Assembly: GCA_963705305.1 (NCBI GenBank)
Contig: OY970067.1
Span: 448,001 to 512,000, forward strand
Length of the DNA: 64,000 nucleotides
Origin: an uncultured Methylomirabilota bacterium
Lineage (GTDB): Bacteria; Methylomirabilota; Methylomirabilia; Methylomirabilales; 2-02-FULL-66-22
Reading direction: 5' to 3'
This document shows, piece after piece, positions 1-64,000 of this stretch. The notes beneath the pieces are model-generated. The model was not told where the DNA came from and ran no database searches. It saw only the letters and a program-made list of their open reading frames with translations. How positions within the stretch are numbered: position 1 is the stretch's first letter; each line of letters begins with the position of its first letter. The translations under genes were made by a program, and so were the position numbers.

Positions 1-230
1 CCTGGCCGGGGCCTTCGCCACCGGGCGCCGCTCCGCCTACCGCCCGCTGGCGAACACGGATCGCGCGTTGGCCACAGGCCGGGGGGGCGACCCGCTCGCC
101 GCCGGCCAGCGGCAACACACTGCCTATCCCCCCATGAAGTCGTTGGACCAGCCACGGGGGTAGCGGTGGATCGGCTGGGCCCGGTGCAACTATGAACCCT
201 GGCGGAACTCGTCGCAAGGGCAAGCTCTCG

Positions 231-471
231 CCCCCTTCGAAAAGTTCGCAGCCATGGCGGAACGCAACTGGGACGGCATCCCGGCGTCCTGCCGGGCAAC
301 GGAAAAGGCTCCCCTGAGGTTCGTGGGAGGCCTGAACATTAAGAGCCGCATCAACCAACGGCCAACCGGGGGTCTGCGGGGCCAGGAGCATCTGCGCCTC
401 AAGATCCTCATCTGTATGCTGGCGGAAACCTGAAACGGCCACGATCCACCCGTTCGATTACGCGATACACC
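231..471 (+). pseudogene. ISL3-family transposase C-terminal remnant with probable right end
   Basis: Hand translation PFEKFAAMAERNWDGIPASCRATEKAPLRFVGGLNIKSRINQRPTGGLRGQEHLRLKILICML* resembles the ISL3 C-terminus (EGLNNKIRVIQRRAYGLRDEEYLRLKIL). It is followed by a CCACCCGTTCGATT...ACACC end-like sequence. Confidence 0.75.
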
Positions 472-550
472 TTCCCTTCATTTTTCTTCTTCCATAATCG
501 ACAGGGTGAACCTTTCCCCAGCCCTTGAGTCTGCATGTTGGCGCTAAGCA

Positions 551-589
551 CAGGGTTCAATGCCGGGTGAATCCCGACATTGAACCCTG
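551..589 (-). terminator. Stem-loop downstream of the ABC binding-protein gene
   Basis: CAGGGTTCAATG...CATTGAACCCTG, a perfect 12-bp stem extended by CGGG/CCCG, about 25 nt past the stop at 613. Confidence 0.6.
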
Positions 590-612
590 CTGGCGTGCAA
601 CTCTCTCCAAAA

Positions 613-1848
613 TTACTTCTTCCACCACGCCGGCTTTACATACTCGCCGGTCTTATATTTGTCCGGGAAAATAACGACATATTTCGCGCCCTCTTGCCAT
701 TGACCAAAGGGAAGAACGGTTCGCCCTTCCAGAAGATCGTGAGATTTCGGGTCAAAACCGAGTTGCGGATGGAGCACGCCATCATACGAAATCTTTTCCA
801 GCCCCTTGATGATGTCATTAGTTTTTAGAGACTTCGTCTTCTTAATTACATTCGCAATCATGTATACGGCGTCATAGGTGTAGCCACTGGTATAAACGGG
901 GACGCCCCCGTACATCTTCGTGTATTTGTCCCAGAATGGGATCGTCTTGTTGCTTAATGGCGCCCTGGCGAGATGGTTGAAGCTTACTTCGTAGAGACAC
1001 GCGCCGCCCGTCATGTCCCAGAACTTTGAATCACCGCTATCTGCATTAATGGCACCCATGGGTGCGGGTTTGATGTCAGCCCAGGCCTTGATAAGGGGAA
1101 TGGCCGCTGCATGGCTGATAACATGCAAAATGTAATCGGCCTTCAACGATTTAATCTTGGCGAAAGTGGGCGAAAAGTCTTTTAGATCGGTGTCAAAGCG
1201 CTCGGAGAAAACCATTTCCAGGCCGGCCTTCTCCAGGTCTCCCTTCAGTGATCCGAACGGTTCAGACCATTTGGCGTTTTCGGCCAGCATAGCGAACTTC
1301 TTGGCCCCCAGTTTGGGGTGCGCAAAATCCAGGACAAATTGCAGGGTCGCCTGGACCTGCCGATTGGCATTGGCCATATCCATAAAAAAGTATTTGTTCT
1401 TATTGTAGTCGCGCAGAACGTTGCCCGGAAGATCTGGGGAGGCAGCCCCGGTCGTCATGAAGACAATCTGATATTCGGAGAGAAAGGGCTGGATGGCCAG
1501 AGCGACCCCGCTGCTCATTGTTCCTATCAAGACGTTAACCTTGTCATCCAGGACAAGCTTCTTCATCGCGATCACGCCCTTTTCGGGCTTTAACTCCGAG
1601 TCTTCGATAAAGAGCTCAATTTTCTTTCCCAGGATCCCGCCATCGGCATTGATTTCCTCTGCTGCCATCTTCGCCGCATTGACGATCCCTTGTCCGGTGG
1701 ACAATTGTAGTTCACTCACAACCCCTATTTTTATTGTATCGGCCTTGCTAAAATCGCGGTTCACCGCGCCAGCGGGGGAAGAAGCCATGAGCAAGACTGC
1801 CAAACCAATCAATCCAATCCATCCCCATTTGTTTTCAACCATTTTCAT
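613..1848 (-). CDS. ABC transporter substrate-binding protein, branched-chain amino acid (LivJ/Peripla_BP_6) family
   Basis: Signal peptide and the motif IKIG...AAEEINADGGILGKKIELFIEDSE. Start set at MKMVENK, after an AGGAG RBS. Confidence 0.9.
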   Translation of the reverse strand: MKMVENKWGWIGLIGLAVLLMASSPAGAVNRDFSKADTIKIGVVSELQLSTGQGIVNAAKMAAEEINADGGILGKKIELFIEDSELKPEKGVIAMKKLVLDDKVNVLIGTMSSGVALAIQPFLSEYQIVFMTTGAASPDLPGNVLRDYNKNKYFFMDMANANRQVQATLQFVLDFAHPKLGAKKFAMLAENAKWSEPFGSLKGDLEKAGLEMVFSERFDTDLKDFSPTFAKIKSLKADYILHVISHAAAIPLIKAWADIKPAPMGAINADSGDSKFWDMTGGACLYEVSFNHLARAPLSNKTIPFWDKYTKMYGGVPVYTSGYTYDAVYMIANVIKKTKSLKTNDIIKGLEKISYDGVLHPQLGFDPKSHDLLEGRTVLPFGQWQEGAKYVVIFPDKYKTGEYVKPAWWKK

Positions 1849-1899
1849 TCTCCTTTCCTGCCGGTATTGGGATAATTTCCCGAAACACCCCACCCTCGC

Positions 1900-2221
1900 A
1901 GCTCCTCGGCCACGTTCTGATTGATCCTTGCAGAAGTAATGTGATGGTGGAGGGCGATAGCCAAGAGGCGAGAACTGTTAAGTGCTTTTGGACGGCAAGA
2001 ACTGCAACATTCTTTGCGAAGAGGTCGGAAACAACAGCTCTTCTGTGGGGCAGGGTATGAACTCGACCGCGGTCCGCCAAGCGACGCATCGATTCTCGGA
2101 CACGGTTCCGATTGGCTCTAAGGCAATCCGGAAGAGCGTGCTCTAACAGTCGCTCTCTCGGCATGCTCTTACCGTTGAGAATCACTTCTTCAAGGCAGGT
2201 GAACGCGCGGGAAGAATCCAC
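1900..2221 (-). pseudogene. Degenerate GntR-family regulator fragment
   Basis: MDSSRAFTCLEEVILNGKSMPRERLLE...VRESMRRLADRGRVHTLPHRRAVVSDL aligns to the N-terminus of the intact GntR at 2373-3095, then decays. Confidence 0.7.
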
Positions 2222-2372
2222 GGGTCAACCTCACGTCTTGAACCCGAATTGGTACGCCGTGAAGTGTCTTGAAATTCTCCAGGATTTTCGCGATCGAGGA
2301 TGATCTTCCCTTGTTCGTCTGCGAATATCAGCTCGTCGTTAGACCTGATTCAGATCGTCACTCCGTCGCGCG

Positions 2373-3095
2373 TCACGCTCTTCTTTCTCGTCCCTCTCCC
2401 CCTCTCCCCTTTTCAAGACGCACGCCCATCCTCGTGCGCCTCCCTCGATCAAGCAGTCCTGGAGATCCCGATGCTAGATGCGCGAGGTAGACGTCCTTGG
2501 CGACTTGGATGTGGCTTCGAGTCAACCTCAGCAGGCGGACCCGGTCTTGCGTGTGGAGCATATGCACCATTTGCCGATGTTCCGCCACACTGTGTACAAC
2601 CCGATCGGGTATAGACCACCCGATAAAGCGCACGAAAGCTATTCGCTGCCTAAGCTGCCGGATAATTTCTAAGAGGCGCGGGTTCCGTGCGGTGGCGTAA
2701 ATCGCATCATGAAAGCGCTCATCTGCGTCGATCAGAGCGAGGATGTCCCTGCCAGACGCGAGCCTTGCACAGGCCGCCTCTAATCCTGAGATCTCCTTGA
2801 GCCGTTCGGGGGTAATCGAGGAGAGCGCAAGTCGAGAAGCAAACACTTCGAGGCAGATCCGTACGGCGTGGATGTTCTCTACTTCTTCCGGCGAGAGGTC
2901 AGAAACAACAGCACCCCGGTGAGGAAATATCTGGACTAAACCCTGTTCCGCCAAACCGCGTAACGCTTCTCGGATCGGCGTCCGACTGACACCTATCCGC
3001 TCAGCCAAATCGGACTCGACCAGTCGCTCTCTCGGTTTCAACTCGCCGAGGAGAATCGCCTTTCTCAGATAACTGTATGCTCGGTGAGAGTCCAT
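2373..3095 (-). CDS. GntR-family (FCD) transcriptional regulator
   Basis: wHTH motif LKPRERLVESDLAERIGVSRTPIREAL, plus FCD motifs DERFH and EH. Confidence 0.92.
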   Translation of the reverse strand: MDSHRAYSYLRKAILLGELKPRERLVESDLAERIGVSRTPIREALRGLAEQGLVQIFPHRGAVVSDLSPEEVENIHAVRICLEVFASRLALSSITPERLKEISGLEAACARLASGRDILALIDADERFHDAIYATARNPRLLEIIRQLRQRIAFVRFIGWSIPDRVVHSVAEHRQMVHMLHTQDRVRLLRLTRSHIQVAKDVYLAHLASGSPGLLDRGRRTRMGVRLEKGRGGEGRERRA

Positions 3096-3403
3096 ACTTG
3101 AACTGCGGCTCTTTTTGAATACAATTTCGCATACAATATATGCTGGATTTTCGAAATTGCAAGGCTGAAATGCCGATGCGCGTCAAGCAAATGCCGGACA
3201 ATGGTGCCCCCTTTATTTCACGGATCTATGCGGACCTCATGCGAGCCTTCTCAGCCGAGACTCCTTGGGCGCATGAGGTCGGCAGCACACGGGGCCAGGG
3301 CGAACAATCGGGGGCTTTGAGGCATCGCGGGGCCCCTCCCCGTGCAGCATCGCCATTCCGTGTGGACGCGTTGGCCCCGCCCGGCGCGCCGTGGCGCGGC
3401 GCG

Positions 3404-3937
3404 TCACAACGGCTTGCGGTCGAAGAAGGGGTTCTTGCCCGTCACGCTGAGGGGAATGCCCAGCGCTTGCCGGACCGTGCCGGGGAACCACCCCAGGGCG
3501 AGACAAGCCCGGCCGATCGAGAACATCAGGCGATTATCCAGCCGGCATTGCGATGCGACCGCCGCAGCCGAGCAGGCCGCGATCCCCAGGTCGATCGCGT
3601 TGAACGCGCACACGCCGTGGGCAGCCTCCAGCGCCTCGCAGGTCGCCTGCCCGCAGAACCCGCAGTTCAGCTTCGACGGGTTGGACTCCACCCCCACGAC
3701 CAGGGCCGCAGGCGCGCCTGCGAGATTGCCGGCGTCCCGCTCCACGGTCGGCCGGTTCTCGACCCGCGCGATCTCTTGCATCTTGGCGATCAGCTGCTGC
3801 TTGGTCGCCTCATCCTCGATCGCCAGCACGCGGATGTTGTCGACGCCGCGCGTCTTGGGGGCCGTGCGCGCGGCGGCCGCCATCAACTCGATCGCCTGAC
3901 GCACGGCCTGCTGTTCCAACTCGGCTGCGGTTCGCAC
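3404..3937 (-). CDS. Ferredoxin-domain protein (DUF2148-like)
   Basis: Motifs AAARTAPK, NCGFCG...C, DLGIA, DNRLMFSIG and GIPLSVTGKNPFFDR. GTG start after a GAGAGGAG RBS. Confidence 0.8.
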   Translation of the reverse strand: MRTAAELEQQAVRQAIELMAAAARTAPKTRGVDNIRVLAIEDEATKQQLIAKMQEIARVENRPTVERDAGNLAGAPAALVVGVESNPSKLNCGFCGQATCEALEAAHGVCAFNAIDLGIAACSAAAVASQCRLDNRLMFSIGRACLALGWFPGTVRQALGIPLSVTGKNPFFDRKPL

Positions 3938-4087
3938 GATGATCTCTCCTCTCTCGGAGCCTGCCACGGTTTGTCCGCTCGAACACAATGCCCGGCAGTC
4001 CTGCCCTACGCCGCCGCCCGTCCTCACGAGCGCCGGCCTGCGGCTTTCCGCAGGGGATTTTCCCCCGCCTCCCCCTCTCGACGATGC

Positions 4088-5815
4088 CTACCGCTTCGAT
4101 GGGGAGTCCGCAACGCCGATGGTCCCCCTCTGTCTGTACGCGTTCACAACGGCAGCGGGTGTCTGGAAGAATGCCTCCCTGCCAAACAGGTCGGTGAGTT
4201 TGGACCGGTCGAGCTCCGCCCGGACCTCGTCCACCACATCGCAGAACACCAGCCGGACTCCCTGCCCCGCCAGAATGCCATGAAGCCCCCGCAGGATTTC
4301 GGCCGCCGTGAAGTCCACATCGTTCACCGCAGCCGCATCGATGCAGAACCAGGACAGGGGTGGGCTGGCGTCCCTGACGAGGTCGGCAACCTCGTCGTTG
4401 AGGACCTGGCTATTGGCATAGTACATGTTGTGCGTGAAGCGGTAGATCATGAGGCCGGGCATGGCCTGCGCCCGTGCGCCAACCCTTTGCTGCCGCCAGC
4501 CGAGAACCGCGTCGGGGACGATCAGCAAATTGTTCACCCGATATCCATGCCGCGTATGGACCGCCAGCGACAGGACGATGGCCAGAAGGATGCTTTGCTC
4601 GACTCCCGCAGCGACGACCACCGCGGCCGTGATCAGGGCGACCCAGAACTCCCAGGGCCGCTCCGCGTAGATCCTCTTCATTCCTTTCATATCGACCAGT
4701 TCCAGGCCGATCAGGAACACCACGGCGGAGAGGACGGCCGCCGGCATGTAGGCCAGCGGACCGGTGAGAAAAAGCAGGACCATGAGGACGATGACGCTCG
4801 TGGTGAGCTGCGCGAGCTGGCTGTGCCCGCCGGCGCTTTCCACCATCTGGGTCTTGGTCGGGCTGCCGTTCACCACGAAGGTCCCCGACAGGCCGGCGCC
4901 GATGTTGGCCAGCCCCAGCCCCACGAGGTCGATATTCTCGCTGAACTTCTCGTTGTAGCGGGCGGCATAGGCGCGCGATGTGGCCGCGCTCTGAGCCAGA
5001 ATGACCACGAACATCACAAAGGCGGTGGGCAAGAGCGTCTGCATCCCCGCCCAGCTCAGGGCCGCCGGCGGCAGACCGATGGTCGGAAGGCCGCTCGGGA
5101 TCGTGCCGAGGACGCGGACCCCGTAGGATTCCAGGTTGAGCCCCCAGCTGGCGACGATGGCCCCCGTGATTGCAATCAGGGCCCCCGGAATCTTCCTCGA
5201 TATCTTCCGGGAGCCCACAATGACCGCGAGCACGGCGGCCGACACCGTCAGCGTGGCCAAGTCCGTTTGCCTGACCTGCTGGAGGGCGGCCAGAAACTTG
5301 CGGATCGTTCCGTGCCCGCCTCCCGGCAGCCCCAGCATCCCGGTGATTTCACCGACGGCGACCTGGATGCCGACCCCGGAGAGAAACCCGATGAGCACGG
5401 TGCGCGACAGGAAGTCCGCCAGGAACCCCAACCGGACCAGGCGGGCCAGGAACAGGATGCCCGCCGCCATGAGCGCGAGGAGGCCCGCCAGGGCGAGCCA
5501 TTCGGTCGATCCCGGCGATGTCATCGTCGCGACGCTGGAGGCCAGAATGGCGGCTGTGGCGGAGTCGGCGCCGACTACGAGGTGCCGGGACGACCCGAAC
5601 AGCGCATACAGCGCCATCGGGATGAGGATGGTGTAGAGGCCGGTAATGACCGGTGTGCCCGCAATTTTCGCGTAGCCCATGACCTCGGGGATGGCCAGGG
5701 CCGCCAGGGTGATGCCGGCGATGATGTCGACCGGCACGTGCGAGCCGTCGAGGGGGAAGATGCCCTGGAGCACAGGGAGGCCGGCGCCTCCCCGATTGGC
5801 GTTGGAGGTTGCCAT
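4088..5815 (-). CDS. SulP-family anion permease with STAS domain
   Basis: Motif DIIAGITLAALAIPEVMGYA...GLY...FGSSRHLVVG, and a C-terminal STAS domain (DAAAVNDVDFTA). Confidence 0.93.
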   Translation of the reverse strand: MATSNANRGGAGLPVLQGIFPLDGSHVPVDIIAGITLAALAIPEVMGYAKIAGTPVITGLYTILIPMALYALFGSSRHLVVGADSATAAILASSVATMTSPGSTEWLALAGLLALMAAGILFLARLVRLGFLADFLSRTVLIGFLSGVGIQVAVGEITGMLGLPGGGHGTIRKFLAALQQVRQTDLATLTVSAAVLAVIVGSRKISRKIPGALIAITGAIVASWGLNLESYGVRVLGTIPSGLPTIGLPPAALSWAGMQTLLPTAFVMFVVILAQSAATSRAYAARYNEKFSENIDLVGLGLANIGAGLSGTFVVNGSPTKTQMVESAGGHSQLAQLTTSVIVLMVLLFLTGPLAYMPAAVLSAVVFLIGLELVDMKGMKRIYAERPWEFWVALITAAVVVAAGVEQSILLAIVLSLAVHTRHGYRVNNLLIVPDAVLGWRQQRVGARAQAMPGLMIYRFTHNMYYANSQVLNDEVADLVRDASPPLSWFCIDAAAVNDVDFTAAEILRGLHGILAGQGVRLVFCDVVDEVRAELDRSKLTDLFGREAFFQTPAAVVNAYRQRGTIGVADSPSKR

Positions 5816-5846
5816 GGCAATGCGAGTGATGATACCGCTGCCCCCT

Positions 5847-6890
5847 TCAGGGCAGATTGAGGATTTCCACCCAGTTCGGGTTCCGTCCCATCGGATAGCG
5901 CGTGAGCCGTGTCAATGCCCCCGAGCTCGGATCGACTGCGTAGCTTGACATGCAATTGGACCGCTGTCCAACCGCGAGGAGATACCGCCCGGAGGGGTCG
6001 ATGTTGAAGCCGCGCGGCTGCTCCTCGGTCGGCGTGCTGCCGAGGGGGGCCAGGGCACCGGTGGCCGGATCCACCCTGAACGCCGCCAGCGTGCTGGACG
6101 CGCGTACCGAGGCGTAGAGGAACCGGCCATCGGGCGTGACATGCACATCGGCGGCAGCCGGCGATCCGGTGAAATCGGGCGGAAGCGCGCTCACCGTCTG
6201 CCGGTGCTCGAGCCGACCCCCCACCGGATCGTACTCGAAGACGCACACCGACGCATCCAGCTCGTTGAGCAGGTAGACCAGCTTCCCGTTCGGATGAAAG
6301 ACGAAGTGCCGCGGGCCGGCCTTCTCCTTCACGCGCGTTGCAGCAGGCTCGTTCGGCGAGAGCCTTCCCGTCGCCGCATCGAACCTGAACTGCTTGATCA
6401 TGTCGCCGCCCAGGCTCGTCGCCAGGACATACCGGTTGGCTGGATCGGGGAGGATCGCATGCGCGTGCGGCTCGGTTGGAACGACCTGCAGCGGGGGCTG
6501 CACGCTTCCGTCGGGCGCAATCGGGTTGACCGCGACCTTGTGACCCGTGTAGGAGGCGCTGAGGAGGAACCTGCCAGTACGGTCGGTGGCAATGTAGGCC
6601 ATCCCGTCGGCCAGCGGCCCGCTGGCCAGATACGTTAACCGGCCGTCTTCTGGATTGATCTTGAAGCTGGCCGCGAATTTCGGCTCGCCCCGTATCCCGG
6701 CGAACACGAACCGCTTATCCGGGCTGATCGCGAGCGGCGTCGAGATGCCCGCCTGTGAGACGCCCGGAATGGCCACCGTGTCCACCAGCTCCAGATCGCC
6801 CCTCGCGCCATGGAGCCGATAGACGTGAATATCGTTGCTCTCGGCGTTGCCGATGTAGACGATGGTGCGCCCATGGCTCTCCGCTGTCAT
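5847..6890 (-). CDS. pgl: 6-phosphogluconolactonase-like beta-propeller (lactonase family)
   Basis: Motifs HAHAILPDP, GPRHFVFHPNG, AADVHVTPDGRFLY and QPRGFNIDP. Confidence 0.85.
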   Translation of the reverse strand: MTAESHGRTIVYIGNAESNDIHVYRLHGARGDLELVDTVAIPGVSQAGISTPLAISPDKRFVFAGIRGEPKFAASFKINPEDGRLTYLASGPLADGMAYIATDRTGRFLLSASYTGHKVAVNPIAPDGSVQPPLQVVPTEPHAHAILPDPANRYVLATSLGGDMIKQFRFDAATGRLSPNEPAATRVKEKAGPRHFVFHPNGKLVYLLNELDASVCVFEYDPVGGRLEHRQTVSALPPDFTGSPAAADVHVTPDGRFLYASVRASSTLAAFRVDPATGALAPLGSTPTEEQPRGFNIDPSGRYLLAVGQRSNCMSSYAVDPSSGALTRLTRYPMGRNPNWVEILNLP

Positions 6891-7165
6891 TTCGGCTCCC
6901 CCGTCCAGACGCGTGCCGCCTGCCGTCCATCCATCCGGCGCCTACACACATCCCTGCTTCTATCAGAGCGCCGCCGAGAGTTCAAGGCCCGAGTCTCACT
7001 TGTCCCATCCGGCGGCACCAAGTCACCGGCCGCTTTGCCGCAGTTGAGCGGCGGGACCCTTTCGGACCGGTCGCCCGGCAGCTGTTCGAGATCGCGAGGG
7101 GGTGTCCACGCGGGAGAAACGGGCGCACTCCAGCCTGGAGCAAGGACGCAACGTCCCCGAGCGGC

Positions 7166-8005
7166 TTACCGTGACCAGCCAGCCCACCGCCCGCCCTCGA
7201 CCGCGGCGAGGAACTCGGCGACGTGGAGGTTGAAGAGCCCCGGCTCTTCGAGGTTCGGCGTGTGGCCGCAGGCCGGCAACAGGACCAGCCCGGCGTGCGG
7301 CATCCAGCCGCGCATCACAAGCGAGGGCTCCACACACGGGGCGTCGCGGTCGCCCGCCATGATCAGGGTCGGGACGCGCAGGGACTTGAGCTCGGTCTCC
7401 AGGTCGAAGACGGTCTTGCGCTTGGCGATCACCTCGCGCGCCAGGTGGGCGCAGGCGGGGGCGTCGTGCTCCCCCACCTGGCGCAGGAACTCGGCAAACC
7501 CCCGGGGGTCCTTCGCCTTGAAGGGCGCCCGGGTCGGCAGGTGCTCGAAGCTCTTGACCAGGGCCGCGATGCCCTCACGCTCGAGCCCGGCCGCGGTCGC
7601 CTCCTGGCTCTCCAGGAACTGCCCCCGGTTGACGGAGCCGGCGCCGGCGCCGACGAGGACCAGGCTCCGCACCATCCCCCCGTGCGCAAGGGCGAAGTCC
7701 CGGGCGACGTTGGCCCCCATCGAGCACCCGCCGAGATGGACCGGACCCAGGTCGAGGTGCCCCAGCAGCTGATGGAGATCTTCGACCAGAAGATCTTGGG
7801 AGTAGGCGCGGGCAGCGCGCGAAACCGTGGACGGGGGGTAGCCGCGGTGGTTGTACGTGACCACGCGATACCGGCGGGAGAAGTATCGGACCTGCGGCTC
7901 CCACGAGCGGTAATCGCCGCCGTATTCGTGGAGCCAAACCAGCGGCGTCCCCTGGCCGGTCTCCTCCCAATAGAGATCCACCCCGTTCACGCGTGCCAGC
8001 GGCAT
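7166..8005 (-). CDS. Alpha/beta hydrolase
   Basis: MPLARVNG start, GCSMG nucleophile elbow, GDRD, and GHTPNLEEP. Confidence 0.88.
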   Translation of the reverse strand: MPLARVNGVDLYWEETGQGTPLVWLHEYGGDYRSWEPQVRYFSRRYRVVTYNHRGYPPSTVSRAARAYSQDLLVEDLHQLLGHLDLGPVHLGGCSMGANVARDFALAHGGMVRSLVLVGAGAGSVNRGQFLESQEATAAGLEREGIAALVKSFEHLPTRAPFKAKDPRGFAEFLRQVGEHDAPACAHLAREVIAKRKTVFDLETELKSLRVPTLIMAGDRDAPCVEPSLVMRGWMPHAGLVLLPACGHTPNLEEPGLFNLHVAEFLAAVEGGRWAGWSR

Positions 8006-8142
8006 GGCCAACCCTCCCGCGAATGTCTGCCCCGGCGCAACCCCGGCCGCTCTCGCCAGGGTGCGCCCCGTGCCCAATGACCCCCAACGGCGCTCATCGC
8101 GCCCGCCGACGAGTATCGCCCGCATCCGCCCCGCGCCGCCGC

Positions 8143-8826
8143 TCAGCCGGGCCCGATCTCTTCCCACAGCCGCGCGTTGAACGGTGCCTGGCGCGACGGG
8201 CAATCGTCCCTGTGGCACACCTCGCAACTCCGAAAATCCCTCTCCGTCGGGAACAGCATGCCCGACGTTGTCTTGTTCGGGATCATCAGGCATGACTCCG
8301 TCAGTCGGACGCCGATCGCCGCCCGGACGTCCCCGAGCAGGGAAAACAGCTCGCGCTGCTGTTCGATGGGCCACACCGATACATCGCCGGACCCCGGCCG
8401 CATCGTCGCCGTCTTGCCGAGGCGAAACCGGCGATGCAGATGATCGGTGAGGTGCTGGTTGGCCGCGCCAAGCAGGCGGGTCTTGAGCAGGTCCCACCAG
8501 AACTCCTTCAGGACATCCCCCCTCGCCGAAAACGCTTCGTCCATTTCGTGGCCGCAGGTTACAACCAGAGGGAACACGCGCTCCGTCGACTCCAAATTCA
8601 CGCGCAGTGTGCGGCTCGTAAACGAGACGCCTCCGACTCGTACCCTGTCGCCGTCTCTGAGCTCCACAAACGACACGGCATAGGCGGCTTTTGGCTTGCC
8701 GACGTGCACGGCCAAATCGACCAGGGCTCGCAGCTCCGCCGCATCGTCCGACCCCGGCTTCACGTGCGCCTGCGTCATCACCGAGTCCGCATCCAGGGAA
8801 AACGGGATCTCAGTCAGGACTTCCAT
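8143..8826 (-). CDS. Standalone B12-dependent methionine synthase activation-domain-like protein
   Basis: Motifs PGSGD..WPIEQQRELF, GVRLTESCLMIPNKTTSG and a C-terminal CxxCxRxxCPxR. Confidence 0.75.
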   Translation of the reverse strand: MEVLTEIPFSLDADSVMTQAHVKPGSDDAAELRALVDLAVHVGKPKAAYAVSFVELRDGDRVRVGGVSFTSRTLRVNLESTERVFPLVVTCGHEMDEAFSARGDVLKEFWWDLLKTRLLGAANQHLTDHLHRRFRLGKTATMRPGSGDVSVWPIEQQRELFSLLGDVRAAIGVRLTESCLMIPNKTTSGMLFPTERDFRSCEVCHRDDCPSRQAPFNARLWEEIGPG

Positions 8827-8942
8827 CCAACCTCCTGCTGCAGAACATGAAAGGTCGCTCGCGGTCGCCTTCAGGTGCCGTGCCCGGTCCGGCGCGTCCG
8901 CGCACGGCGTGCCTTCCAGAGCAGTCCAGCCCCGCCGGTGAT

Positions 8943-9410
8943 CTACCCCCCGTCGGCTGCCATTCCCAGCAGCTGGAGCGTCCTGCCGTCCCGTCCACCC
9001 CCATAGTACTTCCGGAGCAGGCGGTCGAACACCGAATCCCGGGGCGCCACGCAGGCAAACAAGGTCGCGCACGACCGCAGCTTCAAATCGTCGGGAGACC
9101 CGAAGATATCCGTCGCGGATCGGCCCTCGACGCGGACGACCGCCTCTGCGCATTCCAGGAGCCGCGGCCCCAGAATTGGATGATCCAGGTACGCCTTGGC
9201 CTCCGCGACGCTCTTGATCGCGTAGTACTTTGCCGTCGCGCTGAAGGCCAGGCCGTCGATTTGCGGGAAGATGTACCACATCCAATGCGTGCGCTTCCTG
9301 CCGCTGTTGATCTCCGAGAGCGCCTGCGCGTAGTCATGCTCTTGCGCATGCACGAATCGGGCCAGATCGTATGGGTCATTCATCCTGCCAGGGTCATGTG
9401 CGGAGGTCAT
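8943..9410 (-). CDS. DUF1810 family protein
   Basis: Motif YDLARFVHAQ...GRKRTHWMWYIFPQ...SPDDLKLRSCATLF. Confidence 0.88.
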   Translation of the reverse strand: MTSAHDPGRMNDPYDLARFVHAQEHDYAQALSEINSGRKRTHWMWYIFPQIDGLAFSATAKYYAIKSVAEAKAYLDHPILGPRLLECAEAVVRVEGRSATDIFGSPDDLKLRSCATLFACVAPRDSVFDRLLRKYYGGGRDGRTLQLLGMAADGG

Positions 9411-9567
9411 GCGCATTTCCTCGCATCGCATGGGGGCATAGCTGCCAACAGACGCACCCGTCGATGCTGCTGCGGTTCGGGCCTCATGCCCGGCCCGCTG
9501 CCGGCTGCCCCTCGCCAGCCTCATCGCCCTGATCGGCGTCCCTGCCTTCCGACCGGCCTGCCCTCGA

Positions 9568-9954
9568 TCAGGCAAGGATCGCCCCGCGCTCCCCCAACAA
9601 CTCCTTCAGCACCGAGCGGTGGCAGTGCGCTTCTTCCGCGCAGTAACAACCCACCGAGAAATTGGTCTGGTGCGAGAGGGCCGCCAGAAGTGCGAGGAGG
9701 TGTGCGGCCTCGGGTCGCTTCATCTCAGCACGGTATCGCCTGACAAATGCCCGCCACGCCCGCTCATCTGGCGCATGTAGTGCCTCCTTGACCAGGCCCT
9801 CCGAGGGCGCCAGATCCGGAAGCCACACGTCGTAAAAATCGCAGGAGGCATGCGCGGCCTTGGGCACACCGCGCGGCGGCCGGCGTACGGTCCCCAGGCG
9901 CAGCCCCTCGCCGGGCACTCTCGGGCTTCCCAACCGTACGACTCGGATCGCCAT
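9568..9954 (-). CDS. DUF488 family protein
   Basis: Motif GLRLGTVRRPPRGV...WLPDLAPS...CHRSVL. Confidence 0.82.
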   Translation of the reverse strand: MAIRVVRLGSPRVPGEGLRLGTVRRPPRGVPKAAHASCDFYDVWLPDLAPSEGLVKEALHAPDERAWRAFVRRYRAEMKRPEAAHLLALLAALSHQTNFSVGCYCAEEAHCHRSVLKELLGERGAILA

Positions 9955-10017
9955 TCGACTCGCCTCCTTCGCTCCGCCACGCTCTTCGTCGGCTGGACGC
10001 GCCGGCATCTGCAACCT

Positions 10018-10959
10018 CTAGGCAGGCGCCGGGCTGTCGGCATAGAGATCGGTGCTCAGGTACCGCAGCCCGGAGTCAACAATGATCGTCGCCACCGTCG
10101 CCGTCGGCCCCAGCTCTGCCGCCACTCGCAGCGCCGCTGCCACATTTGCCCCTGACGACGCGCCCGCAAAGATCCCTTCCTCGCGCGCCAGGCGACGCGC
10201 CATCGCCTTGGCCTCCGCCGTCGTGACCGCATAGACATCGTTCACCAGCTCCGGCCGCCAGAGCGGGGGCACAAATCCAATGCCGATCCCCTCGATCGTG
10301 TGCGATCCGGACTGGCCGCCGGACAAGACCGGTGACTCGGCCGGCTCGACGCCCACGATTCGAATCTCGCGGTTGTGCCGCCACAGCGCTTCCGTCACCC
10401 CGTGAATGGAGTGCGCCGCGCCGACCGCGTGTACGAACGCCGTCAGCCGTCCCGCCGTTTGCTGCCACAACTCTTCGCCCAGGGGCACGTAGCCTGCAAC
10501 TGCGTCGTGGTTGTTCAGTTGATCGCAGTACCAGTGGCCCGGACGCTCGCTGATGACCGCCGCCGTTCGAATCATCTCCTTGACGAGCGGTTCGGTAATC
10601 CCCTGCCCGTCACTCGGCACATCGGTCACGCGCGCGCCAAACGCCTGCATGGTCCGGCGCTTTTCGCCGCTGAAGGCATCGGAAAAGACAATTTCCAGGC
10701 CGTACCCTCTCGCCGCGCATACGAATGCAAGCGAGATGCCGGTCGTCCCCGAGGTGTACTCCACGACGGTGCCGTCTGGCCGCAACCGGCCGCTACGCTC
10801 CGCGCGCACGATCGCCGCGTGCGCCATCCGATCCTTCATGCTGCCCGTTGGGTTCGCCCATTCCAGCTTGGCGACCAGCCGGGCCGAGCCGGCGGGCACC
10901 ACCTTGTGGAGCTCCACGAGGGGGGTCTGCCCGATCCCGCCAAGGACGTCACTGGTCAT
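10018..10959 (-). CDS. Cysteine synthase-family PLP enzyme
   Basis: Motifs GQTPLV, KLEWANPTGSMKDR, EGIFAGASSGAN and DSGLRYLST. Confidence 0.9.
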   Translation of the reverse strand: MTSDVLGGIGQTPLVELHKVVPAGSARLVAKLEWANPTGSMKDRMAHAAIVRAERSGRLRPDGTVVEYTSGTTGISLAFVCAARGYGLEIVFSDAFSGEKRRTMQAFGARVTDVPSDGQGITEPLVKEMIRTAAVISERPGHWYCDQLNNHDAVAGYVPLGEELWQQTAGRLTAFVHAVGAAHSIHGVTEALWRHNREIRIVGVEPAESPVLSGGQSGSHTIEGIGIGFVPPLWRPELVNDVYAVTTAEAKAMARRLAREEGIFAGASSGANVAAALRVAAELGPTATVATIIVDSGLRYLSTDLYADSPAPA

Positions 10960-11139
10960 AGGCCATATCCCGCCCTCTCTCCCCGCAGCCTACGATCGCT
11001 GCACGGCTCCTTGCCACCGGCGCATCTCTTGCGCTGCCTTCGCACATCACCCAAGGCGTCGCCGTACAGCGGCCAGTGCACGTACTGGGGGCACCCTTGC
11101 GAAGGCTACTTCCGCCCTCATGGGCCTGTCAAGAGGCAT

Positions 11140-11370
11140 GGGGACGGAGGTGAGTTGATCTGCGTATTTGCTTCGTCCTGCCACGAAGACGAAGGCTGCA
11201 GCCCGCGCAGCACCCGTGACAAGTTAGGACAACTGGGCCACAACGTTCCCTTTCCCGGACTGCGATCCGTTCTCCCGGTCGGTGTCATCGCCGAAAATGG
11301 CGGTGCGCTCGATCCCCCGCACCACGACGTGGCGGAGGGAGCTCGGGGCATCGAGCCGGGCCTGGCATGG
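11140..11370 (-). mobile_element. Remnant of RAYT-like HUH element: N-terminal fragment plus end-like motifs
   Basis: QARLDAPSSLRHVVVRGIERTAIFGDDTDR matches the N-terminus of the 33027 transposase. GGGGACG (11140) and CAACGTTCCC (11241) resemble the family ends. Confidence 0.65.
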
Positions 11371-11573
11371 GCGGAGCGTACCGCTCGGGGAAACACCCGT
11401 CAAGTTCACGCAGAGCCAACACCCTCTATGATTGCCGCTTGAGAGGGGTATTGCGGGATCGAGGCGAGGATTGCAGGTTCATGCCGTTGGGGGACCGCAG
11501 CCACGCCGCAGTGAATCACCAGTCTGGACCGGCAAAGAACACACGGCGGGGAATGCCCACGCCGGCCGGCACC

Positions 11574-14500
11574 TCATGCGGGAGGCGCTCCCATGGGCAG
11601 CACCACCGTGAACGTGCTCCCCTGGCCCTCGCCCGGGGAGGCGGCCCAGATCCGGCCGCCGTGGAGCTCGACCAGGCGCCGGGTGAGGGCGAGGCCGAGG
11701 CCGGTGCCCTCCTGGGCCTGGGCGCGGGTGGTCTCGAGCTGGGTGAACTCCTGGAAGAGCTTCGGGAGGTCCTCCGCCCGGATCCCCACGCCGGTGTCCC
11801 GCACCGCGACCTCCAACCAGTCGCGGGCGGCGTCAATTGGCCTCGACGAATCGACCTCTTGCCCATTTGACCACTCGACTCGGCGGGCGGTCAGAGTGAT
11901 CTGCCCGCCCGCTGGGGTGAACTTCACCGCGTTGCTCAGCAGGTTGAACAGGACCTGCTTGAACCGGACCGGATCAGCCACGAGGGGGGAAAGATCCGGA
12001 GCGATCGTGGCTGTGAGGACCTGCCGCTTTTTGGCGGCCAAGCCCCGCGCGATGACCAGAATTTCCTCAAGGGTGTTCGCTACGGACAGGGATTCGGGTT
12101 GGAAAGTGAATCTCCCGGCTTCTACTTTGCTCAAGTCGAGGAGATCGCCGACGAGCTGGATGAGGTGTTTCCCGCTGCTGTACACATGGCCCGTGTACCG
12201 GGCCTGCCTCTCGGTCAAAGGGCCCCCGCCTTGGTCCAGGAGGAGCTCCGAGAACCCGATGATCGCGTTCAGCGGCGTCCGCAGCTCATGAGACATGTTG
12301 GCGAGGAACTCCGATTTCCGGCGTGAGGCGTCCTGGAGCTGCTGGTTGGCGGCTTCCAAGGCGTGGGTCCGGTCCTGGACGCGCTCTTCCAGCTCGGCGG
12401 CGCGCCGCTGGACCTCTGCGTACAGGTGCGCGTTCTCGATGGCGACGGCCGCCTGATCGGCGAAGGCGGTCAGGTAGGCCAACTCCTCCGGCCGGTACTC
12501 GCGGGGCTCCACCGTATTGAAGGCAAGGACCCCCAGCACCTCCCCCCGGGCCTTGATCGGGAGGCCGAGGTAGGTGCGCATGCCCGGTTGTCGATCCTGG
12601 GCGGCCAAGACGCCCCCCTGGCCGCTGCCGGTATCGGGGACGTACAGGATTTCTCCCGTTTTCGCGACGTGCCCCGAGAGTCCCGTCCCGATCGGCATCG
12701 GGAAGCCGTCGGCCAGCGTCATTCCCCGGAGCACCCCAATCCGCAGGAGTTGGGACTCCTTGTCCACAAGGAGGAGTTTGACGTTCTCGCAATGGCTGAC
12801 CCGGGCAGCCTCGAGCACTATCTTCTCCAGAACCGGCTCGAGAGCGAGGCCCGACATGACCGAGCGTGTCGCCTGCAAGACCGCCTCGAGCTGCCGGGTC
12901 CGCAGCTGCAGCGACTCTTCCGCCTGCCTGCGGTCGGTGACGTCCCGGCCGTAGAGGTTTACGTACCGCGCCTCCGGGAAGGGCGCCAGGTCGATCGAGA
13001 AGATCCGCCCCTCGCACGCCAGGTCAGTGGCCCCGTCTGCACCCGTTTCCAGGGCGCGCCGGATTCTCGCCCCCCACTCCGCCGGGACCGGCCTGCCGGG
13101 GGCGGTCCCCCAGAGCCGGAGGAGGGGGCCGCTGGGCTCGTTGGCGTACAGCAGGGCCCCGTCTTCCCGGATCCGCAGGACGGGATTGGGGTCCTCGCCG
13201 GGGAACCGCGCCAGGCTCTCGATGTCGGCCAGGGCCCGCCCGTGGGCCGCCTTCGTGCGGAGGGCCTGGATGCCGTAGGCCAGGTCGTCGGCCAACTCGA
13301 CGAGGAGCTGGACCTCCGCAGCGTCGAAGGCGTCGGGCTCGGTCGCGTAGACGGTGAGCGCCCCCCACCGGGCTCCTTCGACACCGATCGGGAGCGCGAT
13401 TACGGAGCCGTACCCGCGTCGCGTGGCCTCGGCGCGCCAGGGGGTCAGGCGGGGATCGGTGAGAATCTCCCGGGCCACCGACGGGGCGCCGGTCCGGATG
13501 GCCGTGCCGGTCGGTCCCCGACCAAGGTCGGTGTCTGCCCAGGAGATGGTCACGGCCTCCAGATAGCCCTCTACATCGCCGCGGTGCGCGACCGGGCGGA
13601 CGCGCTTCCCCTCGTCCGGCTCCGCCACGCCGACCCAGGCCATTCGGTATCCGCCGGTCTCCACCAGGATGCGGCAAACCGCCTCCAGCAACGCCGCTTC
13701 CGTGGTGTCCTGGACTAGGTGCTGGTTGCACTCGCTGAGGACGCGAAGCGCCCGGTTCGCCCGGCGGAGCCGAGTCTCCGATCGCTCGTGCGCGGTGATC
13801 CGGTCCTCCAGGGCCGCGGCCATCTCGTCAAAGGCGCGGGCCAACTGGTACAGCTCCCCCGGCCCCGCCGGCAGCCCGCTCCGGGCGCGGAGGTCCCCCG
13901 CGGCCAGGCGCCGGGCGGCGGCGAGGAGCGCCTGGATCTGGCGCAGGAGGAAGAGGTCGCCCCCCGTCCAGGCCACGGCGAGCGCCAGGACGGCGACGAC
14001 CCCCAGCCAGATGAGGCTGCGGCGGAGGAGCCGGTTGGCCGCCGCCACCACCAGCGCCTGGGGGACGCCGATACTCACGAAGACCCCCCTGGGCGCGGCC
14101 GGCGCGCCCAGGGGCGCGAAGGCCACGAGGCTCGGCGTGCCGTCCAGGTCGGTGGCGGCGCCGGCCCCCTCGCCGCGGGCCAGGAGCACTCCCTGCCGGT
14201 CCAGGATGGTGAGGGTGGTCCCCGGCGGCAGCTCCAGTCGCGCCACGAGCGCGTTGAGCCACGCGAGGTCCAGGGCCGCGAAGGCCACCCCCGCGACCGT
14301 CCCGGCCGGCGCGACCACGGGGAGGCCGAAGTTGAGGCCGGGCCGGCCGGTGATGCGGCCCACTTGGTACCTGCCCACGGCGAAGGTGCGGTCGGCCCGG
14401 GCCCGGCGGAAGTAGCCGCGATCGGCGAGGCTCACCGGGCCCGGCAGTGCGAGGGCGCTGCAGAAGACGTCGCCGTTGGCCCGGCTCACGCCGAGATTGG

Positions 14501-14879
14501 CGTACTGGGGGTACTGCGCGAGGAGGGTGTTGAACAGGGCGCTGCAGGCCTGGGCGTCCCCCTGCTGCACCGGGGGGAGCACGACGAGGGCGTGGAGCAG
14601 CTCCCGGGCCCCCTCGAGCAGGGGCCCGCCCTGGCTGGCCGCCAGGCGCGCCTGCCGCTGGAGATCCGCCTGGGCCCGGAGGGTGGCCTGGTCGCGCCCC
14701 TCCCACCCCGCGTAGAGGATCACGCCCGCGGCCGGCACCACGGCGAGGAGGACGAGAACGAGCAAGCGGATGCGCAGCCGCGAGAGCCAGTGGCGCCTCA
14801 CGCGTTTCTCCATGCGCTCATCGGGCCGGGCGGGCTCGGCGGCAGGCGCAGGAGAGACCCTGGTTTCTTCCGTCCTCAC
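11574..14879 (-). CDS. Membrane sensor histidine kinase (Cache, HAMP, GAF, PAS-like, GAF, HisKA, HATPase)
   Basis: Two TM segments, H box FLANMSHELRTPLN, N box NLLSNAVKFT, and G boxes DTGVG and GTGLGL. Confidence 0.93.
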   Translation of the reverse strand: MRTEETRVSPAPAAEPARPDERMEKRVRRHWLSRLRIRLLVLVLLAVVPAAGVILYAGWEGRDQATLRAQADLQRQARLAASQGGPLLEGARELLHALVVLPPVQQGDAQACSALFNTLLAQYPQYANLGVSRANGDVFCSALALPGPVSLADRGYFRRARADRTFAVGRYQVGRITGRPGLNFGLPVVAPAGTVAGVAFAALDLAWLNALVARLELPPGTTLTILDRQGVLLARGEGAGAATDLDGTPSLVAFAPLGAPAAPRGVFVSIGVPQALVVAAANRLLRRSLIWLGVVAVLALAVAWTGGDLFLLRQIQALLAAARRLAAGDLRARSGLPAGPGELYQLARAFDEMAAALEDRITAHERSETRLRRANRALRVLSECNQHLVQDTTEAALLEAVCRILVETGGYRMAWVGVAEPDEGKRVRPVAHRGDVEGYLEAVTISWADTDLGRGPTGTAIRTGAPSVAREILTDPRLTPWRAEATRRGYGSVIALPIGVEGARWGALTVYATEPDAFDAAEVQLLVELADDLAYGIQALRTKAAHGRALADIESLARFPGEDPNPVLRIREDGALLYANEPSGPLLRLWGTAPGRPVPAEWGARIRRALETGADGATDLACEGRIFSIDLAPFPEARYVNLYGRDVTDRRQAEESLQLRTRQLEAVLQATRSVMSGLALEPVLEKIVLEAARVSHCENVKLLLVDKESQLLRIGVLRGMTLADGFPMPIGTGLSGHVAKTGEILYVPDTGSGQGGVLAAQDRQPGMRTYLGLPIKARGEVLGVLAFNTVEPREYRPEELAYLTAFADQAAVAIENAHLYAEVQRRAAELEERVQDRTHALEAANQQLQDASRRKSEFLANMSHELRTPLNAIIGFSELLLDQGGGPLTERQARYTGHVYSSGKHLIQLVGDLLDLSKVEAGRFTFQPESLSVANTLEEILVIARGLAAKKRQVLTATIAPDLSPLVADPVRFKQVLFNLLSNAVKFTPAGGQITLTARRVEWSNGQEVDSSRPIDAARDWLEVAVRDTGVGIRAEDLPKLFQEFTQLETTRAQAQEGTGLGLALTRRLVELHGGRIWAASPGEGQGSTFTVVLPMGAPPA

Positions 14880-14936
14880 CCACCTCCTTCTCGCTGACGG
14901 CCGGGCACGATGGGGATCGCCGCACGCCTGGCCGGG

Positions 14937-15500
14937 CTAGGACTCCTTGAACACGATCTCCAGAACTGCCTGGATGTCCGCGAGCTTGATCGGCTTCCGC
15001 AAAAGCATAGCCGGCCCGTAGTCCAGGGCGGCCAGGGTCTTGTCGTGATCGGGGAAGCCGGTGATCAAGACGACGAGCGCGTTGGGGTCCCGTCGCTTCA
15101 CGGCCTTGAGGAGGAAGGCGCCGCTGATGCCAGGCAAGAGGATATCGAGGAAGATCAGGTCGAAGTGGTCCCGCCGGAGCACCCGGAGGGCTTGCCGGCC
15201 GTCGGCCGCTACAGCCACCTGGTATCCCTGCGCGGTGAGGGCCGCTTCGAACGCTTCGCGCACCACGGCCTCATCATCCACCACGAGGATGCGCCTTGGC
15301 AGAGCGGGAGGTTCGAGCGCCAGGGGGATGTGATATTCGGCGACGAGCCGGCGGAACTCCGCCCGGGTAACCCGGTAATGCCCCCCTGGGATTCGGTAGG
15401 CCTGGAGCTTCCCCGCGCGAATCCAACCGAAGACCGCGACCCGGGTGACGTGCAGAAGCCGGGCGATCTCGCCGGTGCTGAGCGGCTTCTCGTCGGGCAC
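14937..15500 (-). CDS. Response regulator with N-terminal excisionase/MerR-like HTH
   Basis: LSTGEIARLLHVTRVAVFGWIRAGKLQAYRIPGGHYRV followed by a REC domain (ILVVDDE, FLDILLP, KP). GTG start after an AGGAGG RBS. Confidence 0.88.
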   Translation of the reverse strand: MPDEKPLSTGEIARLLHVTRVAVFGWIRAGKLQAYRIPGGHYRVTRAEFRRLVAEYHIPLALEPPALPRRILVVDDEAVVREAFEAALTAQGYQVAVAADGRQALRVLRRDHFDLIFLDILLPGISGAFLLKAVKRRDPNALVVLITGFPDHDKTLAALDYGPAMLLRKPIKLADIQAVLEIVFKES

Positions 15501-15680
15501 GGAGATGACCTCCTTGCTCCTCTTAACGGATTTAACACTCTTACTTTCGCCCGAGCTTGTCAATCAGAAAGAGCTGGAAGCGCTGCTCGTCTGCGAGTAA
15601 GCTCCAGCCTGCCCGAGCCACCTGTCTGCGGCCCAACCGAATTACCCGCCAAACGAAGGTCTCCACTCACCGGAGGACAC

Positions 15681-15956
15681 ATGGCCATCGACCTCGGAAC
15701 CACCTTGCGAAAGGCGCTGGCGGAACTCCAGGCGAAACAGAGCAAGCTCTCCCGACAGATGGCGATGATTCAGCGGCTCTTGGCCGCCCAGGGGCCGGGA
15801 CGTCCACAGAGGCGAAGACGCTCGGCAGCGCGGATGAAGCCCGCCCGCAAGCCGATGAGCGCGGCAGCCAAGAAGGCCGTGAGTCAACGGATGAAGGCGT
15901 ACTGGGCGCAGCGGAGAGCCGAGGCGGCGAAAGGGAAGGCGTCGACCGGGAAGTAG
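15681..15956 (+). CDS. Small basic hypothetical protein (coiled coil plus K/R-rich helix)
   Basis: GGAGGA RBS. A clear paralog at 57354-57611 supports real coding. Confidence 0.75.
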   Translation: MAIDLGTTLRKALAELQAKQSKLSRQMAMIQRLLAAQGPGRPQRRRRSAARMKPARKPMSAAAKKAVSQRMKAYWAQRRAEAAKGKASTGK

Positions 15957-16344
15957 GGAGGAGGCGGATCTGGACTCTTCTGTAGGAGCGCGGTCTCCGG
16001 AAGGAACAGGCTCTCAATGGGAATCACTCGACGGAGAGCGCGATTCCCCTGCTCCTCGACGACGAGACTTGCAGGGTCCCCTATTGCCTAGGTGTGGCCG
16101 GTCTTCCATACGGTCTATTATGGAGCGATCGGTCTCACACCAGCCGGTGCGCTGGCAGACGTGTGATCGGAATAGGCGGAGGCAGGGGGAATGTTTTTGC
16201 TCGATTGGAGTACCGGCGGGACAGACCCACACTGGAGACATGGGTTGACCCACGTTTGAGGTGATAGAGAACCGGTCTCCTCATAGAACAGTGGGTCGTC
16301 TCTCCCGCCGACCGGATTTGGAAGATCACACGAACCGCAGCCGT

Positions 16345-17328
16345 TTAGCCCCCAATCCGAAGCTGGGCAGGGCTCCGGAAACTCCTCACCTCGCCCGCCT
16401 CGCCCTGGGTGGCAAATTTCACTCCTGTTGGATCGGCAATATATTTGAGAGGATTCACCGCGGCACCGTTGACCCGGACCTCATACAGGACGTGCGGCCC
16501 CGTCGCCAAGCCCGAGATCCCGATGGAGGCAATGATCTGGTCTCGCTTCACCAGTTGACCTTCCTTTACCCTGATGGTGTTCGTGTGCGCGTACAGGGTC
16601 GCCACCCCATGCCCGTGGTCGATGAGGACCATGTTGCCATAGTTGCCCCGAGGGCCGGCGAACACCACGACCCCGTCGGCCGTGGCCAGGATAGGGGTGC
16701 CCATGGGGGCGGCGATGTCCACCCCTTCGTGCATCTCCGGCTGCCCCGTGAATGGCGACGCCCGGTAGCCGTATCCGGACGTCATCACCCCCCGGACCGG
16801 CCAGATGCTCGGCATTGAGGCCAGCAGCGATCGCTTCGTCTCGAGGAGATCCTCCAGCTCGCGGAAGCTCTTCTCGCGCGAGCTGATCTCGTCCCCCAGG
16901 GTCTCCATATCCGGCCCCATCCGGCCGGCCAGGTGGCCGGTGCCCTTGTGCCTGGCCTCCCGGAGCGCGGCTTGGCTGGATATTTCGGATCCGCCTTGGG
17001 CCAGTCCGGTTCCCCGGTCGCCTCTGGCCTCCAGACCGATCATTACGCGCAGGTTCCGATCCAGGTCGCGCAGTCGCGCCAGTTCGTCTTCGAGTTGGCT
17101 CACCTTGGCGGCCACGATGTTCCGGCTCCTGACCTGCTGGCGGAGTTGCTGCAGCTCCGGCATGCGGAGATTTAGATGCGCGTACTGGTACAGGCAGAAA
17201 GCGAAGGCGAGAACAGAGACCGCAATCCCCGCCGACACTACCGCGACGATGGTACTGTTGATGTGGAATTTCCAAGCGGGTGAGGTCCCGTCGGGGAGTA
17301 TTAGGAGCGTGCAGAACCGCTTGGCCAT
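16345..17328 (-). CDS. M23-family metallopeptidase with coiled coil
   Basis: Motifs PSIWPVRG, HEGVDIAA, YGNMVLIDHG and TLYAH. The final HxH reads GPHVL, so one zinc ligand may be lost. Confidence 0.88.
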   Translation of the reverse strand: MAKRFCTLLILPDGTSPAWKFHINSTIVAVVSAGIAVSVLAFAFCLYQYAHLNLRMPELQQLRQQVRSRNIVAAKVSQLEDELARLRDLDRNLRVMIGLEARGDRGTGLAQGGSEISSQAALREARHKGTGHLAGRMGPDMETLGDEISSREKSFRELEDLLETKRSLLASMPSIWPVRGVMTSGYGYRASPFTGQPEMHEGVDIAAPMGTPILATADGVVVFAGPRGNYGNMVLIDHGHGVATLYAHTNTIRVKEGQLVKRDQIIASIGISGLATGPHVLYEVRVNGAAVNPLKYIADPTGVKFATQGEAGEVRSFRSPAQLRIGG

Positions 17329-17978
17329 CCCCGCCCCCTGGCGCTCACAAACGGAGCCTCCCAGGAATTCAAATCCCCCTGGCAGTGGACACGGCGGGTT
17401 CCCGAATAGAAAACGCCTGAGGCACGCTGAAACGGCGAACCTGCCATGGAGTGGTCGGAGATTTTCGCTGTAAGCAGGCGGAACCTATCACGGGTGCGAA
17501 AAGCCTGTCAAGAGAAGGTGCCTTGTTAAACAGCCTGAAGATTATCTGTCCGCCGGGCTGATCAGAACAGCCTATCGACTCAAACATCCATTGCGCAATT
17601 AGGGTCCCGAGAGACCGGACCGCACATTGACCAAGAGTCCCCTCCTCGCCGGAGATACCTGGGCATCTGGTTCGTCGGGCGAAAGCCGGGGGGGGGAAGC
17701 CGATACCACCTATCTCGGGCTTTTCATCGCGACCGCGTTGCCCTCCTCCCGCCCGGTCGGAAAACCTTTCACGGGGCAATCACGCCCTGAAGAGATCTGT
17801 GACCAGGGGGAAGATATGCCGATATTTATCCGAATCCGATGGCGAAATGAGAGTCTTCGGCGATTCGATATCACGCGGGCTTACGCCCTCCCCGTTGAGG
17901 CACCGTAGCTGGCGGTCCTCGGGTGCGCCTCCCTCCAGATCAAGCACCCGGGTCCCCCACTCCTACAAATCCAGCGTG

Positions 17979-19664
17979 TCAGCAAGGTGGTGGAATTCCT
18001 CGCGGGGATGGAGGTGAAACTTGCTGGGGTGCTGGGATCACGGCCGGCGGCGGGAACTGGTGAACACTCGGCCGTGGATCCGCAAAGAGTAGCCGAGGTC
18101 CAGATTCCACCTCAGGGGAGCTGAGCTGGTGGTGCCTCGCGACGTTGGGGACTGGCGTCATGGGTGGGCGGATCAGGCGGTCAGTTTTTCTCGGCTCGTA
18201 GTGTCCGGTGCGGAGCAGGCTTCCAAGCACACGCCACGCACCCCGGCTGGCCAGCAGCCAGTACCGGTGGCAGCGGAAAATGCCGAGGAACCTCTCCGTG
18301 CACCCCACGCGGCGAAGGTCCACCGCATGCGGAAAACAAGGAAGGAGGTCCTGAAGCGCAGCGTGCGTGCTGACCCCGCCGACCCAGATGCTCAGGAAGA
18401 GCGAGAGGGTCGGCAGAGCGATTGAAAACACAAATAGGGTCCGGGCCTCCGGGTAGAAACGCCACAGTTGTCCGCAGAGCAGACCTGCCACCGGGTAGAG
18501 GAGGGCGGCGACGGGCCACTCGACGGCCTTGCTGCCCGCATGGCGGATGAGCTGGGCCAGATTGAAGGGGGACGGGTCCTTCTGCCAGGCACGCCAGAGG
18601 TGGACGGTGTCATCGAGCACGCCTTTGTACCACCGCGCATTCTGCTGGATCACCTTCTCAGAGGTCTCGGGGAGCTCGCAGAGCTCGACCATTGGCATCG
18701 GTTGGATCAGGATGCCATGGAGGCCCAAGGCGTACCCCAGCGTGGAGTCCTCGGTTGCCCCAGCCACCGGGAATCCGCCCACCAATTGCAGGGTATCGAG
18801 TCGCACAAACTGGTTGTGCCCGAGGAGAATGTGTGAGCGGCGGAGAAGCGCGTCGAACACCGGTCGCAGCACCGAACCGGCTCCCGGAGAACATGCACAG
18901 AGCCGGGAGAGGAGGCGCATCCGCGCCAACTCGCTCAGGAGGCGGGGGATGGAAATGCGGAGGAAGACCGACGACTGCTGGATGGCCGAGATCTTTCCGA
19001 GGCGGTCAAGCGTCGCGTAATTCGCCAAGGAAAGGGTGACCCCCTGATACGCGCACATGCCCTGTCCGGCCAGCTCCCGATGAGCGATCCACCGGAAAGT
19101 GTCGGGGTGGGGCTGGGAATCGGCGTCGCTCACGCCGACGAAGACGCATGCCGGATCCACACCGTCGCCGAGGATCTCGCGGAGCGCCTCGGGACGAAGC
19201 GCCCAGTTGAGTTGATGCGGCTTTCGACCGGGCCCAGGCATGGTGAGGATGTGCACCTGCTCTCGCTGGGAACGCGGGAGGGTGCCTCTCAGCCGGCGAA
19301 CCAGTTCGGCGGTGCTCACCCCCATGGAGGGATGAGGGGTCCGCTCCTCATCCTCCTTGGTGATCACCACGACGCGGAGCTTCGTCCCTGGATACCGGGA
19401 GGCGAGCAGGGCCTTCACGGTCCCTGCGATTTCGGGCTCCTGGTAGGCCGCGACAAGGTGCAGGAATACGGGGGCACGAGGGTGCCGATCGAGGTCGCCC
19501 TCGCTCGGTAACTCGCCAAGCCGCCTGCAAGATTCCCGTACGAAGCTGACAGCGGATCGCATGCGTATCCAGTCGGCCAAGAGCTTCCCGATCGCCCGGA
19601 TGCTGATGCACAGCAAGAACCAGACGAGGAAGAACGCAAGGCTTTCCATCGGTGTCCCCTGCAT
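17979..19664 (-). CDS. Family 2 membrane glycosyltransferase
   Basis: Motifs VAAYQE, K..QLN, DADS, TEDS and QNARWYKG (QxxRW). Confidence 0.8.
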   Translation of the reverse strand: MQGTPMESLAFFLVWFLLCISIRAIGKLLADWIRMRSAVSFVRESCRRLGELPSEGDLDRHPRAPVFLHLVAAYQEPEIAGTVKALLASRYPGTKLRVVVITKEDEERTPHPSMGVSTAELVRRLRGTLPRSQREQVHILTMPGPGRKPHQLNWALRPEALREILGDGVDPACVFVGVSDADSQPHPDTFRWIAHRELAGQGMCAYQGVTLSLANYATLDRLGKISAIQQSSVFLRISIPRLLSELARMRLLSRLCACSPGAGSVLRPVFDALLRRSHILLGHNQFVRLDTLQLVGGFPVAGATEDSTLGYALGLHGILIQPMPMVELCELPETSEKVIQQNARWYKGVLDDTVHLWRAWQKDPSPFNLAQLIRHAGSKAVEWPVAALLYPVAGLLCGQLWRFYPEARTLFVFSIALPTLSLFLSIWVGGVSTHAALQDLLPCFPHAVDLRRVGCTERFLGIFRCHRYWLLASRGAWRVLGSLLRTGHYEPRKTDRLIRPPMTPVPNVARHHQLSSPEVESGPRLLFADPRPSVHQFPPPAVIPAPQQVSPPSPRGIPPPC

Positions 19665-19839
19665 TCACTGTCTCCCCGGGGTGAAGTTTAGCTTCCGACA
19701 ACGTCATCCTTGAGCGCGGCTCCTGCGGAGGAACCTCGCGCCGCCGCCGATTCGGGAGCTCCGGGACCTCCCGCGGGACCCGGAAGCCCCCCTCCAGGGG
19801 GGAACCTGGGAGGTCAACCGGCTCCACACGGGCCACAGT

Positions 19840-20553
19840 TCAGGACGCGGTCTCTCGCAGCGGCCGGTCGAGCGCAAGCCAGAGGATTGCCTGGTACCCG
19901 GAAAGCACCGCACAGGTGACCCATTCCCACACGGCAAAACTGAGGTACACTGGAACGCCCTGCGTGCGCCAGGCGAGACTCACCCAGTGCAGGTCCGGGA
20001 GCACGTAGAAGATGTACACTTGGGCGCAGCCGGCCAGGAGAATCGGGAGCACCGCCAGGCTGGTCAGGGCGATGCCGACCAGCCGATGCAGCCGGGCCCC
20101 GCCAGCGCCCGGACGCGGGACAGCCCGGCTGGCGAGTTGAGCGGTCAGGCCCATGATGCCCAGGCACACGCCGGCAAAGGCCAGGAGCGTGAGGAGCTCA
20201 TGTCCTTTGCGGAGCCCGGGCACCGGGCGAGGGAGCAGGCCAACCCACGCCATGCAGACGCTCCCTCCCCCGAGCGCCCAGAGTCCCCAGGGCCGGCGCT
20301 CCGCCGATCCCCGTCTCCAGCGCCGGGCCAGGGCGAGGGCCCAGCACCCACCGCAGCACCCGCTGACCACGAGCCCCCCGGCCCCCCACAGGTGCCCGGC
20401 CGGATTGCGGCTGGCCGAGAGGAGGGTGGACAGGGTCAGGTACCGCCAGTCGAATTCGCTGGGGTAGCCCCACCCCGCCATCCCGATGCCTCCCCAGAAA
20501 GCCAGAATCCCCAGCATTCCCGCCACGGACCCCCCTGCGCGCCCGAAACCCAT
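19840..20553 (-). CDS. Membrane protein (DUF998-like)
   Basis: Several TM segments and the motif YPSEFDWRY.TLSTLLS..RNP.G. Confidence 0.55.
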   Translation of the reverse strand: MGFGRAGGSVAGMLGILAFWGGIGMAGWGYPSEFDWRYLTLSTLLSASRNPAGHLWGAGGLVVSGCCGGCWALALARRWRRGSAERRPWGLWALGGGSVCMAWVGLLPRPVPGLRKGHELLTLLAFAGVCLGIMGLTAQLASRAVPRPGAGGARLHRLVGIALTSLAVLPILLAGCAQVYIFYVLPDLHWVSLAWRTQGVPVYLSFAVWEWVTCAVLSGYQAILWLALDRPLRETAS

Positions 20554-20870
20554 TATCCCCGTGCTCCCGGTCCTGCCTATCGCAACGCGACGACTCGAGC
20601 GTCCGCCGCCGTTGCCTCGGTAATGCCGGAGTCAGCCTCCCCGGCGATCAAGACCTCTCCCCCGCGACGGGACGAGCGGGCCCGCCGGGTACGTCGGGTT
20701 GAACTGAACCACTGGCCTACAGGCTATGCGAATTGTATCTGACCTCGGGGGTCGAGGGAAGGATCTTCTGACCCATTGATTAGGTACGGCTCATGGCGTA
20801 GAATCCGGCTCGAGCTCTGGGCGGCGGCGGCAGCTTTGCGGACCACATCACGGACGAAAGGAGTCGTGCC

Positions 20871-21506
20871 ATGCGACGACTGCTGGGAGTGGCAGGCGGA
20901 TGCGTTCTGGCCCTGACCGTGTGGACGCTGGCCGTGCAGGCGCAGCAGCCCCCGGCCCAGCAACCCGCCTACTGGTACTACTGCCCGAACCCCCCGGGCT
21001 ACTACCCCTACGTCAAGGAGTGCCCGCCAGGCTGGATGACCGTGGCCCCGTCCCCGGCCGGCCAGCCCGGAACCCCGGCAGCGCCGTCCGGCGCTTTCGC
21101 CTACCAGGTGCCGTTCCTCACCCTCGTCCTGTCCCACGGGCAGGAATTGGGGCTCACCCCGGACCAGCTCCAGAAGCTCCAGGAGCTGCGCACGGCCTTC
21201 GACAAGGAGGCGGTCGCCCGGGGCGCGCTCATCCGGGCGGCGCAGGGCGCCCTGAACGCCCTCCTCGAGCAGGACCAGTGGGATCTGCCGGCCATCGACG
21301 CCAAAGTGCATGAGGTCGCCACCCTGCAGGCGGACCAGCAGTTCGCGGCGATCAAGACGGTCGCGGCGGGGGAGGCGCTCCTCACGCCGGCGCAGTTGCA
21401 GAAACTGGACGCGATCGGGCAGTGGAGCCCGTCCCCGGGCGGCCCGGCGCCGGCGGGGCCCCGGCCACCGTCGAGCCCCGGCGGACCCCCGGCCCCGCAG
21501 GGGTAA
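20871..21506 (+). CDS. Exported protein: YWYYC...YYPYV module fused to a Spy/CpxP-like helical domain
   Basis: AAGGAG RBS, signal peptide, and the LTxxQ motifs ELGLTPDQ and LLTPAQ. Confidence 0.78.
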   Translation: MRRLLGVAGGCVLALTVWTLAVQAQQPPAQQPAYWYYCPNPPGYYPYVKECPPGWMTVAPSPAGQPGTPAAPSGAFAYQVPFLTLVLSHGQELGLTPDQLQKLQELRTAFDKEAVARGALIRAAQGALNALLEQDQWDLPAIDAKVHEVATLQADQQFAAIKTVAAGEALLTPAQLQKLDAIGQWSPSPGGPAPAGPRPPSSPGGPPAPQG

Positions 21507-21659
21507 TCCGAGGCTTCGACTCCTCCTGCGGAGGCGGGTCGCCTGCGGACGAGCGGCGCTGCGCCTACCCGCCGCTTCCCGAGAGGTGTCGGGCGGATTC
21601 CACCGGGCGCCTTCCCCGGAATCACGCGTAATGGGGGGACGGTCCCGGATTACAGAGAC

Positions 21660-21887
21660 GGCGGCACTCACCGAAATCGCGGAGCGGGGATTCGAGGCCA
21701 GAGGTGTGACCTTCCGACAGATCGAGGGAAAGCTCTGGGAGGTACGGATCGGCCCCCACCGGTTTTCTATGTGTTGCTCCGCCAGGAGGAGATGGTGCTG
21801 CTCCACGCCTATCGGAAACAGACCCAGAAAGCGCCGGCGCGGCAGCCAGAGATCGCGCGGCGCCGGATGCAGGAGGTGCTGCGATGA
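21660..21887 (+). pseudogene. RelE/ParE (Gp49-like) toxin, N-terminally truncated and frameshifted
   Basis: AALTEIAERG...RQIEGKLWEVRIGPHR, then after a shift FYVLLRQEEMVLLHAYRKQTQKAP...RRMQEVLR*. Its stop overlaps the antitoxin start (ATGA). Confidence 0.75.
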
Positions 21888-22207
21888 AGGGAAGGCGTCA
21901 GGCAGGGACAGATGACGTGCTGGCGCATCTCGCCGCGCTCCGGACCGGCATGACCGCCAAGGAGCGTGCGTCCTACGATGAGCGGGTCCTGGCCATTCGC
22001 ACCGTGCTGGAACTGGTCGAGCTGCGACAGAAGCGCCGCGTCTCCCAGCGGACGCTCGCCGAGCGCATGGGGGTCAGCCAGCCGGTGATCGCCCGGCTGG
22101 AGAAACCGCTCGAGCCGACGTGGCGGCAGCCGTCCCTGTGCGTGCTCCCGCGACATGCCGCCGCTCTCGGTTTGGTCCTGGAGGTGCGTCTCCGCCCCGC
22201 GGCCTGA
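21884..22207 (+). CDS. XRE-family HTH antitoxin
   Basis: Motif LRQKRRVSQRTLAERMGVSQPVIARLE, coupled to the toxin. Confidence 0.8.
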   Translation: MKGRRQAGTDDVLAHLAALRTGMTAKERASYDERVLAIRTVLELVELRQKRRVSQRTLAERMGVSQPVIARLEKPLEPTWRQPSLCVLPRHAAALGLVLEVRLRPAA

Positions 22208-22581
22208 TCCGATCGCTCGGCGCCCGACGTTCCTCGCCATGGCGTCCATCCCCCATGCGGTCAGTCCACTCAGCGCACAACGCAATCCGCCCGGTCCGAC
22301 GAGGGGAACTCGCCTCGGAGCACGCATCCGGATACCGGAAACACAACGACCCGGATTGCCAGGATGGATCGGGCGAGGCCGTTGCTCTGGAGGATTCCGA
22401 GACCTTCTTTTGCACTGATCGGGGAACGCAGGGCACGCAGCGCCCGGGGTCATGGCAGGGTCAGCTGAGGCTATGTGAATATTGCAGGGCGTCCCGCGGT
22501 AGATCGGAAGTACCGGACCTGCGCCGCCTCTGACAAGTTGTTTTAGAACCTACGTCCCGGATTATAATTGGACCTTCAACC

Positions 22582-23772
22582 TTGCATCGTATGTCAAGCG
22601 AGAACGCCCAGCCGTTTCCGCTCTTTCCCATTCTATTCGTCACGACAATATTCTATTTGACTTTTGTCTCCCGGATCATCATGGGTCCCCTTTTGCCGGT
22701 GATCGAGAAGGAAATGGCCTGGGGCCACGGACAGGCCGGCTCGATTTTCCTTTACATAGCCGTAGGCTATGGCCTCGGGCTTCTCTTTGCCGGTTCTGTC
22801 TCCTCCCGTCTCAATCATCACCGCACCCTCGCCCTGTCGAGCGCTCTCGTGGGGGCATCCTTGATTGCCCTCGCTCTCTCCAGCACAGTCATTGCGATGC
22901 GCCTGGAACTGATGCTCCTGGGACTCCCGGCCGGATTCTATCTTCCCTCCGGGGTTGCCGCTTTGACGGATTTAGCCTCCCAGGAACGCTGGGGGAAAAC
23001 CATGTCCATCCATGAGCTGGGCCCGAATTTGGGCTACATCACCGCTCCCCTGATTGCCGAAGGATTGATACGGCTCTTCCCCTGGCGGGGGGCTCTTGCG
23101 GCCCTGGGTGTCCTGTCGGTATTCACGGGACTCCTGTTCTTGCTCCTGGGCCGGGGTGGAGAAGGCAGAGGAGAGCCTCCTCGCTGGGAAACGATGCAGG
23201 GAATTCTCAGAACTCCGACCCTCTGGGTTCTGATCGCGTTCTTCACCATCTCGATCGGAGCCAGTGTCGGCGTGTATTCCATGATGCCACTTTTCCTAGT
23301 GAGCGAGGTCGGACTCGAACGACGATGGGCCAATACCCTCATCGCCATCTCGCGCATTTCTGCTACCATCCTCCTTTTTGGGGCCGGCCTGTTGACAGAC
23401 CGCTTTGGCCCGAAGAAAGCGATGACCTTTTATTTGAGCATGACCGGCCTCTTAACCCTCGCCCTCGGATTCTTTCATGACTCGACATGGATCATCCCCA
23501 TGTTCTTTCTTCAGACCACGGCCGGGGCCTCTCTATTTCCCATCGGCTACACGATCCTTTCCCTCACTTTCCCTAACCCCCGGCGTAGCTCCGCCGTCTC
23601 GCTCAGCTTCTTCTTTGCCTTTCTCATGGGTGGAGGCCTTACGCCTACTGCCATCGGCTATTGGGCGGAGGCTTTTTCTTTCTCCTCGGCATTGATGCTT
23701 CTCGGAATCTTCTTCTTAGGATTGCTCCCCCTTTTCCTTCGTATGGGAAGCAAAATAAATTTTTCAAGATAA
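22582..23772 (+). CDS. MFS transporter
   Basis: About 12 TM helices and the LTDRFGPKK motif. Confidence 0.88.
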   Translation: MHRMSSENAQPFPLFPILFVTTIFYLTFVSRIIMGPLLPVIEKEMAWGHGQAGSIFLYIAVGYGLGLLFAGSVSSRLNHHRTLALSSALVGASLIALALSSTVIAMRLELMLLGLPAGFYLPSGVAALTDLASQERWGKTMSIHELGPNLGYITAPLIAEGLIRLFPWRGALAALGVLSVFTGLLFLLLGRGGEGRGEPPRWETMQGILRTPTLWVLIAFFTISIGASVGVYSMMPLFLVSEVGLERRWANTLIAISRISATILLFGAGLLTDRFGPKKAMTFYLSMTGLLTLALGFFHDSTWIIPMFFLQTTAGASLFPIGYTILSLTFPNPRRSSAVSLSFFFAFLMGGGLTPTAIGYWAEAFSFSSALMLLGIFFLGLLPLFLRMGSKINFSR

Positions 23773-23862
23773 TGGTTGCGCTCGTTGGGCCGCGCTACGT
23801 CGATTGGATTACGTACGTCCTCTTGAGCCTGTCGTGCCAGCCTCAATTGGCTCATAAACAAC

Positions 23863-23929
23863 CCGTAACGGCTAGGACAACGCGCGGGTTGCCGCGAGGC
23901 CAACCGGCGCGTTGAGTCGTTTGTTATGC
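23863..23929 (-). other. Integron attC-like recombination site
   Basis: Minus strand reads GCATAAC-aaacg-actcaacgcgccggttgg...caacccgcgcgttgtc-ctagcc-GTTACGG, an imperfect palindrome 12 nt after the stop of the gene at 23942. Confidence 0.65.
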
Positions 23930-23941
23930 GGCTCCCGCGAT

Positions 23942-24682
23942 CTAAATGGCGAGCAAGAGCTTCAAACCCAACAGCCCGCCCAGACTGACAAAGAGATACT
24001 TTATGAATCTAGCTCCTTTCCGTCGACCAACGAGCGAACCAAGGTATGCGCCCGCCACACCACCGAGAGTGGAGGGAACGATTAGTCCGATGTCCCCAAA
24101 CCCCCAATGCAAGAAGAGAACGGCAGAGAAAAGGCACCAGACAAAGGAAATGCAATAGTAGTAACCAAGCGCCAACGCGAGGTCGAATCCCCGGGTTTTG
24201 GCGAGCAGAGAAGAGGTAAAGATGCCATTGCCCGAGCCAAAAAAAGCCTCGTAAAAACCGAGGGGAATGGCAAGCAAAGAAGCGAGTACACGGGATGCTG
24301 CAGGGGCCTTCACTTCAACTCCAAATTCCTTGTGAATGAGCGCAAACGCAACGAGGCAGAGAATAACCCCGCCGATAATTCGCTGCAGAAGCTGCGACTC
24401 AACGCTGACGAAGAGAATGCTTCCAAGATAAGCACTTAAAAGCCCACAGACGGCCAAACCGGCAAGAAGTCTCCAATCAACGTCCCGAGATCGCAAATAA
24501 TTCCACGCGGCTATTGGCGTCCAAACGGCACCATTCACCTTGTTGGCAGCCTGCGCGGCTGGAAGCGAATAGCCCAGCATGAGCCATACCGGAACTGTAA
24601 TGAGTGCGGATCCCGCACCACTCATTGAGCTTAGCAGCGTCGCGGTGAAAGAGATTGCCAGAATTAAAAGAGATGTAATCAA
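23942..24682 (-). CDS. Sulfite exporter TauE/SafE-family protein (cassette-like)
   Basis: Motifs SSMSGAGSALITVP and GFYEAFFGSGNG, about 8 TM segments, lower GC, followed by an attC-like site. The start codon is TTG. Confidence 0.85.
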   Translation of the reverse strand: MITSLLILAISFTATLLSSMSGAGSALITVPVWLMLGYSLPAAQAANKVNGAVWTPIAAWNYLRSRDVDWRLLAGLAVCGLLSAYLGSILFVSVESQLLQRIIGGVILCLVAFALIHKEFGVEVKAPAASRVLASLLAIPLGFYEAFFGSGNGIFTSSLLAKTRGFDLALALGYYYCISFVWCLFSAVLFLHWGFGDIGLIVPSTLGGVAGAYLGSLVGRRKGARFIKYLFVSLGGLLGLKLLLAI

Positions 24683-25440
24683 AGAAGATTCCCGGGCGGC
24701 ACTTCAATATTTGTCGGACTACATATCTTGCATCGGATCAGCACTAGCCCTTGCCTCCTGGCCTTATTCTGGCCCTGGCAAATCATGGAGATATAGAATG
24801 GGACGGAATAACACCCCCTGGATTGCCGGAGAGAAGTCAGGGGAACCGTCGGTGGCAGCATATCGCCGATCGCACGGGGGTTTTTGACCCAAAACCCAAG
24901 AACTGGTCCAGGTGAAAGTTGAGGATTTCGGCCTCTGAGGTGCCCCCGGAAGCTGGTCCAAAAAAAGTTGAATTTTCGGCCTCCGTGGTTCGAATTAGCC
25001 CGAGTTCTCGGGCATTTAGGGGTCTGTTGATACCCACGTGAGTGCCTCAACCAACAGGCGCGAGTCCGGCCCACGGGGATCGGGTTCCGGCGGCCCCATT
25101 GTAATGGAGCCGCTGCCCGAGGTCCACGGCTATTGGTGGAAGGGGCAGTTAAACGGCGGGGCGGCCCTGGAGGGCGCGCAAAAATACCTTGGGTGCCGGG
25201 GGAGGGAATCGAGCCCTCATGAGGTTGCCCTCGCGGGATTTTGAGTTCTCTACGCCCGGTTTCGCCTCACCTCGTTTGGGGCCTGATTCTAACGAATTCA
25301 CGCTGTTAGCGGAAGGACGCTCAAGGGTGAAAACCCATGTTCACCGATGGTGACCGATCGTTCTGACACAGTTTTGACACAGTCGGACGACCATGCGCTC
25401 GGGCGGGTCACGCGGCTTTTACCCATACCAGCCCCGTCGG

Positions 25441-25779
25441 TCATCGTGGTGGATCTTCAGCGAGGCCCGATAGCTCGAGGACCCGATCGGACATCTGCCT
25501 CGCGCGGAAGGCAAACAAGCTCCGAGCCGCCTCCACCGGCCAGATCCGGTGCCAGCGACACAGCTTCCGGTGGATGTTCACCAGGTCCTCGGTGGCACTC
25601 TCTCCTGCCCATTCGATCATCGAGGCCGTCTCCTGGAGCAATCCCACTACGGTTTCAGGATCCCGGCCCATCTGGAGCCAGTGGCTCATCCGCAGAAGAT
25701 TCGACGCAATGTTGCCCAGCCGGCGGTCGCGTCCATCCCGCAGAAACCGCTCCCGAAGAGCCGAGACATCTCTCGTCAA
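25441..25779 (-). CDS. Hypothetical protein coupled to the DUF5674 gene
   Basis: Start overlaps the upstream stop (TTGA). Sequence LRERFLRDG..RRLGNIASNL.R is helical and protein-like. Confidence 0.6.
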   Translation of the reverse strand: MTRDVSALRERFLRDGRDRRLGNIASNLLRMSHWLQMGRDPETVVGLLQETASMIEWAGESATEDLVNIHRKLCRWHRIWPVEAARSLFAFRARQMSDRVLELSGLAEDPPR

Positions 25780-26119
25780 CGCGCTGTCCCCTCAAACACG
25801 GCCCGCACGACGCGCTCGATCCTTGCCCGCAGGGCCGGATCCTGAACCTCCATCGACCGTTGCCCTGCCGAGGCCGGATGTTGACCAAGGCACCGAAAGT
25901 CACGGTTCGACTCTCCGGGTACCAATCGGCCCCCCAGATGTCCTCCTGCTGGCTCCCCCGCTCGATGAGGACTTCCTCGCAGTCCGCGTGATACTCGCCG
26001 CCACCGACCACGACCGCCTGCGGCACATCGACCGCCAGCTTGATATAGCTTCCTTGGGCCTCGAGCATCTCCTGCAATTGATCGCGCGTCGGCGTTTGGC
26101 GGAGCAGGTGAAGCCTCAT
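25776..26119 (-). pseudogene. DUF5674-family protein, frameshifted
   Basis: YIKLAVDV...GGEYHADCEEVL..GS.QEDIWGADWYP...NIRPRQGN, then after a shift near 25859 RSMEVQDPALRARIERVV. Confidence 0.75.
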
Positions 26120-26516
26120 GGGGTGGCGGAGCCTCTCTTGCACATGTCATGACGGCTTGATCCCGGAGGATGCACCCAGGAGAGTACCTCAAGACTGCGG
26201 AGGCACGCAAGCCCTATCGGCCGTAGCCGACGGTGCTCACCTTATACAGCAGGGCTTCGGCCTGCCTTGCGGCGCCGCTTGAACCTATTGATAGGCTGGA
26301 AGATCGGACCCGCGGCGCAAAGGGACAGACTCCCCCTCCTGCCTGTTTCTCAAGACCCCACTCCACTGTCTCTGCTTTTCGGTCACCACGCTCACCACCG
26401 CCGCCCCCACCCTTTTCGTCTCGTCTGGCCCTGAGACTTTCAGGAGGATTCCCCCTTGCCCCGTCCTTCGGAGTCTGCTACATTCAGGAATAATTTAACC
26501 CAATCTGAGTCGAAAA

Positions 26517-27680
26517 ATGGAATTTCAGAGTCGATTCTTCAAGCTCCCAGCCCAGAGCTTCTTCCTCTTTGGGCCGAGGGGGACAGGGAAGTCCACCTGG
26601 CTCAGGCACGAGCTCCCGGGGGCGCTCTTCGTGGACCTCCTCCGGCCCGAAGTCTACCGCGAGCTGAGCGCCCGCCCGGAGCGCTTGCGTGAGCTCGTCC
26701 TCGGGGCCCCCGAGCGCGACACGGTGGTAGTGGACGAGGTCCAACGAATCCCCGAGTTGCTGAATGTCGTCCATGAACTCCTCGAATCTCGCCAGCGGAA
26801 GCGCTTTGTGCTCACCGGCTCGAGCGCCCGGAAGTTGCGGCGTGGGGGGGTGGATCTCCTGGCCGGACGCGCGCTCCTCCGGACCCTCCACCCCTTCATG
26901 GCGGCAGAATTGCCTCGGTTCCGCCTCGAGGAGGCGCTCCAGCGCGGACTCTTGCCTCTCGTCGTCGCCTCCGCCAAGCCCGAGGAGACGTTGGGTGCCT
27001 ACGCCTCCCTGTACCTGGAGCAAGAGGTGCGGGCTGAAGGCCTCACCCGAAATGTCGGAAACTTCGCCCGCTTCCTGGAGGTGATCAGCTTCTCCCATGC
27101 CAGTGTGCTGAACGTGAGCAACGTCGCCCGCGAGTGCCAGATCGAGCGGAAGACGGTGGCGGGCTTTGTGGAGGTGCTAGAGGATCTCTTGCTCTCCTTC
27201 CGGGTGCCGGTCTTCACGAAGCGGGCGCGGCGCGAGGTGGCGGCGCACCCGAAGCTGTACCTCTTCGATGCCGGCGTTTACCGCTCGCTCCGGCCCCACG
27301 GCCCCCTCGACCGGCCCGCCGAGATCGACGGCGCCGCGCTGGAGGGCCTGGTCGCCCAGCACCTCCGCGCCTGGCTGGCCTACTCGCCCACCCCGGCCGA
27401 CTTGTGCTATTGGCGCACGCGGTCCGGCGTGGAAATCGACTTCGTAGTCTACGGGCGAGCGGGCTTCTGGGCCATTGAGGTCAAGAATGCCGCCCGCGTC
27501 CATCCGCAGGATCTGCGCTCCCTGAAGGCCTTTGTCGCCGATTACCCGGCATGCACGCCGATCCTCCTGTACCGCGGGAGAGAACGACTGCTCACAGAGA
27601 AGGTCTGGTGCATCCCGGTCGAGGAATTCCTCGAACACCTTCGCCCGTCGCAGAGGCTGCTTGCCTGGCTCCAGAAATGA
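26517..27680 (+). CDS. AAA+ ATPase with DUF4143 domain
   Basis: Walker A GPRGTGKST, VVVDEVQ, LTGSSAR, PKLYLFDAG, and YWRTRSGVEIDFV...IEVK. Confidence 0.92.
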   Translation: MEFQSRFFKLPAQSFFLFGPRGTGKSTWLRHELPGALFVDLLRPEVYRELSARPERLRELVLGAPERDTVVVDEVQRIPELLNVVHELLESRQRKRFVLTGSSARKLRRGGVDLLAGRALLRTLHPFMAAELPRFRLEEALQRGLLPLVVASAKPEETLGAYASLYLEQEVRAEGLTRNVGNFARFLEVISFSHASVLNVSNVARECQIERKTVAGFVEVLEDLLLSFRVPVFTKRARREVAAHPKLYLFDAGVYRSLRPHGPLDRPAEIDGAALEGLVAQHLRAWLAYSPTPADLCYWRTRSGVEIDFVVYGRAGFWAIEVKNAARVHPQDLRSLKAFVADYPACTPILLYRGRERLLTEKVWCIPVEEFLEHLRPSQRLLAWLQK

Positions 27681-27744
27681 TTGGCTTTGGCCTGCGGGTT
27701 CCGGTCGGGCCCTCGGACCCCCGTCGATGTCCCAACTCTGTGGA

Positions 27745-27880
27745 CCGACCTGCCCTTCCCGAACGAGGTCGGGACGCCACTGTACCCTCGCAATGTCCGG
27801 CGCCGCCACGCTGCACCGATCATGGAGAAGCTTGGCACGTCCGGTATCACCTCTCACGGCCTGCGCCGGACATTCATCGC
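27745..27880 (+). pseudogene. Tyrosine recombinase (phage integrase) fragment
   Basis: DLPFPNEVGTPLYPRNVRRRH...GITSHGLRRTF contains the HxLR box. Confidence 0.6.
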
Positions 27881-28451
27881 TGTCCGTGCGCAGGCGAAAA
27901 CCCATTTCGCGCGCGAGTTCCTGATCAACTCTTTCTCGTAGCGACCGGTCTTTTTATATCGCTTGGCCCCTGCCATAACGCCCGTGACCTCGGGCTTGTC
28001 CACGCAGGCCTGGCTTGAGATGCCCACCTAAGGGATTCATGCGAGTCTGATTCCCTCCCCGGCGCCTCACGCAGTAAGCACCGCCGGGCGAACCAAGAGC
28101 GCTCGGCCGCCAGGGGACAGGGCTTTGTCGCTCTGCGGGGGTGGGCTGTCCGGAAATCAGCCCGTTCAGAGAATGGCCTTGCATTGGAGCTCCCTCCTCC
28201 GGTAGGGTGACGCCATTCGGGCATCCAGTGCTCGTGCGGGGAAACGGCTGATGCTCCCAGCATCGGCATATCCACTGAGACCCGGCATAATGCGGTTCTT
28301 CCGTCGCCCCAGACGGTCTCCTGCGCCGTCTGCCTTCGGGCGCGCGCCCACCCAGCGGTTCGCCTGTCCTTGCAAACTCAGCCCCACGGTTCGTCTGCTG
28401 CTCTCCACCCCCGTGGGGGCAACCCCATGAACCAGCACGAGGGGGCCGGCC

Positions 28452-29417
28452 ATGGCCCAGCACGAAGCCTTGAAGCAGGCCGTGATCAGTGGCCGTATGG
28501 CCCAGGTGAAGGAGCTGACCCAGCAGGCCCTGGACGCGGGGGCGAACCCCCAGGAGGTCCTGGACCAGGGCCTCATCCCCGCCATGGACCTCGTGGGGCA
28601 GAAGTTCTCGTGCCAGGAGTTCTTCATCCCGGAGATGCTGATCGCCGCCCGGGCGATGCAGGCGGGCATCGCGATCTTGAAGCCGCGGCTGGCCGCCCAG
28701 GGCGGCAAGCCGCGGGGCACGGTGGTCATCGGGACGGTGCAAGGGGACCTCCACGACATCGGGAAGAACCTGGTGGGCCTCATGCTCCAGGGCGGCGGCT
28801 TCGAGGTGGTGGACCTCGGCGCCGACGTGAAGCCCGAGCGATTCGTGGGGGCCGTCACGACCTCCCAGCCCCAGTTCGTGATGATGAGCGCGCTGCTCAC
28901 GACGACGATGCTGTCCATGAAGGCGACGATCGAGCAGTTGGAGGTCGCCGGCGTCCGCTCCCAGGTCAAGGTCGGCGTGGGCGGGGCCCCCGTCACCCAG
29001 CGGTTCTGCGACGAGATCGGGGCGGACTTCTACGCGGCCGACGCCACCGGAGCCGTGGGGCAGGCGAAGGCGTTGTTGTCGGCGCAGAAATGCTACGAGC
29101 GGTATGGCGCGCGTCGCGGGGATGCCGATCATGGCAGGGCGGACCACGAGCCCCCCCGCAGGACGGCACGATTACCTGCTTCCGGTACAGGGGGTCATGA
29201 TCCTCGGCACAGAGAGCCGGATGATCACAACGATGCTGCACGGATTCCGAGGCGTGGGGTGTCCGTACTCGGCCGCATTGCCTGCCCACGGTCAGCCCCG
29301 CCCGCCTCGGCCCTGGTGCCGCACCATGCCGCATACTATCGGCGGGTCAGCCATCTCGGCACTCTGGGCGTCCCCCGGCGGCCACAAAGAAGGAGGAACG
29401 CCCGATGCCTGAAATGA
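28452..29417 (+). CDS. Corrinoid (cobalamin-binding) protein with an atypical C-terminal run-on
   Basis: Motifs FFIPEMLIAARAM, GTVQGDLHDIGKNLV, SALLTTT and GGAP. The homologous part ends at about 29080. Confidence 0.9.
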   Translation: MAQHEALKQAVISGRMAQVKELTQQALDAGANPQEVLDQGLIPAMDLVGQKFSCQEFFIPEMLIAARAMQAGIAILKPRLAAQGGKPRGTVVIGTVQGDLHDIGKNLVGLMLQGGGFEVVDLGADVKPERFVGAVTTSQPQFVMMSALLTTTMLSMKATIEQLEVAGVRSQVKVGVGGAPVTQRFCDEIGADFYAADATGAVGQAKALLSAQKCYERYGARRGDADHGRADHEPPRRTARLPASGTGGHDPRHREPDDHNDAARIPRRGVSVLGRIACPRSAPPASALVPHHAAYYRRVSHLGTLGVPRRPQRRRNARCLK

Positions 29418-30541
29418 CACGCCGAGAGAGAATCCTCGCCTCCGCCCATAAGCAACGGGCGGATAAGCTCCCATTTTTCCACTGGTGGCGCCATATGCAG
29501 ACGGGCTGGGCGGAGCGGGAGTGCCGGAACCGCGGCATGGGGATCGCCTGGCTCCGGCCTCCCTATGTCACCCGGATGCACGGGGTCGAGGTGACCGAGG
29601 CCCGGGCGGTGGTGGGGGGCCGATCGATCATTCGCCGGACCTACTCGACGCCCGTCGGGGCGGTCTTCGAGGACGAGTTTCGCGAGCCGGGGACCGGCCA
29701 ATGGCACGCCAACCGGAGCTGGCGCAGCGTCACGCCCTGGTTGACCTCGCACCTCATCAAGGAGCCTGAGGACTACAAGGTCGTCAAGTACATCGCCGAG
29801 AATACCGAATACGTCGCCGACTACTTCCCGATCGATCAAGCGACGGAGTGGCTCGGCGAGGAGGGGATCGTGCTGGACAACCTCCCCCACTCGCCGCTCC
29901 AGATGCTCCTGATCTTCTGGGTGGGGAGCGAGGGGGGCCGCTGCTTCCTGCATCTTGCCGACTACCCAGACCTCGTGGAGGATCTCCTCCGCGCCGTCTC
30001 CAGGAGTCGGGAGCCCATGTACGAGATTGCCGCCAAATCGGCGGCCCCCGTGTCCTTCTGCGGGGACAACATCGACGGGGGGCTCATGGGGGCGCGGCTC
30101 TTTGAACGATACTGCATGCCCGAGTACGAGAAGCAGGCCCAGATCCTGCACCGGCACGACAAGCTCATGGCCGTCCACATGGATGGCCGCCTGGACAATA
30201 TCAAGCACCTGATTCCCAGGACCCCCATCGACATCATCGAAGCCTTCCATCCCTTGCCGATGGGCGACCTCCCGCTGGCCGAAGCCCTCACCCTCTGGAA
30301 GGACAAGGTGATCTGGATGGGCTTCCCCGATTCGGTCTTTCAGATGGGGCCCCAGGCCACGCGGGAGCACATGCTGAATCTGCTCGTGGCAGCCGTGCCG
30401 GGGGACCGGTTCGCGGTCGAGATGTCCACCGAGAACCCGGTCTCCAACGAGAATCTATGTGCGCTGACCTCCGTACTGGAGAAAGCAGAGCTCCCCCTCA
30501 CGCCAGAGGCGGTGGAATGCACGGCGCGGGCTCTCAGGTGA
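29405..30541 (+). CDS. Uroporphyrinogen decarboxylase/MtaA-like methyltransferase family protein
   Basis: MTRRERIL start, GDNIDG, VHMDG and DIIEAF...PMGD, next to the corrinoid protein. Confidence 0.75.
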   Translation: MPEMTRRERILASAHKQRADKLPFFHWWRHMQTGWAERECRNRGMGIAWLRPPYVTRMHGVEVTEARAVVGGRSIIRRTYSTPVGAVFEDEFREPGTGQWHANRSWRSVTPWLTSHLIKEPEDYKVVKYIAENTEYVADYFPIDQATEWLGEEGIVLDNLPHSPLQMLLIFWVGSEGGRCFLHLADYPDLVEDLLRAVSRSREPMYEIAAKSAAPVSFCGDNIDGGLMGARLFERYCMPEYEKQAQILHRHDKLMAVHMDGRLDNIKHLIPRTPIDIIEAFHPLPMGDLPLAEALTLWKDKVIWMGFPDSVFQMGPQATREHMLNLLVAAVPGDRFAVEMSTENPVSNENLCALTSVLEKAELPLTPEAVECTARALR

Positions 30542-30601
30542 GGGAGTGCGGCGACCGGCCGCGCGGAAACCGTCGGAACGCAACACGAGGAGGGACCGGA
30601 G

Positions 30602-31927
30602 ATGGCGAAGATCGCGGTGAACGAAGCGCAATTGATGACCCGGCTCCGCTGGCGGATCATCCCGTTCGTCATGTTTCTGTACATCGTGACCATCATCGAC
30701 CGGGTGAACATCGGCTTCGCCGCCTTGAGGATGAACAAGGATCTCGGGATCAGCATGACAGCGTTCGGTACCCTTGCGGGAATCTTCTTCATCTCGTACT
30801 TCATCTTCGAGATTCCCAGCAACGTCATCCTGCACCGCGTGGGCGCCCGAATATGGATTGCGCGCATCATGATCAGCTGGGGGGTCGTGACGCTGCTCAC
30901 CGGGTTCGTCCGGAACGTGACCGACCTCGCGATTTGCCGCTTCCTCCTGGGTGCCGCCGAGGCGGGCTTCTACCCGGGTATCGTCCTCTATTTCACCTAT
31001 TGGTTCCCGGCGAAACATCACGCGCGGGCGGTCTCGCTCTTCCTGGTCGGCCTGGGCATCGCCAACATCGTCGGGGGTCCCTTCGCAACCTGGATTCTGG
31101 ACAACTGGCGGTGGTTCGGGCTGGCGGGGTGGCGCTGGATCTTCATCATGGAGGGCGTCATCACCATGGTATGCGGCGTGGCCACCTTGCTCATCTTGGT
31201 CAACCGGCCGCAGGAGGCCCAATTCCTGAGCGCCGATGAGAAGGCATGGCTGGCCGCGAGGCTGGCGGCCGAACACGCAGCGCGAACTCAGGTCGTTCAC
31301 ATGTCGAAGTGGGGGACCCTGAAGAACGGATGGGTCTGGTACTTCACCCTGTGCTACTTCGGGTACGCCTTTGCGATGAACCTGCTGTTGTTTTGGGTCC
31401 CCCAGATTCTGAAGCGCCTCTCGTCCGTCCTCACCAACACACAGGTAGGCTGGATTTCGTCGATCCCCTACGTGTGTGCCATCGTCGCCATGGTGATCAT
31501 TGCTCGGCACTCCGACAAGACCATGGAAAGGCGCTGGCACTCAGGCCTTTCGATGGCGGTGATGGTGTTTGCCCTCATCGGCTTGACGCTGACCAACAAT
31601 CTGGTCCTGAGCGTCATTCTTCTCTCCTTTGCCGCCAGCGGGATCTACAGCTTCGTGGCCGTCTTCTGGGCCTTACCGACCGCCTTGCTGGGAGAGGCGA
31701 CGGCGGCCGTCGGGATTGCCCTGATCAACTCGATCGGAAACCTTGGCGGGTACTTCGGGCCGCAAATCTTTGGCTACCTGGCGGACCTGACACACTCGAC
31801 GATCGCCGGTACTTACATCACCGCGGCATTTGTGCTGATGACGACGATTCTGACGATCTGCGTTCCCAAGCGGCACGAGCAGGCGGTCACCGGCGAATTG
31901 ACGATCGGCAAGGTGGTGTCGCGCTAA
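30602..31927 (+). CDS. MFS transporter, ACS (tartrate/phthalate) family
   Basis: Motifs IDRVNIGFA, FEIPSN...VGARIWIARIMISWG, GAAEAGFYPG and INSIGNLGG. Confidence 0.92.
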   Translation: MAKIAVNEAQLMTRLRWRIIPFVMFLYIVTIIDRVNIGFAALRMNKDLGISMTAFGTLAGIFFISYFIFEIPSNVILHRVGARIWIARIMISWGVVTLLTGFVRNVTDLAICRFLLGAAEAGFYPGIVLYFTYWFPAKHHARAVSLFLVGLGIANIVGGPFATWILDNWRWFGLAGWRWIFIMEGVITMVCGVATLLILVNRPQEAQFLSADEKAWLAARLAAEHAARTQVVHMSKWGTLKNGWVWYFTLCYFGYAFAMNLLLFWVPQILKRLSSVLTNTQVGWISSIPYVCAIVAMVIIARHSDKTMERRWHSGLSMAVMVFALIGLTLTNNLVLSVILLSFAASGIYSFVAVFWALPTALLGEATAAVGIALINSIGNLGGYFGPQIFGYLADLTHSTIAGTYITAAFVLMTTILTICVPKRHEQAVTGELTIGKVVSR

Positions 31928-32256
31928 CAGGCTGCACCGGAAAAGGCGACGGCCGCATCCCCGGAGGCGATGGTGGACGCGCTCGACTTCGATAGGCGTC
32001 AGGACCTGGAGCCGGGGGCGCGTCCCAGGATGCCTTGCGCATCCAATGGAGACATCTACTGCCGGGGGATCCGCTCCTGGCAAATAAATATGGACACTGC
32101 CGCTCGGGGGGCAAGTCATTTGCCTCCCGAGAATTGGGCCCGCGGTAAAGGAGTCGCAGACGCCTTTGGGTGCTCCCCCAATTGGGTCCAAAGATAATTT
32201 GGCAGTACGATGGGAGCACACTCCCGAACCCCTACTCTTCCGGAGGGCAGGAAACC

Positions 32257-32844
32257 ATGACGGAACACACGATCGTCTACTTTGACAGGCCCGGCAAAGA
32301 GAATACGGAGGCCGTGCTCCGCCTGGCCAACAAGCGGGCGCGGGAACTCGGGATCACAAAGATCCTTGTTGCCTCCACCAGCGGGGAGACGGCGGCCAAG
32401 GCGATGGACGTCTTCACGGGGCTGCGGGTAATCATTGTCACCCTCGCCACGGGAGCGAGGACCCCGAACACGCAGGAATTCACGGAAACGAACCGGAAGA
32501 TCGTCGAACGGCGCGGGGGCACCCTCCTGACGACGACCCACGCCCTCGGCGGGCTGGTGCGGGCGATGAATCAGGTGACGGGGCAACCGGGCCAAATCGG
32601 GGCGGGGATCGACATCGTCGCGCAGACCTTGCGGGTGTTCGGGCAGGGGATGAAGGTGGTCTGCGAGATCGCGGCGATGGCGGCGGACGCCGGCCTCGTG
32701 CGGACGGATGAGGACGTGATTGCCGTCGCCGGGACGGGCGCCGAAGGGCGCGGGGCCGATACCGCCGTCGTCTTGCAACCCGCCAATGCCCACCGATTCT
32801 TCGACACCCGGGTCAAGGAGATTCTCTGCAAGCCCCGCCTCTAA
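32257..32844 (+). CDS. Pyruvate kinase alpha/beta (PK_C)-domain standalone protein
   Basis: Motifs YFDRPGKENT, VASTSGETA, GQGMKVVCEIAAMAADAG, GADTA and EILCKP. Confidence 0.82.
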   Translation: MTEHTIVYFDRPGKENTEAVLRLANKRARELGITKILVASTSGETAAKAMDVFTGLRVIIVTLATGARTPNTQEFTETNRKIVERRGGTLLTTTHALGGLVRAMNQVTGQPGQIGAGIDIVAQTLRVFGQGMKVVCEIAAMAADAGLVRTDEDVIAVAGTGAEGRGADTAVVLQPANAHRFFDTRVKEILCKPRL

Positions 32845-32938
32845 CGGGAGGGCCGGGGGACGGGAGGTCGGGGGGAAGTTCGGGATGGGGATTCTCCCTC
32901 GCGATTGGTCGTTTTGAGGCGTGCCGGAGGCGAAACGC

Positions 32939-32980
32939 ACGGAACTCGGCTTACACGGCAAGGTGGCGGTCATCACTGGA
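32939..32980 (+). pseudogene. SDR N-terminal stub cut by the HUH element
   Basis: GGAGG RBS then (ACG)ELGLHGKVAVITG, a typical SDR start, ending at the element boundary. Confidence 0.55.
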
Positions 32981-34095
32981 TTAGGGGACGTGGATTAGGG
33001 GACGTTGCATTATCTGTCGAATCTCTTCATCGGCACCACCGCGGGATCGCGGCCTGCCAGTGGACAGCATGGTGGGCCCCCCGCCGGGCGGCCAGGCTGA
33101 CATTCCCCCGGGTCTGCCCGAGGGTGCGCGCGAGGGCACTCGCGGGGCGGCCGAGCACCTCCACCCAGACGTAGGCGAGGAGCTGCCGGGCGGTGACCGC
33201 CGCCCGGGTCTGGGTGTGCCCGAGGAGTACGGGGCAACGGACGCCCAGGGCGGCGGCGAGCCGGGCGGCCAGCGTCTCGAGGGGGACGCGGGAGAGCCCT
33301 CCCGGCGGCGCCCCGGTGGGGGCGGCCCCGAGGACCGCCGTGACGAACGGCCCGCTCCCGAGGATCCGCGCATCGGCCTCGACGCGGGCCCCCGGCCGGC
33401 GGGCTGCCCGGACCGCCTGCCAGCCCCCCAGGCTGCGGACCAGGCCCCCGCCCTGGAGCTCCGGGCGGTGCCCCTGGGGGAGGCCTTCTGCCACGAACTG
33501 GCGGTAGGCGGCGGGGGTCCGGGAATGGCTGGCGCCGAACTGGGCGAGCACGGTCGCCGTGTCCTGCCACGGGCGGGGGACGCTCCCGAGGAGGGCGCTG
33601 TGGCCGGTCCAGGGGTAGCGGGCCAGCGTCCGGAGGTCGGGGACGACCTGGGCCCGGATTGGGTTCAGGTGGAGGTAGCGGACCAGCTCCAGGAGGTACG
33701 GCTCTGCCTCCACGACGATGGATTTGTACCGGTTTTGGAAGAGGTGGCCCACCCGGCGGTGGCGCCGGTTGAAGGCGCCGGCGTACCCCGTGAGGAGGCT
33801 CCGCATGCTCCGGGGCAAGGGGCGCGAGCCCGTCCGGACCAGGAGGTGGGCGTGGTTCGGGAGGAGGGCCCAGGCGTAGACGGTGAGGGCCCCGCTCTCC
33901 GCGCGGGCGGCGAGCCGGGCGACGAAGTCGGCCCGGTCGGTGTCGTCCCGGAAGATCGTGGTCCGTTCGATCCCCCGCACCATCACGTGGTGGAGGGTTC
34001 CGGGGGCATCCAGCCGTGCTTGCCGCGGCATGACAACGGGATGGTAGCAAAATGTGACAGATAATGCAACGTCCCCTATTCTCATCCCCTATTCT
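32977..34095 (-). mobile_element. TIR-bounded HUH/Y1 (RAYT-like) element, copy 1
   Basis: Perfect 23-bp inverted repeats TAGGGGACGTTGCATTATCTGTC (32996-33018) and GACAGATAATGCAACGTCCCCTA (34056-34078). An apparently identical copy lies at 54021-55124. Confidence 0.9.
33027..34031 (-). CDS. Y1 HUH transposase (REP-associated tyrosine transposase-like) with C-terminal HTH
   Basis: Motifs HHVMVRG, NHAHLL (HuH), FNRRHRRVGHLFQNRYKS, YLHLNP and YPWTGH. The C-terminus LARTLGQTRGNVS is HTH-like. Confidence 0.92.
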   Translation of the reverse strand: MPRQARLDAPGTLHHVMVRGIERTTIFRDDTDRADFVARLAARAESGALTVYAWALLPNHAHLLVRTGSRPLPRSMRSLLTGYAGAFNRRHRRVGHLFQNRYKSIVVEAEPYLLELVRYLHLNPIRAQVVPDLRTLARYPWTGHSALLGSVPRPWQDTATVLAQFGASHSRTPAAYRQFVAEGLPQGHRPELQGGGLVRSLGGWQAVRAARRPGARVEADARILGSGPFVTAVLGAAPTGAPPGGLSRVPLETLAARLAAALGVRCPVLLGHTQTRAAVTARQLLAYVWVEVLGRPASALARTLGQTRGNVSLAARRGAHHAVHWQAAIPRWCR

Positions 34096-34374
34096 AAACG
34101 GCGCTGACCGGGGCCGAGAGCCGTGGGGTCACCCTGCGGGCGGAGCTGACCCCACTGGAGCAGGGCCAACCGACGGGCGTGGTTCAGTTGACTTCCGCCG
34201 TTCTTCAGCACCACCTGCAGGGCATCACCCAGAAACTCCAGAGCAGAGTCTCGAGGCAGGTCCGGGAGGCCGTCGACCAATCTGTCACCCAGATCGTGGT
34301 GGTCGCGGATGGGACGCTGATGCTCGGGGCCAAGCCAGAGCCTTCTGGTGGTGAATGGAACCCGAGGTTCTCAG

Positions 34375-34540
34375 GGCGGGCGGAGGGGGCGTCCGGGTCC
34401 GCACCGAGGGGCAGCTCGAGACTGTGCTTGCCACTGTGGAGCGCGAGCGGGGACGCCTGGCACTCATCGACGCGGTGGTTGATCGGATACCCCAGATGCG
34501 CTGAGGCAATTCGGGGAAGCCGGGGCCATGATCACCCGGC
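34375..34540 (+). pseudogene. C-terminal remnant of a TPP-dependent decarboxylase-like gene
   Basis: GGGVRVRTEGQLETVLATVERERGRLALIDAVVDR resembles TPP-enzyme C-termini. Confidence 0.45.
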
Positions 34541-35170
34541 ACTGGCCGCCGTCCCCGACCGGCCCGCGCTGAGCCCGGGAGGGTGGGAAACTCGGCCAAC
34601 TGACGCACGACGAGGAGTCCGAGGAACGGTCCGTCAGTCTTGGCCGCATGTGACATTCTGAACCAAGAGTTGTCAGAAGTATCCAACGGCGTGCGGTTCC
34701 ACAGAAACAAAGCGTTGGATTCTCCATTGGTCACCGGAACGGTCGGTACTGTCACACCCCAGCCCGGCGTCGTAGGTTCTCATCCGGACGCAAGACTCCA
34801 TACGACATCGTCTTCCGGGGCGTTCCTTGCGATTGCCCCAGCCCCGCCTCTTCCGGCACGGCGTATGCGTATGCTCGATCAGAGTAGCTGGTGGGACCGA
34901 TTGAATGCGAAGCCTGCCCGGGAGGGGCAACGGTAGGCCCAGAGGCGGTCGGGAGGGGTAAGGTCCCGGCGGTGTTGCGCCGGGCGGGGGAGAGGCATCC
35001 GAAAACGGGATGATGCGAGGAGTGTGCGCCGACCGCGACGCTCCTCTGGCTTCGCGGCGTCCGGTGGATTCCCGTGGGGTTCATGCCCAGCGGCCTGCCG
35101 CGAGGACCTTCATTCCGATGTGGCTGGGGGTTGCCCACGTGGCTGGGGCTACCCGAAAGGAGGGGGAAGC

Positions 35171-36523
35171 ATGAGCAAGGCACGGGAGAGAGTTGGCGAG
35201 TTGCTGCACCGCCATGTGAGCCGGCGGACGGTCCTCAAGGGAGGGATGGCCGGTCTCACTGCCGCTGCCCTGGGGAACCTGCCCAGACAGGCCTTCGCCG
35301 CCCAGGCGCCGGCTGTCATCAAGGGGACCAGCCTCTCCATCCTCCAGGGGACGTACTTCATCGGAGCCGCCCAGGATCTGTACAAGGAGCAGGCCCAGGA
35401 GTGGGGGAAGGCCAATGGGGTCACCATGAGCACCGAGTTCCTCAATTGGCCGGACCTCCAGCCGAAGATCGCGGCGGCTATCGAGGCCGGCGGGGTGGAC
35501 ATCGTGGAGCTGTGGCCGTCCTGGAACTGGCTCTACCGAGACAGCCTGGTGGATCTGACCGACATGGCCGAGGTGATCGGCAAGCGCAACGGGGGCTACG
35601 AACCCTACGTCCTGAACTCGGCCCGAGTGGATGGCCGGTACCTGGGGATCCCCGACGGGCAGTCCAATACCGGGGTCAACTACCGCATCAGTTGGTTCAA
35701 GGAGGCCGGGGTTGCCAATGCGGAGGACGGGCGGAAGCTGGACATGACCTGGGACCAGTACCACGCCGTCGCCAAGAAGTGCAAAGCGGCCGGACACCCC
35801 TTCGGCCAGGCCCTGGGCCACAGCACGGGGGATCCCCCGAATTTCTGCTACGCCTACATGTGGTCCTACGGAGCCATGGAAGTGGCCAAGGACGGCAAGA
35901 CGGTCCGGTTCAACCAGCCGGAGTTCGTGGATGGGATGAAGCGATTCATTCAGGCGTGGAAGGACGGCTACGACGAAACCGGCACCTCCTGGGACGACAG
36001 CAGCAACAACCGGGCCTTCCTGGCAGGGCAGATTGCGGCTACCATCAACGGCTCAAGCATTTACACCGTGGCCAAGAAGGACCAGCCGGCGATCGCACAG
36101 GACATGAACCACATGCTGTACCCCAAGGGACCGGCCGGCCGGTTCTACTGGCTTGGCAGCCGGACCTTCGCCATCCTGAAGAGCTCCAAGAACATCCCGG
36201 CCGCGAAGGCGTTCTTGCAGTGGTGGTTCGAGGATCCGCAGTACGGGGCGTGGTTCCACCTCCAGGGAGGTTACCAGTTGCAGGCGACCGTCAAGTACGC
36301 GAAGGACCCCATGTGGGAAAAGGACCCCAAGATGACGGTCTTCCGCGACCAGCCGAAGTACGGCCGGGACCTGGGCTATGCGGGCCCGCCGAACGCGAAA
36401 GCGTCGCTCGCCTACTCCAAGTACGTCATCGTGGACACCTTCGCCCGGGCGGTGCAGTCCGGTGACGCCGCGGCGGCCATCAAGTGGGGGACCGAGCAGC
36501 TCCGGCAAATCTACGAGAGCTAG
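35171..36523 (+). CDS. Tat-exported ABC carbohydrate substrate-binding protein
   Basis: Tat motif SRRTVLK and SBP_bac_1-type motifs (WDDSSNNRAFLAG). Confidence 0.9.
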   Translation: MSKARERVGELLHRHVSRRTVLKGGMAGLTAAALGNLPRQAFAAQAPAVIKGTSLSILQGTYFIGAAQDLYKEQAQEWGKANGVTMSTEFLNWPDLQPKIAAAIEAGGVDIVELWPSWNWLYRDSLVDLTDMAEVIGKRNGGYEPYVLNSARVDGRYLGIPDGQSNTGVNYRISWFKEAGVANAEDGRKLDMTWDQYHAVAKKCKAAGHPFGQALGHSTGDPPNFCYAYMWSYGAMEVAKDGKTVRFNQPEFVDGMKRFIQAWKDGYDETGTSWDDSSNNRAFLAGQIAATINGSSIYTVAKKDQPAIAQDMNHMLYPKGPAGRFYWLGSRTFAILKSSKNIPAAKAFLQWWFEDPQYGAWFHLQGGYQLQATVKYAKDPMWEKDPKMTVFRDQPKYGRDLGYAGPPNAKASLAYSKYVIVDTFARAVQSGDAAAAIKWGTEQLRQIYES

Positions 36524-36801
36524 GGCCGCTCGGATGCAGTGCGGGGGGCTCTACCTCAGCGCCAGCCAGGTGGCCCGCAACCGCGGGACGATCCTTCGGG
36601 CGCAGGCGCCCGCAATGCTTCCCCAGGGATAGCCGCATGAGAGAGGCGGGGCTGGCCGCCGCTTCCCACGCGATGACGCCGGCCATGGCCGGCGGATGTT
36701 GTGTTCGTGGCCCATCTCTGCCGGTCTCGCGCCGTGGAGAGGAACAGGGGCCCTAGCCACCATTCACCCGGGAGCGCACGCCCCCACAGGGAGGTGACCT
36801 C

Positions 36802-37371
36802 ATGACTCGCCCCTTTACCAGGATGATGATGTGTGTGGTGCCGGCTCTTACGGCCCTCGCGGTTGCCGCGTGTAGCCAGCACTCAGGAACATCCGCCGCC
36901 GCCAGCGCGCAGCCCGTCGAGAAGACCTTCACCTTGACGTCAAGCAATGCACCGATGAAGGTGGATTTCTTGACAGGCCAACTGCAGGACCTCACCGTTA
37001 CGGAGCGGGTGGATCCCAAGACCGGCACCGTGGTGGATCTACCGAAACTGCAAGGAACCCTGAAGCTCAAGAACGTTTCTGCGGACCAGTCGGCCCGGCT
37101 GATCGGGGGGAAGCTCTTGTTCCTGGATGCCAAGGGGCAGCCGATTCCGATCGCCAAGGATCGGAGCGACACGAGCTTCACCTTTAGCTCGTTCGAAACG
37201 CAACGGCTCGATCCAGGTCAGGAGACCTCGCAGACGATTGATGTTCCCTTCCCGAGGAGCGCTCTCAAGGCCAACGATCTCCAGACGGTGCGCCTGGACA
37301 TGACCTATGTCCCCAGCACATATCGGGAGCAGACGATCAGCTATGCCGTCTCTTTGAAGGGGCAGGGATAG
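36802..37371 (+). CDS. Putative lipoprotein
   Basis: GGAGG RBS and lipobox VAAC. Confidence 0.7.
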   Translation: MTRPFTRMMMCVVPALTALAVAACSQHSGTSAAASAQPVEKTFTLTSSNAPMKVDFLTGQLQDLTVTERVDPKTGTVVDLPKLQGTLKLKNVSADQSARLIGGKLLFLDAKGQPIPIAKDRSDTSFTFSSFETQRLDPGQETSQTIDVPFPRSALKANDLQTVRLDMTYVPSTYREQTISYAVSLKGQG

Positions 37372-37380
37372 AAGGATGGA

Positions 37381-37442
37381 CTTGGGCGCGGCGGCTTTTC
37401 GTCGCCCAAGGGGACCCCATGACAGTTAGGCCGTGGGGTCCC
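37381..37442. terminator. Twin hairpins after the lipoprotein gene
   Basis: CTTGGGCG...CGCCCAAG directly followed by GGGACCCCA...TGGGGTCCC. Confidence 0.5.
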
Positions 37443-37900
37443 GGTCGCGAACGAGGGGGGACCTCGACTCGGCGCACCGTTGTTCAGATTTGAAGCCGGA
37501 AGATTTGAAGCCGGAAGAGAAGAAGGGAACACCTCACGTGCGGGAGAGTTGTTGCGCGCCATTCCGACCGCCACAATAACCGTGGCCAGCATCGCGGCGT
37601 TCGAGGGGGGCGAAGCCAGAAGAAGGCGAGGAACCCCGTTCAAGAACACTGGATCGAGGTCTTGTGGATCAGACACGCTCCTGACACCCGGCCCAGGACA
37701 ATACCGTGCTCCCGTGGCCGTTGGTGCCGTGAGCTCGGGTCTCCCGACTCTGCACAGGAGGTCAGACATGACAACGCCTGGCCACAGGTGCTCATTCGGT
37801 AGAACTGTCGGCGACAGCAAACGCGGGCACGGGCTACCCGGCGAGGGCGGTGATGAGCATGAGGACTGCGGCTAGGACCTGGGTGCTGTCTCTTTGTGCT

Positions 37901-38150
37901 ACCGGGAACACGGGTGACACTGGCATACCCGCGGATGATGTGGTCCCGTTCGTCGATCCGGCCCAACAGGACCTGGCAGAAGTAGATCGACCAGATGCCA
38001 TCGGCGGCCTCCTCAAAGCTGATGGGGAGTTGCTTGAGGGGCTTGGCAATGAACACAAGCCGCTTCCCGACCCCGACTGTCCCGGCGTTGGTGACGCGCT
38101 TGAAGATGAAGTGGCCGGGACACTCGACTGGCGGCAGGACGGGCGGATGG
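37901..38150 (-). pseudogene. IS481-family transposase C-terminal remnant and partial end
   Basis: LPPVECPGHFIFKRVTNAG...EEAADGIWSIYFCQVLLGRIDER followed by TGTCACCCGTGTTCCCGGT. Confidence 0.7.
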
Positions 38151-38294
38151 TGGCGACGCTTTGGAGGGGCTTTTCGAAGGGGCACGGTCCCCGAGGATCG
38201 CGGCGAGCCCCGTTTGGTTGAAGAAGCCAGCCGGGCCTCGCCGGTGGAGACAGGAGATGGATGCGGAGGGAAAACTAGCAGTGGGCACATCGGA

Positions 38295-38572
38295 CTGCCT
38301 GCCCGTCTGTCTGTGCCGGGCGTGCTCTCGGCGGGGATCTTCTGCTTCACCCTCTGCTGGAACGAGTTCCTCTACGCCCTGCTCATCATATCCTCCGGCG
38401 ACATGAAGACCATCCCGGTCGGGGTGGTGAGCGACCTGATCAAGGCCGACGTCCTGTTCTGGGGCTCGCTGATGGCGGCGGCGGTCCTGGGCTCGCTCCC
38501 CCTCGCCGTCCTGTACTCTTTCTTCGTGAAGTACTCCGTCTCGCGCCTGATCGCTGGAGCGGGGAAGGCCGC
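38295..38572 (+). pseudogene. Carbohydrate ABC permease C-terminal fragment
   Basis: PGVLSAGIFCFTLCWNEFLYAL...WGSLMAAAVLGSLP, with no N-terminus. Confidence 0.75.
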
Positions 38573-38578
38573 ACTTGG

Positions 38579-40981
38579 GTGGACGGTGCCGATATGGATA
38601 CCAGCACGGGGAATAATGCGGTGAAGGAAGAAAGCCGATCCGCAGCTGGAGTGGCCCACCCCGCCGACTCGCGCGGCCTGTCAAACGCAGAAGCCCGAGG
38701 GCGGCTGGCAACATACGGGGCCAATGAGATCCCGGAAACCAAGCCGAATCCGCTCGTGGTGTTCCTCCGGAAGTTCTGGGACCCGGTGCCCTGGATGCTG
38801 GAAGCCACGATCGCGCTGGAAGTGCTGCTGGGGCACGACGCGGAGGCTGTGATCATCGGCTTCCTGTTGGCCTTCAATGCGGCCGTCAGCTTGGTGCAAG
38901 AGGGGCGCGCCGGGAAGGCGCTGGCGCTGCTGCGCAGCCAGCTGGTTGTCCAGGCCCGGGCCATGCGCGACGGGCAGTGGCGCCTGCTGCCTGCGCGCGA
39001 ACTGGTGCCCGGTGACTTCGTCCACGTCCGCATGGGGGATCTGGTCCCGGCGGACGTGCGTGTGCTCGAAGGCACGATTCTGGCGGATCAATCGGCGCTG
39101 ACCGGCGAATCGTTGCCCGTGGACGACGGGCCTGGCGCGACGGCCTACGCGGGCGCGGTGGTCCGGCGGGGCGAGGCCAGCGGCGAAGTCCTGGCGACCG
39201 GATCGCGCACGTTTTTCGGCAGGACCGCCGAACTCGTGGGAAAGGCCGCCACGAAGAGCCACCTGCAGACGATCATCTTCCAGATCGTGAAATACCTGGT
39301 GCTGGTGGACGCCGTGCTGGTGCTCGGCCTTTTCGCCTATGCCGTCGGGACCGGGATGCCGCTTGGGGACGTCCTCCCGTTCGGGCTGGTCCTCCTGGTC
39401 GCCTCGGTCCCGGTTGCCCTGCCCGCCACGTTCACGCTGGCGGCAGCATTGGGCTCGCAGGAGCTGGCGGAATCGGGCGTGCTGGTGGCGAGGCTCTCCG
39501 CCATCGAAGAGGCCGCCGCCATGGATGTGCTGTGCAGCGATAAGACCGGGACACTCACTCAGAATCGCCTCGCGCTGGCCGGGACGCATCTGTACCGGGC
39601 GCATGAAGATGATCTGCTGGGCTGGGCGGCGGCTGCCAGTGATGCGGCCACCCAGGATCCGATCGATCTCGCCATTCTGGAGGCCGCCCACTCCCGGGCT
39701 GGGTCGATTCCCACAGTGGCGCGGCTGGCCTTCACACCGTTCGATCCCGCCAGCAAGCTCTGCGAGGCCACCGTGCAGGGAGCGGACGGCGCCATCCATG
39801 TGATTAAGGGGGCGCCCAACGCCGTCGCCGCGCGGGCGCAGCCCATTCCCACGCTGGCGGAAGATGTCGAGCGCCTGGCATCAGGCGGATACCGCGTCCT
39901 CGCGGTCGCGGCGGGAGCGGAAGACCGAATCGAAATGATCGGCCTGCTGGCTCTCGAGGATCCGCCGCGGGAGGACTCCCGCACGCTCATCCAGGACTTG
40001 CAGAGCCTGGGGGTGCGCGTCCGCATGGTGACCGGCGATGGGTTGCCAACGGCAGAATCTATCGCCGCCCGACTTGGGATTGAGGGCCCCGCAGGCCGGG
40101 CGGAAGAGATTCGGCAGAGCCAGGCCAAGGGAGTAGATCGGTACGCAGTCTTTGCCGAGGTGCTGCCGGAGGACAAATTCCATCTGGTCGAGGGGCTGCA
40201 GGGCACCCGCCATATCGTTGGGATGACCGGCGATGGGGTGAACGACGCGCCGGCACTGAAGCAAGCAGAAGTGGGCATTGCCGTGTCGGGAGCGACGGAT
40301 GTCGCGAAGGCCGCCGCCAGCCTCGTCCTGACGACGCCGGGTCTGGGCGGCATCGTGCGTGCCGTGGAGGCGAGCCGCCGGATCTACCAGCGCATGCTCA
40401 CCTACACCTTGAACAAGATCATCAAGACGGTCGAGATCGCGCTCTTTGTGAGCATCGGGGTGGTCGCGACCGGGCACCTCATCATCACCCCGCTCCTGAT
40501 CGTCCTCCTGCTGTTCACGAACGACTTCGTCACCATGTCGATCGCAACCGACCGCGTGTCGTTCTCGCGCACGCCTGACCGCTGGCCCGTGGGCCGGCTG
40601 GTCGCGGCCGGACTGCTGCTCGGCAGCCTCATCCTCGTGTTCTCGTTGACCGTGTTCGGTGTTGGCAGGTTCTCCCTGCACCTTCCGCTCGCGCGACTGC
40701 AGACGGTTGTCTTCATCACCCTGGTGTTCACCGGTCAAGCCACGGTCTACCTGGTGCGCGAGCGGAGACACTTCTGGCATTCGCTTCCCAGCCGGTGGAT
40801 GCTGCTGGCGTCGGTGCTGGACCTCTGCATTGTCGCGCTGCTCGCCACCGATGGGATCCTCATGGCTGCGATTCCGCTGACCCTCGTCCTCACAATCCTC
40901 GCATGCTGCGCCGTGTTCTTCTTCGGCCTGGACGCCCTCAAAGCCCGAGTTTTGAAACACACGATAGGGGTCTCCAGTTGA
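38579..40981 (+). CDS. P-type ATPase, type IIIA plasma-membrane proton-efflux-like
   Basis: Motifs DQSALTGES, VPVALP, CSDKTGTLT, DPIDLA, KGAP, TGDGVNDAPALK and NDFVTMSIATD. The start may be the ATG at 38594. Confidence 0.93.
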   Translation: MDGADMDTSTGNNAVKEESRSAAGVAHPADSRGLSNAEARGRLATYGANEIPETKPNPLVVFLRKFWDPVPWMLEATIALEVLLGHDAEAVIIGFLLAFNAAVSLVQEGRAGKALALLRSQLVVQARAMRDGQWRLLPARELVPGDFVHVRMGDLVPADVRVLEGTILADQSALTGESLPVDDGPGATAYAGAVVRRGEASGEVLATGSRTFFGRTAELVGKAATKSHLQTIIFQIVKYLVLVDAVLVLGLFAYAVGTGMPLGDVLPFGLVLLVASVPVALPATFTLAAALGSQELAESGVLVARLSAIEEAAAMDVLCSDKTGTLTQNRLALAGTHLYRAHEDDLLGWAAAASDAATQDPIDLAILEAAHSRAGSIPTVARLAFTPFDPASKLCEATVQGADGAIHVIKGAPNAVAARAQPIPTLAEDVERLASGGYRVLAVAAGAEDRIEMIGLLALEDPPREDSRTLIQDLQSLGVRVRMVTGDGLPTAESIAARLGIEGPAGRAEEIRQSQAKGVDRYAVFAEVLPEDKFHLVEGLQGTRHIVGMTGDGVNDAPALKQAEVGIAVSGATDVAKAAASLVLTTPGLGGIVRAVEASRRIYQRMLTYTLNKIIKTVEIALFVSIGVVATGHLIITPLLIVLLLFTNDFVTMSIATDRVSFSRTPDRWPVGRLVAAGLLLGSLILVFSLTVFGVGRFSLHLPLARLQTVVFITLVFTGQATVYLVRERRHFWHSLPSRWMLLASVLDLCIVALLATDGILMAAIPLTLVLTILACCAVFFFGLDALKARVLKHTIGVSS

Positions 40982-41648
40982 CTCGGACAGCTCCCCCCCA
41001 GCATATGACGACCACGGCGTACTCTGTCGGCTCCCCCGGCAGTGTGAGGTCGCCTTTCTTGCGGCAGTGGTCTCGGGAGGTTCGGTTCCGGCTACACCGG
41101 CGCGGCGGGGGATGCTGTCCACGCGGGTCGGTGGCGACGCCCTCCGGTTCTGCTCCAGCAGGCGGTGGCCGTCGAACTCCCGTCGTACACCTTGATGGTC
41201 AACCATGCGCGAGCCAGGAGGCCAACGGACCATTAGCTACAGCGGCTAAGCTCACTATCGATGGCTGCGTTAGCTCCATATGCGCGGTCTTGGGAGGACC
41301 CCACCATGGATTCATGGATCCGCGCCAGAGCCTCTCCCGCGTGTCCGAGCGGGGCGGCCCATGGGTGCGGCTGACCGCGGATGGGCCCCGCACGAGTGTG
41401 GGCGTGCCGCACACTCTGTCCGCAGGCTCCTCCGTGGCATATACTAGACCCGAGGGAGCGGTAGGGCCTGGCGGCGCCGGGCGGGCGGAGTCGTCTTGCC
41501 GCCCTGGGGATGCCGCTGGGGCGGCCGCCAGGGATCCGGGTGGCAAGAGCGGCCGGCACCCTCCATGGCACCGATTGAGGAAGCGGCATTCCCCCCGTGG
41601 CTGATCTGGTTCGTGGAGGGTCCGGGGGGAGACCGAAGGAGATGGGAA

Positions 41649-42092
41649 ATGCGGAAGATGCGGACGGGGCTTCTGGCTACCGTCCTGCTGATGATTGTCC
41701 TCCTGCTGGTCCCGCCCCCGCTGGCGGTCGCCCGGGAGGCCGGGGGCTTTCACGGGCACGCGGGCGCTGGGGTGGGCCACGCCTGGGGTGGCTGGCATGG
41801 GCGGCGAGGCTTTCACGGGCACGGTGGAGGCAGCGGGGTTATCGTCCTCGGGCCCGACCTCTGGGGGAATGCTCCGTGGTGGTGGGCGCCTCCCTACCCG
41901 GACGACACCTCCCCCGACTACACAGCCCCACCCGTGGTCGTCCAGCCCTCCCCGCCGGCCTACTGGTACTACTGCCCGGAGGCCCGAGCGTACTACCCGT
42001 ACGTCCAGCACTGCCCCTCCGGCTGGTTGACCGTCGTCCCGCCCACGGCCGCGGCCCCGAGCGGTCCGACGCCGTCCCTACCGCCGAGCTGA
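41649..42092 (+). CDS. Exported Gly/His/Pro-rich protein with YWYYC...YYPYV module
   Basis: AAGGAG RBS, signal peptide, and a motif shared with the gene at 20871. Confidence 0.75.
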   Translation: MRKMRTGLLATVLLMIVLLLVPPPLAVAREAGGFHGHAGAGVGHAWGGWHGRRGFHGHGGGSGVIVLGPDLWGNAPWWWAPPYPDDTSPDYTAPPVVVQPSPPAYWYYCPEARAYYPYVQHCPSGWLTVVPPTAAAPSGPTPSLPPS

Positions 42093-42219
42093 GGGGGGGT
42101 TGTTGACCACTCTGGCTCCCGGATCGGGGGGCTTCGAGTAACTCCGGCGGCGACGGAGTGTAAAGGAGGAGCCAGTTGGCCCTGGCGCAGGTCACGGTCG
42201 CCCGGTGCCTTGACAGCCG

Positions 42220-43153
42220 TAATCCGGGACGTTGCCAAGCAATTCACGGAGCGGCCGTGAGCAGTCGCTCCCACCGCGCGCGCTCCACGCGGCCGCGCGC
42301 TACCGCCTGGGACACCGCCTGGGGGGAGACCCCGAGGACGGGAGCCCGGGGCCCCGCGGGGTGCCCGCCCACCGCCACCCAGCGGGAGGCGATGCCGGCC
42401 CGGGCGCGCGCCACCGCGCCGGGGCCCCCCCGCCAGGGTGGCCCGCCCCAGACCGCCCTGGCGGCAGCCCCGGGCCGTGCGGGGCGCCCCCCGGAGGGCG
42501 GGTCTGCGGACCGGGGCGGCCGACGCCCCCGCCGGCTGCCGCTGCGCCGCAAACGCCGCCCGGCCGCGGATCCGCGCATCCCCGCGATCCGCCGCGCGCG
42601 GGCGGGGGCCGCACTGCCCAAGGCTGGTCCGCGTGTCTCGCCAGGCCCGGGGGCCCGTTCCCCCGAGCGCGCTGTGGCCGGTCCAGGGGCAGCGGGCGAG
42701 CGTCCGGAGCGCGGGCACGCCGTTCGCGCGGCGCGGGTGGAGGTGCAGGTAGCGGACGCGGTCCCGGAGGGAGGGCGCCGCCGCCACCACGAGGGCCGTG
42801 TCGCGGCTCTGGAAGAGGTGCCCGACCCGCTTCTGGCGGCGGTTGACGGCCCCGGCGGAGCCGGTCCGGAGGGACCGCATGCTCCGGGGCAGGGGGCGCG
42901 TCCCGGTCCGGACCAGGCGGTGGGCGTGGTTCGGGAGGGCCCAGGCGTAGACGGTGAGGGCCCCCTGCTCCGCCAGGGCGGCGAGGCGGACGAGGAAGTC
43001 CGTCCGATCGGTGTCGGCGCGGAAGAGCCTGGTGCGCTCGATCCCGCGCACCCTCACCTGGTGCAGCGTGTCCGGCGCCTCCAGCCGCGGCTGGCGTGGC
43101 CTGATGGAGTTGCGGCTCGCACACCTTGGTTTACTTGGCAACGTCCCGGATTA
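42220..43153 (-). mobile_element. Decayed relative of the TIR-bounded HUH element
   Basis: Inverted repeats TAATCCGGGACGTTGCCAAGCAA and TTACTTGGCAACGTCCCGGATTA (22/23 match) enclose a degenerate transposase (PRQPRLEAPDTLHQVRVRGIER...NHAHRL...YLHLHP) with deletions and frameshifts. Confidence 0.85.
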
Positions 43154-43255
43154 TATATGCACTTCAAAGACGCCGATGCTTATCCATGGCGACTCCACTT
43201 GAATCCTTACGAAAGGGACATCGGAAATAATTGATTCCTTCACGCCCTCGTATTG

Positions 43256-44506
43256 TCACAGACCTAACTCCGCGCCTTGAGTAACCAGGACCTTTTGCAG
43301 CTCGGCCACATCTATCTTACCAGGCGTGGTGCCCGCCCGTACCGCCAGCGCCGCCGCCGTCCCTGCCGCCTGCCCTGTGGCCGAGCAGACGGGGATCAGT
43401 CGGAGTTGGCCCATGGCCTCTTCGTCGGCCGAGATGCAGCGCCCCGCCACGAGCAGGTTGTCCACCCCTTGTGGCAGCAGCGAGCCGTACGGGAGCCGGA
43501 TGGGTTCCTCGGCGTACGGCTTGACCACCGTGTCGCCGAAACGGGTCGTCCGCACCTCTTGCATCGTGGGCGAGCTGCCCCCCAGGATCTGCCGAGTTGC
43601 CCGCACGCCAAGCAAGGGCGCCGTTTCTGTGACCCAGGCTCCCTCGAAGCCCCGAACGTGCCGCCGCAAGAAGCCCACGAACCGAATCACGTGCTCCCTG
43701 GTGATCACCTCCGCCTCGGTGAGCTGTGCCGGGTCGAGGGCGTCTCGGCCGCCCAGATTCCCGGACCAGACGTTGAGCTCGCCGGGATGGAGGAGGCATT
43801 CCGCATGGACGCCTGGAGCGCCCCACTCCACAGTGGTACCCAGTTCATAGGAGAGTTCGCCCCGGGCAATCGCTTGGGCCACGACCCGCCTAAGATTGCT
43901 CCAATTGCCGAGATGGGCGAGTACCTCGTCCACATCGACCCCCGCCATGTTGAACATCAAAGTAATCGGCTTGCGCACTACCCGAAACGGTGCGCCGGCA
44001 AAGGCGGCCACGTCCGCGTCGCCCGTCGCATCCACCACCACCTTCGCCCGGATGGCCTGGCGCCCCGCCTTATTCTCGATGATGACGCCTCTTAGAGCAT
44101 TTTGCTCCACTATGCTCCCCACTATCAGAGAGTGTAGTAGGAGGCGAACGTTCTGCTCCCGTAGCATCTGCACCAGCTCGAACTTCAGCACCTCTGGGTC
44201 CAGAGCGTGCATCTTGAGATCGACCATCTCGGCGCCCGGATGCTGCAAGGGGGCGTACACCTGCATCTCCCGGAGCCGCGCACTGATTTCTCGATTGATC
44301 CCGTTGTCGAGGGGCGGCGTCGTAATGACAAGACCGCCGGTGACGAGGCCGCCGAGGAACCCGTAGCGCTCCACCACCAGTGGGCGCGCGCCGTTTCGCG
44401 CCGCACAGACCGCCGCGGCCACCCCGGCGAACCCGCCACCGCACACGAGCACATCCGCCTCCGCCGTGACCGGGACCCTCCGCTCCGTCTCAACGATCCA
44501 GCTCAT
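43256..44506 (-). CDS. FAD-dependent oxidoreductase
   Basis: Motifs DVLVCGGGFAG, DATGDAD, NLLVAGRCIS and GQAAGTAAA. Confidence 0.9.
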   Translation of the reverse strand: MSWIVETERRVPVTAEADVLVCGGGFAGVAAAVCAARNGARPLVVERYGFLGGLVTGGLVITTPPLDNGINREISARLREMQVYAPLQHPGAEMVDLKMHALDPEVLKFELVQMLREQNVRLLLHSLIVGSIVEQNALRGVIIENKAGRQAIRAKVVVDATGDADVAAFAGAPFRVVRKPITLMFNMAGVDVDEVLAHLGNWSNLRRVVAQAIARGELSYELGTTVEWGAPGVHAECLLHPGELNVWSGNLGGRDALDPAQLTEAEVITREHVIRFVGFLRRHVRGFEGAWVTETAPLLGVRATRQILGGSSPTMQEVRTTRFGDTVVKPYAEEPIRLPYGSLLPQGVDNLLVAGRCISADEEAMGQLRLIPVCSATGQAAGTAAALAVRAGTTPGKIDVAELQKVLVTQGAELGL

Positions 44507-44769
44507 CGCATCCTCCCGTCTGCCCTCTTGCCCCGCAACGCTCCGGGCGCTGGTACCAGACTTTGAAGGCTAACGAAGGTTCCGGAATTCTCCAGTGAAT
44601 TCGCCATACTTGCCGTGCGCCGTCTGCGGCCGATTTGAATCGACAACAATCACGTCGACGAGGCGGCCCGGGACGACAGTCGGCGAGGATGGATACTCCC
44701 CAATTCAACGAGTTGCTTGACTTGCGCAATGACGCTTCCGCCAGACTGTTTCGCGGCAAGCGCAAGGTC

Positions 44770-44855
44770 CGGTGGTGGATCCCGGGCTGGCCGAAGAAGT
44801 AACTGTAGATCATAAAGCTAATGCCTTCCATCACCCCCGGCGTGGTGCCCCCGAA
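44770..44855 (-). pseudogene. Short fragment of a TRAP DctM paralog
   Basis: GGTTPGVMEGISFMIYSYFFGQPGIHHR compared with GGTTSGLMVGAGLMIYSYFFGPVGIHHR at 47911-47996. Confidence 0.7.
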
Positions 44856-44953
44856 AGTGATAATTTTGTCCAGAACATTCACACGTGGTCTCGACGGCGC
44901 CCAGCGCGGTTAACCCCGCTTGCTCCTAACCCTTGTCGCACTTCAGTCCCGGA

Positions 44954-46132
44954 TCAGATGACGCCAGCCTTCCTGAAGGCACTAATCTCCGGGGCGGTGT
45001 ACCCCAACTCGGTGAGGATCGCTTCGGTGTGTTCCCCGACGAGCGGAGGCGGCAGCCTGATGCTCCCGGGGGTATCACTCAACCTCACAGGAATCCCTGT
45101 AACCTTTATAGTTCCTGAAGACGGATGCTCGACCTCCGCAAGCATGCCGTTGACTCCCAGTTGCGGATTCGCGGCCACCTCGGCATAGGTGAGAACCGGC
45201 GCGCACCAGCCGTCCCGTGCCTCGAATTCCCGAATCCACTCAGCCACGGGCCGCGTGGTCAGGATCGGCTCGATCTCCGCCTTCAGTTCATCCCGGCGCT
45301 GAAAAGCCACTCCTCTGTCCACGTACTTCTCGGCGAGGTGCGGAAGCCCCAGCGCATCCCCAAGGCCTTTGAGGGAAATCTCGGCCAGAACAAAATAGCC
45401 GTCCTGGGCGCGGAACACGCCGTACGGGCCCCCCAGGTGGACGTGCCCCCTCTCGGATCCCCTCGTGATCGGCGCATCGGCATTCCAGAACGCAGCGAAT
45501 TCCTGAGTCTGCAAGTCGACGGAGGAACTCAAGAGATCCACCTCGACCCTCTGTCCCCTTCCACTGCGCTCGCGGTGCAGCAGGGCCAGGGCTATTCCAT
45601 ACGCAAGGAGGGATGCGCTGTGCTCATCCGCGATGAAGGTGCCCGCGGGAGTAGGTGGCTCGCCCGGCCCCCCGGAGAGGGTCATGAGCCCGCTGAGCGC
45701 TTGAGCCAGCAGATCTTGCCCCCTCTTTTTCGAGTACGGGCCGCTTCCCCCGTACCCGGTGGCAGAACCATAGACGATTCTCGGGTTAACCTCTCGTATT
45801 CGCGCGTACCCCAACCCCAGCCTGTCCATAACCCCCGGTCGAAAATTCTCCACCAGCACATCGGCGGTGGCGATGAGCTTCAGGGCGATTGCGGCGCCCT
45901 CGGGTGCCTTGAGGTTCAGCGCGAGGCTCCGCTTGTTCCGGTTCATCGCCAGAAACATCGCCTTCTGGCCGCCCTTCGAATATTGCCCGGAGTTCCGTCC
46001 CCGTTCGCCGATTCCGGGAACCTCCACTTTGATCACGTCCGCGCCCATGTCACCCAGCATCTGTGCAGCCCACGGCCCTTGCATCATCTGGGCAAAATCG
46101 AGCACCCGAAAGCCTTCTAGCGGCCCACCCAT
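44954..46132 (-). CDS. CoA-transferase family III (CaiB/BaiF)
   Basis: Motifs GPLEGFRVLD, LGDMGADVIKVE, NRNKRS, ENFRPG and PPLVGEHT. Confidence 0.93.
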   Translation of the reverse strand: MGGPLEGFRVLDFAQMMQGPWAAQMLGDMGADVIKVEVPGIGERGRNSGQYSKGGQKAMFLAMNRNKRSLALNLKAPEGAAIALKLIATADVLVENFRPGVMDRLGLGYARIREVNPRIVYGSATGYGGSGPYSKKRGQDLLAQALSGLMTLSGGPGEPPTPAGTFIADEHSASLLAYGIALALLHRERSGRGQRVEVDLLSSSVDLQTQEFAAFWNADAPITRGSERGHVHLGGPYGVFRAQDGYFVLAEISLKGLGDALGLPHLAEKYVDRGVAFQRRDELKAEIEPILTTRPVAEWIREFEARDGWCAPVLTYAEVAANPQLGVNGMLAEVEHPSSGTIKVTGIPVRLSDTPGSIRLPPPLVGEHTEAILTELGYTAPEISAFRKAGVI

Positions 46133-46584
46133 GGTTCGACCCCCGAATGTGTGCCTCGGCTGGCAGTCAATAGGGCAACTTGTGGTTCTTCGCCCCAAAG
46201 CCCGCCACGCCTTGGTCCAAGCTCCCGTCCCTTCAACGCATGCTCACCGCGGTGCAGTCGAGAAAGTCCCCCACCTCTCGAATCTTGGCCCACCGGTTGG
46301 CGAGCGCCTCCGGATCCTTCCGGCACAGTGTCCCCGCCATCCTGATGGTCGCCTTGCACCGGCAAGAACAGAGCGCCTTTCTACGGTGCGCGTCCAAAGA
46401 TAAGGTGAGACTTCGGCACAGTTGACGAAAGACACATCCCCTTGTAAAGGATCATTCTGGCAAAAATAGATGGGGTCCATTTGGCGCACACCTGATGACC
46501 CCACGACAGAAAATCGACATTCTTCAGATCTTGCCTGCTCAATGGACTGAACTATCTTATGCTGCCTTCTCCTTGTAGAGTACC

Positions 46585-47016
46585 TCAAAAGTAGTAAAGA
46601 ATATGTGTACCCACGACGACCACTTCGCCGTCCTGATTTGTCACTGTTATTTGGGCCAAGCTTTGGGACTTCTCCGGAACCTTATCCATTATCTTATACT
46701 CTACTGAGATGGTGTCACCAATGCGCACAGCCTTAACAAATCGGATCCGATCGTATCCATACGACACGCATCGAGGCACATGCATCGTCTCAACAAATTT
46801 GGTCGAAGCGCTAGACATATAACCGACGATTAAAGCACCGTGGGCAATCCGATGTTTGTAGATACTGTCTTTCATGTACTCTTCGTTGACATGATTTCCA
46901 TGCAGGTCTCCTGTTATTCCAGCGAATAGGTAAACGTCACTTTCCCCGACCGTCTTACTGAAGGTTACCTTGTCCCCGATTTGAATACGACCCAAACTCA
47001 TTCCCGGCTCACTCAT
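46585..47016 (-). CDS. MaoC-like enoyl-CoA hydratase/dehydratase
   Basis: Motif FAGITGD...HVNEEY...RIAHG...F.KAVRIGDT. Confidence 0.88.
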   Translation of the reverse strand: MSEPGMSLGRIQIGDKVTFSKTVGESDVYLFAGITGDLHGNHVNEEYMKDSIYKHRIAHGALIVGYMSSASTKFVETMHVPRCVSYGYDRIRFVKAVRIGDTISVEYKIMDKVPEKSQSLAQITVTNQDGEVVVVGTHILYYF

Positions 47017-47177
47017 ATTTTCTCCCCTCGTCCGTAGGTGCGATGTCGTCACCCCGTCACCGTCGCCACTTTTGTCTCAGGCACACTTGCCTCCTATCGT
47101 ACGATTGACTAATCATCGCGCGGCCAGACCTGGACGATAGAACCCTCCAATCTCAAATCAAGCCAGGAATTTCCTGG

Positions 47178-48524
47178 CTAGAGTGATGGGCAGATGTACT
47201 TGCCGTGTAGGCCGATGAAACACCCGACGGACTGGGGAAGGACGAGCCGGGGTAACCAGAGGACTAGGTTTGGAAATAGGATGATCAGCGTGATCACGAT
47301 GAAAAAAATCAGGTAAAGCGGGATCGATTGGCGAAGCGCTTTGAGGAACGGCACACCCGCCAAGGTCGAGGCCAAGAGCAGAATCAGGCCGTATGGGGGG
47401 GTGATTAGACCGAAGGCCAAGCTCACGATGACGAGGACACCCATGTGGATTGGGTGGATGTGGCCGAGCCGCGCCAGGGCCGTGATGATAGGCATGAAAA
47501 TGGCAATGGCGGGAACCCCATCCAGGAAGTCTCCAGCAATCGTCAAAACGGCCACCATGAGATACATGATAAAGATCCGGTTGTGGCCCGCGACCGCTTC
47601 GATCCAGCCTTTCACAATATCTGGGCCGCCAAGGTACGCCAGCATCCATCCAACCGCCGAAGCGCTGGCCACCGCGGCCATCGGGAGCGAATAGAGAACC
47701 GCCGCCTCCATGAAGTTCTGCGCTAGGTTCCGGATGTGAGCTCGATTCAATAAGGGGATCAGGACGACCAGGATGTACACCACGGCGACCATGCCCGCTT
47801 CCGCTGGCGTGAAGTACCCGGTGAGGACGCCACCGACGATGATGATGGGGATCATCAGCGGCAAGACCGCTGCCTGGGTCGCCTTGAACATCTGGTGGAA
47901 GGAGGCCCGTCGGTGGTGGATCCCGACAGGGCCGAAGAAGTAACTATAGATCATGAGACCGGCACCGACCATCAGCCCTGATGTGGTGCCCCCGAGGAAC
48001 AACCCCGCGATGGAAACATTCCCGATGGCGCCATAAACGATGGCCATGATGCTGGGCGGGACCATGGCGGCAATGCTGGAGGCGGCCGCGACCAGTGCCG
48101 CGGAGAAAGCCGGATCGTATCCCTCCTGCTCCATGTAGGGCATAACGACCGTGCTGATCGCCGTGACATCCGCCGTCATGGATCCCGAGATGCCGGCGAA
48201 GATCATACTCGATAGGCTCACCACTTGGGCAAGGCCGCTGCGGAAATGGCCGACGAAAACCTGGGCGAACCGGATGAGCCGTTCGGTGAGATTGGCCGAG
48301 GTCATCATGTCCCCGGCCAAGAGGAAAAAGGGGATGGCCAGGAACTCGAGCTGGTTGATCCCGTTAAAGAGTTGGGCCATGATGGAGGGAAGCGAGATCG
48401 GGGTGAAGAGGGCCGTGGCCAACAGGGAGCCGGCGATCAGGGAATAGCAGACGGGAACCCCTTGGTAGCCGAGGTAGAGGAAAGCCGCAATCATCACCAC
48501 CACAGCGACTGCATTCATGCTCAT
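47178..48524 (-). CDS. dctM: TRAP transporter large permease
   Basis: Motifs AIPFFLLAG, FAGISGS..AD, PPSI and GLITPPYG. Confidence 0.92.
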   Translation of the reverse strand: MSMNAVAVVVMIAAFLYLGYQGVPVCYSLIAGSLLATALFTPISLPSIMAQLFNGINQLEFLAIPFFLLAGDMMTSANLTERLIRFAQVFVGHFRSGLAQVVSLSSMIFAGISGSMTADVTAISTVVMPYMEQEGYDPAFSAALVAAASSIAAMVPPSIMAIVYGAIGNVSIAGLFLGGTTSGLMVGAGLMIYSYFFGPVGIHHRRASFHQMFKATQAAVLPLMIPIIIVGGVLTGYFTPAEAGMVAVVYILVVLIPLLNRAHIRNLAQNFMEAAVLYSLPMAAVASASAVGWMLAYLGGPDIVKGWIEAVAGHNRIFIMYLMVAVLTIAGDFLDGVPAIAIFMPIITALARLGHIHPIHMGVLVIVSLAFGLITPPYGLILLLASTLAGVPFLKALRQSIPLYLIFFIVITLIILFPNLVLWLPRLVLPQSVGCFIGLHGKYICPSL

Positions 48525-48537
48525 AACTAGCCTATCG

Positions 48538-49113
48538 TCAGGTCACCGAGATGCGCGGCGTAACCCCGGTCTCCCCCGGGACAGCGAAGCCGCGGCGCCA
48601 CCCATTGACGAGCTCCTCAATGGTGAAGAGGGCCACGAATACGCCGGAGACGGGAATGGCAGCATATAGGTATGCGATGGGTGTGAGCGAGGGCATCAGG
48701 AAACTACCGAACCCAGTTAGATAGTTTTGGTAGCCGAACACGATCATGCAAAGGGCCACCACTAGCATGACGAGGCGGTTGATGATCTCGACCACAAAGC
48801 GCTTCCGTCCAGTTAGGAACTCGCCGACGGCCGTCAAACGGAAGTGCTGGTCGCGCCGGACCGCCACCCCCGCCCCCAGGAACACCCCCCACACGAAGAA
48901 CCCGGAGGAAAACTCCTCCGCGTCGAGCCAGGGATGACCAATGTCACGGAAGAGGACGTCGCCCAATTCACTCAAGGTAAAGGCGAGGAGCAACAGGGCG
49001 CACAAGACCATGAGGCCGCGCTCGAGATAGTTCAGCGCGGACCACTTAAGATGGGGCGACGCATGGATTGTGATCCGTGACCCCAGCCGCTCGGGCTGTT
49101 TTGGAACAGCCAT
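48538..49113 (-). CDS. dctQ: TRAP transporter small permease
   Basis: Four TM segments and EE...FVWGVFLGAGVAVRRDQH, between dctP and dctM. Confidence 0.85.
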   Translation of the reverse strand: MAVPKQPERLGSRITIHASPHLKWSALNYLERGLMVLCALLLLAFTLSELGDVLFRDIGHPWLDAEEFSSGFFVWGVFLGAGVAVRRDQHFRLTAVGEFLTGRKRFVVEIINRLVMLVVALCMIVFGYQNYLTGFGSFLMPSLTPIAYLYAAIPVSGVFVALFTIEELVNGWRRGFAVPGETGVTPRISVT

Positions 49114-49435
49114 GTTACTCGGGGCTCCAAAGACGGCCGAGTAGCTGGACGGCGTACTCCCCCCCGTCCTCGACCAAAGGCGTCTCAAGGGGGGCCGTGA
49201 GTTGGGCGAAGACCGGCTGGTCGACCTTGGTGTGGGCGGCCCCCCCTCGTTTCTGCAACCTCCTGGTTGCCTCTGAACGACATGGGAAGAATCGTCTCGT
49301 CACCACGGCCGGCCTCCCTGCCGTCATGAAAGCCCAATCCTGCGCAGACCCTTCACGCCACCCCCCTCCCCGAGAGCGCCACCCTGTTCTCGGAAACTGT
49401 ACGAACGAATAAGCCTGTCTCGAATTGGCTCCCCG

Positions 49436-50452
49436 CTATGCGAGCTTCCGAACCATGGTCAGGAGTTGCACGGCGTACTTCCCCAGATCCTCGGCTACCT
49501 TCATCTGCAGCGGGGCCGCCAGGGTCTCGAAACTGTTCTTATCGACCTGTTCGTGAAAGGTCACGCCCAGCCCCTTCAGGGCACTGACGGCCTCCGCTGC
49601 ATACTCCAGTGATTTTCGTGTGGCCAGCGGTCGTGCGTAGTCGGCTGCCCCTTGCACCCACTGCCGCTGCTCATCCGTCAGGCTGTTCCAGACCTTATCG
49701 CTCACCCAGAGGTGGAAGTTAGCGGCCTCGTGCTCGGTCTTCGAGAGGACCGGCGCCACCTCGTAGTGCTTGTTCTTGAGGTAAATGTCGTTCCCGTTCT
49801 CGGCGATGTCGACGAGTCCGGTCTGGAGCGAGGTGTACACCTGGCCGAAGGGCATGTGGACCGGGATGGCGTGGTAAGTAGTGATAAACGCATCTTCCGT
49901 CTTCGTGGCCTGGACCCGAAACTTTTTGCCCCTGATGTCACGGACATTCGAGATGGGGAACTTCGAGTACATGTTCCGCAAGGCCAGGGTCGACAGGCCG
50001 AGCGATCGGGCGCCCGTCGTGTTCTCTGCAATCATCTTTTTGAACGTCGCATTGATCCCCGGGTCATTCAGACACCTCTCGAGATGCGCGTCGTCTCGAA
50101 AGATATAGTGGAGCGAGAAGACGCCCGACTGAGGGACCACGGTGGCCGTGTTGGCGCTTGTGATGCTGGCGAAGTCGATGTCGCCCGTCCGGACCTTCTG
50201 GGCCATCTCGGGCTCCTGGCCGAGTGCCGCATCCGGGAATTGCCGGATCTTGAAGGTGCCGCCGCTCAACTCTTGCAGTTTGTGGTCGAAAGTGTCGGCC
50301 ATGTATCCGTATCCGGTCTCGTGAGGTTCGTCATAGCCGTAGGTAAAGCTTCGGGCGGATCCGGCCGCGTGGGCCTTTCGCACTACCCACGGTGCTGCCA
50401 CAGCGGCCCCCACGGTCGCGGAACGGATCAGGAAGGAACGTCTCGTCAACAT
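49436..50452 (-). CDS. dctP: TRAP transporter substrate-binding protein (Tat signal)
   Basis: TRRSFL Tat motif, GKKFRV, PFGQVYTSLQTGLVDIAEN and HYEV. Confidence 0.92.
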   Translation of the reverse strand: MLTRRSFLIRSATVGAAVAAPWVVRKAHAAGSARSFTYGYDEPHETGYGYMADTFDHKLQELSGGTFKIRQFPDAALGQEPEMAQKVRTGDIDFASITSANTATVVPQSGVFSLHYIFRDDAHLERCLNDPGINATFKKMIAENTTGARSLGLSTLALRNMYSKFPISNVRDIRGKKFRVQATKTEDAFITTYHAIPVHMPFGQVYTSLQTGLVDIAENGNDIYLKNKHYEVAPVLSKTEHEAANFHLWVSDKVWNSLTDEQRQWVQGAADYARPLATRKSLEYAAEAVSALKGLGVTFHEQVDKNSFETLAAPLQMKVAEDLGKYAVQLLTMVRKLA

Positions 50453-50574
50453 GATTGATCTCCTTGTGTCATAAGGGTCCAGGAAAATGCGAGCCCACGG
50501 TGACACCCCCCTCCAGGGGGGCGCCACGTCAGCGGTCCACCTGGATATCCCAGGGCCGCTTCATCGAAAACCCA

Positions 50575-51345
50575 CCTGTCAAGTCCGTCGCGGCCGGCAT
50601 AGCGCGGTAGATCCGGAAGAACAATGGTCGGGCCGACGGGCACATGAATCCTCTTTTCCTACCCGTGACTCCAGATCTGGCGTGTCGGGTGGCCTATTCT
50701 CCACTGCCATTCAAGCGAGCTGAACACTGCCTGGAGACCCCGATGAGTAAAAAACAGGAACTGGATGGACCAGCCGCGCCGGGTTCGACAGGGCCCATCC
50801 GAAGATGGACGGCAGCTGGAGGGGCACCAGGACCCGGAGAGCGATCAACGCCGTCCAGTGCTGGAGGTGGAGTGCGTTGGCTACGCGTCCCCATGAACGC
50901 CTCGACCTTGAGGTATCGCTTGCGGGCTCTGGAGAGGCATTCCGTCTGCCAGCAGTCCTGGTAGATCCGGGCAATGGGCGTGAGGGCGGGGGTGGGCTGG
51001 TTCGTGAGGTCTGGCGAGAGGTGGAACTTCACGGACCCCTTGGTCCGGCGGAACGTGCCCAGGCCGAACACCGAAGTGCAAAGATCAATGGCCGGGGAGT
51101 CCGGAGACCGGGGGGAGTGCTCGAACAGGAATCTCCGGAGGCCCCGGGCATAGCGCTCCGCGCGGTGTTCCTTGGCAACCCGCCGGAACTCCTCCCGGGC
51201 GAAGATCCGGAGCACCTGACTGGGCACGCTCACGACACACATCGCCGTTGCGCCTTCTCTCCGGCTGTGAAGCGGCGTCTCCGACCGATCTCCCCTAGAG
51301 CCGGGTGAGGCTCAGCATTCAACGCGGGCTAATTTGGACAGGGCA
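50575..51345 (-). pseudogene. Internally deleted IS4-family element remnant
   Basis: Fragments SQVLRIFAREEFRRVAKEHRAERYARG, IDLCTSVF...FRRTKGSVKFH, LTN...IARIYQDCWQTE...LKVEAFMGT and ANALHLQHWTALIA. TTTGGACAG end motif at about 51333. Confidence 0.75.
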
Positions 51346-51473
51346 ACGGATTATCACAGAAAGATCGAGGGTCCGCAACACGTTTTCGAGTTGTGATGCC
51401 CTTTCTGCTCCAGACCCATGCAGGCAAGAGGCAGGGCCTCAATTTCACGCGACATCTCGCGGCCGTTTGTCGA

Positions 51474-52469
51474 TCACATCGGAGCCGCGGGGATGGGGAC
51501 CGCCTTTCCTTCCGCGATTGCGCGGCGTGCCGCCTCCAGCACCTCGACGCAGGCACGGACCTCCATGGCCGAGGCCAGCGGCGTTCGGCCGTCTCGGATC
51601 GCCGTCAGGAACTCTCGCATTTGTGCGTCAAAGTTCGGGCCGCCCTGCAGGTACGGCCCGTACGACTCATCCACCGTGACCTGGTCATTGACGAGCAGGC
51701 GCGTGTCATCCGTCATGCGCATAGTGCCGCGCGCCGCCACGATGAACCGCTCATTGAATCCAGGGACGGCGTTGAAGGACAGGTGTCCGACCCCGATCCC
51801 CCCATCCGGGAAGTCCAGCAGGAGGGCTGCCTCGTCCTCTCCCTCCCACTGGGTGTTATGGCGCGCCACTGTGGCCTGCACCCGCACGGGACGACTGTCC
51901 ATGAGCCACAGGATCGTATCCACCACGTGCGGTCCGTTCAATCCAAGCGCGAGGCCTCCTGTTTTCTCGGCCGACGGCCACCATTCGGTCAGGACTCCCG
52001 GGAACTGGACCGCCAAGGTGTGGACAATGCTCAAAGCTGGGCCCATCTCGGCGAGGCATTCCTTGGCCCGTAGCGCCGCCTTCGTAAAACGACGGCATTG
52101 CGCCACCATGAGGACCACCTGACGTTGGGAGGCGATCCGGATCATCGCATCCGCCTCGGCAACGGTGTTGGCCAGGGGCTTTTCCACTAGAACGTGGCAC
52201 CCCGCCGCGGCCGCCGCGATGGCTTGAGGGGCGTGCAGGTGATTCGGTGAACAGAGAACGACCGCATCTAGTGCCCGGCCTGCGAGCGCTTCCTCAAGAT
52301 CCCCATAGACTCGACCGACACCATGTTGCCGTGCCACCGCCTGAGCCAACTCGCGTCGCCGACTCACGACCGCGGGAAGCTCTGCTAGGTCCGCGCACGC
52401 TTTCACCGCTCGGATATGCGCGGGCGATATCCTCCCCAATCCAACAATCCCGACCCTAAGCTTTTCCAT
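51474..52469 (-). CDS. Gfo/Idh/MocA-family oxidoreductase
   Basis: Motifs VGIVGLGRI, SPNHLH, HVLVEKP and GG...NGPH. Confidence 0.9.
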   Translation of the reverse strand: MEKLRVGIVGLGRISPAHIRAVKACADLAELPAVVSRRRELAQAVARQHGVGRVYGDLEEALAGRALDAVVLCSPNHLHAPQAIAAAAAGCHVLVEKPLANTVAEADAMIRIASQRQVVLMVAQCRRFTKAALRAKECLAEMGPALSIVHTLAVQFPGVLTEWWPSAEKTGGLALGLNGPHVVDTILWLMDSRPVRVQATVARHNTQWEGEDEAALLLDFPDGGIGVGHLSFNAVPGFNERFIVAARGTMRMTDDTRLLVNDQVTVDESYGPYLQGGPNFDAQMREFLTAIRDGRTPLASAMEVRACVEVLEAARRAIAEGKAVPIPAAPM

Positions 52470-52487
52470 GCAGCACCTCCTGTCCCC

Positions 52488-53249
52488 TCAATCCATCAGC
52501 ACCCCGCCATCGACGCTTAGGGTCTCCCCGTAGATATAGCTCGCCCCATCGGACACCAAGAACACCACCGCCGCAGCGATCTCTTCCGGCCGGGCAAAGC
52601 GCCCCAGGGGGATGCTCCTGGCCACCTGGTCTCGTTTGTCGGCAGCCAGGGGAGCATGCATCGGCGTATCGGTCGGACCCGGGCAGATACTGTTGATCCG
52701 AATCGACCCGCCGGCTAGTTCCCGGGCCACTGAGCGGGTAAACGCGATAACCCCGCCCTTCGAGGCTGCGTAGTGGGATGTAGAGATCCTCCCCCCTCCC
52801 CGCTTTCCCGTATCTGATGCAATAGTAACGATCCGCCCATCCCTTGCACGGTGCATTCCTTCTACCGCCCGCTGCACACACAAAAAAGTTCCCTTGAGGT
52901 TTACCGCGAGGACGCGATCCCATTCCTCCTCTGTGAGGTTGAGAAGCCGCGTCGTCCCGACAACGCCTGCACCCGTCACCAGGATGCGAGGCTCCTCCCA
53001 AGCTCTCGTGATCTGCTCGAAGGCTGCGTGCACCAACACCCGGCTGGTCACGTCCATAGGAATGGCCATGGCCGTCTTCCCTGTGGAGCGGATCTCTTCC
53101 GCGACCTGATTGGTCGCCTCACGGTTCATGTCGCAAACAGCGACACGGGCGTCGGCCGCCGCCAGCGCGAGCGCCACGGCCCTTCCGATACCGGACCCGG
53201 CACCCGTCACCACCGCCACCCTCTGCCCCAGATCAATCTGAAATGCCAT
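52488..53249 (-). CDS. Short-chain dehydrogenase/reductase (FabG-like)
   Basis: Motifs VTGAGSGIG, YAASKGG, NSICPG and GETLSVDGG. Confidence 0.92.
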   Translation of the reverse strand: MAFQIDLGQRVAVVTGAGSGIGRAVALALAAADARVAVCDMNREATNQVAEEIRSTGKTAMAIPMDVTSRVLVHAAFEQITRAWEEPRILVTGAGVVGTTRLLNLTEEEWDRVLAVNLKGTFLCVQRAVEGMHRARDGRIVTIASDTGKRGGGRISTSHYAASKGGVIAFTRSVARELAGGSIRINSICPGPTDTPMHAPLAADKRDQVARSIPLGRFARPEEIAAAVVFLVSDGASYIYGETLSVDGGVLMD

Positions 53250-53456
53250 GCTTGGATTCCTCCTCAATCGAAAATAGGATTTTCTATCAAAAGGCGGAAG
53301 GTTTCAACAAGAATGAGACACTCCAGGTTCCAATTTAGTGTGCAGCAACCTGTGGTTCCTGAAAATTCGTAATCAGCTTTCCGGTTGGCCTTTCCCTCAA
53401 TCTGCGCCACGCTGCCCGCCTTGATGATTCTCTCCTAGACCAAAGGATCCTGCCAC

Positions 53457-54020
53457 ATGATGCCCATCGTGCATGCACTGTTCGGCGCCGTGGTCGGTAC
53501 GTTTCGCTCGCGGATTGGTCTCCAACTTGAAATCGTGGCGCTGCGGCACCAGCTTGCACGGTCCCGCCGGTCGATCCGGCGGCCGGCGATCCGCCCCAGT
53601 GCCCGGATGCTCTAGGCATGGCTGGCCAGGCATTGGGGCCGGTGGCGCGAGGTTCTGGGCTTCGTGCAGCCGGCCACGGTGCTGGCCTGGCAACGCCGAC
53701 GGTTCCGGGAGCATTGGGTGCGGCTCAGCCGACGGATCACCCCGGGCCGCCCGGCGGCCAGCCAGGAACTCCGGACGCTGATCCGGGACATCTCGACCGC
53801 GAATCCGCGCTGGGGCTCGCCGCGAATCCAGGGGGAACTACGGAAGCTCGGGATTGCGGTGGCCAAATCCACGATCGAGAAGTATCGCATCCGCCCGTCG
53901 CGCCCCGCCTCTCCCTCCTGGAGAGCGTTCCTGCAGAATCACATGGCCGAGGTCGTCACCCTGGACTTCTTCACGGTCCCGACGGTCGGCTTCAAGGTGC
54001 TCTTCGTGCTCATCGTCCTG
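53457..54020 (+). pseudogene. rve integrase-core transposase, with an in-frame stop and truncated by HUH element copy 2
   Basis: LEIVALRHQL, in-frame TAG at 53613, VQPATVLAWQR, NPRWGSPRIQGELRKLG, and DFFTVPT...LFVLIVL ending at the element. A probable left end TGTGGTTCCTGAAAATTC lies at about 53351. Confidence 0.85.
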
Positions 54021-55124
54021 TGGATTAGGGGACGTTGCATTATCTGTCGAATCTCTTCATCGGCACCACCGCGGGATCGCGGCCTGCCAGTGGACAGCAT
54101 GGTGGGCCCCCCGCCGGGCGGCCAGGCTGACATTCCCCCGGGTCTGCCCGAGGGTGCGCGCGAGGGCACTCGCGGGGCGGCCGAGCACCTCCACCCAGAC
54201 GTAGGCGAGGAGCTGCCGGGCGGTGACCGCCGCCCGGGTCTGGGTGTGCCCGAGGAGTACGGGGCAACGGACGCCCAGGGCGGCGGCGAGCCGGGCGGCC
54301 AGCGTCTCGAGGGGGACGCGGGAGAGCCCTCCCGGCGGCGCCCCGGTGGGGGCGGCCCCGAGGACCGCCGTGACGAACGGCCCGCTCCCGAGGATCCGCG
54401 CATCGGCCTCGACGCGGGCCCCCGGCCGGCGGGCTGCCCGGACCGCCTGCCAGCCCCCCAGGCTGCGGACCAGGCCCCCGCCCTGGAGCTCCGGGCGGTG
54501 CCCCTGGGGGAGGCCTTCTGCCACGAACTGGCGGTAGGCGGCGGGGGTCCGGGAATGGCTGGCGCCGAACTGGGCGAGCACGGTCGCCGTGTCCTGCCAC
54601 GGGCGGGGGACGCTCCCGAGGAGGGCGCTGTGGCCGGTCCAGGGGTAGCGGGCCAGCGTCCGGAGGTCGGGGACGACCTGGGCCCGGATTGGGTTCAGGT
54701 GGAGGTAGCGGACCAGCTCCAGGAGGTACGGCTCTGCCTCCACGACGATGGATTTGTACCGGTTTTGGAAGAGGTGGCCCACCCGGCGGTGGCGCCGGTT
54801 GAAGGCGCCGGCGTACCCCGTGAGGAGGCTCCGCATGCTCCGGGGCAAGGGGCGCGAGCCCGTCCGGACCAGGAGGTGGGCGTGGTTCGGGAGGAGGGCC
54901 CAGGCGTAGACGGTGAGGGCCCCGCTCTCCGCGCGGGCGGCGAGCCGGGCGACGAAGTCGGCCCGGTCGGTGTCGTCCCGGAAGATCGTGGTCCGTTCGA
55001 TCCCCCGCACCATCACGTGGTGGAGGGTTCCGGGGGCATCCAGCCGTGCTTGCCGCGGCATGACAACGGGATGGTAGCAAAATGTGACAGATAATGCAAC
55101 GTCCCCTATTACGTCCCCTATTAC
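54021..55124 (-). mobile_element. TIR-bounded HUH/Y1 element, copy 2
   Basis: Same TIRs and, by eye, the same internal sequence as copy 1. Confidence 0.9.
54057..55061 (-). CDS. Y1 HUH transposase (same protein as 33027-34031)
   Basis: Identical 334-aa translation. Confidence 0.92.
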   Translation of the reverse strand: MPRQARLDAPGTLHHVMVRGIERTTIFRDDTDRADFVARLAARAESGALTVYAWALLPNHAHLLVRTGSRPLPRSMRSLLTGYAGAFNRRHRRVGHLFQNRYKSIVVEAEPYLLELVRYLHLNPIRAQVVPDLRTLARYPWTGHSALLGSVPRPWQDTATVLAQFGASHSRTPAAYRQFVAEGLPQGHRPELQGGGLVRSLGGWQAVRAARRPGARVEADARILGSGPFVTAVLGAAPTGAPPGGLSRVPLETLAARLAAALGVRCPVLLGHTQTRAAVTARQLLAYVWVEVLGRPASALARTLGQTRGNVSLAARRGAHHAVHWQAAIPRWCR

Positions 55125-55192
55125 TCCACGATTAGATCAGGTCGGACGCCGAGGATATGTCGGTCGAAGGCGGCAGATTGCAATTTACAGAA

Positions 55193-55233
55193 GGCCAGCG
55201 AGAGGCCTTCCTCAAGAAGCGCTCTCTCTGGCC
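55193..55233 (-). terminator. Hairpin downstream of the ABC binding-protein gene
   Basis: Imperfect stem GGCCAGCGAGAG...CTCTCTCTGGCC. Confidence 0.4.
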
Positions 55234-55278
55234 CACTCCGTTGCCGTAGGCCTCTCGAAGTCAACCGAGCATCTGCGA

Positions 55279-56559
55279 TTACTGGGCGCCGAGGGCTCGG
55301 TTGGCCGCGAGGTGCGCGTCATGCAAGGCTTGCTCGGGTGTCTTCACACCCGTGAAGGCCTCCTGGACCGCCGTGATGACGGCGTCCCCGATCTTCGGCC
55401 ACTCCGGGATGCGCGGGTCCAGCTTCACGAACGGGGTCTGCGCGGTGTAGACCTTCGCGAACTTGTCGTTTCGCATCTCCGGCCCGTTCTTGACGTCGAG
55501 GCGGGCCGGCAGGACGCCGGCGATCTTGTAGTCCATCAACTGCACGTCGTGGCTGTACCAGGCCTTGTAAACCTTCCAGGCAGCCTCGGGGTTCTTGGTG
55601 AAGGCGCTGATGACGAACACGCCGTACTCGACCGCTGTCACCTTCTTCTTGCCGACCGGAACCGGCGCAGCACTCAGCACCTCATGGGCTTTCAGGTTCG
55701 GGTTGAGCGCATTGATGATCCGCCAGGACTGCGGGACCGCGATGACCATGGAGACCTTCTCGAACGCCATTTGCGTCCGGACCTCCTGCGCTCCCTGCTC
55801 GACCACCCCCGGCGGGACCACCTTGTGCTTCGTGAACAGCTCGACGTAGAATTTGAAGCCCTCCAGCGCCTCCGGCGTGTCGAGCGCGGAGTGCTTCTCG
55901 TCCGGGGTGAGGTACTCTGCGCCCGCCCCCCAGAAGAGCGGGTTGAAGCGGAGGAATAGTCCTTCCTGGCGGGCGCCGATGAGGCCCACGCCGTACCGGG
56001 AGCCCGTCGTCAACTTCGTCGCATCCGCGATGAACTGGTCCCAGGTGGCCGGCGGCTTGGTCGGGTCGAGCCCCACCGCCTTGAAGTGGGCGGTGTTGTA
56101 GAGCAGCGCCATGGGGTTCACGTACTCGGGAATGCAGTAGATCTTTCCCTTGTACTTGCACACCTCGAGCGCGGCCTGATCGAACTGCGCCAGGAACTTT
56201 TGGCCGCCCTCCTTTGCGATGAACGGATCGAGGGCCAGAAGATAGCCGCGCTCCGCGAAGAACGGGATGGGCCGCTGGGTAAACTGCGCGAGGTCGGCCG
56301 CAGCCTTGGCCTGGGACTGCGCCGTGTAGACGGTTTCCTTGTCGGCGTACCGGCTCTCGTCGCGGACGACCTCGATGCCGGGATTGGCCTTGTTGAACTC
56401 CTGCTGGAAGTTTTCAAAAACGTGCACCGTGGGCGTCTCTCCCCAGTGCCAGCTCTGGAATCGGATCTTCACTTGGGCCGCGGCAGGGCAGGCGGAGACG
56501 ACGAGGAAGAGGGTGAGCAGCATGAGAACGAGGGACAACCAGCGCCGGTTCCGCTTCAC
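55279..56559 (-). CDS. ABC sugar-type substrate-binding protein
   Basis: GTG start after an AGGAGG RBS, signal peptide, FNKANPGIEV, YNTAHF..GLDP.KPPATWD and TPEQAL. Confidence 0.9.
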   Translation of the reverse strand: MKRNRRWLSLVLMLLTLFLVVSACPAAAQVKIRFQSWHWGETPTVHVFENFQQEFNKANPGIEVVRDESRYADKETVYTAQSQAKAAADLAQFTQRPIPFFAERGYLLALDPFIAKEGGQKFLAQFDQAALEVCKYKGKIYCIPEYVNPMALLYNTAHFKAVGLDPTKPPATWDQFIADATKLTTGSRYGVGLIGARQEGLFLRFNPLFWGAGAEYLTPDEKHSALDTPEALEGFKFYVELFTKHKVVPPGVVEQGAQEVRTQMAFEKVSMVIAVPQSWRIINALNPNLKAHEVLSAAPVPVGKKKVTAVEYGVFVISAFTKNPEAAWKVYKAWYSHDVQLMDYKIAGVLPARLDVKNGPEMRNDKFAKVYTAQTPFVKLDPRIPEWPKIGDAVITAVQEAFTGVKTPEQALHDAHLAANRALGAQ

Positions 56560-56734
56560 AGCACACCTCCTGGGAAAGGAGAGTCCACCACGCTGGCGCA
56601 GAAGCGCCCGAGATCGCATCGCGTCTGGCAGCCCATATGGCGCCGCTCCGATTGCCGCGCCCGTTCGCGGGACATAGGAACGGCTTCGCGTTTCAGCGCT
56701 CAGGCGGGCTTCGCACCCCCGAGCATGACCTTCG

Positions 56735-56973
56735 GGGCGGGGCTTTCCCTCGATCACGGGGGCGGTAGCGATGCTGAGCGGCATCACAGGGAGGAGACCC
56801 GGCTTGAAAATGCCCTGCGGACCAATCAGGGGAACCCGGGTGCCATCGAAGATGAACCCAGTGGCCAGAGTGGTGCGGGGTAGAACCTCCCCGTGGAGCT
56901 GGGTCTGCTCCGTGAGGAAGCCGAAGGCCGCCAGCCGGACGCGTTGGTCCAGATCAATCGCGGATCCGTCCAC
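56735..56973 (-). pseudogene. N-terminal fragment of a putative HNH restriction endonuclease
   Basis: GGAGG RBS, then DQRVRLAAFGFL...GFIFDGTRVPLIGPQGIFKP...PLSIAT, which resembles the N-terminus of HNH putative restriction endonucleases. It stops being homologous at KPRP. Confidence 0.6.
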
Positions 56974-57353
56974 TCCAGCTCCTCCGCTGTGGCGGCGATC
57001 ACTACCGCGTAGGCCAAGGCAAGAAGTGTACGGGCCAGGGTGAGCCCGGGAGACACGTCGGCTGGGGCGGTGAGGCCGCCCTTTGGGAGATGGCGCAATC
57101 AGGCGGCTGAGCGGGAGCGTACTCCTCGCCTGGGGGCCAGTCAAGAATCAAGACGGGGTAGGAATGGATCATCGCATCTTGCTCTGACCTCTGCCCTTTC
57201 TATGAATCATAATCACTCAGAATCACTGGAACCAGCTCAGACTTTCTGCTATGCTACGCCGTCTTTAAGACGATCCAATCTAATCGGGCAGTGACACACG
57301 GCGCGCTTCGACCCGCCCCACCCAACCTCTTGCTGACGAGAGGAGACCAATCT

Positions 57354-57611
57354 ATGCCAACCGATCTCACCACCACCCTGCGGAAAGCCCTTGCCGAGCT
57401 ACAGGCAGAGCAGGCACGGCTGGATCGGCAGATTGCGGGGATCCGGCAGATTCTTGCAGGAGATGAGCGCCCGCAAGTCCGGCGTGCCCCCGTGAAGCGG
57501 CGGGCCAAGGGACGCAAGCCGATGAGTGCGGCAGCCAAGAAGGCCTTGAGTCAGCGGATGAAGGCGTTCTGGGCGAAGCGGCGGGCAGAGAAGGCGAAAT
57601 CTAAGACGTAG
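57354..57611 (+). CDS. Small basic hypothetical protein, paralog of 15681-15956
   Basis: AGGAG RBS and the shared TTLRKALAELQA...KPMSAAAKKAxSQRMKAxWAxRRAE pattern. Confidence 0.78.
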   Translation: MPTDLTTTLRKALAELQAEQARLDRQIAGIRQILAGDERPQVRRAPVKRRAKGRKPMSAAAKKALSQRMKAFWAKRRAEKAKSKT

Positions 57612-57851
57612 GGAGCGCATCCGGGAGTGAATGGGAGTTCGCGGTGCTGTCGGGCCTGTGACGGGGGTGGCTGGTGCCAGGCGGACGGTGGAGACGCAGA
57701 CCAAGATGGCTGCCGTAATCCGCCGTCCGTAGAGCTTTGTCTCGAAATGCGAGTTGGTGCCGCAGGCGAGGCGGTCTGGGAGATCGGAAAGGTCGTCCCG
57801 CAGATGGCCATCCAGACCGTCTGACGCTCAGAGGGGGGAGGGAGCCCTGCC

Positions 57852-58199
57852 ATGCCGGAAGCGCCGCCGAAGCGCGTGTTGCTGCTGGGAGGTGAAGGGA
57901 TGGGCCGGGGGGACGACCGGCTCGGCCTGACCCTGCTGGAGAACTTCCTCAAAACCCTGGTGGGAAACCCGCTCCGCCCGGAGACGGTCGTCTGCTGGAA
58001 TGCCGGCGTCAAGCTCCTCACTGCGGATTCCCGCGTGGTCCAGCTGTTCCAGGATCTCCACGGCCTCGGCGTGGAGATCCTGGCCTGCAAGACCTGCGTG
58101 AACTTCTACAACCTCCAGGGGAAGCTGGGTGCTGGCGAGGTCGTCAGCATGCCCGTCATCGTCGACACGCTCTTGCATCACGATGTCCTGACGGTCTGA
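57852..58199 (+). CDS. DsrE-related / YedF-like sulfurtransferase domain protein
   Basis: Motifs MGRGDDRLGLTLL..FL, NAGVKL and GVEILACKTC..FY. Confidence 0.8.
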   Translation: MPEAPPKRVLLLGGEGMGRGDDRLGLTLLENFLKTLVGNPLRPETVVCWNAGVKLLTADSRVVQLFQDLHGLGVEILACKTCVNFYNLQGKLGAGEVVSMPVIVDTLLHHDVLTV

Positions 58200-58673
58200 T
58201 CTTCGACGATCGACCGGCCATTCCCCGCCGTCCCTGAGACCTTCCCGGCACACGCCCGCCCCATCCGGAGCCAAAGTTACGCTGGGATGTTGACTGCAAG
58301 CTCCCGCTCGGCCTCTTCCTCTGTGATCGCCTTCGCTCACGCCTCAACGCGGCAACGAATACGCTCTCGTGTTGGATGCTTCGAGCCTTCACGATATATG
58401 GGGTAGATGCTTTGCTACGCATCAGTCCGCGAATGACTGATCGAGCGGTCGTCTTGAACGGTCCTGACGTTGACCATCCTTGTGTAAACATAATGTACGA
58501 TACGGCAGGGTCGGCGTGGGCTTTCTTCAATGCTTCCATGGCAACACGCTCCACCTCCTCCATCGCCTCCCAGTAGGGCATCTCACGGGGCCATGTTCTG
58601 ACCAATGAAAATCCACTTCGATTGGTCCAGGGAGGTCTCGAAATCTTTTCCAGTCGCCTGTTTCGTATTTCAT
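58156..58673 (-). pseudogene. Hypothetical Smr-like protein, frameshifted
   Basis: GGAGG RBS, then MKYETGDWKRFRDLPGPIEVDFHWSEHG, a shift at the G-run 58587-58590, and PREMPYWEAM...FTQGWSTSGPFKTTARSVIRGLMRS. The true 3' end is uncertain. Confidence 0.55.
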
Positions 58674-58963
58674 ATCACCCTCCATTCCAACAGGTGGGTT
58701 AGCTGTCCTGAGTCAGCAGGAAAGACCGGATGCCATTCAGACATCTGGCCTGCCCCCCTTGGTTGGTCACCCGCAATGTTAGCTCAAACCGGCTCCTAAC
58801 GCCAGCGCCGGGCGCGGTTGGGCTGAGCCCACGACGATTATTCAATTTCCCCCCGGCCCTATAGCGGGAGCAGCGGGGGCGAAATTCGGAGGGTATTCCT
58901 GGCTGGTGATCTGAAGGGGCGCCCCGTTCGAGGAACACATGTCTCCCCGAAGAGGGTGAATCT

Positions 58964-59164
58964 CTAGCCGTTACACAAAGGTGTTGATAACGGTCGGCGT
59001 TTCGCTAGTAACGGCATGAATTGGTTGACCGAATCGGAACGCCTTGTCGGGGAAGAAATCTTCCTCGATGTCAGCTCAATCCGAAAAGGACGGAATGCGC
59101 TGTAACCACAGAGGAATCGCGCCTATTGACAAGCGAATCTTCAACACCTTTGTGTAGCGGGTAG
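58964..59164. mobile_element. 201-bp MITE with 24-bp TIRs and a 9-bp target duplication
   Basis: TIRs CTAGCCGTTACACAAAGGTGTTGA and TCAACACCTTTGTGTAGCGGGTAG (22/24 match). GGTGAATCT lies on both sides (58955-58963 and 59165-59173). Confidence 0.88.
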
Positions 59165-59207
59165 GGTGAATCTGGGGACTGGGTGGAGAGGGTTTCGCTG
59201 GTGTGAA

Positions 59208-59280
59208 GGGAAACGGAGCGCGTCAGTTGCCGGCGGGCCGTGCACCGGCGCAGCCGATCAACTGCACGCGCGGGTTAGGC
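59208..59280 (-). other. Integron attC site
   Basis: Minus strand reads GCCTAAC-ccgcg-cgtgcagttg...caactgacg-cgctcc-GTT. The L boxes carry an extrahelical base, and the site is 20 nt after the stop at 59301. Confidence 0.8.
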
Positions 59281-59300
59281 GCGCTTTTGCGGCTTCACAG

Positions 59301-60005
59301 TCAATACCCTAGACTTTCCGCCGCTATGCGCTGGAAATAGGCCCTCTCCTCCGAAGTGGTGTTTGCGTCTGAATACCGATTCCCGACTGGACTGCGCGCG
59401 AGGATCGTCCCGTAGAGCGTGCATGCGGCCAGATAGGTCCCGGAAGGGGTGGGATGCCCATCCGCGCTGTACAGCAAGAGATCGGGTCTTTCGTGGAGTG
59501 ACCGCGCAAAGGCTAGACCGGCCGGGGCCACCTCCGCTCCCAGCTCTGTCCCGAGAGCGTCGTAGGCCGCGGCAAGGTTCGCCGTGGTCACTCCATACGC
59601 AATGCTATCAGGCCGTTCCCACGTCATGAGAAGAATGGTCTGAGCTCCGCCGGCCCTGATTGCTCGATCGAACTCTCTGGCAAACTGATAGAACTTCTGC
59701 CGGTCACAGACCGGTGTTTGGCTTTGCTCCTGCAAGACGACGTAGCGCCATCCCCCGCGACGAATTGCTCGAAGGGCCTCCCCGTCCTTCCAGTGCCGTT
59801 CCAACGTGTAGCCGGCAGCCGTCTGCCGGGACGTCGCGATTGAAGGGGCCAGGCCCTCCAGCTGTTTGTCGATGCCGCCGCTGACATATGTGTAACTGTT
59901 GCCGATGAAGAGGATGCGTGTCGATGCTGGCTTGCTGCACGACGCCAGGACCAACAAAGCCACACAGAGGACGAAGACGGGTCGTCCAAAGGACGGTGTT
60001 CTCAC
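59301..60005 (-). CDS. SGNH/GDSL-type hydrolase lipoprotein (DUF4886-like), cassette gene
   Basis: Lipobox LASC, ILFIGNSYT, VVLQEQS and DGHP...GTYLAAC. Confidence 0.82.
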   Translation of the reverse strand: MRTPSFGRPVFVLCVALLVLASCSKPASTRILFIGNSYTYVSGGIDKQLEGLAPSIATSRQTAAGYTLERHWKDGEALRAIRRGGWRYVVLQEQSQTPVCDRQKFYQFAREFDRAIRAGGAQTILLMTWERPDSIAYGVTTANLAAAYDALGTELGAEVAPAGLAFARSLHERPDLLLYSADGHPTPSGTYLAACTLYGTILARSPVGNRYSDANTTSEERAYFQRIAAESLGY

Positions 60006-60189
60006 GGCATCCCCACTTTCGCGAGGGGAATCTCACGCTGCGCCACGGATCCGCGACGGCCCCATGATCCGGCCGCATGTCCCCAACGACGGCCGTATGA
60101 AGCGCAGGGGCACGCCGGTAAGAAAGTACATATTATTCTACAGGCCGGTACCCGTCCTCGCAGGCGGTGCCCTTTCCTCCATCCCGGAT

Positions 60190-60360
60190 GAAATGCAATG
60201 CGGTGCACGACACCGGCCGCGTCCAGCCGTGCGCGTCTCGGCATTATCCCCCATTGCCACAGCACCAGACAAGCTCTCGGCTTTCTTTTTTACCAGCGCC
60301 CGTCTTTTCTATGAGTGGTGTCGATGGGAAGATTCGACAGATAATGCAACGTCCCCTATT
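60190..60360 (-). mobile_element. Orphan end of the HUH element family with a transposase start stub
   Basis: GACAGATAATGCAACGTCCCCTATT at 60336-60360 is identical to the intact ends. MPRRARLDAAGVVH starts at 60244. Confidence 0.8.
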
Positions 60361-60535
60361 ATGGGAGGACCCGTTGTTTACGACCGTGTGAAGCCTCGCG
60401 GAAAGGTCGCACGGGGCGGAGGGGTTCTTATTTAGGCTGCCTCTCGGGAGAGGACCGGCTCTTTGCGTTTGGAGGAGCGCTACCGCCATAGATTAGGGTA
60501 GCCCGTGAGCAACGTTTCGCGGTATCCTAGGCGCC

Positions 60536-61090
60536 ATGAAACGGGTCTCAGGGCGGCGGTCCTTCCTCGCTTCCTCCGGCGCCGCCCCATCGCTGGGTGT
60601 TTCCTGGCTGGCGGGATTCCGGCGCGCGATTCGCCGCTGGTACGCGGGAAACCGGAGGCAGTTCCCGTGGCGGGAGATGCGCCAACCCTGGCCGACACTG
60701 ATCGCCGAGGTCCTGCTCCGGCAGACGCGGGCCTCGACTGTAGCCCGAGTTTACGGGGGGTTCCTGGAGCGCTGGCCGACACCGCAAGCGCTCGCGGCCG
60801 CGCGCCCCGCTGAAGTCACGACTGCAATCGCCCCGCTTGGCCTGGGGTACCGGGCCGCAGAACTGGTAGCCATCGCGAGGCAGGTTGTCGAGCGATTCGG
60901 CGGAGACGTCCCGGCTGATCGGAAGAAGTTGATGGCGATCCCGAGTGTCGGCGACTACACGGCCTCAGCGGTCCTATCCCACGGCTTCGGCAAGGGCGAA
61001 CCGACTGTCGACACGAATATTGTGCGCCAGATCCAGCAGCCTCCAGGGGAGAATTCTCTGTTCATGGAGGCCCTACCTTGGCACTCGTAA
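60536..61090 (+). pseudogene. HhH-GPD DNA glycosylase (MutY/Mig-like), C-terminally truncated
   Basis: Motifs R.FPWR, IAEVLLRQT, LGLGYRA, IPSVGDYTA.AV and VDTNIVR, then unrelated sequence with no Fe-S cysteines. Confidence 0.75.
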
Positions 61091-62442
61091 GACCTCGGCT
61101 AAATGATTATTATGATTTACCCTTTTCTCAAGAGCAAGTTAGCTTTGCTATCCCTCTCCTAGATGAAGACCTGCCTCTTTACGTTGACCCCTTTCTGCTC
61201 TGGAAATCCCCTTCTCAGCAGGACAATTCGTTGCATGCTCAAATCATAAACTCATTCAATTATCTTGGCACGCTTGTCCAGAAAGGCAGAGAAGATGAAG
61301 CCGTTATCCTACTGATCCAACTTTCCGAGTGCAATGAAGTGGGGTTCGGACATTCCATGTCTCGACACGGTGTGAAGATTGGGCGAAAGACTGCCGTTGA
61401 GATTCTCTCACTGTTCCAAGACATTCCCCAGGTCCAGACATCGGGATTTACCCATTTTGAGGAAATTCAACTTCTGGTTGAAGATATCGCGCACGACCGA
61501 ATAAGTGACATTGCGTGCAATCTCCTCATGTCATTTCTCGTCGATTACACAATCGATGAGTGCAGCCGATGGTCAATACCTACAGCAAAGAGCCGGATAA
61601 ACATCTACAACTGCAAATTAAACCAGTTCGGGTGTGAGGCCGTTGATTTGCCTATAAATCCGGAGACCAAGCGTCCTGTCGTGCTTGTGCCTAAGAGATG
61701 GCTTAGGTTTGTGCCCTGGATAAACTTTTCCGACTTTCAGGAGCATTACTTCGCAGAACACGCCGATGCGGAGCGCTTCCGGGATCGAGTGGCGATCTTA
61801 GACTACAATCGACACAACTACGGCATGGTACTAGCGTACGAGGCCATACGGGAAGGTGCCAGAAATGACTGCACCAATGATCTTCTCTTTCGGCCTATTT
61901 CAGTAATTTCGATGAAGAGGAAGATTCACGCTCTATCGGCTTTGAAGGCGGGCAAAACAGATAATGCGGACAAGGAGTACGAACGACTGATGGCTCCCTT
62001 GCTTGCGTCTGCAATGTATCCCGAGCTAGATTTCGCCGCTGCTCAGAGTCGAACCGTATCTAACGTACTCATACGCGATCTAATATTCTATAACAACCGG
62101 TCGTGCGACATAACCATTGATCTTCATAAGCTGTATGAATCACGACAGATGGTCATGGAAATGAAAAATGTCGCTGCTCTGAACAACGACCACATCGACC
62201 AGCTGAATAGATACATGAAGGAGGAATTCGGAAGGTGTGGGATCATCTTAACAAGACACCTTGCTCCGAAAGCAGTCTATAAGAACACAATTGACCTCTG
62301 GTCAGGCCAGAGAAGATGTATCCTGGTTCTAAGCGATGAAGACATCGCATTGATGGGGACACTCTACGAGTCTAAGCAAAGACGGCCAATAGAAGTATTA
62401 AAGAAAAAATACGTAGAATTCAGCAGAGATTGCCCTGGGTAG
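61078..62442 (+). CDS. Conserved hypothetical protein with a possible C-terminal PD-(D/E)xK nuclease domain
   Basis: 454-aa low-GC ORF with a GGAGG RBS and TTG start. Motifs DLPLYVDPFL and DRISD, and a C-terminal E...RDLIFYN...MEMKN...DQL.RY. Confidence 0.75.
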   Translation: MALVRPRLNDYYDLPFSQEQVSFAIPLLDEDLPLYVDPFLLWKSPSQQDNSLHAQIINSFNYLGTLVQKGREDEAVILLIQLSECNEVGFGHSMSRHGVKIGRKTAVEILSLFQDIPQVQTSGFTHFEEIQLLVEDIAHDRISDIACNLLMSFLVDYTIDECSRWSIPTAKSRINIYNCKLNQFGCEAVDLPINPETKRPVVLVPKRWLRFVPWINFSDFQEHYFAEHADAERFRDRVAILDYNRHNYGMVLAYEAIREGARNDCTNDLLFRPISVISMKRKIHALSALKAGKTDNADKEYERLMAPLLASAMYPELDFAAAQSRTVSNVLIRDLIFYNNRSCDITIDLHKLYESRQMVMEMKNVAALNNDHIDQLNRYMKEEFGRCGIILTRHLAPKAVYKNTIDLWSGQRRCILVLSDEDIALMGTLYESKQRRPIEVLKKKYVEFSRDCPG

Positions 62443-62448
62443 GAGGAC

Positions 62449-62856
62449 ATGCTCATGGGAAAGACGGGTGTGAAGGGACTGGATGTGGGCCGTTATGAAA
62501 GAGTTAATGCGCAGCTGGAAGGAGTATATGAGGAAATCACAGCCCTTTCGAAGAAATCCCCAAACGATGGGGTAAATAAGTTTAAGCTTCGGCTTGTAAA
62601 CAGAATACTCGAAGATGCCAACCAGATTCTTGACGATAAACACAAGCCATTTGACGACTTCGGAGTGTTTGATGAAGTCGCCCTTCCGAGCAACAGCGAC
62701 GTGGCATTCATCCTTGCTCAGTATCTCAACTGTATGGAGAATCTGAGGAGCGAGAATATTAAAGAATCAGGTTATGGCGGAAAATGGTACTGGGTCGTTA
62801 ATGGCAAAGTAACATTAGACAGAACGGCGCCGCCAAAGAAACTAAAGGGGAGGTAA
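62449..62856 (+). CDS. Hypothetical protein (paralog of the next gene)
   Basis: AGGAGG RBS, tight operon spacing, and motifs shared with the gene at 62862. Confidence 0.8.
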   Translation: MLMGKTGVKGLDVGRYERVNAQLEGVYEEITALSKKSPNDGVNKFKLRLVNRILEDANQILDDKHKPFDDFGVFDEVALPSNSDVAFILAQYLNCMENLRSENIKESGYGGKWYWVVNGKVTLDRTAPPKKLKGR

Positions 62857-62861
62857 GAATC

Positions 62862-63245
62862 GTGGCGATCAAAAGCACGGCAAGCCAAGGTTTACCGACC
62901 AACTCTCAAGCCGAGAAGTATGCGCTCCTTTATCCACTTCTAAAATCTGCTCTCTTTGAGATCAAGGAACTGTCCAAGAAGAAACAGGATGACCCCCTGA
63001 ATAAGCTGAAGGTAGGAAAGGTTAACAAGATTCTCTCCCAGATTAAGACAGACGTGCTTAACGATGATCCTTCTCGGGTGTTCCTTGATCTTTTGGACGA
63101 CGAAACCTTACCAACGAATAGCGATGCGGTTCTGATAATCGCGCAATACGAGGCAGCAATGGCGCAATTTCATGCGAAACACTACGGGTGGGATGGAACC
63201 AAGGAAAGATGGTTCACAAAAGAGAATCCTGGTTTTGAAAGTTGA
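62862..63245 (+). CDS. Hypothetical protein (paralog of the previous gene)
   Basis: GGAGG RBS and the shared EI..LSKK...D..NK.K...VN.IL...LP.NSD...I.AQY pattern. Confidence 0.8.
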   Translation: MAIKSTASQGLPTNSQAEKYALLYPLLKSALFEIKELSKKKQDDPLNKLKVGKVNKILSQIKTDVLNDDPSRVFLDLLDDETLPTNSDAVLIIAQYEAAMAQFHAKHYGWDGTKERWFTKENPGFES

Positions 63246-63326
63246 ACCCTTTAATACACTCGCGGGTGCCTCAGGCGTTTGATTTCATATGAGCGATACG
63301 CCATCCTTCCAGGACCCATATTTGCT

Positions 63327-63350
63327 CTAGCCGTTCCACAAAGGTGTTGA
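63327..63350 (+). mobile_element. Lone TIR of the same family as the 58964 MITE
   Basis: CTAGCCGTTCCACAAAGGTGTTGA, 23/24 identical to the MITE left TIR. Confidence 0.75.
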
Positions 63351-64000
63351 AGGTCTGATTATCAATAGGTGCGGCTGCCCAGTCAATATCGTATGTTACG
63401 GTGCTTTCATACGATGGTGGTGCTGAAGAAAGCCAAGAGCCGGAGTAAAGGGCAGAGGAAAAACGGCCCTAGGCTCCAACAGGTATCAGGGCGCTGCCAC
63501 GGAAACCACCCCTCGGTTGTTTACGCCCGTTTTGGCAGGGACGGTTGTTTCCGACGCACCGCCAGCCCCCTTCGGCTGAATTTCGTTCCCGCCCGACCCC
63601 TTTAGGGGCGGGGCGGAAAATCCGAAAATCGCCGCTCATGGTTCCGGACCCGGCCCCCCCCTCCGTATTCTTGCCAAAGTCTCCCATGCAGAGGCCCTCG
63701 GCCTGACCGGTCACCTCTTAGTGGGCGTCATCGGCACCGCATCCCTCCTGTATCGGCAGCCCCCTGTTGCTCCGGCGGGGGCGATTGCGATTGACAGCCC
63801 GTGCACGCGGATTATCCCGTCCCACCGCTGCAGTTTCGGAGGTGTCAGCCCGCCGGCCGGAGATTCGCCGCACGACGTTGGCTCAGGCTGCCCGATCGGC
63901 GCCCGGCCCTGGTCTGCAGTACCCCCAATTCTCGGACCGGACCTCCCTCCTCCCTGGTCGTGTATCCGTAGCCCCCCCGTGTTACTGGAACGGGGGGCGT

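Follow-up and report, generated by a model that had tools for sequence, protein, structure and literature searches.

A probable TIRtron in two identical copies with modular inverted ends in an uncultured Methylomirabilota genome

We describe a 1,091-bp unit that occurs twice in a stretch of 64,000 nucleotides from an uncultured Methylomirabilota bacterium (the window; contig OY970067.1, positions 448,001 to 512,000) and that very probably belongs to the TIRtron class. On balance, we favour reading it as a TIRtron whose TIRYT is an HUH/Y1 nuclease-ligase fused to a DnaA-like HTH and encoded between inverted modular ends. RAYT-like Y1 genes flanked by inverted repeats were named TIRtrons/TIRYTs by Di Nocera, De Gregorio and Rocco (2013, BMC Genomics 14:522, PMC3733652), and Y1 proteins with a DnaA_C-like tail form TnpA-Y1 subclass 2.1 of Quentin, Siguier, Chandler and Fichant (2018, BMC Genomics 19:475, PMC6006769), who equate its subgroup 2.1.2 with TIRYTs. 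The novelty implied by an initial annotation of this DNA is thus lost, since the class already bears both names. The unit matches a known family as these papers describe it but not in biochemistry: the literature that we searched held no biochemistry on any TIRYT and no account of how TIRYTs cut or move DNA.

The two copies, at 32990-34080 and 54020-55110, showed zero differences over 1,091 bp in a copy-to-copy alignment. A perfect 23-nt arm, TAGGGGACGTTGCATTATCTGTC, was located at 32996-33018, 34056-34078, 54026-54048 and 55086-55108, so that the two identical copies with perfect 23-bp TIRs reported in the initial annotation are both real features of the sequence. The limits given there, 32977-34095 and 54021-55124, take in extra 12-14-nt tandem copies of the head. 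The features of the window are the following.

32977-32990, plus strand: 14-nt left head segment repeated in tandem, TGGATTAGGGGACG (period 14, exact; copy 1 only).
32991-33018, plus strand: left inverted repeat of copy 1, on the gene's 3' side (head 32991-33004, ending GGGGACG; inner part 33005-33018).
33027-34031, minus strand: TIRYT gene of copy 1, 334 aa (N-terminal RAYT-like HUH/Y1 domain, linker, C-terminal DnaA-domain-IV-like HTH).
34041-34049, minus strand: TGCTACCAT, putative extended -10-like motif (TGnTAnnnT), recognised by reading the alignment.
34056-34082, minus strand: right inverted repeat of copy 1, 5' of the gene (34056-34069 inner part, 34070-34082 head).
34083-34095, minus strand: 13-nt right head segment repeated in tandem, with one mismatch (copy 1 only).
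42219-43154, minus strand: degenerate relative of 936 bp, bounded by inverted repeats of its own (TAATCCGGGACGTTGCCAAG...).
54021-54048, plus strand: left inverted repeat of copy 2, adjoining a truncated rve-type IS transposase gene.
54057-55061, minus strand: second TIRYT gene, identical to that of copy 1 (copy-to-copy alignment).
55086-55123, minus strand: right inverted repeat of copy 2 (repeat 55086-55111; perfect tandem 12-nt head 55112-55123).
About 60316-60362, minus strand: solo left-end remnant of the 1,091-bp unit's family, comprising the head, the inner repeat and ~20 nt from inside the element.

The flanks of the two copies are unrelated, lie 21 kb apart and are both unique, inside one 5.65-Mb contig. 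On its left side, copy 1 adjoins the truncated start of an SDR-type dehydrogenase gene, an intact paralogue of which begins at genome position 1725924; the left repeat of copy 2 directly abuts the truncated N-terminal part of the rve-type IS transposase gene (53664-54019). When the flanks were compared, no direct target duplication was found at either copy. The missing halves of both interrupted genes were absent from the genome when it was searched, so the target site could not be rebuilt, and neither flank pair restores an interrupted gene; later recombination or deletion is involved at the flanks of both copies. In a search of 30 related genomes for an empty site of copy 1, the left flank gave only matches of 30-52 nt (E 7e-5 to 1e-3) in four of them, none usable. 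No second Pfam-supported gene was found inside the unit, which therefore carries no tnpB. These results agree with the initial annotation on the different flanks, the absence of a target-site duplication and of tnpB, and recent copying as a unit: identity stops at the repeats.

Upstream of the start codon and after the inner repeat, the extended -10-like motif keeps its position in those other close paralogues that were read, as judged by eye rather than from a formal count. A promoter scan passed over the conserved TGCTAYNNT motif of the gene strand and predicted one outward-facing site (plus strand, 34054-34082); we give no weight to either. A general outward promoter in the solo repeats was dropped by eye, the hexamers being missing from other families.

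The 334-aa protein has an HUH motif, H60-A-H62, and a tyrosine helix, ...ELVRY119LHLNP; H60, H62 and Y119 do not vary among 60 sequences. The linker that follows the HUH/Y1 domain is conserved (RPELQGGGL, DERILG), and the DnaA-domain-IV-like HTH occupies about residues 250-330. The Y1 HUH protein with a C-terminal HTH noticed at the outset is borne out by these searches. For the protein alone, Pfam gave Y1_Tnp at 2e-6 and Bac_DnaA_C at 0.011, which is sub-threshold, and the NCBIfam model for REP-associated tyrosine transposases (REP_Tyr_transpos) matched at 3.4e-16 with 59 bits, below its 80-bit cut-off. A single-sequence search of solved structures gave no match, and profiles were needed: with profiles of relatives DnaA domain IV was matched at E 4.4e-4, and in the comparison of the profile with solved structures at E 5e-6 to 1.2e-4, with 4er8 at 0.0071. 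The AlphaFold model (mean pLDDT 90.9) has E. coli TnpA-REP, 4er8, as its best solved fold (E 8.4e-6, TM 0.73 on the target), followed by the TnpA proteins of ISDra2, IS200 and IS608, while its C-terminal part matches the DnaA-DBD 3pvp (TM 0.68). A complex prediction with two copies of the protein scored 0.00, controls being absent, and counts neither for nor against a dimer.

Each end is modular, with an outer head of 11-14 nt that finishes GGGGACG and then a lineage-specific, A/T-rich inner part of ~20 nt. The inner part consists of two direct repeats one DnaA-box length apart, which is 9 nt here and 8 nt in most other lineages. Within this genome the match at lag 9 in the inner repeat was 0.50 versus 0.22-0.29 at other lags, a value reached by 0 of 2000 shuffles; in foreign loci the lag-8 match was 0.40. 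The head is shared across phyla. A repeat pair starting GGAC[GA] was found in 54 of the 69 foreign loci with flanks long enough, from several phyla, with a G at the free position -6 in 97%, and the head motif lies there at a preferred distance from the start codon. All ten paralogous loci measured in this genome carry GGAC[GA]-type repeat pairs, and the distance of 38 nt from the head/inner junction to the ATG at the right end of copy 1 recurs in six of the ten paralogues measured. The repeat reads GGGGACGT, which agrees with the published GGGGWSAS at positions 1-6 and differs at 7-8. Di Nocera et al. (2013, PMC3733652) give that motif as common to "some" TIRs, and because of this wording it is not obligatory for a TIRtron.

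Across 62 loci, the inner repeat was found to co-vary with the C-terminal domain once the N-terminal domain was allowed for (partial r 0.37, 0 of 2000 permutations), against 0.08 (23 of 2000 permutations) in the reverse test with the N-terminal domain. At the same loci the mean distance was 0.72 for the C-terminal and 0.43 for the N-terminal domain and, as the repeats are fast-evolving too, part of the co-variation could reflect evolutionary rate. Periodicity and co-variation together lead us to lean towards a C-terminal HTH that reads the direct repeats, and they lend indirect, sequence-based support to the earlier suggestion that the HTH may bind the TIR. No significant hairpin was detected at either end on either strand (fold z-scores +0.86, +0.56, +0.55 and -1.23), in line with the initial view of a TIR-bounded element that is not of the IS200/IS605 hairpin type.

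The genome has 12 diverged paralogous loci, of which most possess inverted repeats of their own; one of the paralogues lies at genome positions 1466828-1467832. An A/T-filtered set of repeat ends numbers 114, and these fall into 14 families. The family to which the element's own repeat belongs comprises 21 ends, among them three 215-bp miniature pairs and the one solo end in the window. The absence of a REP/REPIN array thus holds beside the copies but not genome-wide. An unrelated IS is also present in the genome, in 28 copies. The 215-bp miniature element exists as three copies and two partial ones, and the paired copies are closer to miniature inverted-repeat elements than to REPINs. The 936-bp derivative, whose gene in the window is decayed (start codon missing, internal loss, NRY changed to SRD), has a 99.9% copy at genome positions 1845258-1846193 and a partial copy at 938008-938601. 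Copies of the 936-bp and 215-bp units sit at sites megabases apart, and no target duplication was found at the seven full copies of the three units. Assembled contigs of three public sequencing runs, compared with copy 1, were short and of low depth and showed no joined ends. As a lead only, one low-depth public contig of 176 nt equals 33906-34080 without difference and then continues as sequence that flanks a 91% partial copy in the genome at about 945.5 kb.

Each of three different repeat-bounded units, of 1,091, 936 and 215 bp, is found again at unrelated sites, and in each case the shared sequence ends at the repeats. This speaks for movement of the repeat-bounded unit, probably also in trans. 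We are fairly confident of such movement for the 1,091-bp unit; that its own 334-aa protein did the moving is the likelier case, held less firmly, and the unit is likely, if putatively, autonomous.

The main alternative, which we consider rather unlikely, is a resident, RAYT-like "domesticated" system instead of an active transposon, kept vertically and with dispersed repeats serving the host, in which segmental duplication, gene conversion or recombination between older copies produced the two identical ones. The spread of the family speaks for it. The family occurs in only 25 of 72,556 plasmid records, none of which covers 80% of the protein, and all 18 same-genus genomes searched contain it, as 1-25 diverged matches each; the nearest non-self relative is 78% identical. 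Plasmid rarity and same-genus paralogues suit RAYT-type genes of long residence better than a typical invading IS, and housekeeping-gene behaviour is described for classic RAYTs (Bertels et al. 2017, PMC5581495). The flanks of both copies are moreover scrambled, with the other halves of the interrupted genes missing. However, on either side the identity between the two copies breaks off only a few bases from the repeat ends, the two contexts being unrelated and separated by 21 kb, and it does likewise for the 936-bp and 215-bp units; gene conversion would need pre-existing diverged copies at both sites. Movement as a repeat-bounded element is preferred.

For a TIRtron moved by its own protein, we propose a scheme in four steps. 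The C-terminal domains would first dock on the direct repeats as double-stranded DNA, which would give each paralogue its own end specificity. Docking would then place the conserved HUH/Y1 domain on the conserved head, where one strand would be broken and rejoined, with Y119 forming a 5'-phosphotyrosine link. Since the ends are in inverted orientation, they would be cut on opposite strands; IS200/IS605 cuts one strand twice. Lastly, whatever lies between two such ends, be it the repeat-bounded unit itself or other DNA, would be copied elsewhere without target duplication.

Head duplications may be the footprints of this process. The head 9-mer is repeated just outside at 10 of the 114 repeat ends versus 188 of 20,000 random places; eight of these ten ends belong to the 1,091-bp unit's family of 21, and six are tandem repeats of 11-14 nt ending ...ACG. 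At foreign loci, 23 of 108 ends have another GGAC[GA] in the 30 nt just outside, four of them perfect tandems, and a looser head pattern was met outside 31 of 108 ends versus 380 of 5,000 control windows. Since the head alone is often tandemly duplicated, its two edges, namely its outer boundary and the ...ACG/N junction, would be the likeliest sites of breakage and joining as far as the sequences suggest. That a cut falls exactly after GGGGACG has, to our mind, a little less than an even chance. Heads are present at both ends of both 1,091-bp copies, although a sole cut after GGGGACG would leave them behind, which calls for a further cut or a different route. Duplications of a second kind, seen in this genome and in foreign loci, comprise the head plus 5-11 nt of the inner part, and a single fixed nick does not explain them.

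These duplications bear on a wider proposal that we hold only tentatively and think doubtful as a whole: an HUH chemistry not yet described, in which a DnaA-like module reads two iteron-like 8-9-bp repeats as double-stranded DNA and aims Y1 at GGGGACG on opposite strands, with both strands processed, head duplications left as footprints and miniatures moved. If true, the layout would be closer to that of AAV Rep at terminal repeats than to IS608. The same proteins would then perhaps move cassettes between same-strand solo ends, such as those between which the toxin-antitoxin arrays at 4.32 and 4.38 Mb lie.

Another explanation, quite unlikely in our estimate, is a single-strand "peel and paste" of the IS200/IS605 kind, in which the ends pair as a panhandle that mimics a hairpin and the DnaA-like domain targets forks or origins, not ends. 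It agrees with the IS200/RAYT fold of the catalytic domain, with the absence of target duplications and with the replication fork as a possible target of the DnaA-like domain, suggested by Quentin et al. (2018, PMC6006769). It does not account for inner repeats with a direct periodicity of 8-9 nt that co-vary with the C-terminal domain. Moreover, the strand that bears the conserved head at one end is not the one that bears it at the other, so that each strand offers the motif only once. Lagging-strand dependence is known for IS608. No replication-strand bias of the solo repeats was found here (47 of 90 on the leading strand; leading-strand majority in 15 of 34 non-tied clusters), with origin and terminus taken from GC skew only, and there is thus no sign of dependence of the IS608 type.

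It is very improbable that the Y1 gene is a passenger and that the inverted repeats are those of an ordinary DDE-type element or respond to a transposase from another locus: terminal inverted repeats are a hallmark of DDE insertion sequences and the genome has other IS, including the rve-type element next to copy 2, but the same head motif flanks the gene family across phyla at its preferred start-codon distance, the repeats co-vary with the protein, no copy shows a target duplication and the unit contains no DDE gene. An assembly artefact, with one true copy and a second from a mis-join, is hardly credible either, for although the public contigs at copy 1 are short and none spans a junction with at least 31 nt on both sides, both copies sit in unique flanks inside one contig, they differ in their terminal head duplications, and independent multi-copy derivatives of the family exist (936 bp, 215 bp).

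The element on its own is an ordinary finding, of a class named in 2013. What is added here is the modular build of the ends (a cross-phylum head with co-varying direct repeats), the head duplications and the recurring derivatives. TIRYTs are abundant: clustered at 50%, the 334-aa protein has 34,099 representatives with E up to 0.001 and 1,272 with E up to 1e-30. This genome is a natural experiment, with a dozen diverged protein/end pairs, solo and miniature derivatives, an identical copy pair and end footprints. If the modular reading is true, these would be small enzymes re-targetable by domain swap, in which a double-strand reader is joined to a single-strand nuclease-ligase.

Among known systems, there is a likeness to the origins of HUH initiators. 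Rolling-circle plasmid and geminivirus Rep proteins nick origins beside iterons, and AAV Rep has a binding element and a terminal resolution site arranged inside inverted terminal repeats. On paper, both they and the TIRtron have a double-strand site of short direct repeats beside a conserved nick site; however, they are of another HUH lineage, the 334-aa protein has no helicase domain, the unit gives no sign of replicating as an episome, and the likeness is one of layout only. A DDE-type IS was ruled out, the sole supported gene being Y1/HUH and the seven full copies lacking target duplications. IS200/IS605 elements (IS608, ISDra2 TnpA) share the HUH/Y1 fold and chemistry and the absence of target duplication. 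In contrast to them, the unit has inverted ends in place of subterminal hairpins, no tnpB, a protein of 334 aa with an HTH versus about 130-155 aa, and a conserved end motif on opposite strands at its two ends; membership was ruled out on the absence of hairpins, given the fold z-scores, and on the perfect inverted ends.

REPtrons, with their REP/BIME or REPIN repeats, offer the closest solved fold of the catalytic domain (E. coli TnpA-REP, 4er8). In them, too, the gene stands between inverted copies of a repeat of which further copies are scattered over the genome, and a genome has several paralogues that are each matched to a separate repeat family. The unit differs in a 334-aa protein with an extra domain predicted to bind double-strand DNA and in being duplicated, whereas classic RAYTs rarely are. 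A classic REPtron was ruled out because the repeats are not self-complementary palindromic hairpins, lack the GTAG tag and start GGGGACG. With TnpA-Y1 subgroup 2.1.2 the unit shares a long RAYT-like protein, a C-terminal Bac_DnaA_C-like HTH and the absence of REP nearby, a likeness in domain make-up, REP absence and the published description. Quentin et al. (2018, PMC6006769), in their discussion of these repeats, doubt that the HTH reads them because they are unlike DnaA boxes, whereas the periodicity and co-variation seen here argue that it does.

TIRtrons, as described in 2013 (PMC3733652), are the closest match. They too have a RAYT-like Y1 gene that is flanked not by REP palindromes but by long inverted repeats, which open with a GGGG-type motif and keep a fairly constant distance from the gene. 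Solo, paired or clustered repeats are likewise moderately abundant in them, each family matched to its own gene. Differences lie in the head, GGGGACG(T/C) here, in the unusually large set of this genome (12 paralogous loci and 114 ends), in the one exactly duplicated copy, and in the 8-9-nt direct repeats and head duplications, which are not met in the 2013 description as far as it covers the repeats. The TIRtron design was named in 2013 and surveyed in 2018, and the 1,091-bp unit is very probably a further member.

We aligned the two regions of the window that carry the gene of the 334-aa Y1/HUH protein, in a genome that is a single contig of 5.65 Mb with 66% G+C. The copies show no difference over 1,091 bp (32990-34080 and 54020-55110), and each is bounded by perfect 23-nt inverted arms, TAGGGGACGTTGCATTATCTGTC. 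The flanks of copy 1 and copy 2 are unrelated, and no direct target duplication was detected around them. The duplicated Y1 unit between terminal inverted repeats (TIRs) reported in the initial annotation is thus confirmed; of its limits (32977, 34095, 54021, and 55124), the unit stood but the edges did not, since they included additional tandem copies of the repeat's outermost 12-14 nt, which are not the same in copy 1 and copy 2. The element is a real, recently duplicated TIRtron, that is, a RAYT-like Y1 gene with flanking TIRs, the encoded protein being a TIRYT.

Features of the element and its relatives
Window 33027-34031, minus strand: TIRYT gene, copy 1, 334 aa, N-terminus MPRQARLD
Window 54057-55061: TIRYT gene, copy 2, identical to copy 1
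Window 42219-43154: 936-bp relative with a decayed Y1 gene
Window 60316-60362: solo end (single repeat end without a partner) of the element's family
Genome 3156915-3157125, 4911110-4911320, and 4919456-4919665: 215-bp miniature, three copies
Genome 356557 and 1132775: two partial 215-bp miniatures

Three repeat-bounded units, the 1,091-bp element (two copies), the 936-bp relative, and the 215-bp miniature, were found to recur at unrelated sites; in each case, identity stops at the repeats' outer edge and target duplications are absent. The 936-bp relative has a 99.9% copy at genome 1845258-1846193 and a partial copy at 938008-938601, with different flanks. Its Y1 gene lacks the start codon, has suffered an internal loss, and reads SRD in place of NRY; it is probably a non-autonomous derivative mobilised in trans. 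The miniature carries at one end a match to the element's repeat, …GGGGACGTTGCATTATCTGTC, and at the opposite end a variant, …GGGACGTAGCATTATTTGTA. That decayed and miniature units recur argues that the ends are acted on in trans. No joined ends were detected in the assembled contigs of public sequencing runs. In one run (X1), a low-depth contig matches the right end of the element (window 33906-34080) without difference and then enters the flank of a 91% partial copy at about 945.5 kb, which hints at a strain with an identical copy at that site.

Copy 1 adjoins about the first 14 codons of a dehydrogenase gene. Directly left of copy 2 is an rve-type IS transposase gene truncated to its N-terminal part (window 53664-54019). 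The remainders of these genes were found neither across the element nor elsewhere in the genome, indicating deletion or recombination during or after insertion, which counts against a simple story. To the right of copy 2, a short fragment (window 55121-55264) resembles, by eye, the terminal part of an HNH endonuclease gene, and window 55258-55800 is 98% identical to genome 731671-732213.

Searching the whole genome by tblastn, we detected, besides the identical copy 2 and numerous fragments, 12 full-length or near-full-length paralogous loci of 45-65% identity, one without a start and one with a shifted tail. Each of the 10 paralogous loci measured has an inverted pair of its own. A filtered genome-wide scan gave 114 repeat ends in 14 families, so that the earlier statement that no REP/REPIN array is present is wrong at genome scale. 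The element's own family accounts for 21 of these ends: four on the two copies, one on the 91% partial copy, six on the three miniatures, two on the partial miniatures, and eight solo. Solo ends showed no replication-strand bias. Another small family is represented by a solo end, …ATAATCCGGGACGTAGGTTCTAAAACAAC, on the minus strand at window ~22550 (genome 470550); its relatives lie at genome 228065 and 2418253. Runs of solo ends from two families, on one strand per run and spaced by 0.3-2 kb, occupy genome 4320761-4340089 and 4383167-4392691, in alternation with small toxin-antitoxin-like gene pairs (HicB-, MazF/PemK-, nucleotidyltransferase/HEPN-, and DUF433-like, as judged by eye from translations); these runs look like a cassette array. 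The first repeat scan had been swamped by an unrelated high-copy element containing GGGACGTAG (about 28 identical copies at 27-28 sites, for instance genome 124711 and 748483), probably an active IS of a different family.

The protein matches Pfam Y1_Tnp (2e-6) and, below threshold, Bac_DnaA_C (0.011); its score against the NCBIfam REP-associated tyrosine transposase model, 59 bits, falls short of the 80-bit cut-off. In a 60-sequence alignment, H60, H62, Y112, and Y119 are invariant, and the profile built from it matches DnaA domain IV from four species (E 5e-6 to 1.2e-4) and E. coli TnpA-REP, 4er8 (E 0.0071). The AlphaFold model (mean pLDDT 90.9) has 4er8 as its top solved structure (E 8.4e-6, target TM 0.73), followed by the ISDra2, IS200, and IS608 transposases, and also matches the DnaA DNA-binding domain 3pvp (TM 0.68). 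Altogether, the Pfam, NCBIfam, profile, and fold matches show that the two-domain reading already proposed, a Y1 HUH domain with a C-terminal HTH, was correct. Y112 lies seven residues ahead of the presumed catalytic Y119 in the same predicted helix, and is a candidate for a second catalytic tyrosine of the kind found in two-tyrosine HUH enzymes.

The protein family comprises 34,099 representative clusters at E <=0.001 and 1,272 at <=1e-30, mostly of ~330 aa. It was found in 18 of 18 same-genus genomes searched (1-25 matches apiece), where the closest non-self relative is 78% identical, and in 25 of 72,556 plasmid records, none full length. The nearest foreign loci come from Methylomirabilia/Methylomirabilota metagenome bins.

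When the ends were aligned on the conserved motif, each consisted of an outer head of 11-14 nt terminating in GGGGACG, followed by a variable A/T-rich inner part. Across the 10 paralogue pairs of the genome, self-match of the inner part is 0.50 at a 9-nt shift (compared with 0.22-0.29 at other shifts), a value equalled by none of 2000 shuffles. One domain IV of DnaA binds a 9-mer, the DnaA box, and two tandem units fit two domains, or one domain reading twice. For foreign loci, 80 were taken and 11 with too-short flanks removed; a GGAC[GA]-headed pair was present in 54 of the remaining 69, and several of the 15 misses show GGGACG-headed repeats in a looser scan. In the foreign loci, the unforced position -6 is G in 97%, positions +1 and +5 are T in 72% and 87%, respectively, the distance from junction to start codon is most often 51 nt, and inner self-match is highest at an 8-nt shift (0.40). 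Over 62 loci, inner-repeat distance correlates with C-terminal domain distance at r 0.49 and with N-terminal distance at 0.36 (partial r 0.37, 0/2000 permutations, and 0.08, 23/2000, respectively), although a fast-evolving domain may follow fast-evolving DNA through rate alone. The ends show no folding (z-scores +0.86, +0.56, +0.55, and -1.23). On the minus strand at window 34041-34049 lies an extended -10-like sequence, TGCTAYNNT, which the close paralogues read also carry ahead of their start codons; as a promoter, it would give a near-leaderless mRNA and be controlled by the repeat-binding protein. A promoter scan gave one outward-facing promoter-like site across the right repeat, on the gene's 5' side (window 34054-34082, plus strand).

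The head alone is tandemly repeated at three of the four ends of the two copies (14, 13 with one mismatch, and 12 nt), terminating exactly at ...ACG. Genome-wide, the head 9-mer recurs within 30 nt outside 10 of 114 ends, eight of them from the element's family, compared with 188 of 20,000 random places. At foreign loci, a second GGAC[GA] lies within 30 nt outside 23 of 108 ends, including four perfect tandems of 12-14 nt and three near-perfect ones; with a looser pattern, this becomes 31 of 108 ends against 380 of 5,000 control windows. A second duplication class, in which 8-11 nt of the inner part are repeated along with the head, was also observed there. From these footprints, both edges of the head may be read as points of strand breakage and joining, and we infer every step of the proposed mechanism from sequence. 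No single mechanism was derived that yields both classes of duplication while transporting the heads as well.

The novelty claimed at the outset was not borne out, and the initial interpretation as a whole is partly supported. Sections of Di Nocera, De Gregorio, and Rocco (2013, PMC3733652) describe RAYT-like genes with long inverted repeats instead of REPs, coin the names TIRtron and TIRYT, give GGGGWSAS as a motif shared by some TIRs, and present TIR families as moderately abundant, with single, paired, or clustered copies. Sections of Quentin et al. (2018, PMC6006769) assign 20 of 26 TIRYTs to TnpA-Y1 subclass 2.1, whose subgroup 2.1.2 carries a Bac_DnaA_C-like tail, and are sceptical that this tail recognises repeats. 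Our full-text literature search found no biochemical follow-up on TIRYTs or TIRtrons, and no mechanism from 2018 on, and this genome is a good place for working out their unstudied transposition chemistry. The nearest relatives of this system are RAYTs, and the nearest working analogy would be an HUH initiator beside its iterons.
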